From Deltaproteobacteria bacterium (lineage in GTDB: Bacteria > Myxococcota_A > Polyangia > Polyangiales > Houyiibacteriaceae), in assembly GCA_034670305.1 (NCBI GenBank), contig JAXMNT010000026.1, positions 40,529-104,528 of the forward strand: a stretch of DNA of 64,000 nucleotides, given 5' to 3'. Numbering within the stretch: position 1 is the first letter of the stretch; each line of letters begins with the position of its first letter. Positions 1 through 64,000 of this stretch are shown here, in pieces. The notes under the pieces were generated by a model. The model was not told the DNA's origin. It saw only the letters and a program-made list of their open reading frames with translations, and made no database searches. A program made the translations under genes and the position numbers.

Positions 1-129
1 GTCGGCTTCGGCGTCGGCATCGGCGTCGGCTTCCGCTCCGTCCGCTTCCGCCTCCGCCACCGCGTCCGCCACCGCCACCGCGTCCACTTCCGCGTCGCTC
101 CCGCTCCCCGCGTCCGCTTCCGCTTCCGA
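1..129. repeat. Degenerate hexamer-period low-complexity tract (gtcggc/ttccgc/caccgc), cut by the window edge
   Basis: Directly visible 6-nt periodicity immediately downstream of the stop codon of the minus-strand gene ending at 130. Confidence 0.7.
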
Positions 130-1278
130 CTACCAGGTGATGGTCACGCTGCCCGGTTCGCCTACGTTGCCCGCGGTGCCGGTGGTCTCTCCGAAGCCGC
201 CGGCCGTGCTGCCCAGCCCGCCGGCCCCGTCGGACGCGGTGCCGAGGAATCCGCCGACCCCGCCCACACCCGGCACACCACCCGCGCCGCCGGCCGGGGC
301 GAGCGCTCGAATGATGCCTGTCCCCGCCGTGTTCTCCACGGGACCGCCGGCCGCACCGCCGTCTCCGCCGTCGCCGCCGCGCACCGCGGCAAGTGCCACC
401 ACATCGCACGGACGGATGACCAAGGTCGCACCGCCACCGCCACCGCTGCCGCCCGATCCACCCGTCGCCGCTTGTCGGTCGGGCGTGTTCGTGCCGCCGC
501 CGGTGGTGCCGCCGCTGCCGGGTCCCGCGCCATGTCCGCCCACACCTGCGGGTCCGCCAGGTCCACCGAAGTACCCCGCGCCGCTCATGTTCGCGTTGCG
601 GCCCGGCTGTCCGCCGGCGCCACCGTAGCCAGTGCGGATCGTGAGGCGCTCGCCGGGCACCACCGAGACCGTCTCCGTCGCCGACGGCCGCGCTTCGCCA
701 TCGGCGCCGGGGTTGCCGACCACCCGCTGGGCGCCGCCGCGACCGATGCTGTAGCCGCCCCCGCCACCGCCGCCGCCACCGCCGCCGAACACGGTGATGG
801 TGATCGAACAGACTCCGTCGGGCACGACGAACTCGAGGTCTTCGTTGGCCGGCGCGATCTCGATCGAGCCAGTAGGCGGGTCGTCGCACACCGGTGCGCC
901 GGCGTCTGGGCTGCAGGTGCTGGCGTCCATCGGCGCGTCGATGCCGCCGTCCAGATCCGCGTCCATCTCCATCCCGGCGTCCAGGTCGTCCGCGTCCATG
1001 AACCCGCCGTCCATGTCGACCGCGCCGTCCATCTCGACCGACGCGTCGTCGAATGCGCCGTCGGCGACATCGCTGTCGCGGTCCATGGCGCCGTCCGCCC
1101 GCGGTGGCGCGTCGGTGCCCGCGTCCCGGGGGGTCGCGGCGTCGAGGCCGCCATCGACCGTTCCGCCGCCGGCGTCCACGCCCGCATCCACGCCCCCGCC
1201 GGTGTCGTCGTCTCCGCACGCCAACGCGCCGACCAGACACAACACCCACGTCAGCTGAACCAGCTTCGTTCCTCGCAT
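130..1278 (-). CDS. Lipoprotein with acidic DAG/DGG-rich linker and C-terminal glycine-rich (polyglycine-II type) domain
   Basis: Start moved to ATG 1278 (MRGTKLVQLTWVLCLVGALA-C lipobox); FVVPDGVCSITITVFGGGGGGG...VVPGERLTI..G.GG...GSVTITW pattern typical of Gly-rich domains. Confidence 0.75.
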   Translation of the reverse strand: MRGTKLVQLTWVLCLVGALACGDDDTGGGVDAGVDAGGGTVDGGLDAATPRDAGTDAPPRADGAMDRDSDVADGAFDDASVEMDGAVDMDGGFMDADDLDAGMEMDADLDGGIDAPMDASTCSPDAGAPVCDDPPTGSIEIAPANEDLEFVVPDGVCSITITVFGGGGGGGGGGGYSIGRGGAQRVVGNPGADGEARPSATETVSVVPGERLTIRTGYGGAGGQPGRNANMSGAGYFGGPGGPAGVGGHGAGPGSGGTTGGGTNTPDRQAATGGSGGSGGGGGATLVIRPCDVVALAAVRGGDGGDGGAAGGPVENTAGTGIIRALAPAGGAGGVPGVGGVGGFLGTASDGAGGLGSTAGGFGETTGTAGNVGEPGSVTITW

Positions 1279-1390
1279 CCTCAACCCCCTACAAGCCAAC
1301 CCGTCCGGCCTCGTTCCTCTGCGCTGGAGCCCACCGCGGGTGCCGCGTGAGTGTATCAATGAGGCCGGAGGATCGCGACCGACCCCCGCC

Positions 1391-3745
1391 CTACTCCTCC
1401 GCGGCTGCGCGTTCCTCGCGCGCGCGCCGCTGGGCCTCGATCGCCCAGTACACCGCTTCGGGTGTCGAGGGACACGCGACGTCGACGCGTTCCGCGCCGC
1501 TTCCGAACGCCGCCACCGCGGCGCGGATCGCTTCGCGTGCGCTGAGCGCGAGCATCAACGGAGGTTCGCCGACGGCTTTGCTGCCGCCGATGACCGTCGG
1601 TTCGGTCGCCCGCGGCATGAGCTCCACGTGAAACGCCTCCGGGCATTCGCCGAGGGTCGGCAACTTGTACGTGCTCGCCCCGCGGGTGCCGAGCCGGCCG
1701 GTCTTCGCATCCCACACGAGCTCTTCGCGGGTGAGCCAACCGAGGCCTTGCATGAAGCCGCCTTCGACCTGGCCGCGGTCGACGAGCGGCGAGAGCGAGT
1801 CGCCGACGTCGTGCAGAATGTCGACGCGTCGAACGTCGTACTGGCCGGTGAATCCATCGACTTCGACCTCGGTCACCGCCGCGCCGTACGCGAAGTAGTG
1901 GAAGGGTTTGCCGACGCCTTTGGCTTCGTCGTAGTGGATGTTCGGGGTGCGGTAGTAGCCGGTCGCGAAGAGCCGCACCCGCTGCAGGTACGCGGTCTTG
2001 GCGATCTCGCCGAAGGACTTCTTCTCGGACGCGCGCCCGACCGGATGCACGAAGCCGGCGCTGAAGACGATGTCATGTGCGGCGCATCCGAAGAGCGCAC
2101 CCGCCACGCCCGCCAGTCGTTCACGGATCGCGTCGCACGCGTCCCGCACCGCCGCGCCGTTGAGATCGGTCCCGCTCGACGCCGCCGTGGCACTGGTGTT
2201 CGGCACCTTGTCGGTGCGGGTCGGCATCATGCGGATCGCCGGAAGGTCCACGCCGAGCGCGTCCGCCGCGATCTGCAGCATCTTCGTGTGCAGCCCCTGG
2301 CCCATCTCGGTGCCGCCGTGGTTAAGCTGCACCGAGCCATCCGCGTACAGCAGGACGAGCGCGCCCGCCTGGTTGAAGAACGCGGTGGTGAAAGAGATCC
2401 CGAACTTCACCGGCGTGATCGCGAGGCCGCGCTTCTTGTGCGGGTGGATCGCATTGAACGCTTCGATCGCTGCCAGCCGCGCCTCGAACTCGGACGACTG
2501 CGTGAGGCTCTGCCAGATGTCGCGCGCCCGCCCGGCGTCTTTGATCAACATGCCGTAGTGGGCGTGGTCCCCTTCTTCGATCAGGTTCGCCGCGCGCACG
2601 ACGTGCGGCGCCAAACCGGTGGCGCGCGCGATGCGGTCCATGATCTCTTCGATCACGACCATGCCCTGCGGGCCGCCGAATCCGCGGAACGCGGTCTGCG
2701 AGGTCTTGTGGGTTTTGCAGACCCGGCCGCGGACCCGCACGCTCGGCAGCTTGTAGGCGTTGTCGACGTGGAACATCGCGCGGAAGAGCACCGGCTTGCT
2801 CAGGTCGAGGCTCCAGCCGCCGTCGCTGAACAGCTCGATGTCCGCTGCGAGCAAACGGCCGTCCTCCGCGAACGCCACGTCGTAGCGGCCGAGGAAGGGA
2901 TGGCGTTTGCCGGTCATCACCATGTCGCGCTGACGGTCGAGCCGGAGCCGCACGGGCCGCCCGGTCTTCACCGCGCCGAGCGCGGCCACGCACGCCCAGA
3001 GGTTGGCCTGCACTTCTTTGCCGCCGAACGCGCCACCCATCCGGAGCGACTGGCAGGTGACCGCGTGTTTCGGGACCTCGAGCACGCGCGCCACGATCGC
3101 CTGGGTCTCGGTCGGGTGCTGGGTGCTCGCGTGCACCATCACCTGGCCGGACTCGTCCAGGTAGACGAGCGCCGCCTGCGACTCCAGGTAGAAGTGTTCC
3201 TGACCGCCGACGAACACCTCGCCGCTGAGCCGCTCGCCCGCCGAGAGCGCCGCCTGCAAGTTCTCGGCGCCGTCCGCGAGCCGCTCGATCGTCAGCGCTT
3301 CGGTGTGAAAGCTCTCGTGTGCGATCGCGGCTTCGATGCTCAAGATCGGATCGAGCGCTTCGACCTCGACGGCGACCTTCGCCGCGGCTTGGCGTGCTTC
3401 GGGTTCGGATTCGGCGAGCACCCACGCGACGGCCTGTCCATGGAACTGGACGACCGCCGGGAACATGTCTTCGTCCAGCGTCGCGGCGCCGATGTTGGCA
3501 TCCGGCGCGTCGTCGCGCGTGAGCACGGTGGCGACGCCGGGCATCGCGAGCGCGGCGGACGCGTCGACCGACACGACCCGCGCGTGGGCGACGTCGACGC
3601 ACACCGGCCAGGCGTGCAGCACGTTCGCCATGCGGGGTGCGATGTCGTCGGTGTAGAGCGCGGCGCCGGTGACGTGCTCGGCGGCGGACTCGTGCGGGAT
3701 CGCGAGACCCACCTGTCGTTTCTTCGTGATCGCGCCGGAAGTCAT
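1391..3745 (-). CDS. xdhB: Xanthine dehydrogenase molybdopterin-binding subunit
   Basis: Start MTSGAITK at 3745 overlaps xdhA stop (ATGA); motifs HESA..HVTG.A.YTDD, GGQEHFYLE, RMGGAFGGKE, AFRGFGGPQG, GGTEMGQGL, SKAVGEPP. Confidence 0.95.
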   Translation of the reverse strand: MTSGAITKKRQVGLAIPHESAAEHVTGAALYTDDIAPRMANVLHAWPVCVDVAHARVVSVDASAALAMPGVATVLTRDDAPDANIGAATLDEDMFPAVVQFHGQAVAWVLAESEPEARQAAAKVAVEVEALDPILSIEAAIAHESFHTEALTIERLADGAENLQAALSAGERLSGEVFVGGQEHFYLESQAALVYLDESGQVMVHASTQHPTETQAIVARVLEVPKHAVTCQSLRMGGAFGGKEVQANLWACVAALGAVKTGRPVRLRLDRQRDMVMTGKRHPFLGRYDVAFAEDGRLLAADIELFSDGGWSLDLSKPVLFRAMFHVDNAYKLPSVRVRGRVCKTHKTSQTAFRGFGGPQGMVVIEEIMDRIARATGLAPHVVRAANLIEEGDHAHYGMLIKDAGRARDIWQSLTQSSEFEARLAAIEAFNAIHPHKKRGLAITPVKFGISFTTAFFNQAGALVLLYADGSVQLNHGGTEMGQGLHTKMLQIAADALGVDLPAIRMMPTRTDKVPNTSATAASSGTDLNGAAVRDACDAIRERLAGVAGALFGCAAHDIVFSAGFVHPVGRASEKKSFGEIAKTAYLQRVRLFATGYYRTPNIHYDEAKGVGKPFHYFAYGAAVTEVEVDGFTGQYDVRRVDILHDVGDSLSPLVDRGQVEGGFMQGLGWLTREELVWDAKTGRLGTRGASTYKLPTLGECPEAFHVELMPRATEPTVIGGSKAVGEPPLMLALSAREAIRAAVAAFGSGAERVDVACPSTPEAVYWAIEAQRRAREERAAAEE

Positions 3746-5139
3746 TCTGCCGCCTCCGGATGCGCCTCGTGCGCGAGTTTGAGGATGAGCTGAGAGACCA
3801 TCGCGGCGCGGTAGCGCGCGCTGCCTCGGTGGTCGTCGATGGGCGTGAAGGCCGTCTCGAGCAAGGGCACCACGTCGGCCAGCGCGCTCGGATCGAGTGG
3901 TTTTCCAACCAGCGCGGCCTGCGCCGCGTGCGCGCACATCGGAGTCGCGGCGACCCCGCCGTAGGCGAGCCGCGCTTTGGTGATCAGACCGCCATCGGTC
4001 CAGAGCGCGAAGCCCGCGGCGACGGTCGAGATGTCGTCGAGGATGCGCTTGGACACCTTGAAGAAGCGCTGCACGTCCGGGAAGGGTTTGGGCACGATCA
4101 CCGAGCGCACGATCTCGCCCGGCTCGAGCTGGGTCTTGCGGTAGGCGGAGAAGAACCCGTCGAGCGGCACCGTCCGCTCGCCGCCTTTGCGCGCCAGCAC
4201 GAGTGACGCATCGAGCGCGAGGAGCGCCGGTGGTCCATCGCCGATCGGCGACGCGTTCACGAGGTTGCCGCCGAAGGTCGCGCGGTTGCGAATCAACCTG
4301 CTGCTGAAGAGCGGGAAGAGTTCGTCGAGCATCGGAAGGCGGCCGTGCAGCGCTTCTTCCAGGAACGCGAGCGGCTCCCCGGCACCGAGCACGAGCGCGT
4401 CGGCGGTCTCTTCGAAGCCGCGCAGCTCGCCGATCGCGTCCAGCGCGACCAGATGATCGAACCGCCGGTCCATCTGGTTGACCTCGACGACCACGTCGGT
4501 GCCGCCGCCCACGAGTTTCGCGTCGGGCGATGCCTCGAGCAGATCGAAGAGCTCCGCAAGGGTGGTCGGCCGATCGAAGCGCACCCCCGAATGTTCGGTG
4601 CGCAGGCTCGGGACCTCGAGCGCGGGCGACGCGAGCCGCTTCTGGTGCGGGTCCGCCTCCGACGGAGTTCGAAGCGAGACGAGCGCCTCCCGAATCGGGC
4701 GGTACCCAGTGCAGCGACAGAGGTTGCCGCCGATGGACTCGAGATCCGGTTCGCCCTCGACGCGGCCGTCCCGGTAGAACTCCGCGAACATGCTGACGAC
4801 GAAACCCGGCGTGCAGTAGCCGCACTGCGAACCGCCGCGCTCGACCATCGCCGCCTGCACCGGATGGAGGGCCGACGGGTCCTTCGCGATGCCTTCGACC
4901 GTCACGACCTCTTCGCCATGCACCGATGCGGTGAGCATCAGACACGCGTTCATCGGGACGTAGCGGGTCTTGCCGTCCGGTCCGGTGCGCACGAGCGCCA
5001 CCGCGCACGCGCCACACTCGCCTTCGGCGCAGCCTTCTTTGGTGCCGGTCCAGCCGCGGTCGCGGAGGAAGTGAAGAAGAGGAAGGTGGGGGTCGACGTC
5101 TGTCTCGATCGCCTCACCGTTGAGTCGGAACCGGATCAT
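3742..5139 (-). CDS. xdhA: Xanthine dehydrogenase small subunit (2x[2Fe-2S] + FAD domains)
   Basis: GTKEGCAEGECGAC, SQCGYCTPGF, GNLCRCTGY, IRNRATFGGNLVNASPIGD, KVSKR..DDIS; adjacent to xdhB. Confidence 0.95.
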   Translation of the reverse strand: MIRFRLNGEAIETDVDPHLPLLHFLRDRGWTGTKEGCAEGECGACAVALVRTGPDGKTRYVPMNACLMLTASVHGEEVVTVEGIAKDPSALHPVQAAMVERGGSQCGYCTPGFVVSMFAEFYRDGRVEGEPDLESIGGNLCRCTGYRPIREALVSLRTPSEADPHQKRLASPALEVPSLRTEHSGVRFDRPTTLAELFDLLEASPDAKLVGGGTDVVVEVNQMDRRFDHLVALDAIGELRGFEETADALVLGAGEPLAFLEEALHGRLPMLDELFPLFSSRLIRNRATFGGNLVNASPIGDGPPALLALDASLVLARKGGERTVPLDGFFSAYRKTQLEPGEIVRSVIVPKPFPDVQRFFKVSKRILDDISTVAAGFALWTDGGLITKARLAYGGVAATPMCAHAAQAALVGKPLDPSALADVVPLLETAFTPIDDHRGSARYRAAMVSQLILKLAHEAHPEAAE

Positions 5140-5333
5140 GGACCGACGACCTTAGCGCAGCCTCGCGATCGGTCGAAGCCGATTCCTGGTCGGCCTCCCT
5201 CGCGCCACGTGCGCTCCACGAACCGTCTCGCGAAGCGCGGTCGCGAACGACGAGACAGTCGACTGCTGATGAAGTCGCACACGAACCATCTGAGTGCCGT
5301 CTGCCGCGCCAGCCGGTGCAGGGCGGCCGAGCG

Positions 5334-6776
5334 TCAGCTGCTCAAGAAGACGTACGCGAGCAGACCGAAGGCCGCGACCATCACCGGCCAGAGCAGCCAG
5401 TAGTAGGTCTCCACCTTCTCGTCGGTGAGACTCAGCCGGCCGACTTCTTCCTCAGGCGCGTCTTCTTCCGCATCGGAGTCCAGGGGAGCCGCGGGCGACT
5501 GTGGCGCGGCGGCGGGGGCAGCCGATGGGAACGCGGGGGCCGCGGCGAATGCGGGCGCGGACACAGGCTCGGCCGGGTCAGGCGACGAAACCGCCACGTC
5601 CACGACCACGGGTGCTTCGGCCACGCGCGGATCCCTGGGGTTGATCGTTTCGACCACTTCGACGACGGCGCCGGGCATCTCGGGTGGCGGACCCGGGTCG
5701 GTGATCCGCGATTCGACCGGAGGCGAGAACGTCGCGACCGCGGGTTTCGGGGAGGCCGCGGGCGGGCGTTCGCTCTGCCGCCGCGCCTCTCGAGCCACAT
5801 CCGTGCCGGGGATGCCCATGATCGTCTTGGCCGCGCGGCGCGGGGGGGCGGGCGAAGCCGGCGGATCCTCGAAGTGCTCGGGCGGCTTGAAGTCCATGAC
5901 CGTCGCCCACTCCTGCCGCTTGGAAGCGGTGGGAATCGGGAACGTGCCGGAGGTCTCGATGTGTTTGGCGGCGATGCGGGAGCGCTGCGCGCCGGTCGTC
6001 GCCATCAACACCCGGTCGAGGAAGTCGTCGAGGTTGGCCCAGCGCACGGTCGGAGTGTGGTCGAGCGCCGTCGCGACGATGTCCACGAGCGCGCGCGGCA
6101 CGTAGGGTTCGGACGCCAACGAGCGGGCGTCGCCGCGCAACTTGGCGCCCATGCGGTCTTCGGAGGTCGCGCCGGCGAATGGAAGCTTCTCGGTCAGCAG
6201 CGTGAAGAGGACCGACGCGGCACTGAACACATCGGAGCGCGCATCCATCTGGCCGCGCTCGATCGTCTCGGGCGCACGCGCTTCGACCTGAGAGGTGGCC
6301 CCCTCTTTCCAGTCGAGCGGGAGCAATGCGTCGTAGGGCAGGGCGAACGCCCGGCCGGCGTCCGTGAGTACGATGGCCTCGATGCCGAGCGGCAGCCCAA
6401 CCACCCCTTGCTCGGCGAGCGCAGCAATGCCCGAGTAGGCCTCCACGAACATCACGATGCGGTCTCGAACGCTCTCAGGCATCGCCTCGGAGAACGGCGC
6501 TGCAGCTCCGTCGACCCCGTCGAGGACCGCGAACATCACGTCGTCGTACTGCTCGATCGCCCGGAGCGAGATCAGGCTCGGGTGCCGCAGCTCCGTGAGC
6601 TGTCGCGCCTTGCGCGCCTCGTCGGTGTCCGGTTTGGGCAGCACCTCACACAGGGACACGTTCTCATACGTGCGGGTGTCGATCGCCGCGCGGTAGATGC
6701 CCTGTCCCCACGCCCGTTCGGCGAGCAGGTGGTACGGACCGACCACATCGCCGACGCTCAGACGATCTCTGGCCAT
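5334..6776 (-). CDS. Degenerate Ser/Thr kinase-fold protein (probable pseudokinase) with Pro/Ala-rich linker and C-terminal TM helix
   Basis: LRHPSLI, APE and DARSDVFS subdomain remnants present, HRD and DFG absent; C-terminal hydrophobic YYWLLWPVMVAAFGLLAYVFL; start could be 6776 or 6791. Confidence 0.7.
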   Translation of the reverse strand: MARDRLSVGDVVGPYHLLAERAWGQGIYRAAIDTRTYENVSLCEVLPKPDTDEARKARQLTELRHPSLISLRAIEQYDDVMFAVLDGVDGAAAPFSEAMPESVRDRIVMFVEAYSGIAALAEQGVVGLPLGIEAIVLTDAGRAFALPYDALLPLDWKEGATSQVEARAPETIERGQMDARSDVFSAASVLFTLLTEKLPFAGATSEDRMGAKLRGDARSLASEPYVPRALVDIVATALDHTPTVRWANLDDFLDRVLMATTGAQRSRIAAKHIETSGTFPIPTASKRQEWATVMDFKPPEHFEDPPASPAPPRRAAKTIMGIPGTDVAREARRQSERPPAASPKPAVATFSPPVESRITDPGPPPEMPGAVVEVVETINPRDPRVAEAPVVVDVAVSSPDPAEPVSAPAFAAAPAFPSAAPAAAPQSPAAPLDSDAEEDAPEEEVGRLSLTDEKVETYYWLLWPVMVAAFGLLAYVFLSS

Positions 6777-6802
6777 GGATCCCACACGCATGATTTGAAA
6801 AG

Positions 6803-6818
6803 AGCAGGATTCATGCCG
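6803..6818 (-). promoter_or_regulatory. Putative sigma-54 (-24/-12) promoter of the pseudokinase gene
   Basis: Minus strand CGGCATG-AATC-CTGCT, GG-N10-GC spacing. Confidence 0.5.
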
Positions 6819-7002
6819 CAAGTCGAAGGCGGAGGATCACCCCGCAGATCGCGGCCGTCCAGTCCTTCATTGGGGTTTCTGGTCCCCGGATGGAAAGCAT
6901 TGCGTGGTCGGTTGGTGGCGACTGCCCTAGCCACCCCATTCCAAGTGGTTTTCAACGTGACTCTGGGATGCGTGACCACAAGCCCCATGGTAGATCGTTC
7001 AG

Positions 7003-9105
7003 GTGTCGAATGCGTTTCGAATGGGGTGGGTGATCGTCGCGGTGGGGCTCGGCGGCTGCCCAGGCGGTGACGGCGGATTCGTGATCGATACCGAGCAGCC
7101 CGACGGGTCGGTCGTGCCGCCCTACCGGCCGCCGCGTTGCGGGGATGCTGGGGTGGGGGACGCGTCCTGCTCGGACGCGGACATCGTCGTGCCCGAAGTC
7201 GACGCGGGACCGCCGCCGCCGCCGTGCAACGAAGTGACGTTCTCGTTCTCGGGCGAAGCGACCACGGTGTGGGTCAGTGGTTCGTGGCTCGCCGACAGCG
7301 ACGGCGTCTGGCCGACCAACCCGAGCGAAGGCGCGCTCGAGCTCGTCGCGGACGGTGCCGGCTTTTCGCTCACGACGTTGATCGAGCCGATCGAACGCCA
7401 TGAGTACAAGTTCATCCTCGACGGCGCCGACTGGATCCCCGATCCCGACAACCCGAGCCGCACACCGGACGGCGTCGGCGGCGAGAACAGTGTGCTCGAC
7501 GTCTGTGGGGCCGCATGTGGCGACGTCTCGGTCTTCGACTGGCGCGACGCCGTCATGTACTTCGCGATGGTCGATCGCTTCCGCGACTCGGATGGGTCGA
7601 GCGACGAGGTGAGCGGCGTCTCGGGCGGCGATGCGAGCCGCGGTCCGAGTGGACAGTACGAAGGCGGCGATCTGGCGGGCGTGACCGAACGGCTGCCGTA
7701 CCTGGCGGACCTCGGCGTCACCGCCCTCTGGTTGTCGGCGCCCTACGAGAACCGGAACACCGCAGGCGAAGCGATCGATCCCGGATCGGATCCGCACACC
7801 TACAGCGCCTACCACGGGTACTGGCCGTCGCCGGCGAACATCGACTACAGCGACCCGCGCGCGCCCTCCCCGCGCCCACAGATCGAATCGCGCATCGGAA
7901 GCGAAGCGGATCTGCGCACCTTGGTGGAGACCGCGCACGGTACGACCGGCGCCGACGGCCACGGGCTCAAGGTGCTCTTCGACTACGTGATGAACCACGT
8001 CGACTCGGAGAGCGGGCTGTACGCCGCGCACCGCGACTGGTTCGCGACCGACCCGGGCATGGGCGGGCGCATTCGAAGCTGCGGCCGCGAGAACCTCTGG
8101 GACGACCCATACTGGGGCACCCGCTGCGCGTTCACCGACTACCTCCCCCCCTTCGACTTCACGAACACCGACGCCCGCCGATGGTCGATCGACGACGCGC
8201 TCTGGTGGGCGCGCGAGTTCGACATCGACGGGTACCGGCTCGACGCGATCAAACACGTGCCCTTCGAGTGGCTCACGGATCTGCGGGACCGTGTCGACGT
8301 CGAGTTCAGCGACCCGGCGGGCGAACGCTTCTACCTGGTCGGCGAGACCTTCGCGTACGACGACCAAGCACTGCTCGCGGCCTACGTCGATCCCGACGAG
8401 ATGCTGGACGGGCAATTCGACTTCCCGCTCAAGGCGCGGCTCTGCGAAGCGGTCTTCCGCCCAGACGGGGATCTGTCCGCGCTCGCGTCGTTCATGGACG
8501 GCAACGACACCTTCTACGGACCGAGCGCGATCATGACGACGTGGATCGGCAACCACGACATCCCGCGGGCGATCCACTTCGCGAGCGGTGAGATCCCCAA
8601 CTGCCGCGAAGGCTCGAACCCGGGCAACGGCTGGGACTGGGTCCCGAGCCAGCCTTCGGACGCCGCGCCCTACGAACGGCTCGGGGTCGCGTTCGGCGTG
8701 CTCTTCACGAACCCGGGCGTGCCGCTCATCTACTACGGCGACGAGATCGGTCTCGCCGGTGGTGGCGACCCGGACAACCGGCGCACGATGCCGTGGGACG
8801 ATGGATCGCTGAACGCGCATCAACGCGCGCTCCGGGATCTCGTCACGCGGCTCGGCCAAGTGCGGGCGCAGAACCCCGTGCTCTCGCGCGGCCGACGCCG
8901 CACCCTCTCGAGCGCACGCGACACGTGGGTCTTCGCACGCAGCGGGTGCGACGACGAAGTGATCGTCGCCATCAACCGCGCCGACTCCGCACAGAACGTG
9001 AACATTCCGGCGGCGAGCTACGACGAGCTGATCTCGGAGACGACCGTCGAAGGTGGATCGGTGCGTCTCGGGGCGCGAAGCCTGATGGTGCTGCGCGCCC
9101 GGTAG
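7003..9105 (+). CDS. GH13 alpha-amylase family lipoprotein with N-terminal CBM48/Ig-like domain
   Basis: Lipobox GLGG-C; YKFILDG..W.PDPDNP; catalytic regions DGYRLDAIKH, VGET, WIGNHD; GVPLIYYGDE; start 7003 or 7021. Confidence 0.9.
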   Translation: MSNAFRMGWVIVAVGLGGCPGGDGGFVIDTEQPDGSVVPPYRPPRCGDAGVGDASCSDADIVVPEVDAGPPPPPCNEVTFSFSGEATTVWVSGSWLADSDGVWPTNPSEGALELVADGAGFSLTTLIEPIERHEYKFILDGADWIPDPDNPSRTPDGVGGENSVLDVCGAACGDVSVFDWRDAVMYFAMVDRFRDSDGSSDEVSGVSGGDASRGPSGQYEGGDLAGVTERLPYLADLGVTALWLSAPYENRNTAGEAIDPGSDPHTYSAYHGYWPSPANIDYSDPRAPSPRPQIESRIGSEADLRTLVETAHGTTGADGHGLKVLFDYVMNHVDSESGLYAAHRDWFATDPGMGGRIRSCGRENLWDDPYWGTRCAFTDYLPPFDFTNTDARRWSIDDALWWAREFDIDGYRLDAIKHVPFEWLTDLRDRVDVEFSDPAGERFYLVGETFAYDDQALLAAYVDPDEMLDGQFDFPLKARLCEAVFRPDGDLSALASFMDGNDTFYGPSAIMTTWIGNHDIPRAIHFASGEIPNCREGSNPGNGWDWVPSQPSDAAPYERLGVAFGVLFTNPGVPLIYYGDEIGLAGGGDPDNRRTMPWDDGSLNAHQRALRDLVTRLGQVRAQNPVLSRGRRRTLSSARDTWVFARSGCDDEVIVAINRADSAQNVNIPAASYDELISETTVEGGSVRLGARSLMVLRAR

Positions 9106-9266
9106 CACGGTCGCGCCCTGGCGGTCGCCCTGCGGTCGCGCTGATCGCGTTCGATCGCGGATCGGATCGGATCGGGCACGAACACCGGCACGGGTCGGCG
9201 GTCGCGATCGCGCCCACTCCGTTCGCGCTCGATCGGGTCGCCTACCGGGCACACCGAGGGCACACT

Positions 9267-9767
9267 GTGCCCGTGACGACGCCTGACGCCGACCGGATCC
9301 GTGTGAGGGTGGAGACCGAGCCGACCGCAACGACGTGGACCGCCGATGTGGTGACCCGGCGCCCGCAGCGGACCGCGATCGATCTGATCGCACTGGTGAC
9401 CGCCACCGTGACCACCTTCATCCACTCCTGGGGCCGCGGCGTCGGGCTCTGGCTCGTGTGCCTGTGCGTCGCGGCGCTGATGGCGGCGCGACGCGTGTCG
9501 TCCAAGACCCGCGCCGCCAGAATCCGGCTCACCTCCGACACCCTTCACCTCGGCGGGTTGAAGATTCCGCGTGCGGAGATCACCGGCGCGTCGCTCCTGC
9601 CCGACGCGGTCGAAGGCGGAACGACGCTCGCCAAGGTCGAGCTGGTCGGCAACGATCAGAACTACGAGCTTCAGCTTCCCGAACCCGACGCACGCGCATT
9701 GCTCGACGCACTCGACCTCGACCCGGCCCAACGGAAGATGCGGGTGCGAGTCTCGAACACGGCATGA
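9267..9767 (+). CDS. Hypothetical membrane protein (two TM helices plus PH-like beta region); may be the 5' half of a frameshifted gene
   Basis: GTG 9267 preceded by GAGGG; hydrophobic pair LIALVTATVTTFI / GLWLVCLCVAALMAA; ATGA overlap with next ORF. Confidence 0.55.
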   Translation: MPVTTPDADRIRVRVETEPTATTWTADVVTRRPQRTAIDLIALVTATVTTFIHSWGRGVGLWLVCLCVAALMAARRVSSKTRAARIRLTSDTLHLGGLKIPRAEITGASLLPDAVEGGTTLAKVELVGNDQNYELQLPEPDARALLDALDLDPAQRKMRVRVSNTA

Positions 9768-10519
9768 AGTTCGCGGCCTGGAGCATCGCCTCCGCCATGC
9801 CCATCGGCGTGCTCGCGATCGGCGCGGCGTTCGGCATGAATGACCCCTCGAGCTTCGCCTGGCTCCTGCTGCCCGCGCTGGTTGGCTGGGTGGCGATGGC
9901 GCGCCTGGTCCACCGGTTCGTGCAACCTTTCCCGCTCGACATCGGCTCCGACGGGATCGCGTGGAAGGACATGCTCGGCAAGAAGATGTTCATCCGCCAC
10001 CGCGACATCTTGACGGTCGACCTCGTCGAGTCGCCGTATTCGAAGTCCGACGCGAAGACCCACTTGGTGATCACGAGCAAGGGACCGAGCGAGGTCTTCG
10101 CCGACGAACACGAGATCGAACTCGGGCCGGTCCCGGAGTCGCTGGGTGTGGTGGTGCGGGCACGCATCGCCGACGCACTCGGAGACGAAGGCGACCCCCT
10201 GCCGCTCCTCGACCGCCGCGGGCAACCCACCGAGTCGTGGCGCAAGAAGCTGCGTGAGCTGATCGGCGAAGGGTACCGAGAGGCGCGCGTGCCGCGGGTG
10301 CGGGTGGTCTCGGTGCTCGAGGATCCCCACGCCTCGTCCGAGCGTCGGCTGGCCGCGGCGATCGCATTGGTCGAGTCGATGGACCCAGCGACACGGACCT
10401 TCGGCTCGAAACTCGCGAAGTCGATCGCGCGTTCGCTCGTCGATCCGGAGCTCGCGCACGCGCTCGAAGAACTGGCCGACGGCAACCTCGGCGACGAGAA
10501 ACTCGAAGCCGTCGCCTGA
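9764..10519 (+). CDS. Hypothetical membrane protein with C-terminal helical (HEAT-like) region
   Basis: ATG 9764 overlapping upstream TGA; two TM helices; high-GC3 codon pattern. Confidence 0.6.
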   Translation: MKFAAWSIASAMPIGVLAIGAAFGMNDPSSFAWLLLPALVGWVAMARLVHRFVQPFPLDIGSDGIAWKDMLGKKMFIRHRDILTVDLVESPYSKSDAKTHLVITSKGPSEVFADEHEIELGPVPESLGVVVRARIADALGDEGDPLPLLDRRGQPTESWRKKLRELIGEGYREARVPRVRVVSVLEDPHASSERRLAAAIALVESMDPATRTFGSKLAKSIARSLVDPELAHALEELADGNLGDEKLEAVA

Positions 10520-10520
10520 C

Positions 10521-12206
10521 GTGCGTAGGTCGACCGACGGGTGGGGGTGGACCGGCGCGCGCAGCGCGTGGGCACACGGTGCGCTTCTCTGCACGCTCGC
10601 CGCGTGCACTACGCCGGAGCCGTTGCCGCCGGTCGCGACCCACGTCGACGACTGGCGGGACGAGGTGCTCTACCAGGTGGTCGTCGACCGGTTCGAGAAC
10701 GGCGACCCTGGGAACGACGACCTCGATGGCGTCGGGGTCGGCGGGGCGCTCGAACGGCACCAAGGCGGCGACTGGGCAGGGCTCGAAAGCCGCCTCGACT
10801 ACATCCAGGGACTCGGCGCGACCGCGCTGTGGATCTCGCCGATCGTCGCGAACGTCGACCGCACCGAATCCGAAGACGGCTACCACGGCTACTGGGCGAG
10901 CGACTTCACCGAGCTGAACCCACGCTTCGGCGGCCCCGACGATCTGCGCCGGCTGGTCCGCGCCGCCCACGACCGGTCGATGCTGGTCGTCGTCGACGTG
11001 GTGACGAACCACGCCGGCCGCGTGTTCGGCTACGACTTGGATCGCGACGGAGCGGTGAGCGAGGGCGAAGTCGAGCCGCCGTTCCTCGACGCGGGCTACG
11101 ACGTGCCGCTCGTCTGGTCGCACCGGCCGAGGCTCTGGCGCGACGACGCACGGTGGACGCTCGAAGCGTCTCACTTTCACCGGAGGGGCGACGGCAACCT
11201 CGGCGACCCGCACGAACGCGTCTTCGGCGACTTCCCCACCGGCCTGCGGGACCTCGACACCGAACAAGCCGAGCTGCGCGACGCACTCGTCGAGACCTAC
11301 GCGCGCTGGGCGACCGAGTTCGACCTCGACGGGTTCCGCATCGACGCGGTGCCGCACGTGGAGACGGACTTCTGGGCGACCTTCGGACGCGAGATCCGGG
11401 CGCGGCTGTCGCGCGAAGGCAAAGACCGGTTCTTGCTGCTCGGTGAGGTCTTCAGCGGCGACCCCTCGGTGCTCGCGCGCTACTCGGATGACGAAGGCGC
11501 GCTCGACGGCGCGTTCGACTTCGCGCTCAAGTTCGGCGTGGTCGACGCGGTGCTGCTCGACGGCGGCGCGCCCGCCACCGCCCGCGGCATCCTGGAAGGA
11601 TCGGGCGCGTACCGCCCCTTCGGCCAGCCGGGCGGCGTCGGCCTCTCGCCGTGGCAAGCGCGGGTGGCGATCGCGGACAACCACGACACCTGGCGCATCC
11701 GCGGCGAACTCGATCGCTTCGAGTCGGTCGCACTCGCGCTGCTCTTGGTGACCACCGTCGATGCGATCCCCTGCATCTACTACGGCACCGAACAGGCGTT
11801 CCGAGGCATGGGCGGCGCGGGCAGCCGCGAGCGCATGTGGGAGAGCGGCTTCCGGACCGACGGCGAGACCTACCAGTGGCTGCATCGTTTGCTCGAGCTG
11901 CGGGCGTCGCGCGAAGTCCTGCGGCGCGGCTCTTTGACAGTGCGCTACGCGAGCGAGAACGACGGCTTCAGCGACGCGCCCGACGCGGGCCTGCTCGCCT
12001 ACGAACGGGCGCTCGGCGACGAACGGATGTTGATCGTGCTCAACGCCCACGCGCTCCAGTCGTCGGCGGCGGTGGTGCCGTCTGGATTCGCGGCCGGCAC
12101 GCGGCTCGTCGACGTGCTCGGCGGCGGCGAGGCGGAGGTCGGCGCGGGCGGCGCCATCTCGGTGGCACTCGGCCCGCGCGGCGCGGCGATGTACGAGCCG
12201 CGCTGA
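10521..12206 (+). CDS. GH13 alpha-amylase family lipoprotein
   Basis: Lipobox LAA-C; DWRDEVLYQVVVDRF, GYHGYW, DVVTNH, DGFRIDAVPH, LGEV, IADNHD, IPCIYYGTEQ. Confidence 0.9.
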   Translation: MRRSTDGWGWTGARSAWAHGALLCTLAACTTPEPLPPVATHVDDWRDEVLYQVVVDRFENGDPGNDDLDGVGVGGALERHQGGDWAGLESRLDYIQGLGATALWISPIVANVDRTESEDGYHGYWASDFTELNPRFGGPDDLRRLVRAAHDRSMLVVVDVVTNHAGRVFGYDLDRDGAVSEGEVEPPFLDAGYDVPLVWSHRPRLWRDDARWTLEASHFHRRGDGNLGDPHERVFGDFPTGLRDLDTEQAELRDALVETYARWATEFDLDGFRIDAVPHVETDFWATFGREIRARLSREGKDRFLLLGEVFSGDPSVLARYSDDEGALDGAFDFALKFGVVDAVLLDGGAPATARGILEGSGAYRPFGQPGGVGLSPWQARVAIADNHDTWRIRGELDRFESVALALLLVTTVDAIPCIYYGTEQAFRGMGGAGSRERMWESGFRTDGETYQWLHRLLELRASREVLRRGSLTVRYASENDGFSDAPDAGLLAYERALGDERMLIVLNAHALQSSAAVVPSGFAAGTRLVDVLGGGEAEVGAGGAISVALGPRGAAMYEPR

Positions 12207-12209
12207 ACG

Positions 12210-12917
12210 CTAAAAGTGCTCCCAGGGCGCGGTGAAGTTCGTCCTCGTCTCCGCGGCCGGGGCTTCGTCGTCGGCGAAGAACTCATCGAGGTAAGGCGCG
12301 GAGAAGTACGCGGCGCCGGCGAAGGCCAGCACCAGCGGGACGCGGGCGAGCTGCGCGGAGGCAGAGGCGATCTCGCCGGCGTTGAAGCGGTCGACGGCGC
12401 GCAGGCCACCGAAGAAGTCGTAGATCATCAGCGCCGGCACGATGGCCGCGAGCTCCGGGTGGCCGAGGAGCGCTGCGCCGATGGCGTTGGCTTCGAGCGC
12501 GAGGATGAGCCATGCGGTGTGCATCTGGCGCGCGTAGAAGTGGCCGGAGCCGAAGGTGAGCACCAGCGACGCGAACGCGGCGATGCGTTTGAGCTTCTTG
12601 TCGGTGTAGCCCTCTTCGTCGTCGCCCGGACCGCCGCGGTAGGGACCGTCGACCGCGGGCGGCTTGGGATCGGCGATCGGCTCGAGGATCTCGTCGGCGT
12701 CTTCGAGCGACGTGAGGATCTCGCGCGCCGCCTCCAGATCGCTCTGCCGGACCTTGATCGAGATCTTCACGTAGCCGCCGATCATGCCGAGCATGTGGCG
12801 GTGTTCGAGGCCCGGGGTGGCGACGACGATGCCCGCGTCTTGCAGCAGTTCGCGGTGGACCTCCGCTTCCATCGGGTCGTGCAGGGTCTCCAGCGTCACG
12901 AAGGAATCGTCGGTCAC
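12210..12917 (-). CDS. Membrane protein with N-terminal DUF2007-like (PII-like) domain and TM2-like segment
   Basis: Start moved to GTG 12917; EAEVHRELLQDAGI...IKVRQSDLEAAREIL pattern; FGSGHFY motif followed by TM helices. Confidence 0.6.
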   Translation of the reverse strand: MTDDSFVTLETLHDPMEAEVHRELLQDAGIVVATPGLEHRHMLGMIGGYVKISIKVRQSDLEAAREILTSLEDADEILEPIADPKPPAVDGPYRGGPGDDEEGYTDKKLKRIAAFASLVLTFGSGHFYARQMHTAWLILALEANAIGAALLGHPELAAIVPALMIYDFFGGLRAVDRFNAGEIASASAQLARVPLVLAFAGAAYFSAPYLDEFFADDEAPAAETRTNFTAPWEHF

Positions 12918-12951
12918 ACCTTGAAGGTAGTGCCGCCCGGCAATCCGCGCT

Positions 12952-14031
12952 ATGGCGGCGGCCATGAGCAAGGCGGACGCTGCGGCGCAGGACGACGAAG
13001 TGGTGGAGAAGAAGGCCGTTGTGGCCGAAGTCGACGACACGCCGATGGCGCTGCTCGGCGCGCGCGCCGGCGTCGGAGGACTGCTCATGGGCCTGGCCAA
13101 CCTGGTGCCTGGCATCAGCGGCGGCACCATGTTGCTCGCGTCCGGGATCTACCCACGCTTCATCAAAGCGGTGGCCGAGGTCTCGACCCTGAAGTTCCGC
13201 AAGCGGTCCATCTTCGTGCTCGGGGTGATCGTGGTGGCCGCGCTGTCGGCGATCGTGCTGCTCGCCGGCCCGGTGAAGTCGCTCGTCGTCTCTCACCGCT
13301 GGGTCATGTACAGCCTGTTCATCGGGCTGACCCTCGGTGGTGTCCCGGTGGTCTGGAAACTCGCCAAACCGGCGAGCTCCGCGACCTGGATCGGCGCCGT
13401 GCTCGGGTTCGTCCCGATGGCGGTGCTGGCGTACTTCCAGATGACCGGGTCCGATGGGGGCGCGGACAACGAAGGGTTCGTGATGATGTTCCTCGCCGGC
13501 GTGGCGGGGGCGAGCGCCATGATCCTGCCGGGGGTGAGCGGCGGCTACCTGCTCTTGGTCATGGGCGTCTACGTCACGATCTTGGGCGCGGTCGATGCGT
13601 GCAAGGTCGCGGTCAAAGCCGGCGCGTGGGGCGATCTCGGCGACCCGTTTCTGAGCGTGGTGTTGCCGGTCGGCCTCGGCGTCGTGGTCGGCGTCTTGAT
13701 CGTGAGCAACGGGCTCCAGTGGCTCTTGAAGAAGTACGAGAAGGTCACCCTCGGTGCGCTGCTCGGTTTGCTCGTCGGTGCGGTCGTTGGCTTGTGGCCG
13801 TTCCAGCGCGGCGTGGCGCCGGCCATCGGCGACCTGTTCAAGGGCCAGGTCGTCACCGCGGAATCGCTGACGGAGATCGCTCCGGAGAAATACCCGACCG
13901 AGTTCTTCACGCCGGACGGCGGACAGATCGCGACCGTGCTCGGTCTCGTGGTGGTGGGCTTTTTGGCCACGGCACTCGTGGCCAAACTCGGCGCCGGCAA
14001 AGACGACGCGAAGAAGGCCGCGAAGGCGTGA
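12952..14031 (+). CDS. DUF368 family membrane protein (putative undecaprenyl-phosphate translocase)
   Basis: Two family motifs MGLANLVPGISGGT and AMILPGVSGG; many TM helices; start 12952 or 12964. Confidence 0.9.
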   Translation: MAAAMSKADAAAQDDEVVEKKAVVAEVDDTPMALLGARAGVGGLLMGLANLVPGISGGTMLLASGIYPRFIKAVAEVSTLKFRKRSIFVLGVIVVAALSAIVLLAGPVKSLVVSHRWVMYSLFIGLTLGGVPVVWKLAKPASSATWIGAVLGFVPMAVLAYFQMTGSDGGADNEGFVMMFLAGVAGASAMILPGVSGGYLLLVMGVYVTILGAVDACKVAVKAGAWGDLGDPFLSVVLPVGLGVVVGVLIVSNGLQWLLKKYEKVTLGALLGLLVGAVVGLWPFQRGVAPAIGDLFKGQVVTAESLTEIAPEKYPTEFFTPDGGQIATVLGLVVVGFLATALVAKLGAGKDDAKKAAKA

Positions 14032-14034
14032 CCG

Positions 14035-15078
14035 TCACCGCGTGGTGAACGCGCGGACCTGAGCGCGCTGGGTTTCGGTCCACGCGCTGGCGCCGTCTTT
14101 CGCACGGGCCGACCAGAGCCACGCGCCGACGTAGCCGCGGTCTCGAATGTGTTCGAGGCGGCCGCGCAGGTACTGGTTCGGGTCGTGGTCGGTGGGGAGT
14201 GGCCAGCGCATGTGCTGGAGGTGAAACCGCGGACCCTGCGCGGACGCGAACTCACCGACGACCGCGTTGGGGGTCGCGGCGCGCGGGAGGGTTCGGAGCA
14301 GCGGGGTCGGATAGTGGTGGATTTGCCAGAGGCCGCGCTCGACCACCCGGCGCGCTCCTGCGGTCAGCCAGTCCGGACAGCGCGCGAAGCCGACCGTGGG
14401 CGTGAAGCCGGCGTCGGCCACCCGCTGGCTGAGACCGACCAGCAACGCTTCGAGCCCCGGTCGCTCCACCCGATCGCGCGTGCGGACCCACCGGCCGCCG
14501 ACCCTTCGCACGTGCAGCGGGCCGCCCTTCACGATCCAGTCCGGTTCGTTGCAGATCTCGAAGGCGCGCACGTACTTCGGTCGGATGACCTCGAGCATCG
14601 GCGCGACGAGCGTGTCGAAGGTCTCGTCCGGATCCGATTGCAGCACGTGCCGCAGGCCGCCGGAGATCACGCCGCCGCTTCGGACGACCATCGGGAAGAA
14701 CGCCTCGAACGAGACCAGCGAAGGCACGAGCTGCATGCCGGCGTTCGCGCAGGCGGTCTCGAGCTTCGCGAGATCCGCGAGGAACGCATCGGTGGGCGGG
14801 ACTGGACGGCCACGAAAGTGGCCCGCGTGCACCTTCCAGGTGGGCGCGCGCCCCACCGGGTAGTTCACCCCGCCGGCCAGAAGCCAGAAGCGCGCGACCT
14901 GGATCCCGTCGGCGCGCCACGAAGAGAGATCGCGTTCCAGTTCCCCGAAGTCCGTCCGGCGCGCGCCGGCCCACGGGGGCGGCTTCTCACCGAAGTCGTG
15001 GCCACACGAGACCCAGGGAACCGAGAGACCGAGCTGCACCGCGGGAGCATAGTGCGATGTGTCAGTGCTGGGCTCCAC
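14035..15078 (-). CDS. Putative clan GH-A (GH5-like) glycoside hydrolase
   Basis: Acid/base motif FEICNEPDW, QIHHY, nucleophile-like VVGEF, C-terminal GAWLWS; N-terminal PW...G.DFG. Confidence 0.65.
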   Translation of the reverse strand: MEPSTDTSHYAPAVQLGLSVPWVSCGHDFGEKPPPWAGARRTDFGELERDLSSWRADGIQVARFWLLAGGVNYPVGRAPTWKVHAGHFRGRPVPPTDAFLADLAKLETACANAGMQLVPSLVSFEAFFPMVVRSGGVISGGLRHVLQSDPDETFDTLVAPMLEVIRPKYVRAFEICNEPDWIVKGGPLHVRRVGGRWVRTRDRVERPGLEALLVGLSQRVADAGFTPTVGFARCPDWLTAGARRVVERGLWQIHHYPTPLLRTLPRAATPNAVVGEFASAQGPRFHLQHMRWPLPTDHDPNQYLRGRLEHIRDRGYVGAWLWSARAKDGASAWTETQRAQVRAFTTR

Positions 15079-15379
15079 GGAACGGCGAGGGAGACCTGGT
15101 GACCGGGGGACCGACCCATTGGTGGATGGTGGTGGACAGGAACGGCGCGAGGCCGACGCCGACGAACCCGACGAGAACGACGCCGAGGCCAGGAGTCAGC
15201 GCCAGGCCCAAGGCTTCGAGGGAGAGGAGTCCGGCGCTGATCAGGAGCGACAAGCCGCCGAACCGCGACAACCGCCGATCCTGGCTTCCATCGACCGGTC
15301 CTTGGAGTTCGTCCTCCTCCACCGTGCGTGTGTAGAGGATTGCGGCGACGAGCCAGACGATGGTCACGACTTCGGTCAT
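15062..15379 (-). CDS. Small hypothetical membrane protein
   Basis: 105 aa with about three hydrophobic segments; short overlap with the GH5-like start. Confidence 0.5.
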   Translation of the reverse strand: MTEVVTIVWLVAAILYTRTVEEDELQGPVDGSQDRRLSRFGGLSLLISAGLLSLEALGLALTPGLGVVLVGFVGVGLAPFLSTTIHQWVGPPVTRSPSPFRGAQH

Positions 15380-15526
15380 GGGCTGGCTATGAGCACGAAG
15401 GGTGCCGGCGGTTGGCCTTGGTTTTTCCCGTCATGTGCATGGATCTTGCGGGAGAAAGCGGAGCGGTTTTCTTCGAGTTGTGGAAAAGTGCCCGATAGCA
15501 GGCAGGCTCTAGCCAACTCCCTGGCC

Positions 15527-15865
15527 CGCCGAAGCCGAAGCACGTCGCCGAGGCCGAAGCCGAGGCCGAAGCCGAAGCCGAATCCGAGGCCGAAGCCGAG
15601 GCCGAAGCCGAAGCCGAAGCCGAAGCCGAAGCCGAATCCGAAGCCGAGGCCGACGCCGAATCCGAGGCCGAATCCGACGCCGGACAGCCGAAGCCGAGGC
15701 CGAAGCCGAGGCCGACGCCGAAGCCGACCCCGAATCCGAAGCCGAGGCCGAAGCCGAGGCCGACGCCGAAGCTGACCCCGAATCCGAGGCCGAAGCCGAA
15801 TCCGAGGCCGAAGCCGAAGCCGAATCCGAAGCCGACGCCGAAGCCGAATCCGAGGCCGACGCCGT
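15527..15865. repeat. Hexamer tandem repeat tract (gccgaa/gccgag/tccgag variants), about 340 bp, with an internal ~48-bp higher-order duplication
   Basis: Directly visible; produces artefactual PK, GF and AS dipeptide ORFs. Confidence 0.9.
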
Positions 15866-15897
15866 TTCCGCTTCTGCTTCTGCTTCTGACAAAGGGA

Positions 15898-15931
15898 GAG
15901 GGCGGCCCCCTCCGGAGAGGAGACCGCCCTC
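15898..15931 (-). terminator. Stem-loop, probable terminator of the NfeD-like/flotillin operon
   Basis: Minus strand GAGGGCGGUCUCCUC-UCCG-GAGGGGGCCGCCCUC then UCCCUUUG; full 15-bp pairing (with G-U) only on the minus strand. Confidence 0.6.
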
Positions 15932-15978
15932 GCGGTTCGCTGGCGTTCATGCGCAGCGTTTGAGCAGCCTGGGTGACG

Positions 15979-17769
15979 TCAGGCGGCTTCTTGGTCGTCG
16001 TCGGACGAGGTGTCCGGAGGCGTGGTGTCGTTGCCGGCGGTGAGTTTCGCGGTGGCGGCGGAGGCGAGCGCCGAAGCACCCGCGCCCACCTTGCTCAGCA
16101 CCCCGAGCGTGGTGTCGTCGGCCGCTTCGATGAAGCCGCCCACCGTGCGCGCCAGACTCTGGCCACGCACCACCGACTCGAGGATCTTCGTCACGTCTTC
16201 CGGCGTGCCGTAGAGCGTCGCTTCCATCTTCTGGAAGAGCTTGGCGCTGGCTTCCGCCATGGCGATCTGCACTTCCTTCTCGGCGGTGACCCGCAGCTTC
16301 GCGATCTCGAAGTCCTGCGCGACCTTGCCGTGCTCTTCCCGGGCCTCCAGCTCTGGCTTGACGACCGTCTCGACGCGCTCGCGGTCCACTTCGACCTGCG
16401 CACGCTCCACCTCGACGGGCACCATGGCCTTCGCCTTCTCGCCGTCGGCCTTCTGCCGCTCGGCTTCCGCTTCCGCTTCGGCCCGCATCCGGATCGCTTC
16501 CGCTTCCGCGTTGGCGGCCTGGCGCATGGCTTCGGCTTGCTTCTGCTTGGCGTAGGCGGCCGCATCGGCCTTGCGCATCTCCGAGACGTACGCGGTCTCC
16601 GCTTGGGCCTGGGCTTCGATGACCGACTTCACGCGGGCGCGCTCGGCCTCCTCTTTCACCCGGACGGTCTCCACCTTCTGGCGCGCGGTCTCCCGCTCCA
16701 CTTCCGCATCGGCGAGGGCGCTCTCGGCGGCCGCACGAAGCGTCTCGGCTTCGGCGATCTTCCGGTCCTTCTCCCGCTCCGCGATCTGCGTAGCGCTCTG
16801 TTGCTCCCGGGCCGCGACTTCCAAGGCTTGGATCTTCCCGATCTCCGCCAGGTCGAGCTGCCTCTGCACGGCGATGCCCTTTTCGCGGGCTTCGAGCGTG
16901 CTCTGTTGTTCGGTCTTCTCGATCGCGGCCCGTTGACGGGCGCCCGCCTCTTTCTCTTGCCGCTCGAGTTCGAGCAGCTCCTGGGTGGTCACGACGTCCT
17001 GCTCCGCGCGGGCCCGCTCGCCTTCACGGACGAGGCGGTTGCGCTCGGTCAGGTTCTGCTGCGTGATCTCCGCGATCTTGCGGCGGCCTTGTGCGTCGAA
17101 GATGTTCGAGTCCTTGAGGAACTTCTCGTCCGTCTGGTCGAGGCGCGAGATGGTCACCGTCTCGAGAATCAGACCGTTCGAGAGAAGATCGCCGGCGACG
17201 AACTTCATCACCTCCGCCAAGAAGTCGTCCCGCTCGCTGTTGAGCTGCTCGAGCGTCTTGCTCGCAGCGGCCGTGCGCAGCGCGCTGACCAACTTGTCCT
17301 CTACGAGACCCCGCACCGCTTGCGGGTCGCCCATGAGCTCCCCGAGGCTGCGCGACGCTTGGAGAATGCTCTCCCGCTCCGGCTGCACCCGCACGAAGAA
17401 CTCCGCGTGCACATCGGCGCGCAGCTTGTCCTTGGTGATGAGCGCGTCCTGGTTGTCGCGCGTGACCTGCAGTTTCAGGGTCTGCAGACTGACCCGCAGA
17501 AGTTCATGCATGAAGGGGACGACGATCGCGCCTCCGTCTTGAATGACCTTCACCCCGCCCGCGCCAGTCCGCACGAACGCTTCCGACGCCTTGGTGCGTT
17601 CGTAGAGTCGTGTGAAGAGCGTGAGCACGCCGCTGAGCACCACGCTCAGCCCTCCGACGATCATCATGATCGCGATGAGCCCGCCGCTGAGCGGGTGCCC
17701 GAGGGCCTCCGCTGCGAAGGGTCCGGCGAGCAGAAGCGCGCCGAAGAGGAAGAGGGTACCGATGGCCAT
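15979..17769 (-). CDS. Flotillin/SPFH (YqiK-like) family protein
   Basis: ATG 17769 with AAAGGAG RBS; N-terminal TM helices, AFVRTG.GG..V..DGG, LITKDKLRADV.AEFFVRV, long AE-rich coiled coil. Confidence 0.9.
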   Translation of the reverse strand: MAIGTLFLFGALLLAGPFAAEALGHPLSGGLIAIMMIVGGLSVVLSGVLTLFTRLYERTKASEAFVRTGAGGVKVIQDGGAIVVPFMHELLRVSLQTLKLQVTRDNQDALITKDKLRADVHAEFFVRVQPERESILQASRSLGELMGDPQAVRGLVEDKLVSALRTAAASKTLEQLNSERDDFLAEVMKFVAGDLLSNGLILETVTISRLDQTDEKFLKDSNIFDAQGRRKIAEITQQNLTERNRLVREGERARAEQDVVTTQELLELERQEKEAGARQRAAIEKTEQQSTLEAREKGIAVQRQLDLAEIGKIQALEVAAREQQSATQIAEREKDRKIAEAETLRAAAESALADAEVERETARQKVETVRVKEEAERARVKSVIEAQAQAETAYVSEMRKADAAAYAKQKQAEAMRQAANAEAEAIRMRAEAEAEAERQKADGEKAKAMVPVEVERAQVEVDRERVETVVKPELEAREEHGKVAQDFEIAKLRVTAEKEVQIAMAEASAKLFQKMEATLYGTPEDVTKILESVVRGQSLARTVGGFIEAADDTTLGVLSKVGAGASALASAATAKLTAGNDTTPPDTSSDDDQEAA

Positions 17770-17927
17770 GTTGGTCTCCTTTCTGGGGACATTCGAGAAC
17801 AGTCGGGCGATGCAGCCGGCCAAAGCCGCACCGCCCGGATGACCCGAGACGAACTCGGATCAACATCGGGGTCAGGTCAGGTCAGACAGAGGTCCCTGCG
17901 TCGCGAACGGCGCGGAACCAGAAGAGG

Positions 17928-18536
17928 TCATGCCTCGAGGCGGCTCACTGCGCGCGACTCGGGGCTCAGCGGGACGACCACATAGAGGCCGGAGTCGTCG
18001 TCGTAGTCGACGACCACCAAGCGCTCGCCCTTGTCGAGCGGTGCGTCTGCGCGGCATTGGATCTCGTGGAGCGTGCCGGCGTCGTCGTGGATCTGCGCCG
18101 CGCCGGAGTCTCCGCCGACCCGCATGCGCGCGACGCCGGCGCAGCCGACCAGTTGGTCCCGCGAGAGGGAGTAGCTCTCGCTGGTGGGCATCACGCGCCC
18201 AAGCAGCTGCCCGACGACGCCGGACAGGAGCGGCGCCACCGCGAGGGCGACGAACGCGGCCACGGTGACGCCGAGACTCGGCTTGAGGATCATGCCGAGG
18301 GCGCCGAACGAGAGCAGGCCCGCGCTGAGGATGGCGGACACCGGAGCCCGGCCGACCCCGAACCAGGAGAGCAGCGAGAGCCAGCCCCCGCCCCCGTTCC
18401 CCTCCCCGTCCGCATCGGCGTCGACGTCCACGTCGACGTCCACATCGACGTCGACGTCCACATCGCCGCCGCCCAGCACCGTGCCGATGCCCAGCACCAG
18501 GGCGAGAAGGATGGGAATGGCGAAGAGGAGGTTCAT
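17928..18536 (-). CDS. NfeD-like / YqiJ-like membrane protein with C-terminal OB-fold
   Basis: (DV)n acidic linker, LSWFGVGRAP motif, TM helices, LVG..G...A.I.D..G..H OB-like tail; upstream of flotillin. Confidence 0.8.
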   Translation of the reverse strand: MNLLFAIPILLALVLGIGTVLGGGDVDVDVDVDVDVDVDADADGEGNGGGGWLSLLSWFGVGRAPVSAILSAGLLSFGALGMILKPSLGVTVAAFVALAVAPLLSGVVGQLLGRVMPTSESYSLSRDQLVGCAGVARMRVGGDSGAAQIHDDAGTLHEIQCRADAPLDKGERLVVVDYDDDSGLYVVVPLSPESRAVSRLEA

Positions 18537-18551
18537 GATGGGTAGCCTCTG

Positions 18552-18567
18552 AGCACGAACGATGCCG
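18552..18567 (-). promoter_or_regulatory. Putative sigma-54 promoter of the NfeD-like/flotillin operon
   Basis: Minus strand CGGCATC-GTTC-GTGCT, GG-N10-GC spacing. Confidence 0.4.
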
Positions 18568-18623
18568 CGTCCGCGATCTCGATTTGTCCCGCAGATTCAC
18601 GATTAGACACTCGACTGCTAGGT

Positions 18624-18652
18624 GCGGTTTTCATCACACATATGAAAATCGC
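18624..18652. promoter_or_regulatory. AT-rich inverted repeat, candidate transcription-factor site in a divergent intergenic region
   Basis: GCGGTTTTCAT-N7-ATGAAAATCGC (10 of 11 positions complementary). Confidence 0.55.
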
Positions 18653-18686
18653 CCGGAGATTGACGCCGGGCCGTGGTCGGTCGACG

Positions 18687-19202
18687 ATGCGCGCCGTGCC
18701 CGACACCCCAACCGAACCCGCACCCCACGGGGGCGCGCCTGCGACTGCGACCGACCACACGGAAGCCCCGCGCGGATCGGTCCTCAAACGCACGAACCGG
18801 CTGATCCTCGCGATCGTGGCGTTTCAGCTGCTCGTCCCGCTGACCTACTACATGCGCGACGACCCGTACGACGAGCGGTTCGCTTGGCGCATGTTCTCGG
18901 CCGTCCGCTTGCACAACTGCCAGACCGAAGCGGTGGATCGCCGAGACGAAGGTGAAGCGCCGATCGCGCTCACGAGCGTGATTCACCGCGCGTGGGTCAA
19001 CCACCTGGGGCGCAATCGGGCCGAGGTCGTGCACGCGTTTCTGCGGCACCGGTGCGAGGTCGACGGAGTCGATTCGGTGCAGGTGGTCAATCGGTGCGTG
19101 ACACCCGACGGCACCGCGCTGCGGCCACAGGTGTACGTGCGCGAATGCGCCTCCGGTGAAGTGCAAGAGCCCGACGCGCTCATCGTGGAGGCCACGCGAT
19201 GA
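18687..19202 (+). CDS. Single-TM protein resembling the C-terminal part of bacterial vitamin-K-dependent carboxylase-like proteins
   Basis: QLLVPLTYY...ERFAWRMF motif; ATGA overlap with the HTTM gene; start uncertain (18642/18687/18696). Confidence 0.65.
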   Translation: MRAVPDTPTEPAPHGGAPATATDHTEAPRGSVLKRTNRLILAIVAFQLLVPLTYYMRDDPYDERFAWRMFSAVRLHNCQTEAVDRRDEGEAPIALTSVIHRAWVNHLGRNRAEVVHAFLRHRCEVDGVDSVQVVNRCVTPDGTALRPQVYVRECASGEVQEPDALIVEATR

Positions 19203-21037
19203 GCAAGAAGCGGAAGAAGAAGAAAAAGAAGAAGCAGTCGTCCATTCCGGCTGCGTCTTCCACGAAGCGCAGCGAACCGGCCATCGGCGAAGCCTTTCGG
19301 CCCAAGCAGCCCGATCACGCACCGGCCGCGCCGCGGGTGAAACGACGCGCTCCCCGACAGGGTTGGGGCGGCTTCTGGTACGGCCCGGTCGATCCGGTCC
19401 GGCCGTGGCTGCTCTCGCGCCTGCTGCTGATGATGGTGGCGTTCGACTGTTGGCTCGATCTCGTACCGCACGGTGGCCGGTACGGGTTCAACGACTTCAA
19501 CGTCGCGCACTTCCGGATCCTCGACGCCCTGCAGCCGGTGCCGAGCAGCGGGTTCTACGTCGGGACCATTCTGCTGACCGGCTTCGCGGCGTTCGTGATG
19601 GCGCTGTCCAAACCCAACCGCCTGGGTCTCGCGGCGGTGTTCGGGCTCTACACCTACGCGTGGATGATGAGCATGCTGGACAGCTACCAGCACCACTACC
19701 TCATCTCGCTGTTGCTCTTCGCGCTCATCTTCTTTCCGCGAGTCGCGGCGGCCGATGTCTTTCCGCGCTCCAAGGGGCGCACGCCCCCGAGCGCGGTGAT
19801 CGGCGGCGCGCTCTTCGGGTACGGCGTCTACGAAACGGTGGTCGGGGTGTGCGGCGGCCCGACGCCGCTTGGGCTCTTCGGACCCGGCGCCGCGGTGGGC
19901 ACCCCGGCGTGGATCTGGATGGTGCGGGTTGCGATGGCACTCGGCGGCGGCCTGCTCGCGTTTCTTCCCGAGAAGAAACCCGACGTGCTCGACCCGAAGA
20001 AGCTGAAAGCGACCGCACCGAAACGGAAGTTCCCCGAGATCAGCGCGTGGGGCTACGTCCTGCTCGGCGTGACCTGCGCGATCGTCTACTTCTACACCGC
20101 GGTCGGCAAACTCAGCCCAGACTGGCGCGATGGACACGCGCTCCAGCGCCTCGGCCGCAGCGAACACCTCAGCGCACTCTTGAACACCGCGACCACCGAG
20201 GGCCTCCCCCTCTTCGGGGTGATGGAACCGGCGTCGTTCTGGAAGTGGATGGCGGCCGGCGCGATCTTGGTCCAGTTCGTCACCTGCGCCGGCTACATCG
20301 CGGGGTCCCGCTACGAGGTCCTGCCGCGCTGGGGCCGGTGGGCACTGGCCGTCGCACTCGGCGCACCGATCTCGTTTCACATCGGCGCCGAGCTCGGTCT
20401 GAGCCTCGACATCGGCTGGTTCAGTTTCTACATGATCCTCGTCCCGCTCGTGTTCTTCCTCCCCGCGGTGGTGCTGCGTCGGGTGAGCGAAGGCGCAGCG
20501 CTCGCCTCGGGGTGGGTCCAGTCGAAGTGGCCCGCCTCCCTTCCGACGAGCACGACCGCGATGGTGACCGCGGTGGCCGGCATCGGCGTGGCGCTCTTCG
20601 TCGGCATGCGGATCGACCTGCCGGGCGCCCACATGGCGCTGACGATCGGCGCGATGTGCGTCGCGGCCGCGGCCATCAACGGCGTGCGTCTGAGGCGCGC
20701 ACCCGAGGCGCTCTCGTGGGCGGCGGGCAGCGTGCTCGCGCTCATCTTCTGTTGGGGGTCGATCGCCCAGAGCGAAGCGCGTTTCGACTTCTACCGATTC
20801 GTCGGCGGCGAGTACCGCCGCCACGGCGAACCCGAGCGCGCGCTCGACGCCTACGTGAAAGCGAACCGGTACGTCGTCTCGCCGTGGTGTCTCTACCGCG
20901 GGCGCGATCTGGTCGAGTGTTACCGGGACGAGACGTACGCGGGTGAGGTCGCCGCAGGGCTCGAGGGCGTGCGGGTGGAGCGGCGCGATCGCCAGCGTCA
21001 GGAAGACGAGATGCGCGCGCTCGTCGGTGCCGAGTGA
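19199..21037 (+). CDS. HTTM-domain (vitamin-K-dependent gamma-carboxylase-like) membrane protein
   Basis: YQHHYL, VYFYTAVGKLSPDWRDG, FH...L.IGWFS..M motifs; many TM helices; poly-Lys N-terminus; TPR-like tail. Confidence 0.8.
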   Translation: MSKKRKKKKKKKQSSIPAASSTKRSEPAIGEAFRPKQPDHAPAAPRVKRRAPRQGWGGFWYGPVDPVRPWLLSRLLLMMVAFDCWLDLVPHGGRYGFNDFNVAHFRILDALQPVPSSGFYVGTILLTGFAAFVMALSKPNRLGLAAVFGLYTYAWMMSMLDSYQHHYLISLLLFALIFFPRVAAADVFPRSKGRTPPSAVIGGALFGYGVYETVVGVCGGPTPLGLFGPGAAVGTPAWIWMVRVAMALGGGLLAFLPEKKPDVLDPKKLKATAPKRKFPEISAWGYVLLGVTCAIVYFYTAVGKLSPDWRDGHALQRLGRSEHLSALLNTATTEGLPLFGVMEPASFWKWMAAGAILVQFVTCAGYIAGSRYEVLPRWGRWALAVALGAPISFHIGAELGLSLDIGWFSFYMILVPLVFFLPAVVLRRVSEGAALASGWVQSKWPASLPTSTTAMVTAVAGIGVALFVGMRIDLPGAHMALTIGAMCVAAAAINGVRLRRAPEALSWAAGSVLALIFCWGSIAQSEARFDFYRFVGGEYRRHGEPERALDAYVKANRYVVSPWCLYRGRDLVECYRDETYAGEVAAGLEGVRVERRDRQRQEDEMRALVGAE

Positions 21038-22260
21038 CGCCGGGGACGCCGAGTGGGGTCGCGCTCGTCGGGGATCAATGGATCCTGCCAGGCATCGCCA
21101 CCGCGCACTCGCACGCGTTCCAACGGGCGCTGCGAGGTCGTACGCAATCGGTGAACGCGTCGGCGACCCGCGACTTCTGGTCGTGGCGGGGATTGATGTA
21201 CCAGCTCGCTGGGCGGCTCGATCCGGACTCGATCTACGACTTGAGCCGGTTCGCGTTCGCGGAACTCGCCCGCCACGGCGTCACCGCGGTCGGTGAGTTC
21301 CACTACGTGCAGCACGACCCGAAGGGCCAGCCCTACGCCGACCGCATCGCGATGGCGGACGCGGTGGTTCGGGCGGCGCGGGACGTCGGGTTGCGGATCA
21401 CCTTGCTGCGCGTGCTCTATCAACGCGGCGGGTTCGGACGCGGCCTCGACGAGGTCCAGCGGCGGTTCTCGGATCCGGAGGTCGGGCACGCGCTCGCCGA
21501 CGCCGACGCGATCGCGGCCCGGTTCGAGTCGGACGAAGGTGTGCGGGTCGGGCTCGCCCCCCACAGCGTCCGAGCGGCGGGTTCGGAATGGCTCGAGGCC
21601 GCGCGCGATCACTGCGAAGCGCGTGGATGGCCGCTGCACATGCACGTGTCGGAGCAGCCGCGGGAGAACCAGGAGTGTCTTGCCGAGCATGGGCTGACGC
21701 CGGTCGGTCTGCTCGAGCGACTCGGTCTGCTCTCGGAACGGTTCGTCGCTGTCCACGCCACCCACCTGCGCCGGAGCGACGTCGCATCCCTGGCCTCGAG
21801 CGGTGCGACGGCGTGCATCTGCCGAACGACCGAGCGCGACCTCGGAGACGGAGCGCCGGATCTGTCGGCGCTGGTGCGCGCTGGGGTGAAGCTCAGCGTG
21901 GGCGTCGACAGCCACGCGCAGAGCGATCCCTTCGAGGAGCTTCGCGCGGTCGAGCTCGACGAACGCACCCGACTCGGACAGCGGCAGGTGGCCCTGGATG
22001 GCCCCGCGTTGCTGGAGGCGGGGTCGACGTCCGGGTACGCCTGCATCGGCCAGGCCCTCCAGGGCGACCGGATCTGGCTCGACGCCAACGACTTCTCGCT
22101 CGGGGGCGATGCCGGCGTGGATGGCATCGTGTTTGGAGCGAACGGGCGCGCCGTGCAGCGAAGCCGGGTGCTCGGCGCAGACGTCGTGATGGACGGCCGG
22201 GTGCCCCACCAAGACGCGATCACCGCCGCCTTTCGATCCGCGGTCGCGCGGCTCTCGTAG
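21034..22260 (+). CDS. hutF: Formimidoylglutamate deiminase (amidohydrolase)
   Basis: AHSHAFQRALRG, DFWSWR..MY, VGEFHY, APHSVRA, HMHVSEQPRE, TTERDLGDG, GVDSH. Confidence 0.85.
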   Translation: MTPGTPSGVALVGDQWILPGIATAHSHAFQRALRGRTQSVNASATRDFWSWRGLMYQLAGRLDPDSIYDLSRFAFAELARHGVTAVGEFHYVQHDPKGQPYADRIAMADAVVRAARDVGLRITLLRVLYQRGGFGRGLDEVQRRFSDPEVGHALADADAIAARFESDEGVRVGLAPHSVRAAGSEWLEAARDHCEARGWPLHMHVSEQPRENQECLAEHGLTPVGLLERLGLLSERFVAVHATHLRRSDVASLASSGATACICRTTERDLGDGAPDLSALVRAGVKLSVGVDSHAQSDPFEELRAVELDERTRLGQRQVALDGPALLEAGSTSGYACIGQALQGDRIWLDANDFSLGGDAGVDGIVFGANGRAVQRSRVLGADVVMDGRVPHQDAITAAFRSAVARLS

Positions 22261-22298
22261 GATCTGAAACGCGCGGCGCCGTCGCACGTAGACTCTTC

Positions 22299-22994
22299 AT
22301 GGTGGACTCGAAGCAACGCGACACTCGGCGAACCTTCATCCGGCGGGCCGCCGCAGGCACCGCGATCGCGGCGCTGGGTGGTTGGTACATGCTGGACGAC
22401 GAGCTCACCGCAGAGGCGCGTGCGCAGGTCCGGCCGGATGGACGGCCGCGGCTGCCGCCTGGGCAGCGGGTCCTCTCCGAGCTGCGGGAGATGGGCGGCC
22501 AGATGGGTTCGGCGTCGCTCTCGGAGCTGCGGATCCGGGTGCATGGAGAAGTCGAGGCGCCGCTCCTCCTCACGTTCCGGGAGCTGCTCGAGTTGCCGCA
22601 GACCGAGCGCGCGCTCGACGTGCACTGTGTGACCGGCTGGAGCGTGCTGGGAGCCCGGTTCGAAGGGGTCACCCTGACGGAGTTGGCCCGGCGGGTCCGG
22701 GTGAAGTCCTCGGCGCGGCATGTCGTGTTTGAAGCCGCGCATGGCTACACCGCCAATGTGCCGCTCCGAGAGGCGATGCGGGACGAGGTGATGGTCGCGC
22801 ACCGAATCGGCGGCCGGCGCTTGCCCCGCGCGAACGGTGGGCCGGTGCGCGGGGTGGTGCCGAACCTGTACTTCTGGAAGAGCGCGAAGTGGCTGACCGG
22901 CATCCGGTTCTCGCGCCGCGATGTCCCCGGCTACTGGGAGGTGCGCGGCTACCACAACGTCGGCGACCCGTGGCGCGAGCAACGCTACGGATGA
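22299..22994 (+). CDS. Sulfite-oxidase-like molybdopterin oxidoreductase with twin-arginine signal
   Basis: Start ATG 22299; TRRTFI Tat motif; RLPPGQ, DVHCVTGWS, GGPVR, YFWKSAKW, GYWE.RGYH..GDPW.EQRY. Confidence 0.85.
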   Translation: MVDSKQRDTRRTFIRRAAAGTAIAALGGWYMLDDELTAEARAQVRPDGRPRLPPGQRVLSELREMGGQMGSASLSELRIRVHGEVEAPLLLTFRELLELPQTERALDVHCVTGWSVLGARFEGVTLTELARRVRVKSSARHVVFEAAHGYTANVPLREAMRDEVMVAHRIGGRRLPRANGGPVRGVVPNLYFWKSAKWLTGIRFSRRDVPGYWEVRGYHNVGDPWREQRYG

Positions 22995-23659
22995 CGGGGC
23001 GGGACAACCTGGACTCCGCCGCTCGGCAAGACGGCCCCGAAGACGGTTCGCTTCCCCCAGACGGCGCAACCGATGAAGGCAGCTCCGAGAAGTCGGCCGC
23101 GAAGAAACGGGGCGCCGCGCTTCGCCGAACCTTGCGCGCGCTCCACCGGGACGCGGGCTACCTCGTCGTCGGCCTGACGTTCGTCTACGCGCTCAGCGGC
23201 ATCGCCGTGAACCACGTCGAGGACTGGGACCCGAGCTTCGCGCATTTCGAACACACCCATCAGGTCACCCTGCCAGCGGGCGCGGACCAGGACGCGACCG
23301 TGGCCGCAGTGCTCAGCGCCCTCGAGATCGAGGAGATCCCGGTCGAGGTCTACGAAGCATCAGAGACCGAGCTCGACGTGGTCCTCGACCGCCGGACGTT
23401 GCACGTGGATCTGCGGAGCGGCGAAGTCTTCGAAGAAGGCCAAGAGCCCCGCTTCCTGCTGAGGGCCGCCAACTGGCTGCACCTCAACCGGGGCAAAGCC
23501 GCGTGGACCTACGTCGCGGACGGCTTCGCGGTCCTGCTCTTGTTTCTGGCGACCAGCGGCCTGTTCATGCTGCCTGGCCGCAAAGGCCTGCTCGGTCGGG
23601 GCGGCATACTGGTGCTCATCGGTGCAGCGGTCCCCGTCCTCTACGTCCTCCTGAGCTGA
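22991..23659 (+). CDS. PepSY-associated TM-helix protein
   Basis: ATGA overlap; LHRDAGY...YALSGIAVNH and NWLH.NRG..AW motifs. Confidence 0.8.
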   Translation: MTGRDNLDSAARQDGPEDGSLPPDGATDEGSSEKSAAKKRGAALRRTLRALHRDAGYLVVGLTFVYALSGIAVNHVEDWDPSFAHFEHTHQVTLPAGADQDATVAAVLSALEIEEIPVEVYEASETELDVVLDRRTLHVDLRSGEVFEEGQEPRFLLRAANWLHLNRGKAAWTYVADGFAVLLLFLATSGLFMLPGRKGLLGRGGILVLIGAAVPVLYVLLS

Positions 23660-23823
23660 CCCAATCGGGGGCGAGCCTTCGGGGCGACAGCGTCGAGAAC
23701 TCTACCGAGGGCATGTCTCAACCCGCTGAGCGGGGACTTGGATCGGTGTGCACGCCGATGGGGCGAGCGTTCGCTCCGAGGGACTGCGGGTTGCTCGGCG
23801 GAGGCGGGGTGCCAAGGTGGCGC

Positions 23824-25176
23824 ATGAGCTGGTCGGTCGACAGTTGGCGGCAAAAGAACGTCGCGCAGGCGATTCCCTACGAGGACGAGGCGGAGCTCGC
23901 AGAGGCCGTCGCGGCGCTGCGGCAACTGCCGCCGCTCGTGACGAGCTTCGAGATCGAGAAGCTCAAGTCGCTCATCGCCGATGCCCAAGCCGGCAAGCGG
24001 TTCGTGCTGCAAGGCGGCGACTGCGCGGAGAGTCTGAGCGACTGCCGACCGGGGCCCATCGCGGCGAAGCTCAAGATCTTGCTCCAGATGAGCATGGTGC
24101 TGATTCACGGCGGAGAGCGTTCCGTCGTGCGCATCGGGCGGTTCGCGGGCCAGTACGCCAAACCCCGTTCCAAACCCTACGAGACGATTGGCGACGTCAC
24201 GCTCCCGAACTACTTCGGGGATCTGGTCAACCGCCCGGAGTTCACGCCCGAGGCGCGCCGCGCCGATCCGAGCCTGCTCATCGATGGCTACAAACACGCC
24301 GCGATGACCCTCAACTTCATCCGCTCCCTGACCGACAGCGGCTTCGCGGACCTGCACCACCCGGAGTACTGGGATCTGTCCTTCATGGAGAGCGCGACCC
24401 TCTCCGCCTCCCTGCGCGACGCCTACCAGCGCACCGTCGACTCCGTCTCGTCCTCGTTGCGCTTCGTGCAGTCGCTCGGCGATGGCGCGGCCAGCGAACT
24501 GCAGCGGGTCGAGTTCTTCACGAGCCACGAAGGGCTCAACCTGCACTACGAGTCCGCGCTCACCCAGACCGTGCCCCGCCGCGCCGGTCACTACGATCTG
24601 AGCGCCCACCTGCCGTGGATCGGCGAACGCACCCGCACCCTCGACGGCGCGCACATCGAGTTCTTCCGCGGCATCCAGAACCCGATCGGCGTCAAGGTCG
24701 GACCGACCGCGACCGGCGCCGACGTGCTCGCACTCCTCGACGTGCTCAACCCGGACGACGAGCCCGGCAAGATCGTGCTCATCACCCGGATGGGCGCGAA
24801 GAAGATCCGCGAAGCCCTCCCGCCGATCCTCGAAGCGGTCCACGCCACCGGGCGCCCGGTGCTCTGGATCTGCGACCCGATGCACGGCAACACCCACGAG
24901 ACGAGCTCCGGCCGCAAGACCCGAAACTTCGAAGCGATCCTCGCGGAGCTCGAAGGCTGCGTGGCGGCGCACGCCCAAGTCGGCACCTACTTCGGCGGCG
25001 TGCACTTCGAGCTCACGGGCGACGACGTGACCGAGTGCATGGGCGGCGCGGAAGGCCTCACCGAAGAGGACCTCGAGCGCAACTACACCACCCTGTGCGA
25101 TCCGCGCCTCAACTACCGCCAAGCGCTCGAGCTCACTTTCCGCATCAGCCAACTCTGGTCCAGCACCCGCCGCTGA
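23824..25176 (+). CDS. Class II DAHP synthase
   Basis: Start MSWSVDSWR; LQGGDCAE, GRFAGQYAKPRS, TSHE, WIGERTR, CDPMHGNT, DVTEC.GG, CDPRLN. Confidence 0.95.
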   Translation: MSWSVDSWRQKNVAQAIPYEDEAELAEAVAALRQLPPLVTSFEIEKLKSLIADAQAGKRFVLQGGDCAESLSDCRPGPIAAKLKILLQMSMVLIHGGERSVVRIGRFAGQYAKPRSKPYETIGDVTLPNYFGDLVNRPEFTPEARRADPSLLIDGYKHAAMTLNFIRSLTDSGFADLHHPEYWDLSFMESATLSASLRDAYQRTVDSVSSSLRFVQSLGDGAASELQRVEFFTSHEGLNLHYESALTQTVPRRAGHYDLSAHLPWIGERTRTLDGAHIEFFRGIQNPIGVKVGPTATGADVLALLDVLNPDDEPGKIVLITRMGAKKIREALPPILEAVHATGRPVLWICDPMHGNTHETSSGRKTRNFEAILAELEGCVAAHAQVGTYFGGVHFELTGDDVTECMGGAEGLTEEDLERNYTTLCDPRLNYRQALELTFRISQLWSSTRR

Positions 25177-25234
25177 CCGAGCGCCGAAAAGGCCAAGCTC
25201 AAGTGCTCTGCGCAGCCCGACAACGGTCAGCGCA

Positions 25235-25249
25235 AGTGGTCGGACCAAT
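25235..25249. promoter_or_regulatory. FadR-type operator (distal copy)
   Basis: AGTGGTC-G-GACCAAT. Confidence 0.7.
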
Positions 25250-25284
25250 GTGAGCACACGCATGCTTCGGCGTTGCCATTCTAC

Positions 25285-25299
25285 ATTGGTCGGACCAAT
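25285..25299. promoter_or_regulatory. FadR-type operator (proximal, perfect palindrome) inside a putative sigma-70 promoter
   Basis: ATTGGTC-G-GACCAAT; TTGCCA (25273-25278), 17 nt, CAATAT (25296-25301). Confidence 0.75.
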
Positions 25300-26088
25300 A
25301 TGTCAGACATGCCGACGCCGTCCAAGGACCGACTTCCGCTCGTCGAACAATGCACCCAACGTCTTCGGCGGGCGGTGCTCGACGGGACCTACCCGCCCGA
25401 GACCCGGCTCCCTTCCGAACGCACCCTGTCCGAACAGCTCGGGCTCAACCGGGTCACCGTCCGCAGCGCGATGACCCACCTCGTCGCGGGCGGACTGCTC
25501 GAGGCGCGGGTGGGAAGCGGCTACTGGGTGAAGGACTTCCGGCGCTTCGGCGGGCTCGATCTGCTGCCGGTGCTCGTCGAGTTCGAGGACCCCGTGCCGC
25601 TCGCCCGCGACCTGCTTGCCATCCGCCGCCAGCTCGCCGCGATGGTGCTCGAACAAGTGCGGGCGGTGGCCGACGAAGCCGGCTCCGAGTTCGAGAAGGC
25701 GGACCGGCTCTACTACCTCGAGGACGCGATCGCGCACCTGGCCACCTTGGTCGACGAAGGCGCAACGCGGGCCGAGCTGGCGGACGCCGACCTCGAGGTC
25801 ATCGCGCGCCTGGTCGAGATCACGGGCAGCCGCGCACTGCAGCTCTGCTTCAACCCACTCGCCCGCGTGGTCCACGACTTCCCCGCCCTGCGGGATGCGC
25901 TCTACGCGGAGCCGTCCAAGAACCTCGTGGCGTACAAGGCGTTGCTTCGCTGGATTCAGGGCGCGACCGACGCCGACCCGGCCGCGCTGTTGAAGGCGAT
26001 GGCGGCTCGGGACCGGGCGACAGTGACCGCACTCGAGCGCTCCCAGAAACGCATGTCCGGGCGCACGTCCCCGAAGAGGCCCTCATGA
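25300..26088 (+). CDS. GntR family, FadR-subfamily transcriptional regulator
   Basis: RLPSERTLSEQLGLNRVTVRSA winged HTH; GSGYWVKDFRRFGGLDLL linker; start 25300 or 25309. Confidence 0.9.
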   Translation: MSDMPTPSKDRLPLVEQCTQRLRRAVLDGTYPPETRLPSERTLSEQLGLNRVTVRSAMTHLVAGGLLEARVGSGYWVKDFRRFGGLDLLPVLVEFEDPVPLARDLLAIRRQLAAMVLEQVRAVADEAGSEFEKADRLYYLEDAIAHLATLVDEGATRAELADADLEVIARLVEITGSRALQLCFNPLARVVHDFPALRDALYAEPSKNLVAYKALLRWIQGATDADPAALLKAMAARDRATVTALERSQKRMSGRTSPKRPS

Positions 26089-26837
26089 GTACCGCATCGC
26101 CAGCACACCCTCAGCCACACCCAGCCGCTCGCCCCACGCCATCTTCGCGGAGAACCCCCATTCCGGCGCACGCGCTCGGGCTGCTGTTCCCCCGAGCCAT
26201 CGCGGAGAACCTGGAGCGACTTCGCCAGTCGGGCATGCTCGCACCCGACGAGGTCCCGAACCTCTGGCAGGTCCAGCTCGGGGTCGCCCGCATGTGGCAC
26301 CGCGTCTTCTTCCGGCCTGAGAGCATCGGCACCTGCACCGACTTCGAACCCCGCCGCACCTGGCGGGCGCGCTTGCTCGAGAAGCGCGCGCTGCGGTTCC
26401 CGTTCTTGCTGCGCGAGCGCGCGGTGCATCCGCTCGACTTCTCGGGACTCGCCTCGTCGCCCTCGCGCATCGTCCGGCACCTGCTCGGCGCGCACCACGA
26501 CGGGGTGCAGTTCGCGTACGACCTCGAGATCCTGTCGATGTCGCCCGAACACCTCGACGCGCTCGAAACCGAAGCGCGGCAGGTGGTCGACGGAAGCCAT
26601 CCGCGGGGCGAGTGGCTCAGAGATCTGGTCGTCTACGAGCGCTACCACGAGCACCTGCTCGCGGCGGTCGAGCAGTTCCGGGCCGACGCCCTCGAGGTGC
26701 CCGAACACCAGCAGGACGACCCCGACATCCTCTTCCGCGCCTACATGCGCTGGTGTGCGCGCCAGCCCGCGACCCCGGCCGCCACCTGGCGCGCCTTCCG
26801 CGCGGGCACCTTCCGCCTGCCTGGGGGCGCGACCTGA
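26085..26837 (+). CDS. Hypothetical protein translationally coupled to the regulator
   Basis: ATG 26085 overlapping regulator stop (ATGA); 250 aa, high-GC3 codon use; no family recognised. Confidence 0.75.
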   Translation: MSTASPAHPQPHPAARPTPSSRRTPIPAHALGLLFPRAIAENLERLRQSGMLAPDEVPNLWQVQLGVARMWHRVFFRPESIGTCTDFEPRRTWRARLLEKRALRFPFLLRERAVHPLDFSGLASSPSRIVRHLLGAHHDGVQFAYDLEILSMSPEHLDALETEARQVVDGSHPRGEWLRDLVVYERYHEHLLAAVEQFRADALEVPEHQQDDPDILFRAYMRWCARQPATPAATWRAFRAGTFRLPGGAT

Positions 26838-26859
26838 CGACAGCGACGCCCGAGTTCGT

Positions 26860-28629
26860 TCAGGGCGCCAGCACGCGGACGGCGCGGTGCAGTCGGTCGT
26901 CTCGCCCGTCGCTGCCGAAGTAGACCATCTCTACCTGCGCGTCGGAGGCCATGGCCGCCGCGTGCCGCACCCCGAGTTGCTCCGAGCCGCGCCCCTCGGG
27001 CGCCAAGATCTCGTCGTCGACCAGCCGCCAGTGAAGGAACTCCGCCGACGAGAAGAGCGCGATCTGTTCGCGCGTCCCGTGCCGCACCGTCACCGCGAGT
27101 TGGTAGGCGGCCTGGACCACCTGCAGCGACGGGGCGCTCACTCCGTCGCCCCGAAGTAGACCGGTCGGAACGGTGCTCCACCGCGTCCAGAGCAGTCCGT
27201 TCTCCGACGCGTACGCGACCAGATCCGCGCCATCCATGGCGACCATCGCGAACCGGTAGGCGTGACTCTCCGCCGCGATGGACACCACGCTGACCTCACG
27301 AAGCGAGGCTCCGTCCGCCAAGCTGATGCCCATCGGTGCGATGAAACGCGCGCCGTCGAAGGTCCATCGGTGGATCCCCGCCGGGCTCCGGGCGTAGAGC
27401 ATGAGCGTGCCGTCCGAGAGCACCAAGGAGGGTTCGACAAGCGGTCCCCCGACGTCCGAGGTGTCCACGGCGTCTTCGCCTCGCAGGACGAACCCACTCT
27501 CGGTGCCGCCCCGTTGGGCGAGCCGGATCCCGGTGCTGGTCTGGAGCGCGAGCTGCAGCGTGCCTGAGGCATCCAGCGCGAGGGAGGGCTGTTGGCCGCC
27601 CTCGAGTTCCACCGCGGTGGGGTTCGAGGGCAAGCGGAACTCGACCAGCGTTCGGTCCCTCCACGCGCGCGGCATGTCACATCCCGAGGCCGTGATCTGG
27701 AGTTCGGAGAGGCGGGCCCCAACCGGTCCCGACCCGTCCGGGTTCTCGCTTCGTCCCCACACCGCGAGGTGCGCCGACGCGGGCGGAATGAAGGGCACCT
27801 CCTCCGACACTTCGGTCCCCAGGGTCACGGTCGCCGTTCCCGTGGGCGCCACGGTCAACGACCACGGTCCAGCGGGGTTGGTCAGGTCCGCGAGCGGGAA
27901 CCTTCGGGCCACCCGGCCGTGCACGAGCAGAAGCACTTCGCGCGGGCTCAGCTCGAGGCCCACGAGCGCGTCGACGTGCGCGGTCGCACCGCTCGGCCGC
28001 GTCGTCGCCAGGCCCACCGCCGCACTCTCGAGACAGTCCGTGCACTCCGGCCGGCCGAACGAGACGTCGAAGTGCAACTGCTCGCGGCGCAGGTCGACCT
28101 CTCGACCGACGAGCCCGCTGTCGAACTCCGCGTCTCCGCCAAGCGCGAGTCCGCCGTGAAAGAACGGGGCCGGGGAGCCGAACTCGGTCCAGGCCCCAAG
28201 GGGCGCGCAGCTCGTGACCGGCGCCGCGCACCCGTCGAACGCGCCGGGCCCGAACGCGACCGGCGTGTCTTGCAGCACGCAGCAGTTGGTGGTGCCGACG
28301 CAGCAGCTCACGAGGTTCACGCAGCCGGTGTCGGCGCAATCGACCGCGCCCGAACCGTCGTTGTCGTCCCCGTCGTAACAGGTGTTGGTGGCGGTCGACG
28401 CATCGTCGCCTTCGCCGCCCGACGCGAAGAGCTCGCCCCGGACCGAATCCATCGGCGGAAGCCCTGGTTCGAGGTTCGGAAGGCCCGCGTCTTCAAAGAG
28501 GCCAGGTGCGTCGCCGCGCGGGCCGACGTCGCTCGCGGCCGCATCCGGCGCGGTGCCTGCGTCGACCGCGCCGATGACCGGCTCTCCGCACGAGATCACC
28601 GAGAGCACGAGCAGTGTCGCGAGCTTCAT
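26860..28629 (-). CDS. Cys-rich lipoprotein, paralog 4 (Cys/Ca-type repeat, lectin-like middle, propeller-like C-terminus)
   Basis: Start MKLATLLVLSVIS-C at 28629 with GAGGTGG RBS; TCYDGDDNDGSGAVDCAD..C....CC; CDMP..W. Confidence 0.75.
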   Translation of the reverse strand: MKLATLLVLSVISCGEPVIGAVDAGTAPDAAASDVGPRGDAPGLFEDAGLPNLEPGLPPMDSVRGELFASGGEGDDASTATNTCYDGDDNDGSGAVDCADTGCVNLVSCCVGTTNCCVLQDTPVAFGPGAFDGCAAPVTSCAPLGAWTEFGSPAPFFHGGLALGGDAEFDSGLVGREVDLRREQLHFDVSFGRPECTDCLESAAVGLATTRPSGATAHVDALVGLELSPREVLLLVHGRVARRFPLADLTNPAGPWSLTVAPTGTATVTLGTEVSEEVPFIPPASAHLAVWGRSENPDGSGPVGARLSELQITASGCDMPRAWRDRTLVEFRLPSNPTAVELEGGQQPSLALDASGTLQLALQTSTGIRLAQRGGTESGFVLRGEDAVDTSDVGGPLVEPSLVLSDGTLMLYARSPAGIHRWTFDGARFIAPMGISLADGASLREVSVVSIAAESHAYRFAMVAMDGADLVAYASENGLLWTRWSTVPTGLLRGDGVSAPSLQVVQAAYQLAVTVRHGTREQIALFSSAEFLHWRLVDDEILAPEGRGSEQLGVRHAAAMASDAQVEMVYFGSDGRDDRLHRAVRVLAP

Positions 28630-28654
28630 CACGCCCCACCTCTGACCCTGGCGA

Positions 28655-30490
28655 TCATGTGCCACCTGCAAAACGAGCGTCGCTCGGCGCGGTGCGGCGC
28701 ACTTCGGACGCCACCGAACGGTCTCCGCGCAGACCGACGAAGAAGAGCCGCAGCGCATCGCCCTGCGACACGGCGCTCGCCCCCGACGCGCCGAGCGGAT
28801 GCGCGTCTCGTTCTGCCAGGACCTCGTCGTGGACTGCCCGCCACGCGACGAGCTCATCCGACGCCCACAGCGCGATGCGCCGGTGGGTGCCGCGTGCGAA
28901 CGTCGTGTAGAGGCGGTAGCTCCCCGCGTGCACGGTGATCGACGCGTGGATCGCGCCGGCGGTCTGGGCCCGCAGGTTCAGCCCAGTCTCTTCCCAGCCG
29001 CCTCGACCCGGGCGCTGGACGAACACGCGCACTCCGTTGTCCACCGCGACGAAGATCTCGTGGCCGCCGTGGTGCAGCAGTTGAAACGAACGCCAGGGGA
29101 CCGCCGGGAGTGTGCGCTCGACCGGGGCGGTCCATCCAAGGTCCGTTCGGAACTGATCGATGAACACCGTGCGCACGGGCGCGCCGTCCATGTCTTCTTC
29201 GACGGCCGCCACCAGCCGCAGCCGCCCCGTCGCGTCGACCACGAGCGTCACCCCACCCCACCGGTCCGCCCACTCCGGCAGCGTCGGCGGCGACACCGTC
29301 TCGAAACCAGAATCGCCTTCGCGCGCGACGCGGATCTCGTTGTCGCTGACCCGGTACGCGAGCCAAACCGCGTCCTGCCAGAAGGCGGCGCTCAGCACCT
29401 CGGGCTCGTCGACGATGGGTGTCGACCCATCGAAGAGAGGCAGGTTCGAGGTGGGCGACCAGGTGGTCGGCATGTCGCACGCCGAGAGTCCGACCTGCAG
29501 ACTGGAGAGACGCACGCGGCTCTCCCCGTCCGGCAATCCGCCGCTCGGGTTCTCCGTGTGGCCCCAGACGACGAGCGTGGCCGACGGGGCGACCGGAAAC
29601 TGGTGCGAGAGCATGCGGCCGTCGTCGCTGGTCGCGCGGGCTTGACCGTCGGGCGTCAACTCGAGGGTCCACGCTTCAGCACTCGACGTCGAAAGCACAT
29701 CGGTCTGAGCGACGACCCGACCCTCCACGAGCAGGTGCATGCGGCCGCGGGCGGGCGAGAGCTGAAGGGCGACGAGCGGTTCGACATGCTGGGTGTTGCT
29801 GAGATCTCCATGGGTGGTGAATCCAACCGCGACGCTCTCGAGACAGCGCGCCTCACCGGTGCAGGTGCCGCGTTCGAAGCCCGCGCGGATCTCGGCGCGG
29901 TGGATGCGCAGGTCGAGCGGTGCGGCCAGGAGCACGCCGCTGTCGTATTCCGCGTCGCCACCCGGCGCGAGACCGCCCGCGTCGTGGAACGGACCCGGGC
30001 TGCCGAACGCGCGCGGCGCCAAACCCGCAATGCAGTCCATGAGCTCGGCTTCGCCACAGGAGAACTCCTCGAGCGGCACGGGCGCTTCGCGGACCGCGGC
30101 GCAACCGACCTCGCCGATGCAACAGCTGGCAAGCGAGGAACACTGCGGGTCCGCGCAGTCGGTCAGTCCGGCGCCCGCGGTTTCCGGTGCGTCGTTGTCG
30201 ACCGCGTCGTAGCAGGTCGCGCGGAGCGCCGCGGCGTCGTCACCGTCCATGCCCGGCGGCACCGGCGCTTCGGCAGAGAATGCTCCCGCGCGGCTGGGAT
30301 CGGCCGGCACACCACCGAAGTCGGTCTCGAACAGACCGCCCGCATCGGCAAACGACGCATCTCGGTCGCCGCCCACCCCTCCATCCGGACCGGCGTCCTC
30401 GTCCTCGACCCCGGTCAGGTCGAAGGCGGCGCATCCCATGGCCAGGGCGAGCGACCAGGCAAGACAGGAAAGTGGGAGGGAGCGCGACAC
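28655..30490 (-). CDS. Cys-rich lipoprotein, paralog 3
   Basis: Lipobox LAMG-C; TCYDAVDND...DCADPQC...CC; GGDAEYDSG; CLES; CDMP..W. Confidence 0.75.
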   Translation of the reverse strand: MSRSLPLSCLAWSLALAMGCAAFDLTGVEDEDAGPDGGVGGDRDASFADAGGLFETDFGGVPADPSRAGAFSAEAPVPPGMDGDDAAALRATCYDAVDNDAPETAGAGLTDCADPQCSSLASCCIGEVGCAAVREAPVPLEEFSCGEAELMDCIAGLAPRAFGSPGPFHDAGGLAPGGDAEYDSGVLLAAPLDLRIHRAEIRAGFERGTCTGEARCLESVAVGFTTHGDLSNTQHVEPLVALQLSPARGRMHLLVEGRVVAQTDVLSTSSAEAWTLELTPDGQARATSDDGRMLSHQFPVAPSATLVVWGHTENPSGGLPDGESRVRLSSLQVGLSACDMPTTWSPTSNLPLFDGSTPIVDEPEVLSAAFWQDAVWLAYRVSDNEIRVAREGDSGFETVSPPTLPEWADRWGGVTLVVDATGRLRLVAAVEEDMDGAPVRTVFIDQFRTDLGWTAPVERTLPAVPWRSFQLLHHGGHEIFVAVDNGVRVFVQRPGRGGWEETGLNLRAQTAGAIHASITVHAGSYRLYTTFARGTHRRIALWASDELVAWRAVHDEVLAERDAHPLGASGASAVSQGDALRLFFVGLRGDRSVASEVRRTAPSDARFAGGT

Positions 30491-30507
30491 GGTGGAAACA
30501 GAGTAAC

Positions 30508-30523
30508 TTCAATGAGCGTGCCA
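30508..30523 (-). promoter_or_regulatory. Putative internal sigma-54 promoter
   Basis: Minus strand TGGCACG-CTCA-TTGAA: perfect -24 box, one mismatch in the -12 box. Confidence 0.6.
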
Positions 30524-30674
30524 AGGCTCGAAGTCGTCTTGGGCCTTCGATTGTCCCTCAAAAGCGGGCCGAAGCGGTCCTCTGCGCCCCGCTATGACAG
30601 ATCCGCCCGATCGGGCCCGAAGATCTGGCGCGGCCTGACACAGCCCAAGCGGGCCAAGAAGCGGTCGCCAGCGT

Positions 30675-32411
30675 TCAGATGATGCCGGCTTCGGTCGCGG
30701 CGACCCGGAAGGTCGTACCGACCCGCGCGCCCATGCCGTCGTCGCCCACGTAGAGCAGCCGCAGCCCCTCCGGGGTCGAGGTGGAGGCCGGCGCGGTCAC
30801 ACCCAGCGCATCGAAGCCCTGGCCGGAGCCGCTGAGGACTTCGCCCAGATCCCGCCAGACGACGAGCGCGTCGCTCACGAAGAGCCGGAGCGACGTCCGG
30901 GTGCCGCGGCGGTACGCCACGTGAAGGTGCCACGCGCCGTTGTGCGCCGAGAGCGCGAGTCCGCCCACGCTCTCGCCATCGCGGGATGTGGGCACGTGGA
31001 GGTCCGCACCGGGAAGCACGCTGCCGCCCTCTTGGTACACGGTCCACCCCGCCGATGTCTGCGCCGCCATGACGAACAGGCCGCCTTCGGTTCGGGCAAC
31101 GACGGGTTCGAATGCGTCGCGAAGCACCACGGTCCCGACGTTCCCGAACGAGTCGCCTTCCGCGGGCATGCGCTCGATCGTGGGCGAGCCATCGGCGCGC
31201 CGCACCGTGAGGTACAAGTGCCAGTTCGTCCCATCGTGATCGAGTTCCGGATCCTCGAAGGTCTCGTCGCCGAGCGGGCGCACGGTCTCCCCGACGACCA
31301 AGGTCTCGCCCTCGATGCGGCCGAGCTGAACGACGTCGTTCTGCATCCACGCGACCCGCACTTCGCCGCCGGCCGAGTGCACGGTCGGCGTCTCTCCCTC
31401 GGCCAGGACGGAGCGCTCCGACCAAGCGGTGGGGATGTCGCAGAGAGACAGCCTCGTGGAGAGCGCCCGGACCCGCGCAGGACTCAACGACCCGGCGTCG
31501 GTGTTGCGGGCGCGTCCGTAGAGCGCAACCCGCGCAAGCCCCGTCTCTGACGGGAGAAACACTGTTTCGTAGTCGAACGTATCCGACCCGAGCACCACCG
31601 ACACATCGCCGGTCGGTCGCACGATCAGTCCCACCGTGAAGTCATCGGTGCGGGGCACGTCGTGGCGCCCTTGCTCGCGGCCGCCGACGAGCAGCATCAG
31701 CCGCGACTGCGAGCCGCTGTAGACCAGCGCGACTTCTGAATCGGCGAGCACCCCCGCCCCCGTCTCGGGCAGGTTGGAGACCAAACCGAGCACGGTCGTC
31801 TCGAGACAATCGGAGCCGCATGTCTGGGGCGGCGAGATCGTCGCGCTCAGCTCCACCCGCTGGGTGGTCAGGTCGATCGGTGCACCGAAGAGCGCGCCGC
31901 CTTCCCCGAATGCGTCACCCCGCATCACCAGGCCCTCGGCCGTCGTCTCGAGACCGAGACCGAACGGCGTGGCGGTCGGTGCGCAGCTGCCGAGATCCGC
32001 GCCGCACAGGGTCAGGTCCATCGTGCCGACCGAGGTGTCGGTGCAGCAGTCGCCGTTGCCAGTGCAGCAGTAACCGAGCGAGGCGCAACGTGCGTCCTCG
32101 CAGTCGATGATGCCGCTCCCGTCGTTGTCCTCGCCGTCGGCACAGGTCAGGACGTAGTCGTTCGCGTCGAGCCCGACGTCCGGGTCGGCTTCGCCCGCCA
32201 CCCGGCTCGGGTCGGCGCGGAGCCCTTGCGGGCTGGATTCGGGCCCACCGTCGGCTCCGGCACCGACGTCTTCCGGCGCCATGCCGCCATCGAACGTTTC
32301 GCCAGCGTCGTCGACTCCGACCGGCGGGTAGGTGTCGCCCGCGTCGCCACACCCGACGAAGCACGCCGCGAAAGCGAACCAGACGAGAGGGGACGAGGTG
32401 AGGTGTGTCAT
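30675..32411 (-). CDS. Cys-rich lipoprotein, paralog 2
   Basis: Lipobox FVG-C; TCADGEDNDGSGIIDCED..C....CC; CLET; CDIP..W; DPELD and EPVVA blade-like motifs. Confidence 0.75.
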   Translation of the reverse strand: MTHLTSSPLVWFAFAACFVGCGDAGDTYPPVGVDDAGETFDGGMAPEDVGAGADGGPESSPQGLRADPSRVAGEADPDVGLDANDYVLTCADGEDNDGSGIIDCEDARCASLGYCCTGNGDCCTDTSVGTMDLTLCGADLGSCAPTATPFGLGLETTAEGLVMRGDAFGEGGALFGAPIDLTTQRVELSATISPPQTCGSDCLETTVLGLVSNLPETGAGVLADSEVALVYSGSQSRLMLLVGGREQGRHDVPRTDDFTVGLIVRPTGDVSVVLGSDTFDYETVFLPSETGLARVALYGRARNTDAGSLSPARVRALSTRLSLCDIPTAWSERSVLAEGETPTVHSAGGEVRVAWMQNDVVQLGRIEGETLVVGETVRPLGDETFEDPELDHDGTNWHLYLTVRRADGSPTIERMPAEGDSFGNVGTVVLRDAFEPVVARTEGGLFVMAAQTSAGWTVYQEGGSVLPGADLHVPTSRDGESVGGLALSAHNGAWHLHVAYRRGTRTSLRLFVSDALVVWRDLGEVLSGSGQGFDALGVTAPASTSTPEGLRLLYVGDDGMGARVGTTFRVAATEAGII

Positions 32412-34378
32412 AGGCTCAGCGGGTTCCAGACCTGGTCGAGCGGGAAGAGCTCGAAGCGACGACCGCTCTCACCAATAGGCACCTTTCGTGCCACGAGAAA
32501 CCGCAGGTCCGCCGTGCCGGTTCGCCGCGCGACCGTGAAGGACTCGATGGAGCACCCGACACAGCCGTTGGAGAACGCAGGCATCGACGCTTCGAGGACC
32601 GGGTTCGCTGGGTAGGGTTGGAACGTCGGTGCCTGGTCGGCGCCGTCCTTCGGCTGACCAAGCGCCAGGCCGATCGCCACTTCGCCGTCGATGAAGCCGG
32701 CGAACCAGAGCCGGAACACCGGCGCCGTCCCATCGGTCCGGTCCACGACCACCTCGGGGTTGAAGATCTCGCCTCCGAACCGGCCGAAATCGGTGCCCGG
32801 CGCAAACACCGGAAGCGACGGCTCGCCCTCCACCGGGCGGATGGTCACCAGCAGCGTGAGGTTCTGCATGCGCAGGTGGGTGTCGCCGGTGCGCGCCACG
32901 CAGGTGAAAAAGAGCCAGGCGTTCGCCGCATCGCCCGGGTTCGAGACCAGGAAGGGATCCCGGAGCGAGCGGCAGTCGGTCTCGCGCGCGACGTCGAGGA
33001 CCAGCCGCTCCGGGCCGATCGGACCCACCGAAGGTTCTTCGTCCAGCTCCTGGATGTGGATCGAGTAGGCGTCGTCGTTCAAGGCCGACTTGGCGTACAG
33101 GACGTAGAGCGTGTCGGCGCCCTCGAAGAGCGAAGGATCGCGCACCTTGTCGGCCGGCGGCGCGCCGGGACACGTGCCATCCCAGCACGACGGCGGCTGC
33201 GCGCCGAGCTGAGGCGTCTCGGACGAGTTCAGCCACTGGTCGTTCCAGCTTCCGGGCGTCTGTCGGGCATGGCCGATCGACCACCCCACCGCGGCGGTCG
33301 TCTCGATCTCGGGTTGGTCGTTGGTGGCTTCGGCGACGACTTGCCAGTTGCCGTCGACGAACAAAAGGCCCGGCGATCCGATCGCCTCGTCCGCCCACTC
33401 GTCTCCAGAGGATGGCGGAGAGAAACTGAGCGAGCTGGTCAGCACCAGTTCTTCGCCAGACGTGAGCGGGTTGTCGGTGGTGCCGAACTGGTTCGGGTTC
33501 GTGCATTGGCCACTGAGGATGTCCACGTCGCCTTGGACGTGAATCGCGTTGCCGCGTCCTTCCACGGCCACGAAGAGTCCGCCGATGTTCGCGCACGCGC
33601 CGGTCTGGGTAAGGTTGCGAAGATCGATCGGCGCCGCCTGGAAGACGCCGTCCGCCCCGATCCGCACGGTCGGAAGGAGCGCCGGTCGATCCCCATCGAA
33701 CCCGGGTACGAGCGAGATCACGACCGAGTGTTCGCCGATGCCGAGGCTGCCCGAGGACGATTCGTCGCCGGCCTGGGTCACGGAGAAGTCGCCGCCTGCG
33801 CTGACCGTCACCGACAGCTCGTCGGCCAACCGCGGCCGTCCGCCCTGGGTCCGGACGGGGCTGAGTGTGACCGCCGCGTATTCGCAGTCTCCGTCCGTGC
33901 ATGTCTCGCCCGTGACGTCGAAGCGCACGCTCACGCGGCCCCCGCCCGCGAAGGGGACGCAGTCCTCGAACACGACCCCGTTCGGATCCGCGAAGTCCAC
34001 CAGTGCACCGCCCATGACCGTCGGCTCCATGCGAGTGGGCGCGCTCCGGTTCCAGTCGCTCAGATCGCCGAAGCTCGACTGATCGAGCACGGACACCCCA
34101 ACGTCCGCGTTGCAGCACGACGCGCTCTCGGCGCAGTCGAAGTCCGCGCAGTCGATGAGGCCGTCGAGGTCGTCGTCCGCCATGTTGTCGCAGACCTCCA
34201 TCGGCGGCACGAACGCGTCCCCGGTGTCGACCCCGGCGTCTTGTCCCCCGTCGGCTGCGTCGATCGGCGGCGCGTCCATGCCGCCGGCGTCCTCGACGAT
34301 CCGGTCGCGGTCGGGCGCATTGAGGAGCGAACATCCGGAGACCGCCGCGAGGGCACAGAAGCAACAGAGCAAGCGCAT
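32408..34378 (-). CDS. Cys-rich lipoprotein, paralog 1 (most divergent), with five-bladed-propeller-like RDP motifs
   Basis: Start MRLLCCFCALAAVSG-C at 34378 (TGATG overlap); EVCDNMADDDLDGLIDCAD.DC....CC; VRDPSL, LRDPFL, FNPEVV, PANPVL. Confidence 0.75.
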   Translation of the reverse strand: MRLLCCFCALAAVSGCSLLNAPDRDRIVEDAGGMDAPPIDAADGGQDAGVDTGDAFVPPMEVCDNMADDDLDGLIDCADFDCAESASCCNADVGVSVLDQSSFGDLSDWNRSAPTRMEPTVMGGALVDFADPNGVVFEDCVPFAGGGRVSVRFDVTGETCTDGDCEYAAVTLSPVRTQGGRPRLADELSVTVSAGGDFSVTQAGDESSSGSLGIGEHSVVISLVPGFDGDRPALLPTVRIGADGVFQAAPIDLRNLTQTGACANIGGLFVAVEGRGNAIHVQGDVDILSGQCTNPNQFGTTDNPLTSGEELVLTSSLSFSPPSSGDEWADEAIGSPGLLFVDGNWQVVAEATNDQPEIETTAAVGWSIGHARQTPGSWNDQWLNSSETPQLGAQPPSCWDGTCPGAPPADKVRDPSLFEGADTLYVLYAKSALNDDAYSIHIQELDEEPSVGPIGPERLVLDVARETDCRSLRDPFLVSNPGDAANAWLFFTCVARTGDTHLRMQNLTLLVTIRPVEGEPSLPVFAPGTDFGRFGGEIFNPEVVVDRTDGTAPVFRLWFAGFIDGEVAIGLALGQPKDGADQAPTFQPYPANPVLEASMPAFSNGCVGCSIESFTVARRTGTADLRFLVARKVPIGESGRRFELFPLDQVWNPLSL

Positions 34379-35766
34379 CAGAACGTCCCCCCGAGCGTGG
34401 CCACGCCGCCGTTGCGGGTCGGCGCGAGCCCGAACTGCACGTCGGCCTCCGACGGTTCGTCCGGTGCATCCGAGTTCACCAGGTAGAGGATGAGCGTCGT
34501 GATCGCGAGCGCAGCAGCCGCTCCGAGGATGCCGTCTGCGAGGTGGTTCGCCCGGTCGACGTCGTCGGCCATCGAGGTGCACTGAGACACCGTGCCGCCC
34601 GGACACGCGTCTTCGAAGTCGTCCTTCAAGCGCAGGGCCCGGACCATGAGTCCCACCGTCACGGCGGCGGCGGCGGCGGTCACACCGAGCGCCACGTGCG
34701 GCAGCGCCCCGAGCCGGGTGCCTTGTCCGGCAGCACCGAGCCGAACCGCGACGTTCGTCGTCGCACCAGCGCGCGTTTCGACCGGCGCGACGTAGCGGGC
34801 ATGGCCCGGCGCGCGGACGTCCACCTCGTGCGGCCCGGGATCGACCTCGATGTCGACCTCGCCCTGACCCACCAGCCGTCCGTCGACCCGAACTTCAGCC
34901 CCCTCGATGCTCGCCACGCGCAGCCGTGCCTGGCCGAGCGGCGCAAGCGTGATCGACACCCGACCGTCTTCGCCCGGCGCCAGCACGACGTGGCGCACCG
35001 CGGTCGGCCGCCCGCTGGCTTCGAGCCGAACCTCATGTTCACCGGGCGACACCTGCTGCGGCCCTGGCTGAATCGGCGCGCCGTCGAGGCTGAGCGTGCC
35101 GGTCCCCGAAGACGCCGGCGGCACCTCCACGATCAACGTCACCGGCTCGGGGACCAAGCGCCCCTGCACCTCGGTGGCTTCGCCGAGCACGAGGTTGGTT
35201 TCGACTCGGAAGTCCGCGTGGTGGGGTGCCCGGAGGTAGACGACGTGTGCACCGGGCGGCAGCGCGACCTCGAGCGGGGTCGTGCCGCGGGGCGCGAGGT
35301 CCAGCCGGTCCACGAACACCTGGGCGCCCGCCGGCGCACTCGCCACACGCAGCACCGCCACGTGCTGCCGAAGTTCCGCGATGCGGGCTTCTCCATCGGT
35401 GCGCTCTTGGGCGCTCAGCCCGTCGATCGCCAAGTACTCCCGGAAGTACCCGAAGGCTTCGGCCGGTCGCTCGAGGCGGGTCAGTACGAGCCCCGCGTTG
35501 AAGATCGCATTCCGGCTTCGAACGATCCGCACCGTCGACACGAACGCCTCGAGGGCGTCTTCGAGCAACGCGCGCTGACGGGCACCGCGGGCGCGGTCGG
35601 CGCGCTCCAGCAAGCGGTTGCCTCGGTCGAAGAACACCCGCGCTTCGGCGTTGGGATCGTTGACCTGCGCAGACGCGACGCTCGGCGGCAGCACGGAGGT
35701 GCCCGACAGCAACGGCATGCCGATCGCGATCGAGAAGAGAAGAGGGCGTAAGGAGAAGCGGATCAC
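34378..35766 (-). CDS. Signal-peptide protein with TPR-like region, PEGA domains and C-terminal hydrophobic hairpin
   Basis: Signal peptide ending ASA-Q; helical N-terminus; VASAPAGAQVFVD...GTTP...LPPGAH and two more PEGA-like units; ends GGVATLGGTF. Confidence 0.85.
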   Translation of the reverse strand: MIRFSLRPLLFSIAIGMPLLSGTSVLPPSVASAQVNDPNAEARVFFDRGNRLLERADRARGARQRALLEDALEAFVSTVRIVRSRNAIFNAGLVLTRLERPAEAFGYFREYLAIDGLSAQERTDGEARIAELRQHVAVLRVASAPAGAQVFVDRLDLAPRGTTPLEVALPPGAHVVYLRAPHHADFRVETNLVLGEATEVQGRLVPEPVTLIVEVPPASSGTGTLSLDGAPIQPGPQQVSPGEHEVRLEASGRPTAVRHVVLAPGEDGRVSITLAPLGQARLRVASIEGAEVRVDGRLVGQGEVDIEVDPGPHEVDVRAPGHARYVAPVETRAGATTNVAVRLGAAGQGTRLGALPHVALGVTAAAAAVTVGLMVRALRLKDDFEDACPGGTVSQCTSMADDVDRANHLADGILGAAAALAITTLILYLVNSDAPDEPSEADVQFGLAPTRNGGVATLGGTF

Positions 35767-35812
35767 AGAAGTCGTTCGAAAGCGGAAGAGAGACCGGTGC
35801 GTCGGACCGCGG

Positions 35813-37444
35813 TCACAACATGGTGCGGTGTTCGGTCATCGACATGGGAGCAGAACCCACCCCGGCACGTCGTTGCAAGCGCCCTTCGATCACGGCGCCT
35901 TCGGCGGCGACCCCTTCGAAGCCGGCGGCGCGGTACCCACGGAGCCGGTACGTCACTTCCAGCGACTCCCCTTCGGGGAACGACAGCTCGAGCGGGGTGA
36001 CGCCGAGTCGCTCGTCGCCGCGCAGGACCGTCGCGCCTGGAGGGTCGGACACGAAACGAACGACCTGCGGGACCGGTGTCAACGCACCCTCCGGCAGCCG
36101 GTCGGTCGTTGGCGCCGCCTGCATCTCGGTCGGCATCTCGGTGGGCTGCACTTTGGTCGGCGGTTCGGTTTCGGGCCCGGTTTCCAAGCGCGTGGTCGGC
36201 TCGACCGCATCGTCCCCCATCTGCGAGAGGCCGAGGCCGACGAGGAGCAGCAAGACCGCACCGGCCAGACCGATCCAGGGCAGGCGGGAGGGCCCCGCAA
36301 CCGGTTCGGGCGTGGCGACAGCAGCCGGCTCGGGCAGAGACGCCCGTGCGGACGGCGGCACACTCATGAGCCGGCCAGGATCCGCGTCGATGTCGGGCGC
36401 GGCAGCCGAGAGTGCTGCGGACAACGCCGCCATGCTCTGTGGCCGGTCGGCGGGGTCCTTGGCGAGGGCTTTCAAGATCGCCGCTTCGACGGCGGCCGGC
36501 ATCGACACGTACTCGCTCGGCGGTTTGGGCTCCTCGTTCCCGTGTTTCCAGAGCAACTGGAAGTAGTTGCCGCCTTCGAAGGGCGGCCGGGCGGTCAACA
36601 TCTCGTAGAGCATGACGCCGAGTGCGTAGATGTCGGCGCGGTGGTCGACGTCGGCTTCGCCGCGCGCCTGTTCCGGCGACATGTACAGCGGCGTGCCGAC
36701 GAGCTGCCCGGTGCGCGTCATGCGGACCTGTTCGGCTTCGGCGGTCTTCACCTTGCTGATCCCGAAGTCGAGGATCTTCACGAAGTCCGAGTCCCGTTTG
36801 CGGCAGATGAAGACGTTCTCGGGTTTCAGATCCCGGTGCACGATCCCGCCGTCGTGGGCAGCCTGCAGCGCCTCGCACATCTGGTGGGCGATCGGCAGCG
36901 CCCGGGACAGCGCCATGGGACCCGGTTCGATCACGTCCGCGAGGCTCTTGCCCTCGAGCATCTCCATGACGAGGAACACACGGCCGTCGTCGGTCGCGTC
37001 GAAGCTCACCACGTCTACGATGTTGTCGTGGTCGATGCTGCTGGCCGCCCGCGCTTCCTGTTTGAGGCGGTCGATCGCGCTCTTGTTGGCGGCGACTTTG
37101 TCCGAGAGCACCTTCACCGCGAAGGGTTTGTCGAGGTGGATGTGGACCGCCATGTAGACGGTGCCCATGCCGCCTTCCCCGATCCGGCTGTCGACCTTGT
37201 ACAGGCCGCTGAGCACCCGGCCGATCATCGGATCGGGCCCCTCGTCCGCGTCGTCGTCGTCGTAGACGATCGTCGGGCCCGTCTTGCCGGGGGGTGCCTC
37301 GTGAGGGCCGGAGAGGTCGTCGTCGGAGCTGGCGCCAACCGTCTTGGCGAGCGGATCGGTGCTGCTGAGCGCAGGCGTCTCCGCCCCGCCTGATTGAGTG
37401 TCTTTCGTCGGGTCGTCGACCGCCGGCTCTCGCTCCGCCTCCAG
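35813..37444 (-). CDS. Membrane Ser/Thr protein kinase with C-terminal PEGA domain
   Basis: IGEGGMGTVY, AVKVL, HRDLKPEN, DFG, GTPLYMSPE, D.YALG intact; TM helix; SDPPGATV...LGVTP PEGA; start uncertain, CTG 37444 has GGAGG 6 nt upstream. Confidence 0.9.
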   Translation of the reverse strand: MEAEREPAVDDPTKDTQSGGAETPALSSTDPLAKTVGASSDDDLSGPHEAPPGKTGPTIVYDDDDADEGPDPMIGRVLSGLYKVDSRIGEGGMGTVYMAVHIHLDKPFAVKVLSDKVAANKSAIDRLKQEARAASSIDHDNIVDVVSFDATDDGRVFLVMEMLEGKSLADVIEPGPMALSRALPIAHQMCEALQAAHDGGIVHRDLKPENVFICRKRDSDFVKILDFGISKVKTAEAEQVRMTRTGQLVGTPLYMSPEQARGEADVDHRADIYALGVMLYEMLTARPPFEGGNYFQLLWKHGNEEPKPPSEYVSMPAAVEAAILKALAKDPADRPQSMAALSAALSAAAPDIDADPGRLMSVPPSARASLPEPAAVATPEPVAGPSRLPWIGLAGAVLLLLVGLGLSQMGDDAVEPTTRLETGPETEPPTKVQPTEMPTEMQAAPTTDRLPEGALTPVPQVVRFVSDPPGATVLRGDERLGVTPLELSFPEGESLEVTYRLRGYRAAGFEGVAAEGAVIEGRLQRRAGVGSAPMSMTEHRTML

Positions 37445-37620
37445 GGGATCCCTCCGTCGGCGCAGCCTACCACGGGGTTTGCAGCCACGCCGCGGTTCAG
37501 GACTCGGACGTTTGTCGAGAGATGCGGACCAGTTGTCGGGGCCTTGCCCCTGCAGAAGGACGCCAGAGCAACTGGTCCAACGTCGCGCGGGTGGACCACG
37601 GGGTGTAGAAAGCAACCTGC

Positions 37621-38304
37621 GTGCCCCGCCTCTCCGACCAAGCCGAAGCCCTCCTCGACGCGGTCGGCGAAGATGGCCAGTCCACCACACTCAAGCCGCG
37701 CCGCGGACACGTCCGATTGCTCCCCGGCAACCTCGGCAACGCCTTGTGGACCTCGCGCCCCTGGCTCCCCTACGTCTGGTTCGCCCCCGTCGTCTCAGCG
37801 TGCCTCGAAGTCGCACCCCCAGCCGCCGAAGTCGGGGTGACCGTGCCAATCCCGGCCATGCTCGCCATCCCCGCCCTGTGGCTGAGCGGCGCCCTCGCCT
37901 GGATGTTGCTCGAGTACCTCATGCACCGCTTCTTCTTCCACCTCCGTGGAGACGGCCGACTCGTGCGCGGTTTCCGCTTCCTCGTCCACGAACACCACCA
38001 CGCCCACCCCTGGGACGAACGCCGCATCGCCGCGACTTGGTGGCAGATGTCGCTCGCCATGCTCTTGCTCTTCGGCATCGAACGCGCGTTGGCGCCCGTC
38101 CTGTGGCCCCACGTCTTTCTCGGCAGCCTGGTCGCCTACCTCCTCTACGAAGCGATCCACCACCGCATCCACCACGACCAAGAAGGCGGCCGGTTGCTGC
38201 GGGCCATCCGCGCCCACCACCTGAGGCACCACCACGGGCCAGACGGTGCGAAGCGCGGCTACGGGATCAGCAGCCCCGTCTTCGACTGGCTCTTCCGAAC
38301 ATGA
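37621..38304 (+). CDS. Fatty acid hydroxylase / sterol desaturase family protein (FA2H-like)
   Basis: His boxes EYLMHRFFFH, HEHHH, YEAIHHRIHH, HHLRHHH; YGISSP.FDWLFRT. Confidence 0.85.
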   Translation: MPRLSDQAEALLDAVGEDGQSTTLKPRRGHVRLLPGNLGNALWTSRPWLPYVWFAPVVSACLEVAPPAAEVGVTVPIPAMLAIPALWLSGALAWMLLEYLMHRFFFHLRGDGRLVRGFRFLVHEHHHAHPWDERRIAATWWQMSLAMLLLFGIERALAPVLWPHVFLGSLVAYLLYEAIHHRIHHDQEGGRLLRAIRAHHLRHHHGPDGAKRGYGISSPVFDWLFRT

Positions 38305-38380
38305 AACTCGGCGCGTCGCGCTTTGGTGACCGGCCGACGGCCCAAGCATCGGTACCAGGCCGCTCCCTGCGCGGCGGCCT

Positions 38381-38412
38381 CACTTAACATGACAGCGCGG
38401 TCATGCTAAGTG
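38381..38412. promoter_or_regulatory. 13-bp inverted repeat (operator or stem-loop) upstream of the ACP gene
   Basis: CACTTAACATGAC-AGCGCG-GTCATGCTAAGTG, 12 of 13 positions complementary, AT-rich for this genome. Confidence 0.55.
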
Positions 38413-38531
38413 CCGCCTCCTCCGGAGGCTGCAATGAAACGTACGACCACAGACGTGCTCAGCGGTGGGCTTGGTGCCGCTGATTCTCTGAAACCAGTCC
38501 GGCCGACCACCCGTGCGGCGAGGAGCCACGC

Positions 38532-38792
38532 ATGAACGACGAACTCGAAGCCGAGCTGTGTGTCCTGATCGTCAAAGCGCTGCTCTTGGAGGACGTCACC
38601 CCGTCCGACATCGACCCCGCCGCCCCGCTCTTCGGCGAGGGTCTTGGTCTCGACAGCATCGACGCACTGGAGCTCGCGCTGGCGATCGAAAAGAAGTACG
38701 GGGTGCGCCTCAAGTCGACCGATGAATCCAGGGTGCACTTCACGTCGGTCCGGACTCTGGCTGCGCATGTGGCGGCGGAGCGGCCCGCATGA
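38532..38792 (+). CDS. Acyl carrier protein (aryl-polyene/type II PKS-like)
   Basis: LFGEGLGLDSIDALEL phosphopantetheine site; GAGGAG RBS. Confidence 0.9.
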   Translation: MNDELEAELCVLIVKALLLEDVTPSDIDPAAPLFGEGLGLDSIDALELALAIEKKYGVRLKSTDESRVHFTSVRTLAAHVAAERPA

Positions 38793-39862
38793 GCGAGCGC
38801 GAGTTGACCGCGATCGAAGCGAAGTTCGAGGCGCAGAAGATTGCCTTCGGCCCGTTCTACTTTCAGGCGGCGGTCGCGATCAAAGAGCTCGGACTGTTGG
38901 ACGCGCTGGTGCGCAAACGTGGGCCCATGACGCCGGCTGCCTTGGCAGAGGCGTGTTCGGTCTCGCTCTACGCGGCCAAGACGTTGTGCGAGGCGGGCTT
39001 CTGCGCCGGGCTGCTGACGCGCGATGCCGAATCCAATGCGTACGAGATCACGAAGGTGGGTCGCTACATTCGCGCGGATCGCATGACCGAGGTCAACTTC
39101 AACTTCACCCAAGAAGTTTGTTATGCGGGGCTCGCGCGCCTCACCGAATCGTTCCGAACCGGCCGGCCCGAAGGACTCAAGGTGTTCGGCGACTGGCCGA
39201 CCGTCTACGAAGGGCTCTCCGAGCTGCCGGATGGGGTCAAGAAGGCCTGGTTCGAGTTCGACCAGTTCTACTCCGACGACGCATTCATCTGCGCGCTCGA
39301 TCTCGTGTTTGCGGGTTCGCCGCGGCACGTGCTCGACATCGGTGGCAACACCGGCAAGTGGGCGGAGGCCTGTTGCAAGCGCGACCCCGACGTCGAAGTC
39401 ACGTTGGTGGACCTGCCGGGCCAGCTCCAAGTCGCCGAGGCGCGGCTCGGTGCACAACCGTTCGCGGAGCGCGTTCGCTACGCGGAGGTCGACTTGCTGG
39501 ACGACGCCCAGAGCCTGCCGACCGGCGCCGACGTGGTGTGGATGAGTCAGTTCCTCGACTGCTTCGGAGACGACGAGATTCGCTCCATTTTGACGCGGGT
39601 CCACCAGGCCATCGACGACGACGCCACCGTCTACATTCTCGAGCCCTTCTGGGACAACCAAGAGTTCGAAGCGGGCCGGTTCTGCCTCGTCGGCACGTCG
39701 CTCTACTTCAGCTGCATCGCGAACGGCAACAGCAAGATGCTCGGCATCGACGAGATGACCGAACACGGCCGCGCGACCGGTTTCGAGCTCGTCAGCGCGC
39801 ACCCGCTTCTCGGCGACTCCTACCACACGCTGCTCAAGCTGAAGAAACGCGCCGCCGCATAG
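38789..39862 (+). CDS. SAM-dependent O-methyltransferase (dimerisation + methyltransferase_2 domains)
   Basis: AQKIAFGP..FQ, VLDIGGNTGKW, VDLP, WMSQFLDCF, ANGNSKM; ATGA overlap with ACP. Confidence 0.85.
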   Translation: MSERELTAIEAKFEAQKIAFGPFYFQAAVAIKELGLLDALVRKRGPMTPAALAEACSVSLYAAKTLCEAGFCAGLLTRDAESNAYEITKVGRYIRADRMTEVNFNFTQEVCYAGLARLTESFRTGRPEGLKVFGDWPTVYEGLSELPDGVKKAWFEFDQFYSDDAFICALDLVFAGSPRHVLDIGGNTGKWAEACCKRDPDVEVTLVDLPGQLQVAEARLGAQPFAERVRYAEVDLLDDAQSLPTGADVVWMSQFLDCFGDDEIRSILTRVHQAIDDDATVYILEPFWDNQEFEAGRFCLVGTSLYFSCIANGNSKMLGIDEMTEHGRATGFELVSAHPLLGDSYHTLLKLKKRAAA

Positions 39863-39907
39863 AGCGGCGCGCGTGGGGTCGGGTCGCCGTGGCCTGCGCT
39901 CAGCTCC

Positions 39908-41116
39908 TCATCCCACCAGCGCGTCGAGCTTCGCTTCGATCGTCTTCGCGCTCATCACGCCTTTGTAGACGTAGAGCGCCGCGCTCTTGGACTCGGCGAG
40001 CAGCTTCTCGCTGACTCGGAGCCGGGTCGATGCGGCGAAGAGCATCGGGACCGCGAGCCCTTTCTCCGCGAGTTCGACGCGTTTGAAAACCGCGTCTCGG
40101 CTCCAGTATCCCATGACTTCCAAGTACACAGTCGACTTGCCCTTGCGGAAGACCAGGTCGGGCACGCACTCGCCGACGCCGGGCAACGAGACCACCGCTT
40201 CGGCCGGCTCGCACGCCCACTTGCTCGTGCCCTTTTCGTGGCGGGCGGCCATCTTGGCGCGAAGCTTCTCGACTTCGTCGGGCAACGCGACCGGCGCGCC
40301 CTCCCCGTCCTTCTCGCGTCCGCCATCGGCCCGGAACCGGAGCCTCGTGCGCTGTTTGCCCCAGCGGATCTTCGCATCGAGCGACCACCGGTCGCACGCG
40401 CGGATCGCGGGCAAGACGAGCGCGAGCTGCAGCCCGTACTTCGTGACGGACTGCAGCAAGCTGAACGGTCCGTCGATCGTGATGCGGTAGCCCTTGGCTT
40501 CGGGGAGCGGCTCGATGCGGTAGAGCAGCCGCCGGAACTTCATGGTGCGGAAGAGCGCGCGGTAGCCGGCGGCGTCTTGGCTCTCGACCTCGACCGTCAC
40601 AGACTCCGCCCGCAGCAGCACCGCTTGCACCTGCGAACGTTCCCAGTGCACCGCGACCTCCGCACCGCTGATGTCGTCGAACGCGAGCAGACGGTGGGCG
40701 CTCTTGAGGTCCGCGAAGAGCAGCCGCTCCACCTCCTCGGCGGTGACCGAGTGGCTCGAAGCGATCTCGGCCAACAGCGCATCGCGGTCGAACGCGTCGC
40801 TGCGGCGCGCGTCGGCCGCGCGCGTGAAGACCTCTTGCCGGAGCGCGACGGGATCGAGCTTCGTCTGCACTTCGAAGTCGCAGCGGTCGAGCACCAACTT
40901 CCGCAGGCCATCGGCGAGTTTGACGTCGCGGTTGTCCACCTTCACGTGGCCCATCGCTTCGAGCACTTCGCTGCGGCTCTCGCCCACCGAGGCCCGGGCG
41001 ATGGTCACGTACCGCGCCGCGATCTCCGCTGCCCGGCTGCGGATCTTCGTGTCCATCTTGCGGAGTTTGAGTTCCCCGTCCCGCTTGGTGGCCAGCACGT
41101 GGTCACTTGTAAGCAA
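39908..41116 (-). CDS. DUF790 / Bax1-like endonuclease
   Basis: TTG start 41116 with GGAGAG RBS; LFADL, IDGP.SL...TKYG, PD...LEVMGYW nuclease-like motif; overlaps helicase stop. Confidence 0.85.
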   Translation of the reverse strand: MLTSDHVLATKRDGELKLRKMDTKIRSRAAEIAARYVTIARASVGESRSEVLEAMGHVKVDNRDVKLADGLRKLVLDRCDFEVQTKLDPVALRQEVFTRAADARRSDAFDRDALLAEIASSHSVTAEEVERLLFADLKSAHRLLAFDDISGAEVAVHWERSQVQAVLLRAESVTVEVESQDAAGYRALFRTMKFRRLLYRIEPLPEAKGYRITIDGPFSLLQSVTKYGLQLALVLPAIRACDRWSLDAKIRWGKQRTRLRFRADGGREKDGEGAPVALPDEVEKLRAKMAARHEKGTSKWACEPAEAVVSLPGVGECVPDLVFRKGKSTVYLEVMGYWSRDAVFKRVELAEKGLAVPMLFAASTRLRVSEKLLAESKSAALYVYKGVMSAKTIEAKLDALVG

Positions 41117-42467
41117 CGTGGTCTCTCCGTCGTTCGCTGGTGTAGGCCTCGCCGGTCTGGGCGGTGATGATCTCGTAGAGGGTGGCGCGTTTGTCGCCCA
41201 CCTTGCGCAGGATGCGGCCGAGCCGCTGCACGTGTTCCCGCACGCTGCCGCTGCCACTGACAACGATCGCCACGTTCGCGTCCGGCACGTCGACGCCTTC
41301 GTTGAGCACCCGGCTCGTGACCACCGCGCGGTACCGGCCCGCCGCCAGGCCCTCGAGCACTTCGCTGCGTTCGCTGATCTTCGTCTGGTGGGTGATGGCC
41401 GGGATCAAGAACCGGCGACTGATCTCGTAGCAGGTGGCGTTGTCCGACGTGAACACGATCGCGCGGTCGTCGCAGTGTTCCTCGAGCAGGTTGCCGACGT
41501 AGTCGAGCTTGGCTGGCGCCGCGAACGCGAGCTGTTTCTGTTTGCGGTAGCCCGCCATCGCGCGGCGGCCTTCGTCGCTTCGGGCGCTGCGCTGGATGAA
41601 CTCGCTCCAGCCCTTCTTCGAGCCCATGCGGATGCCTTGGCTGCGCAGAAACGCCAGATAGATCGCACGCGCCTCTTCGTACTCCTGGCGCTCTTCAGGA
41701 GAGAACTCCACCTGGATGTGGATGGTCTCGTAGTCGGCGAGGTAGTCGCCGCTCATCGCGACGATCTCTTGCCGGTAGCAGATGGGCCCGATGAGCGCGT
41801 CGATGACTTCTTCGCGGCCATCCTCGCGTTCCGGAGTCGCGGTCAACCCGAGCCGGTACGGCGCCAGACAACAGCGGGCCGCGAGCGCGTAGCTCTCGCC
41901 GGGCAGGTGGTGGCACTCGTCGAACACCACGATGCCGAACCGGTTGCCGAGGTGCTCCATGTGGATGTACGCAGAGTCGTAGGTGGTGACGGTCAGATCC
42001 TCGACGGTGTGGTCGCCGCCGCCGACGATGCCCACCGGTCGGTCGAACGCGGTGCGCAAGTTGTCGTGCCACTGCCGCACCAGGTCGAGCGTGGGCGCCA
42101 CGACCAGCGTGCTCCGCCGAAGCGCATCGATCGCCATCATCGCCACGTGGCTCTTGCCGGCGCCGGTCGGGAGCACCACGAGCCCGCGGCCCTGCGCGCC
42201 CCGCCAGGCCTTCAGCGCTTCGTCCTGGTACGGGCGCGGCGTTCGGCGCACGCGGAGTCCCTCGTCCAGGGTGGTGTAGGCGCGCGCTTCGTCCTCGTAG
42301 GGCTCTTTGCGCTGGTGCAAGCGCAGCAGGATCGGCGCGTAGTCGATCGCCGCGGCGCGGTGGCACGCAGCCCGCGGATCCCAGACACACTCGGGCGGCG
42401 TGCGCGGGTCGCCACGCTCGAGACCGTGCAGCTCCAGCGTGCCCTGGACGAACCTGAGCGTGATCAT
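41103..42467 (-). CDS. XPB/Rad25-like SF2 DNA helicase
   Basis: Start MITLRF at 42467; PRPYQ, LPTGAGKS, DECHH, LGLTATPERED, LNEGVDVP, QRLGRILR. Confidence 0.9.
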   Translation of the reverse strand: MITLRFVQGTLELHGLERGDPRTPPECVWDPRAACHRAAAIDYAPILLRLHQRKEPYEDEARAYTTLDEGLRVRRTPRPYQDEALKAWRGAQGRGLVVLPTGAGKSHVAMMAIDALRRSTLVVAPTLDLVRQWHDNLRTAFDRPVGIVGGGDHTVEDLTVTTYDSAYIHMEHLGNRFGIVVFDECHHLPGESYALAARCCLAPYRLGLTATPEREDGREEVIDALIGPICYRQEIVAMSGDYLADYETIHIQVEFSPEERQEYEEARAIYLAFLRSQGIRMGSKKGWSEFIQRSARSDEGRRAMAGYRKQKQLAFAAPAKLDYVGNLLEEHCDDRAIVFTSDNATCYEISRRFLIPAITHQTKISERSEVLEGLAAGRYRAVVTSRVLNEGVDVPDANVAIVVSGSGSVREHVQRLGRILRKVGDKRATLYEIITAQTGEAYTSERRRDHVAYK

Positions 42468-42585
42468 CGAAACGGTCGTAGCAGAAGTCGAGGCCCGCAC
42501 GCGAACCTCCTCGTCCTGTCCGCCCGAGGGTTGCGGATTGCGGATGGCTCCGCGCCGAGTCCTCGCGTACCGTGGCTGGCAGCCG

Positions 42586-43464
42586 ATGAGTGAATGGATC
42601 GAGGACGAAGTCGTCCGCACCCACCCACCCCCGACGGCCAAGATCCGACTGGACGGCGACGGGGTCGAGTACTGGCCCAACGTGGCGACGCGGGTCGTCG
42701 CGCCGTGGAACACCATCTTCGGAGTCGCGCTGGTCCCGCTCGAATCGCCGACCCGCGCCTACATCTTGGTGCCGCGCAAACCACCGGCGCCCCCCTGGCT
42801 CCTGGTCACCCCGTCGGACCTGCCCAAAGACCTCGCCCACGAAGGACTCGCAGGTCTGGGCAAGCGGGTCCGCGAACGGCTCGGCCAGCGGGGTTACCGA
42901 GACGCGGGTCCGACCCGGCCGTTGCTCGACAGCGACACCCTCATGTCCAAGGTGCTCGATCGCGCCGAGGTGCCCGGCGCGCTCGAGGTCCCCGTCGCGG
43001 CTGGCCCTGGGGGCTGGTGGCGGCGCTCCCTCGACTTCTTCGCCGCCGGCTCGGCCGGCGGCCTCGCGGGCCTCTACGCGGGAGGGCTCACCGGGAGCAT
43101 GGTGGTCGCCGCCGGCATCGCGCTCGGCGGTGCGGTGCTCGGCGCATCGGTCCCCGTCGTGCTGGCCAGCAACTGGCGCTCTGTCCGAAGACGCCGCACC
43201 CGGCCACGGGTCTTGGTGCTCGCACCCGATGGCTGCGTGGTCGGCCTTCCCTCGGGCCCAAGGGCGTTCAGCTGGCCCGAGGTGGCGCGCTTCGAAGCCG
43301 GCGCCCAGCCGACGCCGCAGAAGCCACTCGGCCCCGACCGACCGTGTTTGGACGTCTACCTGCAGGGCGGCGAGTGCGCGGGCCGCATCGACGGAGCCTG
43401 GTTCGCCGAACCGCTGGAGTTGATCGTGGCGGTCGCCGAGGCGTACCGGGTCCGGCACCAGTAG
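42586..43464 (+). CDS. Hypothetical membrane protein (Gly-rich TM hairpin flanked by PH-like beta regions)
   Basis: Start MSEWIEDE; central GGLAGLYAGG...LGGAVLG hydrophobic hairpin. Confidence 0.6.
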   Translation: MSEWIEDEVVRTHPPPTAKIRLDGDGVEYWPNVATRVVAPWNTIFGVALVPLESPTRAYILVPRKPPAPPWLLVTPSDLPKDLAHEGLAGLGKRVRERLGQRGYRDAGPTRPLLDSDTLMSKVLDRAEVPGALEVPVAAGPGGWWRRSLDFFAAGSAGGLAGLYAGGLTGSMVVAAGIALGGAVLGASVPVVLASNWRSVRRRRTRPRVLVLAPDGCVVGLPSGPRAFSWPEVARFEAGAQPTPQKPLGPDRPCLDVYLQGGECAGRIDGAWFAEPLELIVAVAEAYRVRHQ

Positions 43465-43536
43465 CCGGAGCACTGCTGCGGGCGCTCGAACGCGTGCGCT
43501 GCGGGCAGGCCCCAAGATGCGAACTCGCGTCGGCAC

Positions 43537-43568
43537 AAAGAAAAGAGGCGCCCCTTTCGGAGCGCCTC
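43537..43568 (-). terminator. Rho-independent terminator
   Basis: Minus strand GAGGCGCUCC-GAAA-GGGGCGCCUC-UUUUCUUU, 30 nt after the stop at 43599. Confidence 0.85.
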
Positions 43569-43598
43569 CCTTCTCGTTGGTTGTGCTGGCTCGAGGCT

Positions 43599-44891
43599 CT
43601 AGGCGCCGCCGATGCCGATGCCCACGCACATCGAGTCGCGGCAGAACTCCCGCCGTCCGCACACGGTGCCGCAGTCCCCGCAGTTCTCGGGATCGTTGCG
43701 GGTGTCGACGCAGGTGTCGCCGCAGCTCGTGAGCGGCGGGCGGCAGAAGATGTCACCCGCCCGGCATTCGCCGCGGGTGCAGGTCTCGAGGTCGGCACAC
43801 ACGACGCCACAGTCACCACAGTTGTTCTCGTCCGTGTTGGTGTCCACGCACGAGCCGTCGCAGTCGGTCAGACGGCCGCCGCAGTCGGCGATGCACTCGC
43901 CGAGGCGACACGACTCACCGTCGGCGCACGCCATGTCGCAACCGCCGCAGTGCGCGGGGTCGGTGCGGGGATCGACGCACATGTCGCCGCAGGAGATGCC
44001 GCCGTCGCCACAGTCGAGCGTGCATGTACCGCCGGTGCAGACTTCGCCCGCCCCGCAGGCCATGCCGCAGCCACCGCAGTGAAGCGGGTTGGTGTTGGTG
44101 TTCGTGCAGACGCCGCGGCAGTCGACGCCGCCGCGCGGACACGTGCAGGCGCCGTCGAGGCAACGGGCGCCGTCCGCGCAGACCACATCGCATCCGCCGC
44201 AGTGATCGGGATCGCCGCTGGTGTCGACGCAGGAGCCGCCGCAGTCGGTGTCGCCGTCTGCGCACATCGCCGCGCAGTCGCCACCGTCACAGACTTCGCC
44301 CGCGTCGCATGCGTTGCCGCAGCGACCACAGTTCATCGGGTCTTCGTCCAGCACCACGCAGGCATCCGAACACTCGACCGCATCGCCGACGCACGCACAC
44401 GCGCTGTCGCGGCAGACCGAATCGGCCGCGCATGCGTTGCCGCAGCGACCGCAGTTCTCGTCGTCGCTGGCGAGCAGGGTGCAGACCCCATCGCAGTCCG
44501 TCGTGCCGCGGGGACACGCGTCCGAACAGCTGCCAAACGCACAGACCTGCTCCGAGCCGCACGCAATGTCGCAGCCGCCGCAGTGCGCGACGTCGGAGCG
44601 GAAGTCCACGCACACGCCGTCGCAGTCCGCTTCTTCGGCGCCGCACTCGACCATCATGCCGGCGTCTTCGCCGCCGCCCGCGTCTTCGCCGCCGCCGGTG
44701 TCTTCGCCGCCACCGCCGTCGTCGGAGTCACCGGCGTCTTCGCCGCCGCCGCCGGTGTCGACCCGCAATGCGTCCACGCCGCCCGCGTCGCCGTCCGGGG
44801 GGGTGTCGTCGTCGCCGCACCCCGTGAACGCCAAGCCCAACATCAAAACCGCCGCAAGCCCCACCCGGGAGCCGCCATTAATCCAACCCAT
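43599..44891 (-). CDS. Cys-rich repeat lipoprotein (eight D..[NH]CG.C...C STIG1-like repeats)
   Basis: Start MGWING at 44891 with GGAGGT RBS; lipobox FTG-C; GGGEDAG linker repeats; eight CG.C repeats. Confidence 0.85.
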   Translation of the reverse strand: MGWINGGSRVGLAAVLMLGLAFTGCGDDDTPPDGDAGGVDALRVDTGGGGEDAGDSDDGGGGEDTGGGEDAGGGEDAGMMVECGAEEADCDGVCVDFRSDVAHCGGCDIACGSEQVCAFGSCSDACPRGTTDCDGVCTLLASDDENCGRCGNACAADSVCRDSACACVGDAVECSDACVVLDEDPMNCGRCGNACDAGEVCDGGDCAAMCADGDTDCGGSCVDTSGDPDHCGGCDVVCADGARCLDGACTCPRGGVDCRGVCTNTNTNPLHCGGCGMACGAGEVCTGGTCTLDCGDGGISCGDMCVDPRTDPAHCGGCDMACADGESCRLGECIADCGGRLTDCDGSCVDTNTDENNCGDCGVVCADLETCTRGECRAGDIFCRPPLTSCGDTCVDTRNDPENCGDCGTVCGRREFCRDSMCVGIGIGGA

Positions 44892-45031
44892 GAATCCCAC
44901 CTCCAAAGGACCAGGGTATCGCGGAGGGAAGCGGCTCGCCAGAACGAGGTGATCGGAGCCTCGAGCACGGCGGATCGGGCCACACAGCCATCCGTCGCCG
45001 TTTGGCGGCATCCTGCTAGAGTCAGCCCGCC

Positions 45032-45805
45032 ATGTTCGGCATCGGTTTCGGAGAGATGATGATTGTCGCGGTCGTGCTGCTCATCGCAGTGGGCCCGGAC
45101 AAGATGCCGAAGCTGATGAAGGCGGTCGGCAAGGGCCTGCGCCAGGTGCGCAGCGCGTCCAACGAGCTGCGCAAACAGTCCGGCATCGACGAGCTGATGC
45201 GGGAGGATCCGGTCGGTCTCAAGGAGCTGCAGCGGGATCTCGCCCGCAAGCCTGGCCCGCGCCGGGCGGAGAAGCTCTCCGCCGACGATCTGGAGCGGGA
45301 GCAACCCGCCGAAGGCGTGGACCTCGCAACCGCGCGCCGCCAAGCCGAGGAGTTGCGGCTCCAGGAGGAGATCGCGCAGGCCGAGCAAGCGGCCCTGGAA
45401 GACGGCGACGGCGAGCCATCGGACGAGGCAGCGCCGGAACCCGTGGCTCATGTGCCCGTACCCCATGTGCCGGTGGGCCGCGCTCCGGTTCCCCCGGCTG
45501 AGCCGAAGATCGAACACACCCGGATCGCGCTGCCGGGCCTCGAGCCGATGGCCAAGTCGGGGCCCGCGTCGGTGCCGCCGCCCTCCCCGTCGGTGCCCCC
45601 GCGTTCCCCGTCGGCCGCGGCGCCGTCGCCGCCTTCGCCCTCGGTGCCGCCGCCCTCGCCATCGGTGCCGCCGCCCTCCCCGTCGGTCGCGCCACCGCCG
45701 CCCGCCGCTGCGCGCAAGCGTCGAGACGACGCGACGATGGAGCTCCAGACCGAGGACGTGGAGTACTTCGCGCCACCGAAGCTGCCGCCGGAGCCGCCCA
45801 AGTGA
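45032..45805 (+). CDS. tatB: Twin-arginine translocase TatB-like subunit with long Pro/Ser-rich tail
   Basis: MFGIGFGEM..V.VV.LI.VGP.KMP; immediately upstream of tatC. Confidence 0.8.
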   Translation: MFGIGFGEMMIVAVVLLIAVGPDKMPKLMKAVGKGLRQVRSASNELRKQSGIDELMREDPVGLKELQRDLARKPGPRRAEKLSADDLEREQPAEGVDLATARRQAEELRLQEEIAQAEQAALEDGDGEPSDEAAPEPVAHVPVPHVPVGRAPVPPAEPKIEHTRIALPGLEPMAKSGPASVPPPSPSVPPRSPSAAAPSPPSPSVPPPSPSVPPPSPSVAPPPPAAARKRRDDATMELQTEDVEYFAPPKLPPEPPK

Positions 45806-46647
45806 CCGTGAAACCAGCGGCGCTCCCTTCGGGCGACGGCGACCCCGCGAACCCGGAAGACGACGTGGAGATGGGGTTCTTCGAGCACCTCGCCGAACTC
45901 CGCACGCGTTTGGTGCGCTCGGTCTATGGCGTGGTGCCCTGCATCGCCGTGGCGTGGCTCTTCAAGGAGTACCTGCTCGAGTGGATCCTCGATCCCCTCG
46001 TCGCCGCGTACGCCGCCCTCGGCATCGAGCCGGAGATTCACTTCAAGAACCTCGTCGACCCGTTCTTGGCCTACTTCAAGATCTCCATCGTCACCGGGTT
46101 GCTCGCGGCGTCGCCGTGGATCTTCTACCAGCTCTGGGGGTTCCTCGCGCCGGGCCTCTACCGCAAAGAGAAGCTGCTCGCGATCCCGTTCGTGCTCGTC
46201 TCCACGATCTGTTTCGTAGGCGGCGGCCTCTTTGGCTACTTCATCGTGTTCCCGATGGGGTTCGAGACGTTCCTCAGCTACGCGGGCGAGTTGCCGTCGC
46301 AGAACATCCGCATGCAGCCGACGATCATGATCGACGAGTACCTGACGTTCTCCACGCGGCTCTTGCTCGCGTTCGGGCTCGTCTTCGAAGTGCCCGTCGT
46401 CGTCACCTTCATCTCGGCGATCGGCCTCGTCACTTGGCGCGGGCTACTGAAGTTCGCCCGCTGGTGGATCCTGGTCGCGAGCTTCCTCGCCGCGTTCCTC
46501 ACCCCGCCGGATGTCGCTTCCCAGCTCATCATGCTGGTGCCGCTCGTGGTGCTCTACTTCATGTCCATCGGCATCGCGTTCCTGATCGACAAGCGCCGTG
46601 AGAAGAAGCGCGGCAAAGACCCCGACGACGGCAAGTTCGAGCGCTGA
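45802..46647 (+). CDS. tatC: Twin-arginine translocase subunit TatC
   Basis: EHLAELRTRL, YQLWGFLAPGLY.KE, FEVP, TPPD. Confidence 0.95.
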   Translation: MTVKPAALPSGDGDPANPEDDVEMGFFEHLAELRTRLVRSVYGVVPCIAVAWLFKEYLLEWILDPLVAAYAALGIEPEIHFKNLVDPFLAYFKISIVTGLLAASPWIFYQLWGFLAPGLYRKEKLLAIPFVLVSTICFVGGGLFGYFIVFPMGFETFLSYAGELPSQNIRMQPTIMIDEYLTFSTRLLLAFGLVFEVPVVVTFISAIGLVTWRGLLKFARWWILVASFLAAFLTPPDVASQLIMLVPLVVLYFMSIGIAFLIDKRREKKRGKDPDDGKFER

Positions 46648-46666
46648 CCCGGAGCGGTGAGCCCGA

Positions 46667-47686
46667 TCAGTGTGCAGGCTCGGCCGCGTCCCCGAGCCGG
46701 TCGACCGCCCTGGCCAAGCTCGCTCCGGACGTGGGGAGCAGGCGGGTCGCCTCGCGTTGATCGCTCGAGCCGACCCAGATCGCGCCCGTCGGCCCAGCCT
46801 CTACCCGCCCCACCCTGACCTCGCCGAGAAGCGCATCGCGCATGCCGTAGAGGCGGGCTCCACAGACGGGCTCCGATTCGGCCAGGTCCGGAGCGCCGCC
46901 CTCTCCGAGCGCCCCCTCCACCGAGAGCCCGAAGATCGCCCGCATCAACCGGTCGTAGTCCCGGCGACGGGTCTCCGGCGCCGCGGAATCGACCCAGCGG
47001 GCGCGCGCCGAACGACGCTCGAGCTGGGTGAGCTGAAGCGTCTCTCCGCCCACCTCGATCTCAGCACGCACCGCATCGTTTGGCGAGACCAGCAGCAAAC
47101 GACGCTCGACCAGCCGCATCTCGGCGATCTCGAGCTCGTTGAGCAACGTACCGTCGACGAGAAGCACGTCGCCATCATGGCGCACGTACCGAGACGCGCT
47201 GCCATAGGCGCCGATGCCGATCGCGTACTCGTGGGTGCTGCCATCGCAGCGGACACTCAACGTGGCGTTGTCCGCCGATGCCCCGAGCCCCACGGCGCGC
47301 GCCTGCGTTTCGTCCAGCGTGCCGATGTCGCGGATCGCCACGAGCTGGAAGTCCGACGCGACCTCCTCCGCCCGCTCGTTGCCTCGCAGCCGCGCGGCCC
47401 GAAGTCGGCCGGCGCCGGCTTGCTCAGACCCGTGCGGCCCGACGTCCCGAGGCGCGCCGACTTCGAGGTCGATCCACACCCGCTCCCCCTCGGTCGTCAG
47501 CGCCACACTCCGGTCCCCGTTCTGATAGCGCAGCTCGGTCAGTTGCTCACAGCGGAGCACCACACTCGATCCTGGCGCCTGCGGCCCAGGTCCCTCGGCC
47601 CCCGCCCAGGCGAACACACCGAGACAGATCGCGGCCACGCCGACGTGCAGACCAAAACGCGGGACCTCTGCCAAATCGCGCGTCAC
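46667..47686 (-). CDS. DUF4340-like periplasmic accessory protein of a Gld-like ABC module
   Basis: GTG 47686 overlapping upstream TGA; N-terminal TM; ..GL.....TL.V.......IG....G..RYVR pattern; position after GldG-like gene. Confidence 0.55.
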   Translation of the reverse strand: MTRDLAEVPRFGLHVGVAAICLGVFAWAGAEGPGPQAPGSSVVLRCEQLTELRYQNGDRSVALTTEGERVWIDLEVGAPRDVGPHGSEQAGAGRLRAARLRGNERAEEVASDFQLVAIRDIGTLDETQARAVGLGASADNATLSVRCDGSTHEYAIGIGAYGSASRYVRHDGDVLLVDGTLLNELEIAEMRLVERRLLLVSPNDAVRAEIEVGGETLQLTQLERRSARARWVDSAAPETRRRDYDRLMRAIFGLSVEGALGEGGAPDLAESEPVCGARLYGMRDALLGEVRVGRVEAGPTGAIWVGSSDQREATRLLPTSGASLARAVDRLGDAAEPAH

Positions 47687-49686
47687 TCTTCTTCCCTCGA
47701 ATCCGAAACCACATCGCCGCTCACTGCGGCTGTCTCTGCGGCTGTCTCCGCCGCTGTCTCTGCGGCTGTCTCTGCGGCTGTCTCTGCGGCTGTCTCTGCG
47801 GCTGTCTCTGCGGCTGTCTCTGCGGCTGTCTCTGCCGCTGTGTCCGACCTCCCCGCCTTGCGGAGGGTCCGCGCGCGACGCCGTCGACGACTTCGCCAGA
47901 GGCCGATGAGCAACAAGGGCAGCGGACCACCAAAGCTCGTGGCCCAAAAGAAGAGCCGCTCGCCTTCAGGACTGTGCTCCACCGGCCGGTCCTCTTCGCT
48001 CGTCGTCACGCCCACGATCACCCGGTCGTTGCCGTGGCCCTCGAGCAGCCATTGGAGCGACGCGCCCACCAACTCGAAGTTGGCGCGCGTCGTGAGCGAA
48101 CCGTCGCTCGCGATCGAGCCGTCGCCGACCACCACGATCCGTCCATCGCGTCGCCCGCTCGTCCGCTCGGTGCCAACCGCGAGCACGGTGGCCGCTGCCG
48201 CCGCTTCGTCGGGGCCGCGCTCGAGGTCTCCGTTCAAATCGTGCCAGGTGTCCGCCTCGGTGCGGAGTGGGAAGACCAACCGCCGCGTCGCACCCACGGC
48301 TGCTTCGAGCGGACGCAGTTCGTTCGCGCGATCGAACAGGACGGCGCTCCGTTGTCGACGGAGTGGCGCAACCACCGGATGGTCGCTCGCCGCCTTCGCC
48401 AGAATGCGCACGCGGTCGGCCGCGTCGTGGCTCCGCGACACGTGGTTGCGTTCGCTCGCGAGCACGCCCGGCACGAGGCCCACGCCGAGCGCCGCGGGCA
48501 GACAACCAACCGGCGACATCTCTTCGTCGAACGCCGCAAAGACCCGCCCTCCGGACGCGACGTAGCGCTCGACGGCGCTGCACTCTTCTTCGGAGAACGC
48601 ATGCCGCGGACCGAGGATGACCACCAGCGGCACCGCCGGGGCGATCTCCGAACCGAGGCCGCGGCCGAGGCCGAGGCTGCGCACCGCCACGTGGCTCCGG
48701 CGAAGGGTCCGCACGAAGGTGTCGATGCGCTCTTCGGACGCGGCCTCCGCGCCGCCTTGCCCGCGCTCGCCGTGACCCGTGGTGAGGTGGACCTCGCGGG
48801 TGCGCTGGGTGAGGCGGCTCAGTGCTTCGAGCACACGTCCGTCCAGCGTCCGAAGCCGCGAGCGCGCGATCGCCAGGTCGAGTCCGACCTCGACCTGTTC
48901 CGCGCGGTCCTCGTCGAGCGAGAGTAGGACGTAGCCGTCCGACGGCACCCGGTGTTGCCGCGTCAGTTCCGGCGAGAGCGCGTGTTCGAGCCGCTCGACG
49001 TGCACGCGCGGGTTCAGATCGGCGAGCCGATCGAAGTAGGGCCGCACCCGCTCGTACACGTCTTGTCGGCTCGGATAGAAGAGCCGGATGTCCAGGTCAT
49101 CGGGCAGATCCGCGACGAGACGCGCCGTGGTCTCGCTCGGCTCGGTGACCTTGAGCAGCGACACATCGATTTTCACATCCCGGAGACCAGCGGCCGCGAC
49201 AAGGGCGCATGCGGCGACGAGGTTCAACCCGGCGGCCCCGCCGCGCAGCCCGGCGTACCGCACCCGTTCGAGCGGCGCTTCCGGACTGTGCGCGATCGAG
49301 TACCAAGCCCGCGCCGCGGCCACGAGGCCGAGCGACCCCACGACCAGCACCGCGGCGGCCACGAACCCGAGCGTTCGATCGAGCCAGTGCCCAGGCGCCA
49401 CCCCGAGGAGATCCAACCCCGCATCGGTCGACGCCGCATGAGCCAAGAGCCCGGCGACGACGACGAGCTGGAGCGCAGGCATCGTGGCCGTGGTCGGTCG
49501 ATCGGGCCGCCGGGCCTTCCACCAGGCGAGCCATGCGGCGCCTGCAGACACCCCCACCGTCCACCCGGCGAACCTCGCCAAGGTCGGCGCCTGCAGTCCG
49601 TAGGTCGCGAGCGCCGCCACGGCGACGGCCGCGACGGAGATCCCAGCCGCCATCCGCTGCTGCGCTTCGTGAGAGCGCGGGATCAC
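47683..49686 (-). CDS. GldG-like ABC transporter auxiliary membrane protein
   Basis: GTG 49686 (GTGA overlap); N-terminal TM helices, PS..T..LV..L, TTGHGE, LVVILGP, GRIVVVGD, N.ELV..SLQWL, C-terminal TM. Confidence 0.75.
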   Translation of the reverse strand: MIPRSHEAQQRMAAGISVAAVAVAALATYGLQAPTLARFAGWTVGVSAGAAWLAWWKARRPDRPTTATMPALQLVVVAGLLAHAASTDAGLDLLGVAPGHWLDRTLGFVAAAVLVVGSLGLVAAARAWYSIAHSPEAPLERVRYAGLRGGAAGLNLVAACALVAAAGLRDVKIDVSLLKVTEPSETTARLVADLPDDLDIRLFYPSRQDVYERVRPYFDRLADLNPRVHVERLEHALSPELTRQHRVPSDGYVLLSLDEDRAEQVEVGLDLAIARSRLRTLDGRVLEALSRLTQRTREVHLTTGHGERGQGGAEAASEERIDTFVRTLRRSHVAVRSLGLGRGLGSEIAPAVPLVVILGPRHAFSEEECSAVERYVASGGRVFAAFDEEMSPVGCLPAALGVGLVPGVLASERNHVSRSHDAADRVRILAKAASDHPVVAPLRRQRSAVLFDRANELRPLEAAVGATRRLVFPLRTEADTWHDLNGDLERGPDEAAAAATVLAVGTERTSGRRDGRIVVVGDGSIASDGSLTTRANFELVGASLQWLLEGHGNDRVIVGVTTSEEDRPVEHSPEGERLFFWATSFGGPLPLLLIGLWRSRRRRRARTLRKAGRSDTAAETAAETAAETAAETAAETAAETAAETAAETAAETAAVSGDVVSDSREEE
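47724..47843. repeat. 12-nt tandem repeat x10 (ctgcggctgtct) encoding (TAAE)n in the GldG-like tail
   Basis: Directly visible. Confidence 0.95.
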
Positions 49687-50402
49687 GATCGTCTCCGGCT
49701 GGCAAACGCGCGCACGGCGAACGACAAGACGAGGGTGGTGCACACCAGGTAATAGGCGACGTCGGCGAGCGAGAAGATGCCCCGCCGGAGGTTCTGTCCC
49801 CGGCCCCACACGGGCGCGAGATCGCGCAACAGTCCCCGCCACGGCGGCGAGGTCGTCGTGGCGACGTAGTACCCGAGTTCGAGCATCGCGAGCACGCCCG
49901 CGGTCGCGAGCGCGGCGGTGAGGGGGCGACGGGTGAGCGCCGCCATCCAGCTGCCGATCGCGAGACCGAGCGCGCCGACGAGCAGGATGCTCGCGTACCC
50001 GGTGGCGATGTGCGCCAGCGACACGTGGCCGTTCACGAAGATGAGCGCGGGGAGGTACAGGGTCGCGAGGGTGATGCCACCGAGCCAGAGCATCGCCGCG
50101 GTGAACCGCCCCAGCACCAGTTCCACATCGCCCAGCGGGAGCGAACGCCAGAGCGGTGCTTCGCGCTCGTCGAGTTGCAACCGCATCGTAAGCAGCACCG
50201 CGAGCGCCTCAGTCAGAAAAGAGGCATTGAGCAGGAATATCTCGAGCACCCAGGAGGACGGACGACGTTCGCTCCCCATGGCGACACCGTTGAGCTGCAG
50301 CGCGTCGAGCGAGAGCACGAGGGCCGCCACCAGCCAGCCCATCGGGGTGCGGGCGTAGGCGCCGACCTCGCGCCGAACGATGGCGCCGAAGCGGGCGTTC
50401 AC
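49683..50402 (-). CDS. ABC-2 type permease (GldF-like)
   Basis: AIVRREVGAY..TPMGW, LLTMR, multiple TM helices, RGIFSLADVAYY. Confidence 0.8.
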   Translation of the reverse strand: MNARFGAIVRREVGAYARTPMGWLVAALVLSLDALQLNGVAMGSERRPSSWVLEIFLLNASFLTEALAVLLTMRLQLDEREAPLWRSLPLGDVELVLGRFTAAMLWLGGITLATLYLPALIFVNGHVSLAHIATGYASILLVGALGLAIGSWMAALTRRPLTAALATAGVLAMLELGYYVATTTSPPWRGLLRDLAPVWGRGQNLRRGIFSLADVAYYLVCTTLVLSFAVRAFASRRRS

Positions 50403-51346
50403 GAAGCGCCCTCCGCATCCGGGTCCAGGAGAAAACTCTGGAACACGGCTTCGAGTGCGTCGTGTTCGGCGCGAAGACCAAGCAGGTCGACGTTCAGGCC
50501 GACCAGTGCGCGCACCAGTTCCGCGCGCCGGTCTTCGTCGGTCTCGAGCTCGAGCCGGTGACCACCCGAAACCGCATGGGCTTCGAACGACACGCAGTGG
50601 GGTCGAAACGCAGCTTCGACGCGGTCGATGTCGGCCGGGCCGATATGCATCCTCAACCGGCGGCTCTGGAGCGAGGCAAACTCGTCGTAGGTACCGCGCG
50701 CGGCGAGTCGGCCCTCGTGCAACACGAGGAGCCGGTCGCAGGTCTTGGCGATCTCCCCGAGGATGTGCGTGCTCAGAACGACGGTGGGGTTGCCATGCAG
50801 GTGTCGGATCCGCTCGCGCAGTTCCACGATCTGCATCGGGTCGAGTCCCTGCATCGGTTCGTCGAGCACCACCACGTCCGGTTGGTGCACGAGCGCCTGG
50901 GCGAGGCCGACCCGCTGACGGTAGCCGTGGCTGAGCGCCGCGACGGGCTCGGTCGCCACCTCACCGAGCGCGCACGACTCGAGCACTTCCGCGACGTGGC
51001 GCCTGCGCTGGTCCCGCGGGACACACCTCAGCTCCGCGATGGTCGTGAGGTAGTGGGTGACCGAGAGCTCGTCGAAGAGCGGCGGACTGTCGGGGAGGTA
51101 GCCGACCTGGCGGCGCGCGACATTCGTGGCCGCAAGAGCGCCGCGGATGCGGAGCTCGCCACTCGTCGGCTGCAGCGCGCCGACCAGCATGCGGAGCATG
51201 GTCGACTTGCCCGCCCCATTGAGTCCGAGCAGCCCGACGATCTCTCCCGGCTGGATCTCGAACGAGACCTCGGCCACGGCCGCATGAGCACCGAACCACT
51301 TGGAGACGGACGTCGCTTGGATCGCTGGCGTGCGGGACTCGGCCAC
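50399..51346 (-). CDS. ABC transporter ATP-binding protein (GldA-like)
   Basis: GLNGAGKST, LSHGYRQR, VVLDEP, STH. Confidence 0.9.
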   Translation of the reverse strand: MAESRTPAIQATSVSKWFGAHAAVAEVSFEIQPGEIVGLLGLNGAGKSTMLRMLVGALQPTSGELRIRGALAATNVARRQVGYLPDSPPLFDELSVTHYLTTIAELRCVPRDQRRRHVAEVLESCALGEVATEPVAALSHGYRQRVGLAQALVHQPDVVVLDEPMQGLDPMQIVELRERIRHLHGNPTVVLSTHILGEIAKTCDRLLVLHEGRLAARGTYDEFASLQSRRLRMHIGPADIDRVEAAFRPHCVSFEAHAVSGGHRLELETDEDRRAELVRALVGLNVDLLGLRAEHDALEAVFQSFLLDPDAEGAS

Positions 51347-51349
51347 GCG

Positions 51350-51970
51350 CTACTCGAGCGGATCGTCGCCGAGCGAATAGGCGCGCAGCACGGCGCGCAC
51401 TTCCGCGCGCATGCCGCTGAGCTCGCTCGTCATTCCAGCTTCCAGAATGACGACCCCGACACCAGGGCAGTAGGTCGTGGCGATCTGGCGCCCGTCGGCG
51501 CCCCCGCTCTCTTCGATGCGGACGCAGCGGTCAAAGGTGCCGGCGGGCGTCGGGATGCGCTGGTCCACTGCGGCGATTCGCGCCGTGCGGCCTGAGCCCG
51601 CGTCCCAGGTGCGGCCCTCGCGGAGGGGGCCGTGGATCAGATAGGCCTGAGAGGCCGGCCGGTAGATCCCATCCTCGCGGACCTCGTACGTGACCGACTC
51701 GCCCCCATCGTTGCGGACTTCGTAGGTGTTCCCACGCCGCGACAAGACCCGCGAGATGGCGAGCGCCGGCTCGTGATCGTCCCCGATGTCGACGTCGAAC
51801 GACCACACCGCACCCTCGTGCAATGGATAGAGATCGGACGGGGTGACGGGCCCGGCCCCTTCCGACGCAGCAGCGCCCCCGCACGCGGCAAACAGCAGGG
51901 CCAAGAGCAACGGACGTCCCCCCGCGAAGACGGGCCCCAAAGACGACCTGGGTAGAATTTCTGAGTTCAT
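51350..51970 (-). CDS. Hypothetical beta-rich lipoprotein
   Basis: Lipobox FAA-C; YPL..G..W, TPAGTF..C, YCPGVGVV motifs. Confidence 0.7.
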   Translation of the reverse strand: MNSEILPRSSLGPVFAGGRPLLLALLFAACGGAAASEGAGPVTPSDLYPLHEGAVWSFDVDIGDDHEPALAISRVLSRRGNTYEVRNDGGESVTYEVREDGIYRPASQAYLIHGPLREGRTWDAGSGRTARIAAVDQRIPTPAGTFDRCVRIEESGGADGRQIATTYCPGVGVVILEAGMTSELSGMRAEVRAVLRAYSLGDDPLE

Positions 51971-52272
51971 GAGAGCACGTAGGTCCAGACGACGTAGGCG
52001 AAGAGAAGCAGGCAAAACACCAGCACCCCCACCTGAACGGGGTCGATGGAGGTGCGTCGGCGCAGCGCCAGCGCTGCCCGAGCCACCTCGGGGTCTTGAT
52101 GGGTGAGGAGCGATCGGGTCAAGACCCGCACCTGAGCGAAGTCTCCCACCTCGAACGCCCGCTGCGCAGCCTGGAGCGGAGAACTTGGGGATGCACCCTC
52201 AGTGGCGCCGGGCGGGCCGGACAGCTCACCAGCCGGCTCGGCGGCCCCTTGAGATTCGGGTTGGTCCGACAC
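51967..52272 (-). CDS. Small tail-anchored membrane protein
   Basis: GTG 52272; helical region then C-terminal TM VGVLVFCLLLFAYVVW; ATGA overlap. Confidence 0.6.
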   Translation of the reverse strand: MSDQPESQGAAEPAGELSGPPGATEGASPSSPLQAAQRAFEVGDFAQVRVLTRSLLTHQDPEVARAALALRRRTSIDPVQVGVLVFCLLLFAYVVWTYVLS

Positions 52273-52375
52273 CGCGCGAGCATAGCCCTGGGCGTCGTCG
52301 CTGCCAGCCCAGACCCCCGCGGGCGGGGGCCACAATCGGTCTTGATCCGGGCCCGATGGCTGGTAAGAGCAGAAT

Positions 52376-52822
52376 GTGACGGAGAAACATGGGGCGGAGC
52401 CAACCGTGCTGGTCGTGGAAGACGACGAGGACCTGCGCCTGATGATCGCCCGCGTCCTCCGCCACGAGGGCTACCAGGTCCGTGAGGCCGCCGACGGCCT
52501 CGAGGCGCTCGAACGCTGCGAGCCCATGCCCGACGTGATCCTGGCCGATCTGATGATGCCGCGGCTGGACGGAGAAGAGTTCCTGCGTGAGCTTCGGTCC
52601 CGCCATCCAGAGCTGAGCGTGCCCATCGTCTTGATCACCGCCAGCTCGGTGCGCGAAGAGGTGGCCGCCCGGCTGGCGGTGACCGCCAGCGTCGCCAAGC
52701 CGTTCGAAATCTACGAGCTGATGGATCTCGTCCGGGAGATGGCGCCGATCGGCCGGCCCTCGTCGCTTCCACCCACGCGTCCAAGCCGCTCTGGTTCCTC
52801 CAACCCACCTTCGAACACATGA
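52376..52822 (+). CDS. Single-domain response regulator
   Basis: VLVVEDD, DLMMP..DG, ITA, KPF. Confidence 0.9.
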   Translation: MTEKHGAEPTVLVVEDDEDLRLMIARVLRHEGYQVREAADGLEALERCEPMPDVILADLMMPRLDGEEFLRELRSRHPELSVPIVLITASSVREEVAARLAVTASVAKPFEIYELMDLVREMAPIGRPSSLPPTRPSRSGSSNPPSNT

Positions 52823-53637
52823 CGATTTTCCGGGCAGGCCTCTTCGACGACACCACCGCGATTGTCACCGGTGGAGGCACGGGCATCGGATTCGCGGTCG
52901 CGTCCGAGCTGGTGCAGCTGGGCGCGAACGTGTCGATCTGCGGACGTCGACCCGAACCGCTCGCCGAGAGCGCTGCGAAGCTCAAGGCGCTCCGGGCCGG
53001 CGCAGAAGTGCACCACGCAACCTGCGACATCCGAGAAGCGGACGCGATCGACGCCTACGTAGACGCGGCCGCCAAGGCCCTTGGCCGCATCGATGTCCTG
53101 GTGAACAACGCCGGGGGCCAGTTCCCGTCTCCGGCTGCGCAGCTGTCGCCGCGGGGGTTCGAAGCCGTCGTCCGGAACAACCTGCTCGGCACCTGGAACT
53201 TCACCCACTCGGTCGCCACCAAAGCGTTCATCCCGCAAAAGCGCGGCCGCATCGTGAACGTCATCGCGCAGGTCGCGCGCGGGTTCCCTGGCATGGTCCA
53301 CACCGGCGCCGCGCGCGCGGGCGTCGACAACATGACGAAGACGCTCGCGATCGAATGGAGCCAGTTCGGCGTCCGGGTCAACGCGGTCGCACCCGGCGTG
53401 ATCGAGACGAGCGGGACCAAGCAGTACCCACCCTCCTTGCTGGAAGACGCCAAGAAGGCCAACCCGCTCAAACGACTTGGCGGGGCCGAAGAAGTCGCGC
53501 ACTTGATCGTGTACCTCTGCTCCGCCCAGGCCGACTTCGTCACGGGCCAGACCTACTACATCGACGGTGGTGCGAGCTTGTGGGGCGACTCCTGGCCCAT
53601 CCCGGCCGAAGTGCCGCAGTTCCCACCGTACGAGTAA
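52819..53637 (+). CDS. SDR oxidoreductase (trans-2-enoyl-CoA reductase / AtuB-like)
   Basis: TGGGTGIG, VNNAGGQF, HTGAARAGV.N.TKTLA.EW, VTGQ...IDGG. Confidence 0.9.
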   Translation: MTIFRAGLFDDTTAIVTGGGTGIGFAVASELVQLGANVSICGRRPEPLAESAAKLKALRAGAEVHHATCDIREADAIDAYVDAAAKALGRIDVLVNNAGGQFPSPAAQLSPRGFEAVVRNNLLGTWNFTHSVATKAFIPQKRGRIVNVIAQVARGFPGMVHTGAARAGVDNMTKTLAIEWSQFGVRVNAVAPGVIETSGTKQYPPSLLEDAKKANPLKRLGGAEEVAHLIVYLCSAQADFVTGQTYYIDGGASLWGDSWPIPAEVPQFPPYE

Positions 53638-53650
53638 GGGGCCGCTGGCG

Positions 53651-53920
53651 GACAGACTCGGCGGCAGCGACAGACTCGGCGGCAGCGACAGACTCAGCGG
53701 CAGCGACAGACTCAGCGGCAGCGACAGGCCGACAGACTCGGCGGCAGCGACAGACTCAGCGGCAGCGACAGGCTCAGCGGCAGCGACAGACTCGGCGGCA
53801 GCGACAGGCTCAGCGGCAGCGACAGACTCAGCGGCAGCGACAGACTCAGCGGCAGCGACAGGCTCAGCGGCAGCGGCAGCGACCGGCTCAGCGGCAGCGA
53901 CAGGCTCAGCGGCAGCGACA
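53651..53920. repeat. 18-nt tandem repeat, about 14 copies (gcgacagactcagcggca consensus), between convergent genes
   Basis: Directly visible; units are contiguous with no spacers; one register break near 53728. Confidence 0.95.
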
Positions 53921-53952
53921 GGGGCAGCAACACTCAGCGGCTGGCGATGAGC

Positions 53953-55692
53953 CTACTCCACCAGGCGGCGCAGCCGCTCTGCCACGGCGCCCATGTTGCG
54001 GATGCGCTGTTCGCTCTGCTTGGTCAGACGCTGAATCCGGGACGCGGCGACCAAGGTCTGCTCGGAGCCCTTCGCTTGCGCGCGGTGCGACTGGTGCAGG
54101 TGGTTGACCATGTTGGAGATGTTCTCGATCGCCTGGCTGATCTGACGTCCGCCGCGCGCTTGCTCCTGGCTGGACCGCTCCACGTGCTGGGTGATGAGCC
54201 GCATCTTCTCCGCGCTCTTCATGATGAGCTCGCTGCCCCGCGCCTGCTCGGCGGTCGCGGCTGCGATCTGCTGCACCGTCTCCGCGATGCGGCCGATGGC
54301 ATCGGTCACCTGCTTGCTGCCCTTGGCCTGCTCCACCGTGGCGCGCGCGATCGCGCGCACCATGCTGGTCGACTTCTGGGAGGACGAGAGGATCTTCTTG
54401 AGCGCGCGCTCGGCTTCCGCACTGACCTTCACGCCGCTGTCGACGGTGGAGGCCCCGCGTTCCACCGCGACGATCGCGTTCTTCGACTCCGCCTGAATCG
54501 TCTTGATGAGCTCGGCGATCTCCTTGGTCGACGCGCCCGCCCGTTCCGCGAGATCCTTGATCTCGTCCGCGACGACCGCGAAGCCCTTGCCGTGTTCACC
54601 GGCCTGGGCCGCGATGATGGCGGCGTTGAGCGCGAGCAGGTTGGTCTGCTCGGCCACGTCGTCGATGACGTTGAGAATGTCGCCGATCGCTTCGATGCGG
54701 CTGCCGAGGTTCGAGATGACCGCGACCGCTTCGCTCGACGTCTCCTTGATTCGGTTGATCTCGTTGATGATCTTCAGGATCGACTCCGCGCCCTTTTCGG
54801 CGTCGACGGCGACCTCTTCGGAGAGCCGGGCGGTCTCGTTCGCGTTCGACTGCACCTGATCGATCGACACGTCCATCTCGTTCATCGACGAGCTGGTTTC
54901 TTCGGCCGTCAACGAAAGCGCGTCGACGTTCCGTGCGACCTCCTTGATCGAGTACGCCATCTCTTCGATCGAGGACACGGTCTCCCGCACCGACGCGGCG
55001 AGGTTCGCCATGTTCTCGGCCACTTCGTCGTTGGTCGCGGTCATCTCCAAGATGCTCGACGAAGACTCCTCGGCGCTGGACGCGAGGGCTTCGACGTTCT
55101 GGGCCAAGCCCATGAGCGCCTCACTCATGTCCCGCATCGAACTGGACGTCTGTTCGACCGCCGCCATCTGTTCGCCGAGTCCTCCCGAGATCTCGTCGAC
55201 GGTCTCCCGGATCACACCCTCGGCTTCCAAGACTTCGCGCTTGGCCGACTCGAGCTCGTGCTCCGCCTTCTTGCGGGCGGTGTTGACCTCGTCGAGCCGC
55301 GCCTCGAGGTCCGCCATCTTCTCACGCAGGCCCTGCGACTCGTCCTTCGCGGCTCGGGTCGCTTCGCCGTGTTGCTCCGAACGTTCTTCGACCGCGTCGG
55401 CGGCCTTGTCGAGCGCCTCGTAGACCGGCTCGGCTCCGTCCGGCAACTCGGCCGGGCGCTTGGGCCGCTGACCTCGCGCGACGTCGCGGGCCGCCGCCGC
55501 CAGCGGTCCGAGCGAGGGGCCCCGCACGCCGCCGGCCACGAAGAGCCCCGACACAAACGCCAGCGCACCGGCAAAGAGGGCACCTGCGAGGGGATTGGGC
55601 CCGTTCGCGATCCAAGCACCCACGCCGACGACGACGATGGCCCCGAACACACCCAATCCGAGGTTCTGGCTTCGCCTGATCCGTTCGAACAT
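53953..55692 (-). CDS. Methyl-accepting chemotaxis protein
   Basis: [40 protein letters not shown] signalling tip; two closely spaced N-terminal TM helices and HAMP-like segment. Confidence 0.95.
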
Positions 55693-55871
55693 CGCTTCTG
55701 TTTTCCTCGCGTCGTTGGCCGCCCCGAGGCGCGCTCAACTGCGTCTCCGAGACGCAACGTCCCGAAATTTCATCGGTTCAGGGTACGCCCGCGGGCCCAG
55801 CCCGATCAAGGAAACTGCGGACAAGCTGCAGGAGCCAGGCAACCCGCGTCCGGGGGACCCGAAGAGGCCGC

Positions 55872-56825
55872 ATGTGGCGACTTCTCCCCCTCTTCCTGGC
55901 CGGCGCCGCCTGCGCGCCGCCGCCTGCCTCCCTGCCTTCCGCGGCGATCGCGCTCAACCGCCGGGGGGTGGAAGCCCTCGAGGCCGGCCGGCTCGACGAC
56001 GCCGACGCCCGTTTTCGGCTCGCACTCGAGTACCACGGCCGATTCGCGGAACCGCGGGCGAACCTGGGCGTCGTGATGTTGCGGCGCGGCGACCTCACCC
56101 GGGCGGAGCAACACCTTCGGGCCGCCGTTCAGCTCAACCCCGAGTTCGACGAGGCGTGGTCCAACCTTGGCGTGGTCCTCGTCGGGCAGGGCGACCTCGA
56201 CGGGGCGGTCGATGCATTCGAGCGGGCCCTGGCGCTCGACCCAGGGCTCGTCGACGCGCGGCGCAACCTCGCCGATCTGTGGATGCGCACGGGCCGCTGG
56301 CGAGAGGCGCGCGCCCAGCTCTACCGCCTCGTGCAGTTGGTGCGCGCGGAAGCGCCGGTCGGACGTCGAAGCCGCGCGTTGCTCGCATACTGCGAACTGC
56401 GGCTGGAACGTCCGAGCGCAGCCCGGGTGCTGGCCGAAGACATCCTCGGTCACCACCCCGAGGACCCGGTGGCCAGGACCGTGCGCGGCGCACTGCATGT
56501 CCAGGCCGGTCGGTCCCACAGCGCGTTGCAGGATCTGGCGGCCGCAGAAGCCGATCCCGTGGTCGGATTCGATGCGCGCGTTCGCCTCGCGTCGGTGCGG
56601 CTCTCGATGGGCGACCTCGCGGTCTCGGCCCGCCGCATCCGGGCGCTTCTCGCCGAAGCCCCCGACCACGACGCCGTCCGGCTGCTCGCCGCGTGGCAAG
56701 CCGCCGGCGAGAGCCGATGGTCGGACGCGGTGCGACACGCCCGCGCGGTGCTCGAGCGCGCCGACGTGCCCGCCGGTCGCAGGGTGCTCGCGCTCGCGTG
56801 CTCGGAGGCCGACCTCTGCGACTGA
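55872..56825 (+). CDS. TPR-repeat lipoprotein
   Basis: Lipobox GAA-C; repeated NLG...G....A...A..L.P TPR units. Confidence 0.85.
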   Translation: MWRLLPLFLAGAACAPPPASLPSAAIALNRRGVEALEAGRLDDADARFRLALEYHGRFAEPRANLGVVMLRRGDLTRAEQHLRAAVQLNPEFDEAWSNLGVVLVGQGDLDGAVDAFERALALDPGLVDARRNLADLWMRTGRWREARAQLYRLVQLVRAEAPVGRRSRALLAYCELRLERPSAARVLAEDILGHHPEDPVARTVRGALHVQAGRSHSALQDLAAAEADPVVGFDARVRLASVRLSMGDLAVSARRIRALLAEAPDHDAVRLLAAWQAAGESRWSDAVRHARAVLERADVPAGRRVLALACSEADLCD

Positions 56826-56826
56826 G

Positions 56827-57456
56827 CTACATGCCCTGCATGAGGGCCATGCCGATCTGCAGCGCTTTGCTGTAGTCGCCGGCCATGCGGAGCTTGCCGC
56901 CCATGAAGAGCTGCTGGGGGTTGATCTCACCCGCGCGGGCGGCTTCGAGATCGTCGAACTTGATCGTGGCGCTGAACTTCGGCTCGGCGGGCGGCTCGGG
57001 TGCGTTCAGGCCGACGCGGATCGTGACCTGGCCGAGGTCCGGCACGTCTTCGATGACGATGTGGAACTCGAGGCTGTCCGCGCCGAGCGCGTCCTGAAGT
57101 CGCTTCGACGCGGTGCCGACCGCGCGCTTGGCGGCCTTGTCCTCGTCGAGTTCACCCGCCGCTTCGGCTTCGCCGAGCAACATCTGCATCGCCTTGGCCG
57201 GGGCCGCGACCGCGAGCTTCACGTCGGCGCCATCCGGCTTGGCGTCGAGCACCTTCATGTCGCCCCCGCTCGTCTGGAGGTACACCTCGCCCTCCCCTTC
57301 GAGAATCAGCACGACCGCGCCGGTGGCACCCTCGACATCCGCGAGCCGCGCCTTCGCGCGGTCGTTGCCCTCGGCCGCCTTCGCGCGCAGCGACGCGACG
57401 CCCTTGTTGAACAGGGCGGGAAAGGTCTCTTCGAGGAATTGTTTCGGGCTCGTCAT
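56827..57456 (-). CDS. SCP2 sterol/lipid-binding domain protein
   Basis: GEINPQQLFMGGKLRMAGD C-terminal SCP2 motif; N-terminal half may be a second degenerate SCP2. Confidence 0.8.
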   Translation of the reverse strand: MTSPKQFLEETFPALFNKGVASLRAKAAEGNDRAKARLADVEGATGAVVLILEGEGEVYLQTSGGDMKVLDAKPDGADVKLAVAAPAKAMQMLLGEAEAAGELDEDKAAKRAVGTASKRLQDALGADSLEFHIVIEDVPDLGQVTIRVGLNAPEPPAEPKFSATIKFDDLEAARAGEINPQQLFMGGKLRMAGDYSKALQIGMALMQGM

Positions 57457-57517
57457 CGCTCACCGTGGGGGGTTGAATTGAAAGGGCGGCGGGAGGCTAC
57501 CCCCCGCTCTCCACGAC

Positions 57518-57541
57518 GTCCAGACGAGTGGTCGTCTGGAC
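57518..57541. other. Perfect 10-bp inverted repeat directly after the stop at 57544
   Basis: GTCCAGACGA-GTGG-TCGTCTGGAC; no U-tract. Confidence 0.5.
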
Positions 57542-57543
57542 CC

Positions 57544-59649
57544 TTATGGAATTCGGACGATGTCCCCTCGGTGGCGCCGGAGGGTGCAGTGGGTGCGGCC
57601 GGGCGCCTCGGCCACGGGTTGGCCCTCGGGGACGAACGCGGGACTCATGACCCGTGGGTGGCGGTCCGGCTCTTGGCCTTCCACCGCCAGACGATCGAGC
57701 GTCCAGACGATCAAGGAGACTTCGGGGTTCGACCAGCGGTCGCGAAAGGCCTGGACCGATGTCAGGTCTTCGGCCGCGCGCGCGCTTCTGCCCGCCGCAC
57801 AGAACGTGTCACGGGTGGTCGGCCGCGTGGTGCTCGTTCCGGTCTCTGTGCGACCCTGGGCGAAGCCGGTGCGCGCGGCTTGCACCGCCGCAAAGGCCTC
57901 GTCTCGAAGGCCGTGTCCTCGGGCGCGCTCGAGCCACACGTCGGACGCTTCGTGGTCGCCCGCGACCGACTCGAGCAGCGCGCGGCGGGCCGCCAACTGC
58001 GCGAGCACCTGCCAGTACGCCGGTTCGAGATCGGCGTAGACGAACGGCGCCCGCTGCACCAGATGGTCGTAAGCGAGCGCCTCCACACCGGGCGCCGCCT
58101 GAGGATCGATCGGGCACGACGGGTCGGTGACGATGGGCAGGTCCAGGAAGACGTCGTGGGCGCGGATCAACGAGAACCCATCGTCTCCGCGCTTGATGGT
58201 CCGCACCAGATAGAACAGTCCAATCTCTGACCCCACGGTCTCGCGCCAGTGCCCGCGACGGACCAGCACGTCCTCAACGAGTTCGTCTTGGCCGGTCAGG
58301 CTCAGTCGGAGCAGATCGCATCCGGTCGCGCCTCCGCCCAGCGACGCGAGATCTTCGGACTCCCCACCCACCCAGCGCGCGGCACCCGCGGCACATCGCG
58401 CCGCCGGTCCCACGTACAAGCGGTCGAGTGTCGCCGCCGCGCTTCGAAAGCGCCCCGCGAGGACGTGGGCTCGGGCGATGTCGAGGGGGGCCCGAGCGCC
58501 GAACACGTCACCGCGCACGAATGGCGCCCTGATGGAGCCGTGGGTGTCTGCGGCTGCGCTGTCAAACGCCTCACTCGCCACCAGGGGTCGGCCCGCGAGG
58601 AACGACATGTGGCCTGCGGCGATCTGCGCGGCGGGATCCGACACGCACCCCTCCGCGGCCTGTGTGGCGCCCACGTAGTCGCGAACGGCCGCCCGGTACA
58701 CGACCTCGTCGCGGCACCCGCCAAGGAACGACGCCAGGGATGCCGCGCGGTCGTGTTCGCCGGCTGCATGCCACCGCTCGCCCAACATCGAGAGCGCACG
58801 ACGGCGCTCCAAGGGCGTCGCCGCGGCGAGCACCAGCCGCTGGTTGTCGGAATCGGTGGGTGTCGCGATCTCACCGAACTCGGAACGGGCGGTCGCGCTC
58901 GAGACGAGGAGTGCACCAGCCGCGACCGAGCCAGCCATGAATACGACGAGACCCAACAACATGCCGACAAAGGACCTGCCGGGTCCATCGTCGTGAACGT
59001 CTGGCCGGGACGCAGCGCCGATGCGAAGCGCCGCATGCGATTCGGAGTCCGAGGATTCGATGGGCTCGAGCACCCAGTCCGCGTGGGACTTGCGGTAGGG
59101 GTCGCCGACGCCAGCGCCACGTCGGAGCCGGCCGCGCACGATCACCCGCTCGCCAGCCCGCAGGGTGCGGAGGCACGCCTTCGCGCCCGCGGCCGTCTCC
59201 TCGTGATGGGCGAGGGCCTTCTTGATCGCGCTCGACCGCTCGGCGCGTTTGGGCCGCTTCTCGATCGATCCGACCGCAACCGACACGCTGCCCCGGAGCG
59301 CGATGCGCGCTTCGCCGATGACGAGCGAGGGCACGCCCGCCTGTTCGGTGCGCTCGGTGATCGTACCCGCCCGATCGATGCAAAGCGTGGAGAGCGCGGC
59401 CTCTGGGGCAAACGGGATCGGCGGCGCACCTTCGGCATCGAGCGCGAGTGTGCCCACGAGCGTGTGCGCCCCGTCGGCGATGATCTGTTCGGCTTCTCCT
59501 TGCGCTTCGCGCCAGCGACGCGCGTCCCGGGCAGCCCAGGCGTGGGGAATCTTGCGCCCGAAGAACGCGCCGACGACGACGAAGGCGGCGAGCGCGAGTT
59601 GCCAGACGAGGACGCCGTGTTCGACCAGGTACGGGAGGGGTTCGTTCAT
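57544..59649 (-). CDS. Hypothetical membrane protein with helical (TPR-like) C-terminal region
   Basis: 701 aa, two TM segments, RTLRAGERVIVRG beta region; 3 nt downstream of the upstream gene. Confidence 0.6.
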   Translation of the reverse strand: MNEPLPYLVEHGVLVWQLALAAFVVVGAFFGRKIPHAWAARDARRWREAQGEAEQIIADGAHTLVGTLALDAEGAPPIPFAPEAALSTLCIDRAGTITERTEQAGVPSLVIGEARIALRGSVSVAVGSIEKRPKRAERSSAIKKALAHHEETAAGAKACLRTLRAGERVIVRGRLRRGAGVGDPYRKSHADWVLEPIESSDSESHAALRIGAASRPDVHDDGPGRSFVGMLLGLVVFMAGSVAAGALLVSSATARSEFGEIATPTDSDNQRLVLAAATPLERRRALSMLGERWHAAGEHDRAASLASFLGGCRDEVVYRAAVRDYVGATQAAEGCVSDPAAQIAAGHMSFLAGRPLVASEAFDSAAADTHGSIRAPFVRGDVFGARAPLDIARAHVLAGRFRSAAATLDRLYVGPAARCAAGAARWVGGESEDLASLGGGATGCDLLRLSLTGQDELVEDVLVRRGHWRETVGSEIGLFYLVRTIKRGDDGFSLIRAHDVFLDLPIVTDPSCPIDPQAAPGVEALAYDHLVQRAPFVYADLEPAYWQVLAQLAARRALLESVAGDHEASDVWLERARGHGLRDEAFAAVQAARTGFAQGRTETGTSTTRPTTRDTFCAAGRSARAAEDLTSVQAFRDRWSNPEVSLIVWTLDRLAVEGQEPDRHPRVMSPAFVPEGQPVAEAPGRTHCTLRRHRGDIVRIP

Positions 59650-59652
59650 CCG

Positions 59653-61692
59653 CTATTCGATGATGGGCGGACACGAATGGGTCACGTCCACCGACAGCAG
59701 GCGCGGCGTGATGACCTCACGACTGCTGCTCCGCTCCGCCTGCAGCACGATCTCCAACATCAGGAACTGCTGCGGAACTTCCCCGGCGGCCATCAAAGCG
59801 CTCGCGATCGAAAGCGGCGAGGTGTCGGGCGGCACCATGCCGACCCCGACCCACGTGGCGCTCTCGAGTCCTTCGCGCGTCGCGGCGGTGCGCACGCGGA
59901 ACGAGACGGTGGTCCCGGCCGGTGTCTCCGCCATGAAGTGCAGCTCGTCCCAGTCCGGCATCGTGTCCGCGCCACACGCCTCGAACACGTGTCGGTAGTG
60001 GCCGCGTGGGTTCGTCGCGAGCCGAAGCTGCAACCCGGTCATGTCGGAGTAGGTGTAGGAACCGACGAGGTTCGGCGCGACGCCGGTCTCCACGACGTTG
60101 TCGGTGATCGTCGGTCCGGGCGTCACCACAACCGCCTGGTTGTTCATGGTGATCGACCACACCTTGCCCTCGGCATCGATCGCCATGCCCTTGTTGTTCA
60201 ATCCGGCCGTTCCGGGCACGCCGATGAAGTTGGCCGGGTTGTCCGCTTCGATGCGGAGCACCCCGCCGTTCCAGCCCGCGCCCCAGACCCAGCCGTCCGC
60301 ATCGGCGGCGATGCCGTTGACCACGTGGTCGAAGTCCACCCGCTCGTTCACGTTCACGCTGATCCAGCGCGAACCCGACGCCGCCGCCGGATCGTATCGG
60401 CTGTAGCGGGGCAAATAGGTCCGGCCGACCGCGGCGCCGGAGATGTCTCCGCCGATCCAGACGCGCTGGTTGAAATCGACGGTGATGCCATACGGCCGAT
60501 GCGACATCGGGATGCGCGCCTTGATGGCCGCGTCGCATTCCACGCCTTCCGCCGTCGCCGCCACACACACCGGATCCGCACACGACGCCGCGTCCACGCA
60601 GCGCGTCGTGTCGAGCCGCCCCACCGCGGTGTTGCCGCGGCCGCTCACCCAGAGCTGACCGGACCCATCGAGCGCGAACCCGTACGGCGTGGCGGGCGCG
60701 GGGGTCACCAGCAGCACCTCGCCGGTGACCCCGTCGAGCTTCGCGACCTGGTTGGTGCCGTACCCGCCGACCCACACGAACTCCTGCAGGGTTCCGTCGA
60801 GACCCTCGACGTCCTGGGCGGCGACCGCGCGCACGAGGTTCTCGCCCGGCAGCGCGGTGTCCAAGTTCTGGTGCCAGAGCACGCAGTCGTCTTCGCCCCA
60901 CGCGAGCATCTCGCCATCGGCCAGGACGGTGGAGATGACCCCGTCGCCGTTCAGGTCCACCGAGGTCGTGACGACCCCGTCGCCGTTGGTGTCGGGGCAG
61001 TCCGTGCCGAGCACACTGATGCGGGTCAGCTCGTTCCCGTTGCGGTTGCCGACAAACGCATCGCCGAGCGTGTTCACCGAGGTCCGCGAAGGATCGTTGC
61101 CGGTGAAGAACGCGCCGGTGCGGATCGCTTCGCCGGTGAAGTAGCGGCCGACTTCGACGTAGGGCGCGGTGGTGGTGAACCTCGAGATCGACCCTTCGGT
61201 CGTGTTGGCGATCCAGATGAAGTTCGTGTTGATGCGGCGGCTGTCGAGGATCAGTGCGCCGTCGTCGTCGAGGCCGACGCCGTCGGAATCCGCCATCTCG
61301 GGATCGAAGGGGTCGTCGTCGCCGCCGAGGCCATCGGACATACACAGGGGATCGCAGTCGCCGCACGCGCCCAAGACGCCGTTGTCGACGACCCCATCGC
61401 AGTCGTTGTCCATGCCGTCGCAGAGTTCGGTTCCGGTTTGGGTGGGATCGCTGTCGTCGCAGTCGGGGCCCCGCCGGCACCCCACGCCGTATCCGTCTCC
61501 ATCGGCATCGTCGCAGTCTTCACCGGTGTCCGGCCCACCGTCGACGTCGTCGTCCATCATGCACCGTCCGTCCCGGCAGCTCTGGCCAGCGGGGCAGTCC
61601 GCGGTGGTGGCGCAGGTGCGGGTCGGCAGCCCACCTCCGCCGCAATCGCATGCGGCAAGCAGGAGGGTGGCGAGAACGGACAGGGCGCGCAT
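59653..61692 (-). CDS. Cys-rich beta-propeller lipoprotein, tandem paralog B
   Basis: Start MRALSVLATLLLAA-C at 61692 with GGAG RBS; D.DGDGYG..C..G.DCDD, ELCDGMDNDCDG repeat; IWIANT, PSRTSV, YG.A.D..G..W blades, YTYSDMTG. Confidence 0.8.
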   Translation of the reverse strand: MRALSVLATLLLAACDCGGGGLPTRTCATTADCPAGQSCRDGRCMMDDDVDGGPDTGEDCDDADGDGYGVGCRRGPDCDDSDPTQTGTELCDGMDNDCDGVVDNGVLGACGDCDPLCMSDGLGGDDDPFDPEMADSDGVGLDDDGALILDSRRINTNFIWIANTTEGSISRFTTTAPYVEVGRYFTGEAIRTGAFFTGNDPSRTSVNTLGDAFVGNRNGNELTRISVLGTDCPDTNGDGVVTTSVDLNGDGVISTVLADGEMLAWGEDDCVLWHQNLDTALPGENLVRAVAAQDVEGLDGTLQEFVWVGGYGTNQVAKLDGVTGEVLLVTPAPATPYGFALDGSGQLWVSGRGNTAVGRLDTTRCVDAASCADPVCVAATAEGVECDAAIKARIPMSHRPYGITVDFNQRVWIGGDISGAAVGRTYLPRYSRYDPAAASGSRWISVNVNERVDFDHVVNGIAADADGWVWGAGWNGGVLRIEADNPANFIGVPGTAGLNNKGMAIDAEGKVWSITMNNQAVVVTPGPTITDNVVETGVAPNLVGSYTYSDMTGLQLRLATNPRGHYRHVFEACGADTMPDWDELHFMAETPAGTTVSFRVRTAATREGLESATWVGVGMVPPDTSPLSIASALMAAGEVPQQFLMLEIVLQAERSSSREVITPRLLSVDVTHSCPPIIE

Positions 61693-61755
61693 GGCGGTTT
61701 CTCCGAGCGCCATGTCGGCGCACTGCGATGCCATCACAGCACCGCTTGATACGAA

Positions 61756-63729
61756 TCACTCGATGAGGGGCGGACAGGTGTGCGTGACGTCCACGCCGAG
61801 CACGCGTGGCGTGATCACTTCGGTCGAACTCGAGCGCTCCGCACGCAGTCCGATCTCGACCATCAAGAACCGACCGGGGGTGATGCCCATGGCGAGGAAC
61901 GCGTCGCGAATCGAGATCGGCGAGAGGTCGGGGGGCACGGTGGCGATGAGAATGAAGTCGGCCGCATCGAGCGCCTCGCGGGTGTCCGCGGTCTTCACGC
62001 GGAACGTCACGTCGGTGCCCGCGGGCGTCTCCGCGTTGAAGCGCAGGTCGCCCCAGTCGGTGCCGGTCGAACTCGCGCCGTCGCACCCCTCGAACACATG
62101 CCGGTAGTAACCGCGTGGGTTCGTCGCGAGCCGCAGCTGCAACCCCGTCATGTCCGAGTAGGTGTACGGGGTCACGATCGAACGCGCGACCTCGAGATCG
62201 ACCGAGTACTCGTCGATCCCGACGCCCGGCGTGATGACGATCGCGCGGTCGCTTTGGGTGATCGCCCAGATCTTTCCGTCCGCGTCGACCGCCATGCCTT
62301 TGCACGAATGACCGATCGTGCCGGCCACGCTCGCCCAGTTCGTGGGGTTGTCCGCTTCGATGCGCACGACACCGCCACCGGTGTGGCCCGCGCCCCAGAC
62401 CCAGCCCTCCGCGTCGGCGGCGATGCCGTTGATGACGTGGGTGCCGAGCGGCACCGGCACGGTGATCCACCGCGATCCAGCGGCGGCGGTCGGGTCGTAG
62501 CGGGCGAACCGAGGCACCCGCGGCGAGCTCCCGGAGCTGCCCCCGATCCAGACGCGCTGGTTGAAGTCGACGGTGATGCCGTAGGGGAGGTGCGGTGCCG
62601 CGATCGTCTGCTTGATGCAGGTGTCGCCTGCGCCTTCGCCGTCACAGACCGCGCCTGCACAGGTCGCGGCGTCGACGCATCGGGTGGTGTCCACGCGACC
62701 GATGCGGTCGGCGTCGCGGGTGCTGATCCAGAGGTTGCCGAGTCCATCGAGCGCAAACCCGTAGGTGCGGGCCGGGGCGGGCGTGACGAGCAGCACTTCG
62801 CCGGTGACGCCGTCGAGTTTGGCGATCATCTGGGTGTCGTAGCCGCCCACCCAGACGAACTCTTGAAGCGTTCCGTCGAGGCCTTCCACGTCCTGCGCGG
62901 CCACCGCACGGATGTGCCGCTCCCCAGGCATGTGCGCCTCGAGGTTGGTATTCCAGAGGACGCAGTCGTCTTGGCCCCACGTGAGGAAGGTGGCGTCGGA
63001 GGACGTGGTGATCGTTCCGTCCCCGTTGGTGTCCGGGCAGTCGGCGCCGAGCACCGAGATGCGGGAGACCGTGTTGCCCGCGCGGTTGCCGACGTAGACG
63101 TCGCCGAGCGTGTTGACCGAGGTGCGCGAGGGGTCGTTCGAGGCGCCCGCCGGTCCGGTGAAGTAGCGGCCGACTTCGGCGTAGGTCGTCGTGTCGAAGC
63201 GCGAGACGGTGCCTTGCCCGGTGTTCGCGATCCAGATGAAGTTGGTGTTGATGCGTCGGCTGTCGAGGATGAGCGCGCCGTCGTCGTCCAGTCCGACGCC
63301 GTCCGAATCCTCCCTCTCCGGGTCGAAGGGATCGTCGTCGCCGCCGATGCCGTCGCCGATGCAGCTCGGGTCGCAGTCGCCGCAGGAGCTGATCACGCCC
63401 TCGTCGGACGCGCCGTCGCAGTCGTTGTCGACGCCGTCGCAGACTTCGGTGCCGGTCTGGGTGTCGTCGGTGTCGTCGCAGTCGGCCCCGCGGCGACAGC
63501 CTTCGCCATACCCGTCGCCGTCCTCGTCGATGCAGTCTTCGTCCGGACCCGCGTCCTCGTCGGGATCGTCCTCGGGTGTACAGACACCATCGAGACAGAA
63601 CTGGCCCTCCGGACAATCCGCGGTGGTCATGCAACTCCGGGTCGGGAATCCCCCGCTGCTGCAGTCACATCCCGCCAGCACGACGGAAAGGAGCAGGACG
63701 GGAGTCAAGATGGACAGACGCGGTTGCAT
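61756..63729 (-). CDS. Cys-rich beta-propeller lipoprotein, tandem paralog A
   Basis: Lipobox LAG-C; same architecture and long identical peptides shared with paralog B. Confidence 0.8.
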   Translation of the reverse strand: MQPRLSILTPVLLLSVVLAGCDCSSGGFPTRSCMTTADCPEGQFCLDGVCTPEDDPDEDAGPDEDCIDEDGDGYGEGCRRGADCDDTDDTQTGTEVCDGVDNDCDGASDEGVISSCGDCDPSCIGDGIGGDDDPFDPEREDSDGVGLDDDGALILDSRRINTNFIWIANTGQGTVSRFDTTTYAEVGRYFTGPAGASNDPSRTSVNTLGDVYVGNRAGNTVSRISVLGADCPDTNGDGTITTSSDATFLTWGQDDCVLWNTNLEAHMPGERHIRAVAAQDVEGLDGTLQEFVWVGGYDTQMIAKLDGVTGEVLLVTPAPARTYGFALDGLGNLWISTRDADRIGRVDTTRCVDAATCAGAVCDGEGAGDTCIKQTIAAPHLPYGITVDFNQRVWIGGSSGSSPRVPRFARYDPTAAAGSRWITVPVPLGTHVINGIAADAEGWVWGAGHTGGGVVRIEADNPTNWASVAGTIGHSCKGMAVDADGKIWAITQSDRAIVITPGVGIDEYSVDLEVARSIVTPYTYSDMTGLQLRLATNPRGYYRHVFEGCDGASSTGTDWGDLRFNAETPAGTDVTFRVKTADTREALDAADFILIATVPPDLSPISIRDAFLAMGITPGRFLMVEIGLRAERSSSTEVITPRVLGVDVTHTCPPLIE

Positions 63730-63822
63730 GGAGCCTCAGGGAACAAAGGGGACGACGGACCCCAGCAGGTTAGCCGGAAACCCCGGCCGAAGCGACGATC
63801 GTCCGGCCGGAGCCGGTGGAGA

Positions 63823-63838
63823 TGCCAAGTCCGTGCCA
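63823..63838 (-). promoter_or_regulatory. Putative sigma-54 promoter for the tandem propeller genes
   Basis: Minus strand TGGCACG-GACT-TGGCA, GG-N10-GC with perfect -24 box. Confidence 0.65.
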
Positions 63839-63917
63839 GCCCCGCGCACCGCGAGAACCATGGACCCAAAGATGCTCTAGCAGGTTGCTGAAGAACGCCC
63901 GCAGGGCGTTCTCGCAG

Positions 63918-63955
63918 CCTGCCCCTTGCCCCTGCCCTTGCCTTTGCCCTTGCCC
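63918..63955. repeat. Short hexamer repeat tract (ttgccc variants)
   Basis: Directly visible gccccttgcccctgcccttgcctttgcccttgccc. Confidence 0.6.
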
Positions 63956-64000
63956 GCGGATCAGCGGTCAGATCGCTTGATCAGCGCGACGAGCATCGCG

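What the first reader, a model, noticed from the sequence alone, without database searches (positions are those of the whole stretch)
18687..21037. Split, reordered vitamin-K-dependent carboxylase-like (HTTM) enzyme
Seen: the 612-aa gene has YQHHYL and YFYTAVGKLSPDW..G, then ends in extra TM helices and a TPR-like tail. The small overlapping upstream gene has a TM helix with QLLVPLTYY...ERFAWRMF. Known (from memory of the family): gamma-glutamyl carboxylases use a His in an NHxYL-type motif and a Lys in YF..G..KL..DW, and single-chain homologs carry a later Q..LP....W.M motif leading into the soluble domain. Inference: the enzyme is encoded as two chains with the C-terminal module placed first, so it may be a heterodimeric quinone-dependent modifying enzyme with an unknown bacterial substrate.
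Basis: partly seen in the sequence, partly recalled or inferred. Interest (0 to 1): 0.7.

Follow-up and report, generated by a model that had tools for sequence, protein, structure and literature searches.

The report
Two-gene split vitamin-K-carboxylase-like membrane enzyme
Two overlapping genes in a myxobacterial genome together encode what other organisms make as one protein, a membrane enzyme of the vitamin K-dependent carboxylase type, with a piece of the active site carried by the small partner; what it modifies is unknown.

Summary
The 612-aa gene (19199-21037) is a true HTTM/vitamin K-dependent carboxylase (VKGC) homologue. It keeps the counterparts of human GGCX H160, K218, W223 and F299. 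The 186-aa upstream gene (18642 or 18687 to 19202) overlaps it by ATGA.

Three lines of evidence agree in register that the small protein matches the last membrane helix (TM9), the active-site loop LL9 and the first lumenal sub-domain of single-chain homologues:
- profile-profile comparison: 90% probability, E 1.6e-6;
- weak PF22777 hits in 32 of 88 relatives;
- fold match to GGCX residues 354-507: Z 6.3.

The pair is strictly co-conserved in Myxococcota. The HTTM gene is adjacent in 75 of 80 loci found through the small gene, and 63 of these show the 4-nt overlap. The small gene lies upstream in 19 of 19 loci found through the large gene.

A predicted complex scores 0.88 against 0.00 for controls. 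It puts the small protein's invariant ERFAWRMFS loop on the large chain's His motif.

So the split, mostly reordered enzyme is supported. Quinone dependence, carboxylation and the substrate remain untested.

Split HTTM enzymes of other families are already described (DUF5819/SdpA-type, linaridin clusters), and this scan has met them on other DNA. This is therefore a new, unannotated variant, not a new kind.

The parts
18642..19202 (+). Small subunit gene (186 aa from ATG 18642; 171 aa if started at ATG 18687). Cytoplasmic N-tail, one TM helix, then a periplasmic domain of about 115 aa.
   Evidence: ORF. 445 representative homologues at E<=1e-3. AF2 model pLDDT 84.7. Public copies are named only 'hypothetical protein'.
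18798..18854 (+). TM helix of the small subunit (residues 53-71, with QLLVP and invariant P66). Counterpart of TM9 of GGCX and of the last TM helix of single-chain bacterial homologues.
   Evidence: Hydropathy. hhalign register. GGCX QLFLP aligned to the canonical QvllP. VIA alignment of model 46-185 to GGCX 354-507.
18870..18899 (+). D77-S86, DERFAWRMFS: the most conserved motif of the small family. Counterpart of lumenal loop LL9 of GGCX (W82 = W399).
   Evidence: E78, R79, W82, R83 and S86 are invariant in 88 of 88. Register. In the predicted complex, residues 78-87 touch large-chain 159-167 and 306-318.
18900..19199 (+). Periplasmic alpha/beta domain of the small subunit (residues 87-186), with four conserved Cys (93, 138, 152, 169). 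Clamp-A-like.
   Evidence: Cys conserved in 86-88 of 88. Secondary structure. Fold matches to GGCX 376-506 (Z 5.1) and 354-507 (Z 6.3).
19199..19202 (+). ATGA: the start codon of the large gene overlaps the stop codon of the small gene (translational coupling).
   Evidence: Sequence. The same 4-nt overlap occurs in 63 of 80 related loci.
19199..21037 (+). Large subunit gene (612 aa): HTTM core, two inserted helices, three extra C-terminal TM helices and a TPR-like tail.
   Evidence: Pfam HTTM 51.1 bits. AF2 pLDDT 89.4, pTM 0.88. GGCX Z 15.2, rmsd 3.1, 261 aligned; all 16 chains with Z>=8 are GGCX.
19685..19702 (+). YQHHYL (163-168): H165 is the counterpart of GGCX H160; Q164 stands in place of N159.
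   Evidence: Alignment. Q164, H165 and H166 are invariant in 54 of 54.
19748..19987 (+). Insertion (about residues 184-263) with two hydrophobic helices. It is absent from single-chain bacterial homologues.
   Evidence: Gap in hhalign of the large family against the canonical family. Helices 197-217 and 237-255 in the model.
20087..20125 (+). YFYTAVGKLSPDW (297-309): K304 is the counterpart of the GGCX catalytic K218; W309 is the counterpart of W223.
   Evidence: Alignment. K304 in 54 of 54 and W309 in 53 of 54. In the predicted complex this helix packs on the small subunit's TM helix.
20411..20428 (+). IGWFSF (405-410): F408 is the counterpart of GGCX F299 (CO2 pocket).
   Evidence: Profile alignment to GGCX FSIGMFSY. 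F408 in 53 of 54. The role of F299 is taken from passages of PMC12647623.
20546..20767 (+). Three extra TM helices (450-472, 477-497, 501-523) after the HTTM core.
   Evidence: Hydropathy and the AF2 model.
20777..21034 (+). TPR-like tail (527-612) with a conserved Cys pair (C564, C574). Inferred to be periplasmic.
   Evidence: VIA matches to TPR proteins at Z 5.3-7.5. The tail is present in 42 of 54 family members; the two Cys are conserved in 39 and 40 of those 42. Residues 538 and 541-543 lie at the predicted interface.
21034..22260 (+). Downstream gene for a formimidoylglutamate deiminase (HutF)-like amidohydrolase. Its GTG start overlaps the large gene's stop by 4 nt. It is a frequent neighbour, not shown to be functionally linked.
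   Evidence: NF006681 451.4 bits against a cut-off of 362. A homologue lies downstream in 32 of 80 loci (30 by clustering).

Best explanation
The two genes encode the two subunits of one inner-membrane enzyme of the HTTM / vitamin K-dependent carboxylase (VKGC) superfamily.

The large chain supplies the quinone-binding transmembrane core. It carries the catalytic Lys (K304) and the His motif (H165), plus W309 and F408.

The small chain is made in fixed ratio through the ATGA overlap. It supplies three things that single-chain homologues carry after the core: the last membrane helix (TM9), the conserved loop that covers the quinone and substrate pocket (LL9; here ERFAWRMFS) and a small disulfide-bonded periplasmic domain (clamp-A-like).

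The active site is therefore composite and faces the periplasm.

By analogy with GGCX, the complex would use the cell's own menaquinol (vitamin K2) and O2 to generate a strong base. That base would deprotonate, and possibly carboxylate, an exported substrate. The substrate is not encoded next to the pair.

What is shown: homology of both chains, the register of the split, co-conservation, and a predicted interface.

What is inferred: the topology, quinone use, the chemistry and the existence of a substrate.
For: Large chain:
- Pfam HTTM.
- GGCX is the only PDB family hit by sequence.
- GGCX is the clear top by fold: Foldseek has 7 of 7 matches at E<=0.001; VIA gives Z 15.2 against 7.6 for the next family.
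- H165, K304, W309 and F408 align to H160, K218, W223 and F299 and are kept in 53-54 of 54 relatives.

Small chain:
- 32 of 88 relatives give weak PF22777 hits.
- hhalign to single-chain HTTM+lumenal proteins: Prob 88.5-90%, E 1.6e-6 to 2.7e-6. It covers TM9, LL9 and the first part of the lumenal domain.
- Those single-chain proteins align to GGCX 48-505 at E 4e-64.
- The fold match to GGCX 354-507 (Z 6.3, 127 aligned, rank 1 of 999) lies in the same register.
- Large and small profiles tile the canonical protein (56-323 and 298-400) and do not resemble each other (Prob 0.3).

Coupling:
- 4-nt overlap in 63 of 80 loci, and a junction within -20..+2 nt in 75 of 80.
- The small gene lies directly upstream in 19 of 19 genomes found through the large gene.
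- One locus has the opposite order with the same overlap.

Complex:
- ipSAE 0.87, 0.88 and 0.95 (median 0.88); best of 3 controls 0.00. This mark was reached by 116 of 157 solved complexes and 2 of 215 mismatched pairs.
- The runs agree in >=91% of contacts; partner pLDDT >=73.
- The interface joins small 78-87 to large 159-167 and 306-318, and the small TM helix to the K304 helix.

Cofactor context: the genome has menA (192.2 bits, cut-off 102.15) and a VKOR-domain gene (54.1 bits, cut-off 27.5).

Roles of H160, K218, W223, F299, Y395 and LL9 in GGCX come from passages of PMC12647623.
Against: - The window's own small protein has no hit to PF22777 or to GGCX by HMMER. The family profile also misses GGCX in the PDB.
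- The fold Z-scores for the small chain are modest. In the unbiased search of 48,161 chains, GGCX ranks 5th (Z 5.1), tied with unrelated folds (urate oxidase, Z 5.8). Foldseek alone found nothing at E<=0.001.
- The complex pass may reflect the model's memory of single-chain GGCX structures, and own alignments were used, so the calibration holds only roughly.
- The Glu-binding triad of GGCX is not kept. N159 is Q164, and Y395 falls in a 3-residue gap of the small family.
- No clamp-B jelly-roll is present.
- No substrate gene is conserved nearby.
- No biochemical evidence was available.
Confidence: 0.72

Rival explanations
1. The pair is a genuine carboxylase in the strict GGCX/MloH sense. It would add CO2 to Glu or Asp residues (+44 Da) of exported myxobacterial proteins or peptides.
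For: The KH2-deprotonating Lys and the CO2-pocket residues are kept (K304, H165, F408). A bacterial family member, MloH, is reported to carboxylate an aspartyl residue (passages of PMC12647623 and of bioRxiv 10.64898/2026.08.19.745780). The LL9-like loop has two invariant Arg (R79, R83) that could hold an acidic group.
Against: The Tyr395 counterpart is absent and N159 is replaced by Gln. There is no propeptide-binding clamp B. No precursor gene is conserved beside the pair. HTTM proteins of linaridin clusters are suspected of a different chemistry, Thr dehydration (passages of PMC9927463).
Confidence: 0.2
2. The complex forms, but the small protein is an accessory subunit (stabiliser, substrate recruiter or regulator) and not part of the catalytic pocket.
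For: In some relatives the small subunit is fused at its cytoplasmic end to a Ser/Thr kinase domain (L036, L088, P0157) or to 2Fe-2S/4Fe-4S domains (L084, P0224, P0254). This would suit a signalling or electron-supply role. 12 of 54 large-chain relatives lack the tail, so the periplasmic parts are variable.
Against: The best-conserved part of the small family is the loop that aligns with LL9, not a surface of the globular domain. The predicted interface puts that loop on the His motif and on the segment after K304. The large chain has no LL9 equivalent of its own.
Confidence: 0.12
3. The two genes are merely neighbours, or a single gene broken by a frameshift or assembly error, and do not form a two-chain enzyme.
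For: The window comes from a draft assembly of 105 contigs. Two related loci (L018, L054) show broken large-gene frames.
Against: The same two-ORF layout with a 4-nt overlap recurs in 63 of 80 loci from different species genomes. A read-through fusion in this order is topologically implausible, because the small chain would end in the periplasm while the large chain starts with a Lys-rich cytoplasmic tail (inference). The complex prediction also passes its controls.
Confidence: 0.03

Closest known systems
[quoted passage not shown] PDB 9l24, 9bvq, 9bum)
   Same: The fold of the transmembrane core is shared (Z 15.2). H160, K218, W223 and F299 have counterparts. The TM9-LL9-clamp A segment is matched by the small chain (Z 6.3, GGCX 354-507), with W399 = W82.
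   Different: There are two polypeptides instead of one, with the TM9/LL9/clamp-A gene placed upstream. There is no clamp B and no Tyr395 counterpart, and N159 is Gln. Two extra helices are inserted between the His and Lys helices. Three extra C-terminal TM helices and a TPR-like tail are added. The organism is bacterial, so menaquinone is the likely quinone.
Single-chain bacterial HTTM + VKGC_lumenal_dom proteins (PF05090 + PF22777). Examples are the 458-aa paralogue in this same genome (L001) and, from the literature, MloH of malonomycin biosynthesis.
   Same: The domain content is the same. The large and small families tile the single-chain profile at 56-323 and 298-400. Both forms occur in the same genome and phylum.
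   Different: The canonical form is one chain of about 450-500 aa and scores far above Pfam cut-offs (245.7 and 124.9 bits). In this genome it sits between imelysin and TonB-receptor genes. The split family is much more diverged: HTTM scores 51 bits, and the small chain falls below the PF22777 cut-off.
Known or predicted split HTTM systems. (a) DUF5819 protein + HTTM(-DCC1) protein (bioRxiv 10.64898/2026.08.19.745780, passages read). (b) SdpA/SdpB of Bacillus (recalled, not read). (c) HTTM proteins of linaridin clusters such as crdG with crdL/crdE (PMC9927463, passages).
   Same: A single-pass membrane protein with an extracytoplasmic domain is encoded next to an HTTM membrane protein. For DUF5819 the preprint predicts a complex resembling whole GGCX, with the partner's helix on a GGCX TM helix and its domain in the place of the lumenal domain.
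   Different: The small protein here is not DUF5819: 0 of 88 relatives hit it at E<=0.1, and there is no hit at the locus. Neither chain hits any NCBIfam model, which includes the SdpA/SdpB models as I recall them. The small chain keeps sequence-level similarity to the VKGC lumenal domain and LL9. The large chain has no DCC domain but has extra TM helices and a TPR-like tail. No peptide-precursor or RiPP genes accompany the pair. Distribution is essentially Myxococcota.

Membership tests
HTTM / VKGC superfamily (PF05090), large chain | Profile match above the curated cut-off | tested here: met
   51.1 bits against a cut-off of 27.7, E 1.8e-13. Also found in the genome-wide scan.
HTTM / VKGC superfamily (PF05090), large chain | Catalytic Lys (GGCX K218) and His (H160) in their motifs | tested here: met
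   K304 and H165 align to K218 and H160. Both are invariant in 54 of 54 relatives.
HTTM / VKGC superfamily (PF05090), large chain | GGCX-like fold of the transmembrane domain | tested here: met
   VIA gives Z 15.2, rmsd 3.1, 261 aligned. All 16 chains with Z>=8 are GGCX, and the next family scores Z 7.6. In Foldseek, 7 of 7 matches at E<=0.001 are GGCX.
VKGC lumenal domain (PF22777), small chain | Profile match above the curated cut-off (27.7 bits) | tested here: not met
   The window protein has no hit at E<=1 or in the genome scan at E<=10. 32 of 88 relatives hit, all below the cut-off, best E 0.0013.
VKGC lumenal domain (PF22777), small chain | Homology to the TM9-LL9-lumenal segment of single-chain members by profile-profile comparison | tested here: met
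   hhalign A1 vs A3: Prob 90.1%, E 1.6e-6, 93 columns, small 45-139 to canonical 302-400. An independent local run gave Prob 88.5%, E 2.7e-6.
VKGC lumenal domain (PF22777), small chain | Fold like GGCX clamp A preceded by TM9 | tested here: inconclusive
   GGCX 9l24_A: Z 6.3, rmsd 3.1, 127 aligned, rank 1 of 999. In the unbiased search GGCX 9bum_A scores Z 5.1 at rank 5 of 48,161, tied with unrelated folds. Foldseek found nothing at E<=0.001.
Glu gamma-carboxylase in the GGCX sense (function) | Glu-carboxylate binding triad N159/H160/Y395 | tested here: not met
   Q164 stands in place of N159. Y395 aligns to Met in the canonical bacterial proteins and to a 3-residue gap in the small family. 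The role of the triad comes from passages of PMC12647623.
Glu gamma-carboxylase in the GGCX sense (function) | Propeptide-binding cleft formed by clamp A and clamp B (jelly-roll) | tested here: not met
   The small chain aligns only to GGCX 354-507. No beta jelly-roll appears in either model. The large chain's periplasmic tail is TPR-like.
Glu gamma-carboxylase in the GGCX sense (function) | Quinol- and O2-dependent epoxidation coupled to carboxylation | not testable with these tools
   Only context is available: menA and a VKOR-domain gene are in the genome.
DUF5819/SdpA + HTTM/SdpB split systems | Small partner belongs to DUF5819 (PF19136) or the SdpA family | tested here: not met
   0 of 88 relatives hit DUF5819 at E<=0.1. 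The best DUF5819 match in the genome is elsewhere, at E 0.369. No NCBIfam hit at E<=1.
DUF5819/SdpA + HTTM/SdpB split systems | Architecture: a single-pass protein with an extracytoplasmic domain encoded beside an HTTM protein and predicted to complete a GGCX-like assembly | tested here: met
   Compared with the description read.

The most novel reading that the evidence does not exclude
Myxococcota carry a lineage-wide, obligately two-subunit menaquinone-dependent 'vitamin K carboxylase' that modifies envelope or secreted targets. Its active-site loop is delivered in trans by a small subunit. Because that subunit can be fused to cytoplasmic Ser/Thr kinase or Fe-S domains, it would link periplasmic quinone chemistry to cytoplasmic signalling or electron supply. 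This would be a bacterial vitamin K cycle with a physiological role unrelated to peptide antibiotics.
Probability: 0.15. Interest if true: 0.75.

Novelty: new variant of a known kind. Interest (0 to 1): 0.45.

Why it matters
GGCX structures appeared only in 2025, and what bacterial HTTM proteins do is largely unknown.

A natural, strictly conserved split exactly before TM9/LL9 shows that the pocket-covering loop can be supplied in trans. It also marks the module boundary of the enzyme.

The pair offers a compact two-gene system for expression. It occurs in at least 240 species genomes, and every public copy of the small gene that I looked up is labelled 'hypothetical protein'.

It gives a concrete annotation for an unnamed protein family with 445 cluster representatives.

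It also points to a menaquinone-dependent modification in the myxobacterial envelope that could be sought by proteomics or lipidomics.

The idea of split HTTM enzymes is not new, which limits the surprise.

Tried and rejected
- **Small protein, direct HMMER searches.** Pfam, NCBIfam and PDB gave nothing relevant. The family profile against PDB found only a chance hit (ClgR, E 0.33).
- **Small model, Foldseek.** Nothing at E<=0.001 against PDB.
- **Paralogues of the small gene.** phmmer and hmmsearch of the small protein and family against 50,637 six-frame ORFs of the genome found only the gene itself. So no paralogue exists, and the other three HTTM genes hide no copy.
- **Small vs large family.** hhalign gave Prob 0.3%, so the pair is not a duplication.
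- **Conserved substrate or RiPP gene near the pair.** I clustered ORFs of >=120 aa from the 80 loci. Apart from the pair and its antisense frames, only the HutF-like gene (30-32 loci) recurs widely. Other recurrent neighbours (pseudouridine synthase, AhpC/TSA redoxin, FTHFS, metallophosphoesterase, sigma-54 activator) occur in 5 to 12 loci each.
- **Stand-alone close relatives of the canonical lumenal domain.** The 'shorter' search gave 90 short proteins, but most sit on contigs of about 1-3 kb and several are labelled 'partial'. They are mostly truncated genes and no evidence for further splits.
- **ESM Atlas.** The nearest clusters are unnamed Myxococcota proteins (0.93-0.94). A 167-aa PF22777 cluster scores only 0.80, which is a lead, not evidence.
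- **Promoter and terminator scan.** Nothing above shuffles.
- **Literature.** Searches for 'HTTM' + 'bacterial' + 'gamma-carboxylase' (0 papers), 'HTTM domain' (3 papers), DUF5819/SdpA/SdpB/HTTM and MloH/malonomycin found no description of this myxobacterial pair in the held library. Subscription papers were not searched.
- **Model coordinates.** They are not available to scripts. I therefore could not superpose the complex on GGCX or measure Cys-Cys distances.
Full report
**What is there**

The window is about 69% G+C. It lies on contig C26 of a 7.9-Mb draft genome. Its relatives are Myxococcota: Polyangiales, Sandaracinaceae and Bradymonadia (names).

On the + strand there are two ORFs:
- a 612-aa ORF at 19199-21037.

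The second start codon overlaps the first stop as ATGA.

**The large protein**

- It hits Pfam HTTM at 51.1 bits against a cut-off of 27.7.
- Among PDB sequences it hits only human GGCX: 8 of 8 distinct sequences, best E 2.6e-6.
- Using the +31 offset between the construct and full-length numbering in that table, the alignment puts Q164 and H165 on N159 and H160, K304 on K218, and W309 on W223.
- The family profile adds F408 on F299.
- In an alignment of 54 relatives, Q164, H165, H166 and K304 are invariant; W309 and F408 are kept in 53 of 54.
- The AF2 model is confident (pLDDT 89.4, pTM 0.88).
- GGCX is its only strong structural match. In Foldseek, 7 of 7 matches at E<=0.001 are GGCX. VIA gives Z 15.2, rmsd 3.1, 261 aligned. 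All 16 chains with Z>=8 are GGCX, and the next family scores Z 7.6.

Compared with single-chain bacterial homologues, the large chain has three additions:
- an insertion of about 80 residues with two hydrophobic helices (184-263);
- three further TM helices (450-523);
- a tail (527-612) that matches TPR proteins at Z 5.3-7.5. The tail carries a Cys pair kept in 39 and 40 of the 42 relatives that have the tail.

**The small protein**

It has a basic N-tail, one TM helix (53-71) and a domain of about 115 residues with four Cys kept in 86-88 of 88 relatives.

On its own it hits nothing in Pfam, NCBIfam or the PDB. It is nevertheless a real family:
- 445 cluster representatives at E<=1e-3, 275 at E<=1e-10;
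- mostly 100-310 aa among the 150 listed;
- named only 'hypothetical protein' where a name exists.

The most conserved stretch is D-E-R-F-A-W-R-M-F-S (77-86), with E78, R79, W82, R83 and S86 invariant.

**Is the small protein the missing part of the carboxylase?**

Three lines of evidence agree in register.

1. *Weak Pfam hits.* 32 of 88 relatives give sub-threshold hits to PF22777 (VKGC lumenal domain; best E 0.0013). No other Pfam family is hit by more than one member.

2. *Profile-profile comparison.*
   - The same genome holds a canonical single-chain HTTM+lumenal protein of 458 aa (HTTM 245.7 bits, PF22777 124.9 bits).
   - A profile of its family aligns to GGCX 48-505 at E 4e-64.
   - Comparison of the small family with that family gives Prob 90.1%, E 1.6e-6 over 93 columns, small 45-139 to canonical 302-400. 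An independent local run with 116 canonical sequences gave Prob 88.5%, E 2.7e-6.
   - Chaining the two alignments gives these equivalences:

     | Small chain | Canonical bacterial | Human GGCX |
     |---|---|---|
     | Q62-P66 (QLLVP) | QvllP | Q374-P378, in TM9 |
     | W82 | W344 | W399, in loop LL9 |

   - The large family aligns to canonical 56-323 (Prob 97.1%, E 6e-11).
   - The large and small families show no similarity to each other (Prob 0.3%).
   - So the two chains tile the single-chain protein.

3. *Fold.*
   - The AF2 model of the small protein has pLDDT 84.7.
   - Among Foldseek's 1000 best chains its best VIA match is GGCX 9l24_A: Z 6.3, rmsd 3.1, 127 residues, model 46-185 to chain 354-507. 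The next row has Z 5.0 with 86 aligned.
   - In the unbiased scan of 48,161 chains, GGCX 9bum_A ranks fifth (Z 5.1, 105 aligned, 66-184 to 376-506). That is within one Z unit of unrelated top rows (urate oxidase, Z 5.8, 81 aligned).
   - Foldseek alone found nothing.
   - Taken alone the fold evidence is inconclusive. Its value is that it lands on the segment the sequence chain predicts.

According to passages of PMC12647623, GGCX has nine TM helices. LL9 is a highly conserved loop that covers the vitamin K pocket and forms part of the Glu pocket (Y395). Clamp A is a small beta-sheet sub-domain. The small protein therefore corresponds to TM9, LL9 and a clamp-A-like domain. Clamp B (jelly-roll) has no counterpart in either chain.

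**Co-conservation**

*Starting from the small gene.*
- A scan of one genome per species found 251 pattern matches, 240 confirmed by tblastn. The best 80 loci were kept.
- 78 of the 80 carry a large-type HTTM frame on the same strand.
- In 75 of 80 a start codon of the HTTM gene lies within -20 to +2 nt of the small gene's stop. In 63 of 80 it is exactly the 4-nt overlap.

The five exceptions are:

| Locus | What differs |
|---|---|
| L041, L052 | The locus ends <=100 nt after the small gene, so they cannot be assessed |
| L054 | Only broken HTTM fragments |
| L033 | The HTTM gene lies 3.2 kb downstream |
| L072 (Microvenator) | Opposite order, HTTM then small, again with a 4-nt overlap |

L018 is counted among the 63, although its HTTM gene is split over three frames.

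*Starting from the large gene.* 19 of 201 sampled genomes of the class have a match at E<=1e-20. In 19 of 19 the small gene lies directly upstream on the same strand.

The genome has one copy of the pair.

**Predicted complex**

- Both alignments were supplied. The three runs scored ipSAE 0.87, 0.88 and 0.95 (median 0.88), against 0.00 for the best of three controls.
- This mark was reached by 116 of 157 solved complexes and 2 of 215 mismatched pairs.
- The runs agree in at least 91% of contacts, and the partner's pLDDT is at least 73.
- The small TM helix (51-66) packs on the K304 helix (284-303) and on residues 56-62.
- The ERFAWRMFS loop (78-87) touches 159-167 (the His motif), 94-104 and 306-318 (the segment after K304).
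- Part of the tail (538, 541-543) also lies at the interface.
- This is the arrangement expected of TM9 and LL9.
- Caveat: halves of a protein whose single-chain form has been solved can pass from memory. The calibration also holds only roughly with own alignments. The result therefore shows likeness, not binding.

**How it most likely works**

*Shown:* both chains are homologous to complementary parts of VKGC-type enzymes, are co-inherited and translationally coupled, and are predicted to assemble into a GGCX-like unit with a composite pocket.

*Inferred:*
- Topology. The Lys-rich N-terminus of the large chain and the basic N-tail of the small chain would be cytoplasmic. The small domain and the tail would be periplasmic, which fits their conserved Cys.
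- Cofactor. Menaquinol is the likely quinone: the genome has menA at 192.2 bits and a VKOR-domain gene. That myxobacteria respire with menaquinone is my own knowledge.
- Chemistry. Lys-initiated oxygenation of the quinol would produce a strong base acting on an exported substrate.

Whether CO2 is added is open. The CO2-pocket residues are kept, but the Glu-binding Tyr395 is missing and N159 is Gln. HTTM proteins in linaridin clusters are suspected of other chemistry (passages of PMC9927463).

No substrate gene is conserved nearby. Only a HutF-like amidohydrolase recurs, in 32 of 80 loci, and other neighbours vary.

In a few relatives the small subunit is fused at its cytoplasmic end to other domains:
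- a Ser/Thr kinase domain (L036, L088, P0157);
- 2Fe-2S plus 4Fe-4S domains (L084, P0224, P0254).

In the three loci the HTTM gene still follows. These fusions hint at signalling or electron supply. They were found in 3 of 18 long frames scanned.

**Comparison with what is known, and novelty**

Split HTTM systems are already on record.
- A 2026 preprint (bioRxiv 10.64898/2026.08.19.745780, passages read) predicts that DUF5819 single-pass proteins complete adjacent HTTM-DCC1 proteins into a GGCX-like assembly. It notes that MloH is the fused form.
- Bacillus SdpA/SdpB (recalled) and the linaridin HTTM genes are of the same kind.
- Earlier notes of this scan describe such pairs on other genomes.

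The pair here is not a member of those families. 0 of 88 relatives hit DUF5819, the locus gives no DUF5819 hit and there are no NCBIfam hits. It differs in four ways:
- the small chain keeps detectable similarity to the VKGC lumenal domain and LL9;
- the gene order is mostly reversed;
- the large chain has inserted helices, extra C-terminal helices and a TPR-like tail;
- the pair lacks a peptide-antibiotic context.

My four literature searches found no description of this myxobacterial family in the held library.

I therefore rate it a new variant of a known kind, of moderate interest.

Noticed in passing
window 21034-22260 (+): A formimidoylglutamate deiminase (HutF)-like gene (NF006681, 451.4 bits against a cut-off of 362) starts with a GTG that overlaps the HTTM gene's stop by 4 nt. 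A homologue lies downstream of the pair in 32 of 80 related loci. The match begins at profile position 49 of 451, so the protein may lack the usual N-terminal segment. A functional link to the pair is unexplained.
   Followed up: partly
L036 178-2013, L088 2-1501, L084 3209-4369 (also P0157, P0224, P0254): In some relatives the small subunit is fused at its cytoplasmic N-terminus to a Ser/Thr protein kinase domain, or to 2Fe-2S plus 4Fe-4S ferredoxin-like domains. In the three loci the HTTM gene still follows directly.
   Followed up: partly
L072 2081-3738 (Microvenator sp. MAG): The same split pair in the opposite order: a 428-aa HTTM gene and then a 124-aa small gene, again overlapping by 4 nt. 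It may show the original order after fission.
   Followed up: partly
L001 (G000 contig C31), ORFs 284-1465, 1465-2841, 2838-3773: The same genome has a canonical single-chain HTTM+VKGC_lumenal_dom protein (458 aa). It lies between an imelysin (Peptidase_M75) gene and a TonB-dependent receptor plug gene, with overlapping or abutting ends.
   Followed up: partly
L002 and L004 (G000 contig C22, about 5 kb apart): Two further, weaker HTTM-domain frames (756-aa and 534-aa open frames; 38.7 and 31 bits) lie near each other on opposite strands. Neither has a small-subunit relative nearby that the family profile can detect.
   Followed up: no
window 15528-15864: A hexanucleotide array (GCCGAA, 55.7 copies, 79% matches). 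It reads as Ala/Ser/Asp-, Gly/Phe- or Pro/Lys-rich low-complexity frames on the two strands. Whether it is coding is unclear.
   Followed up: no
window 15979-18536 (-): An SPFH/flotillin-like gene (Band_7, 614 aa) and a YqiJ_N/NfeD-like membrane gene (202 aa) lie divergently upstream of the pair. The latter contains an 18-nt repeat (18415-18465) that encodes a VDVD run.
   Followed up: no
L070 3192-3953 (-) and 10 other loci: An AhpC/TSA-redoxin (thioredoxin-fold) gene lies divergently just upstream of the small gene in 11 of 80 loci. It could relate to the conserved periplasmic cysteines.
   Followed up: no
window 19199-19240: The large protein begins MSKKRKKKKKKKQ, an unusually long Lys run for a 69% G+C genome. 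The N-terminus is not conserved in relatives.
   Followed up: no
ESM Atlas result for small protein residues 45-186: A cluster of 691 proteins of about 167 aa, all carrying PF22777 and mostly from Bacteroidota, is the second-nearest named cluster (score 0.80, a lead only). It may be another stand-alone lumenal-domain family.
   Followed up: no
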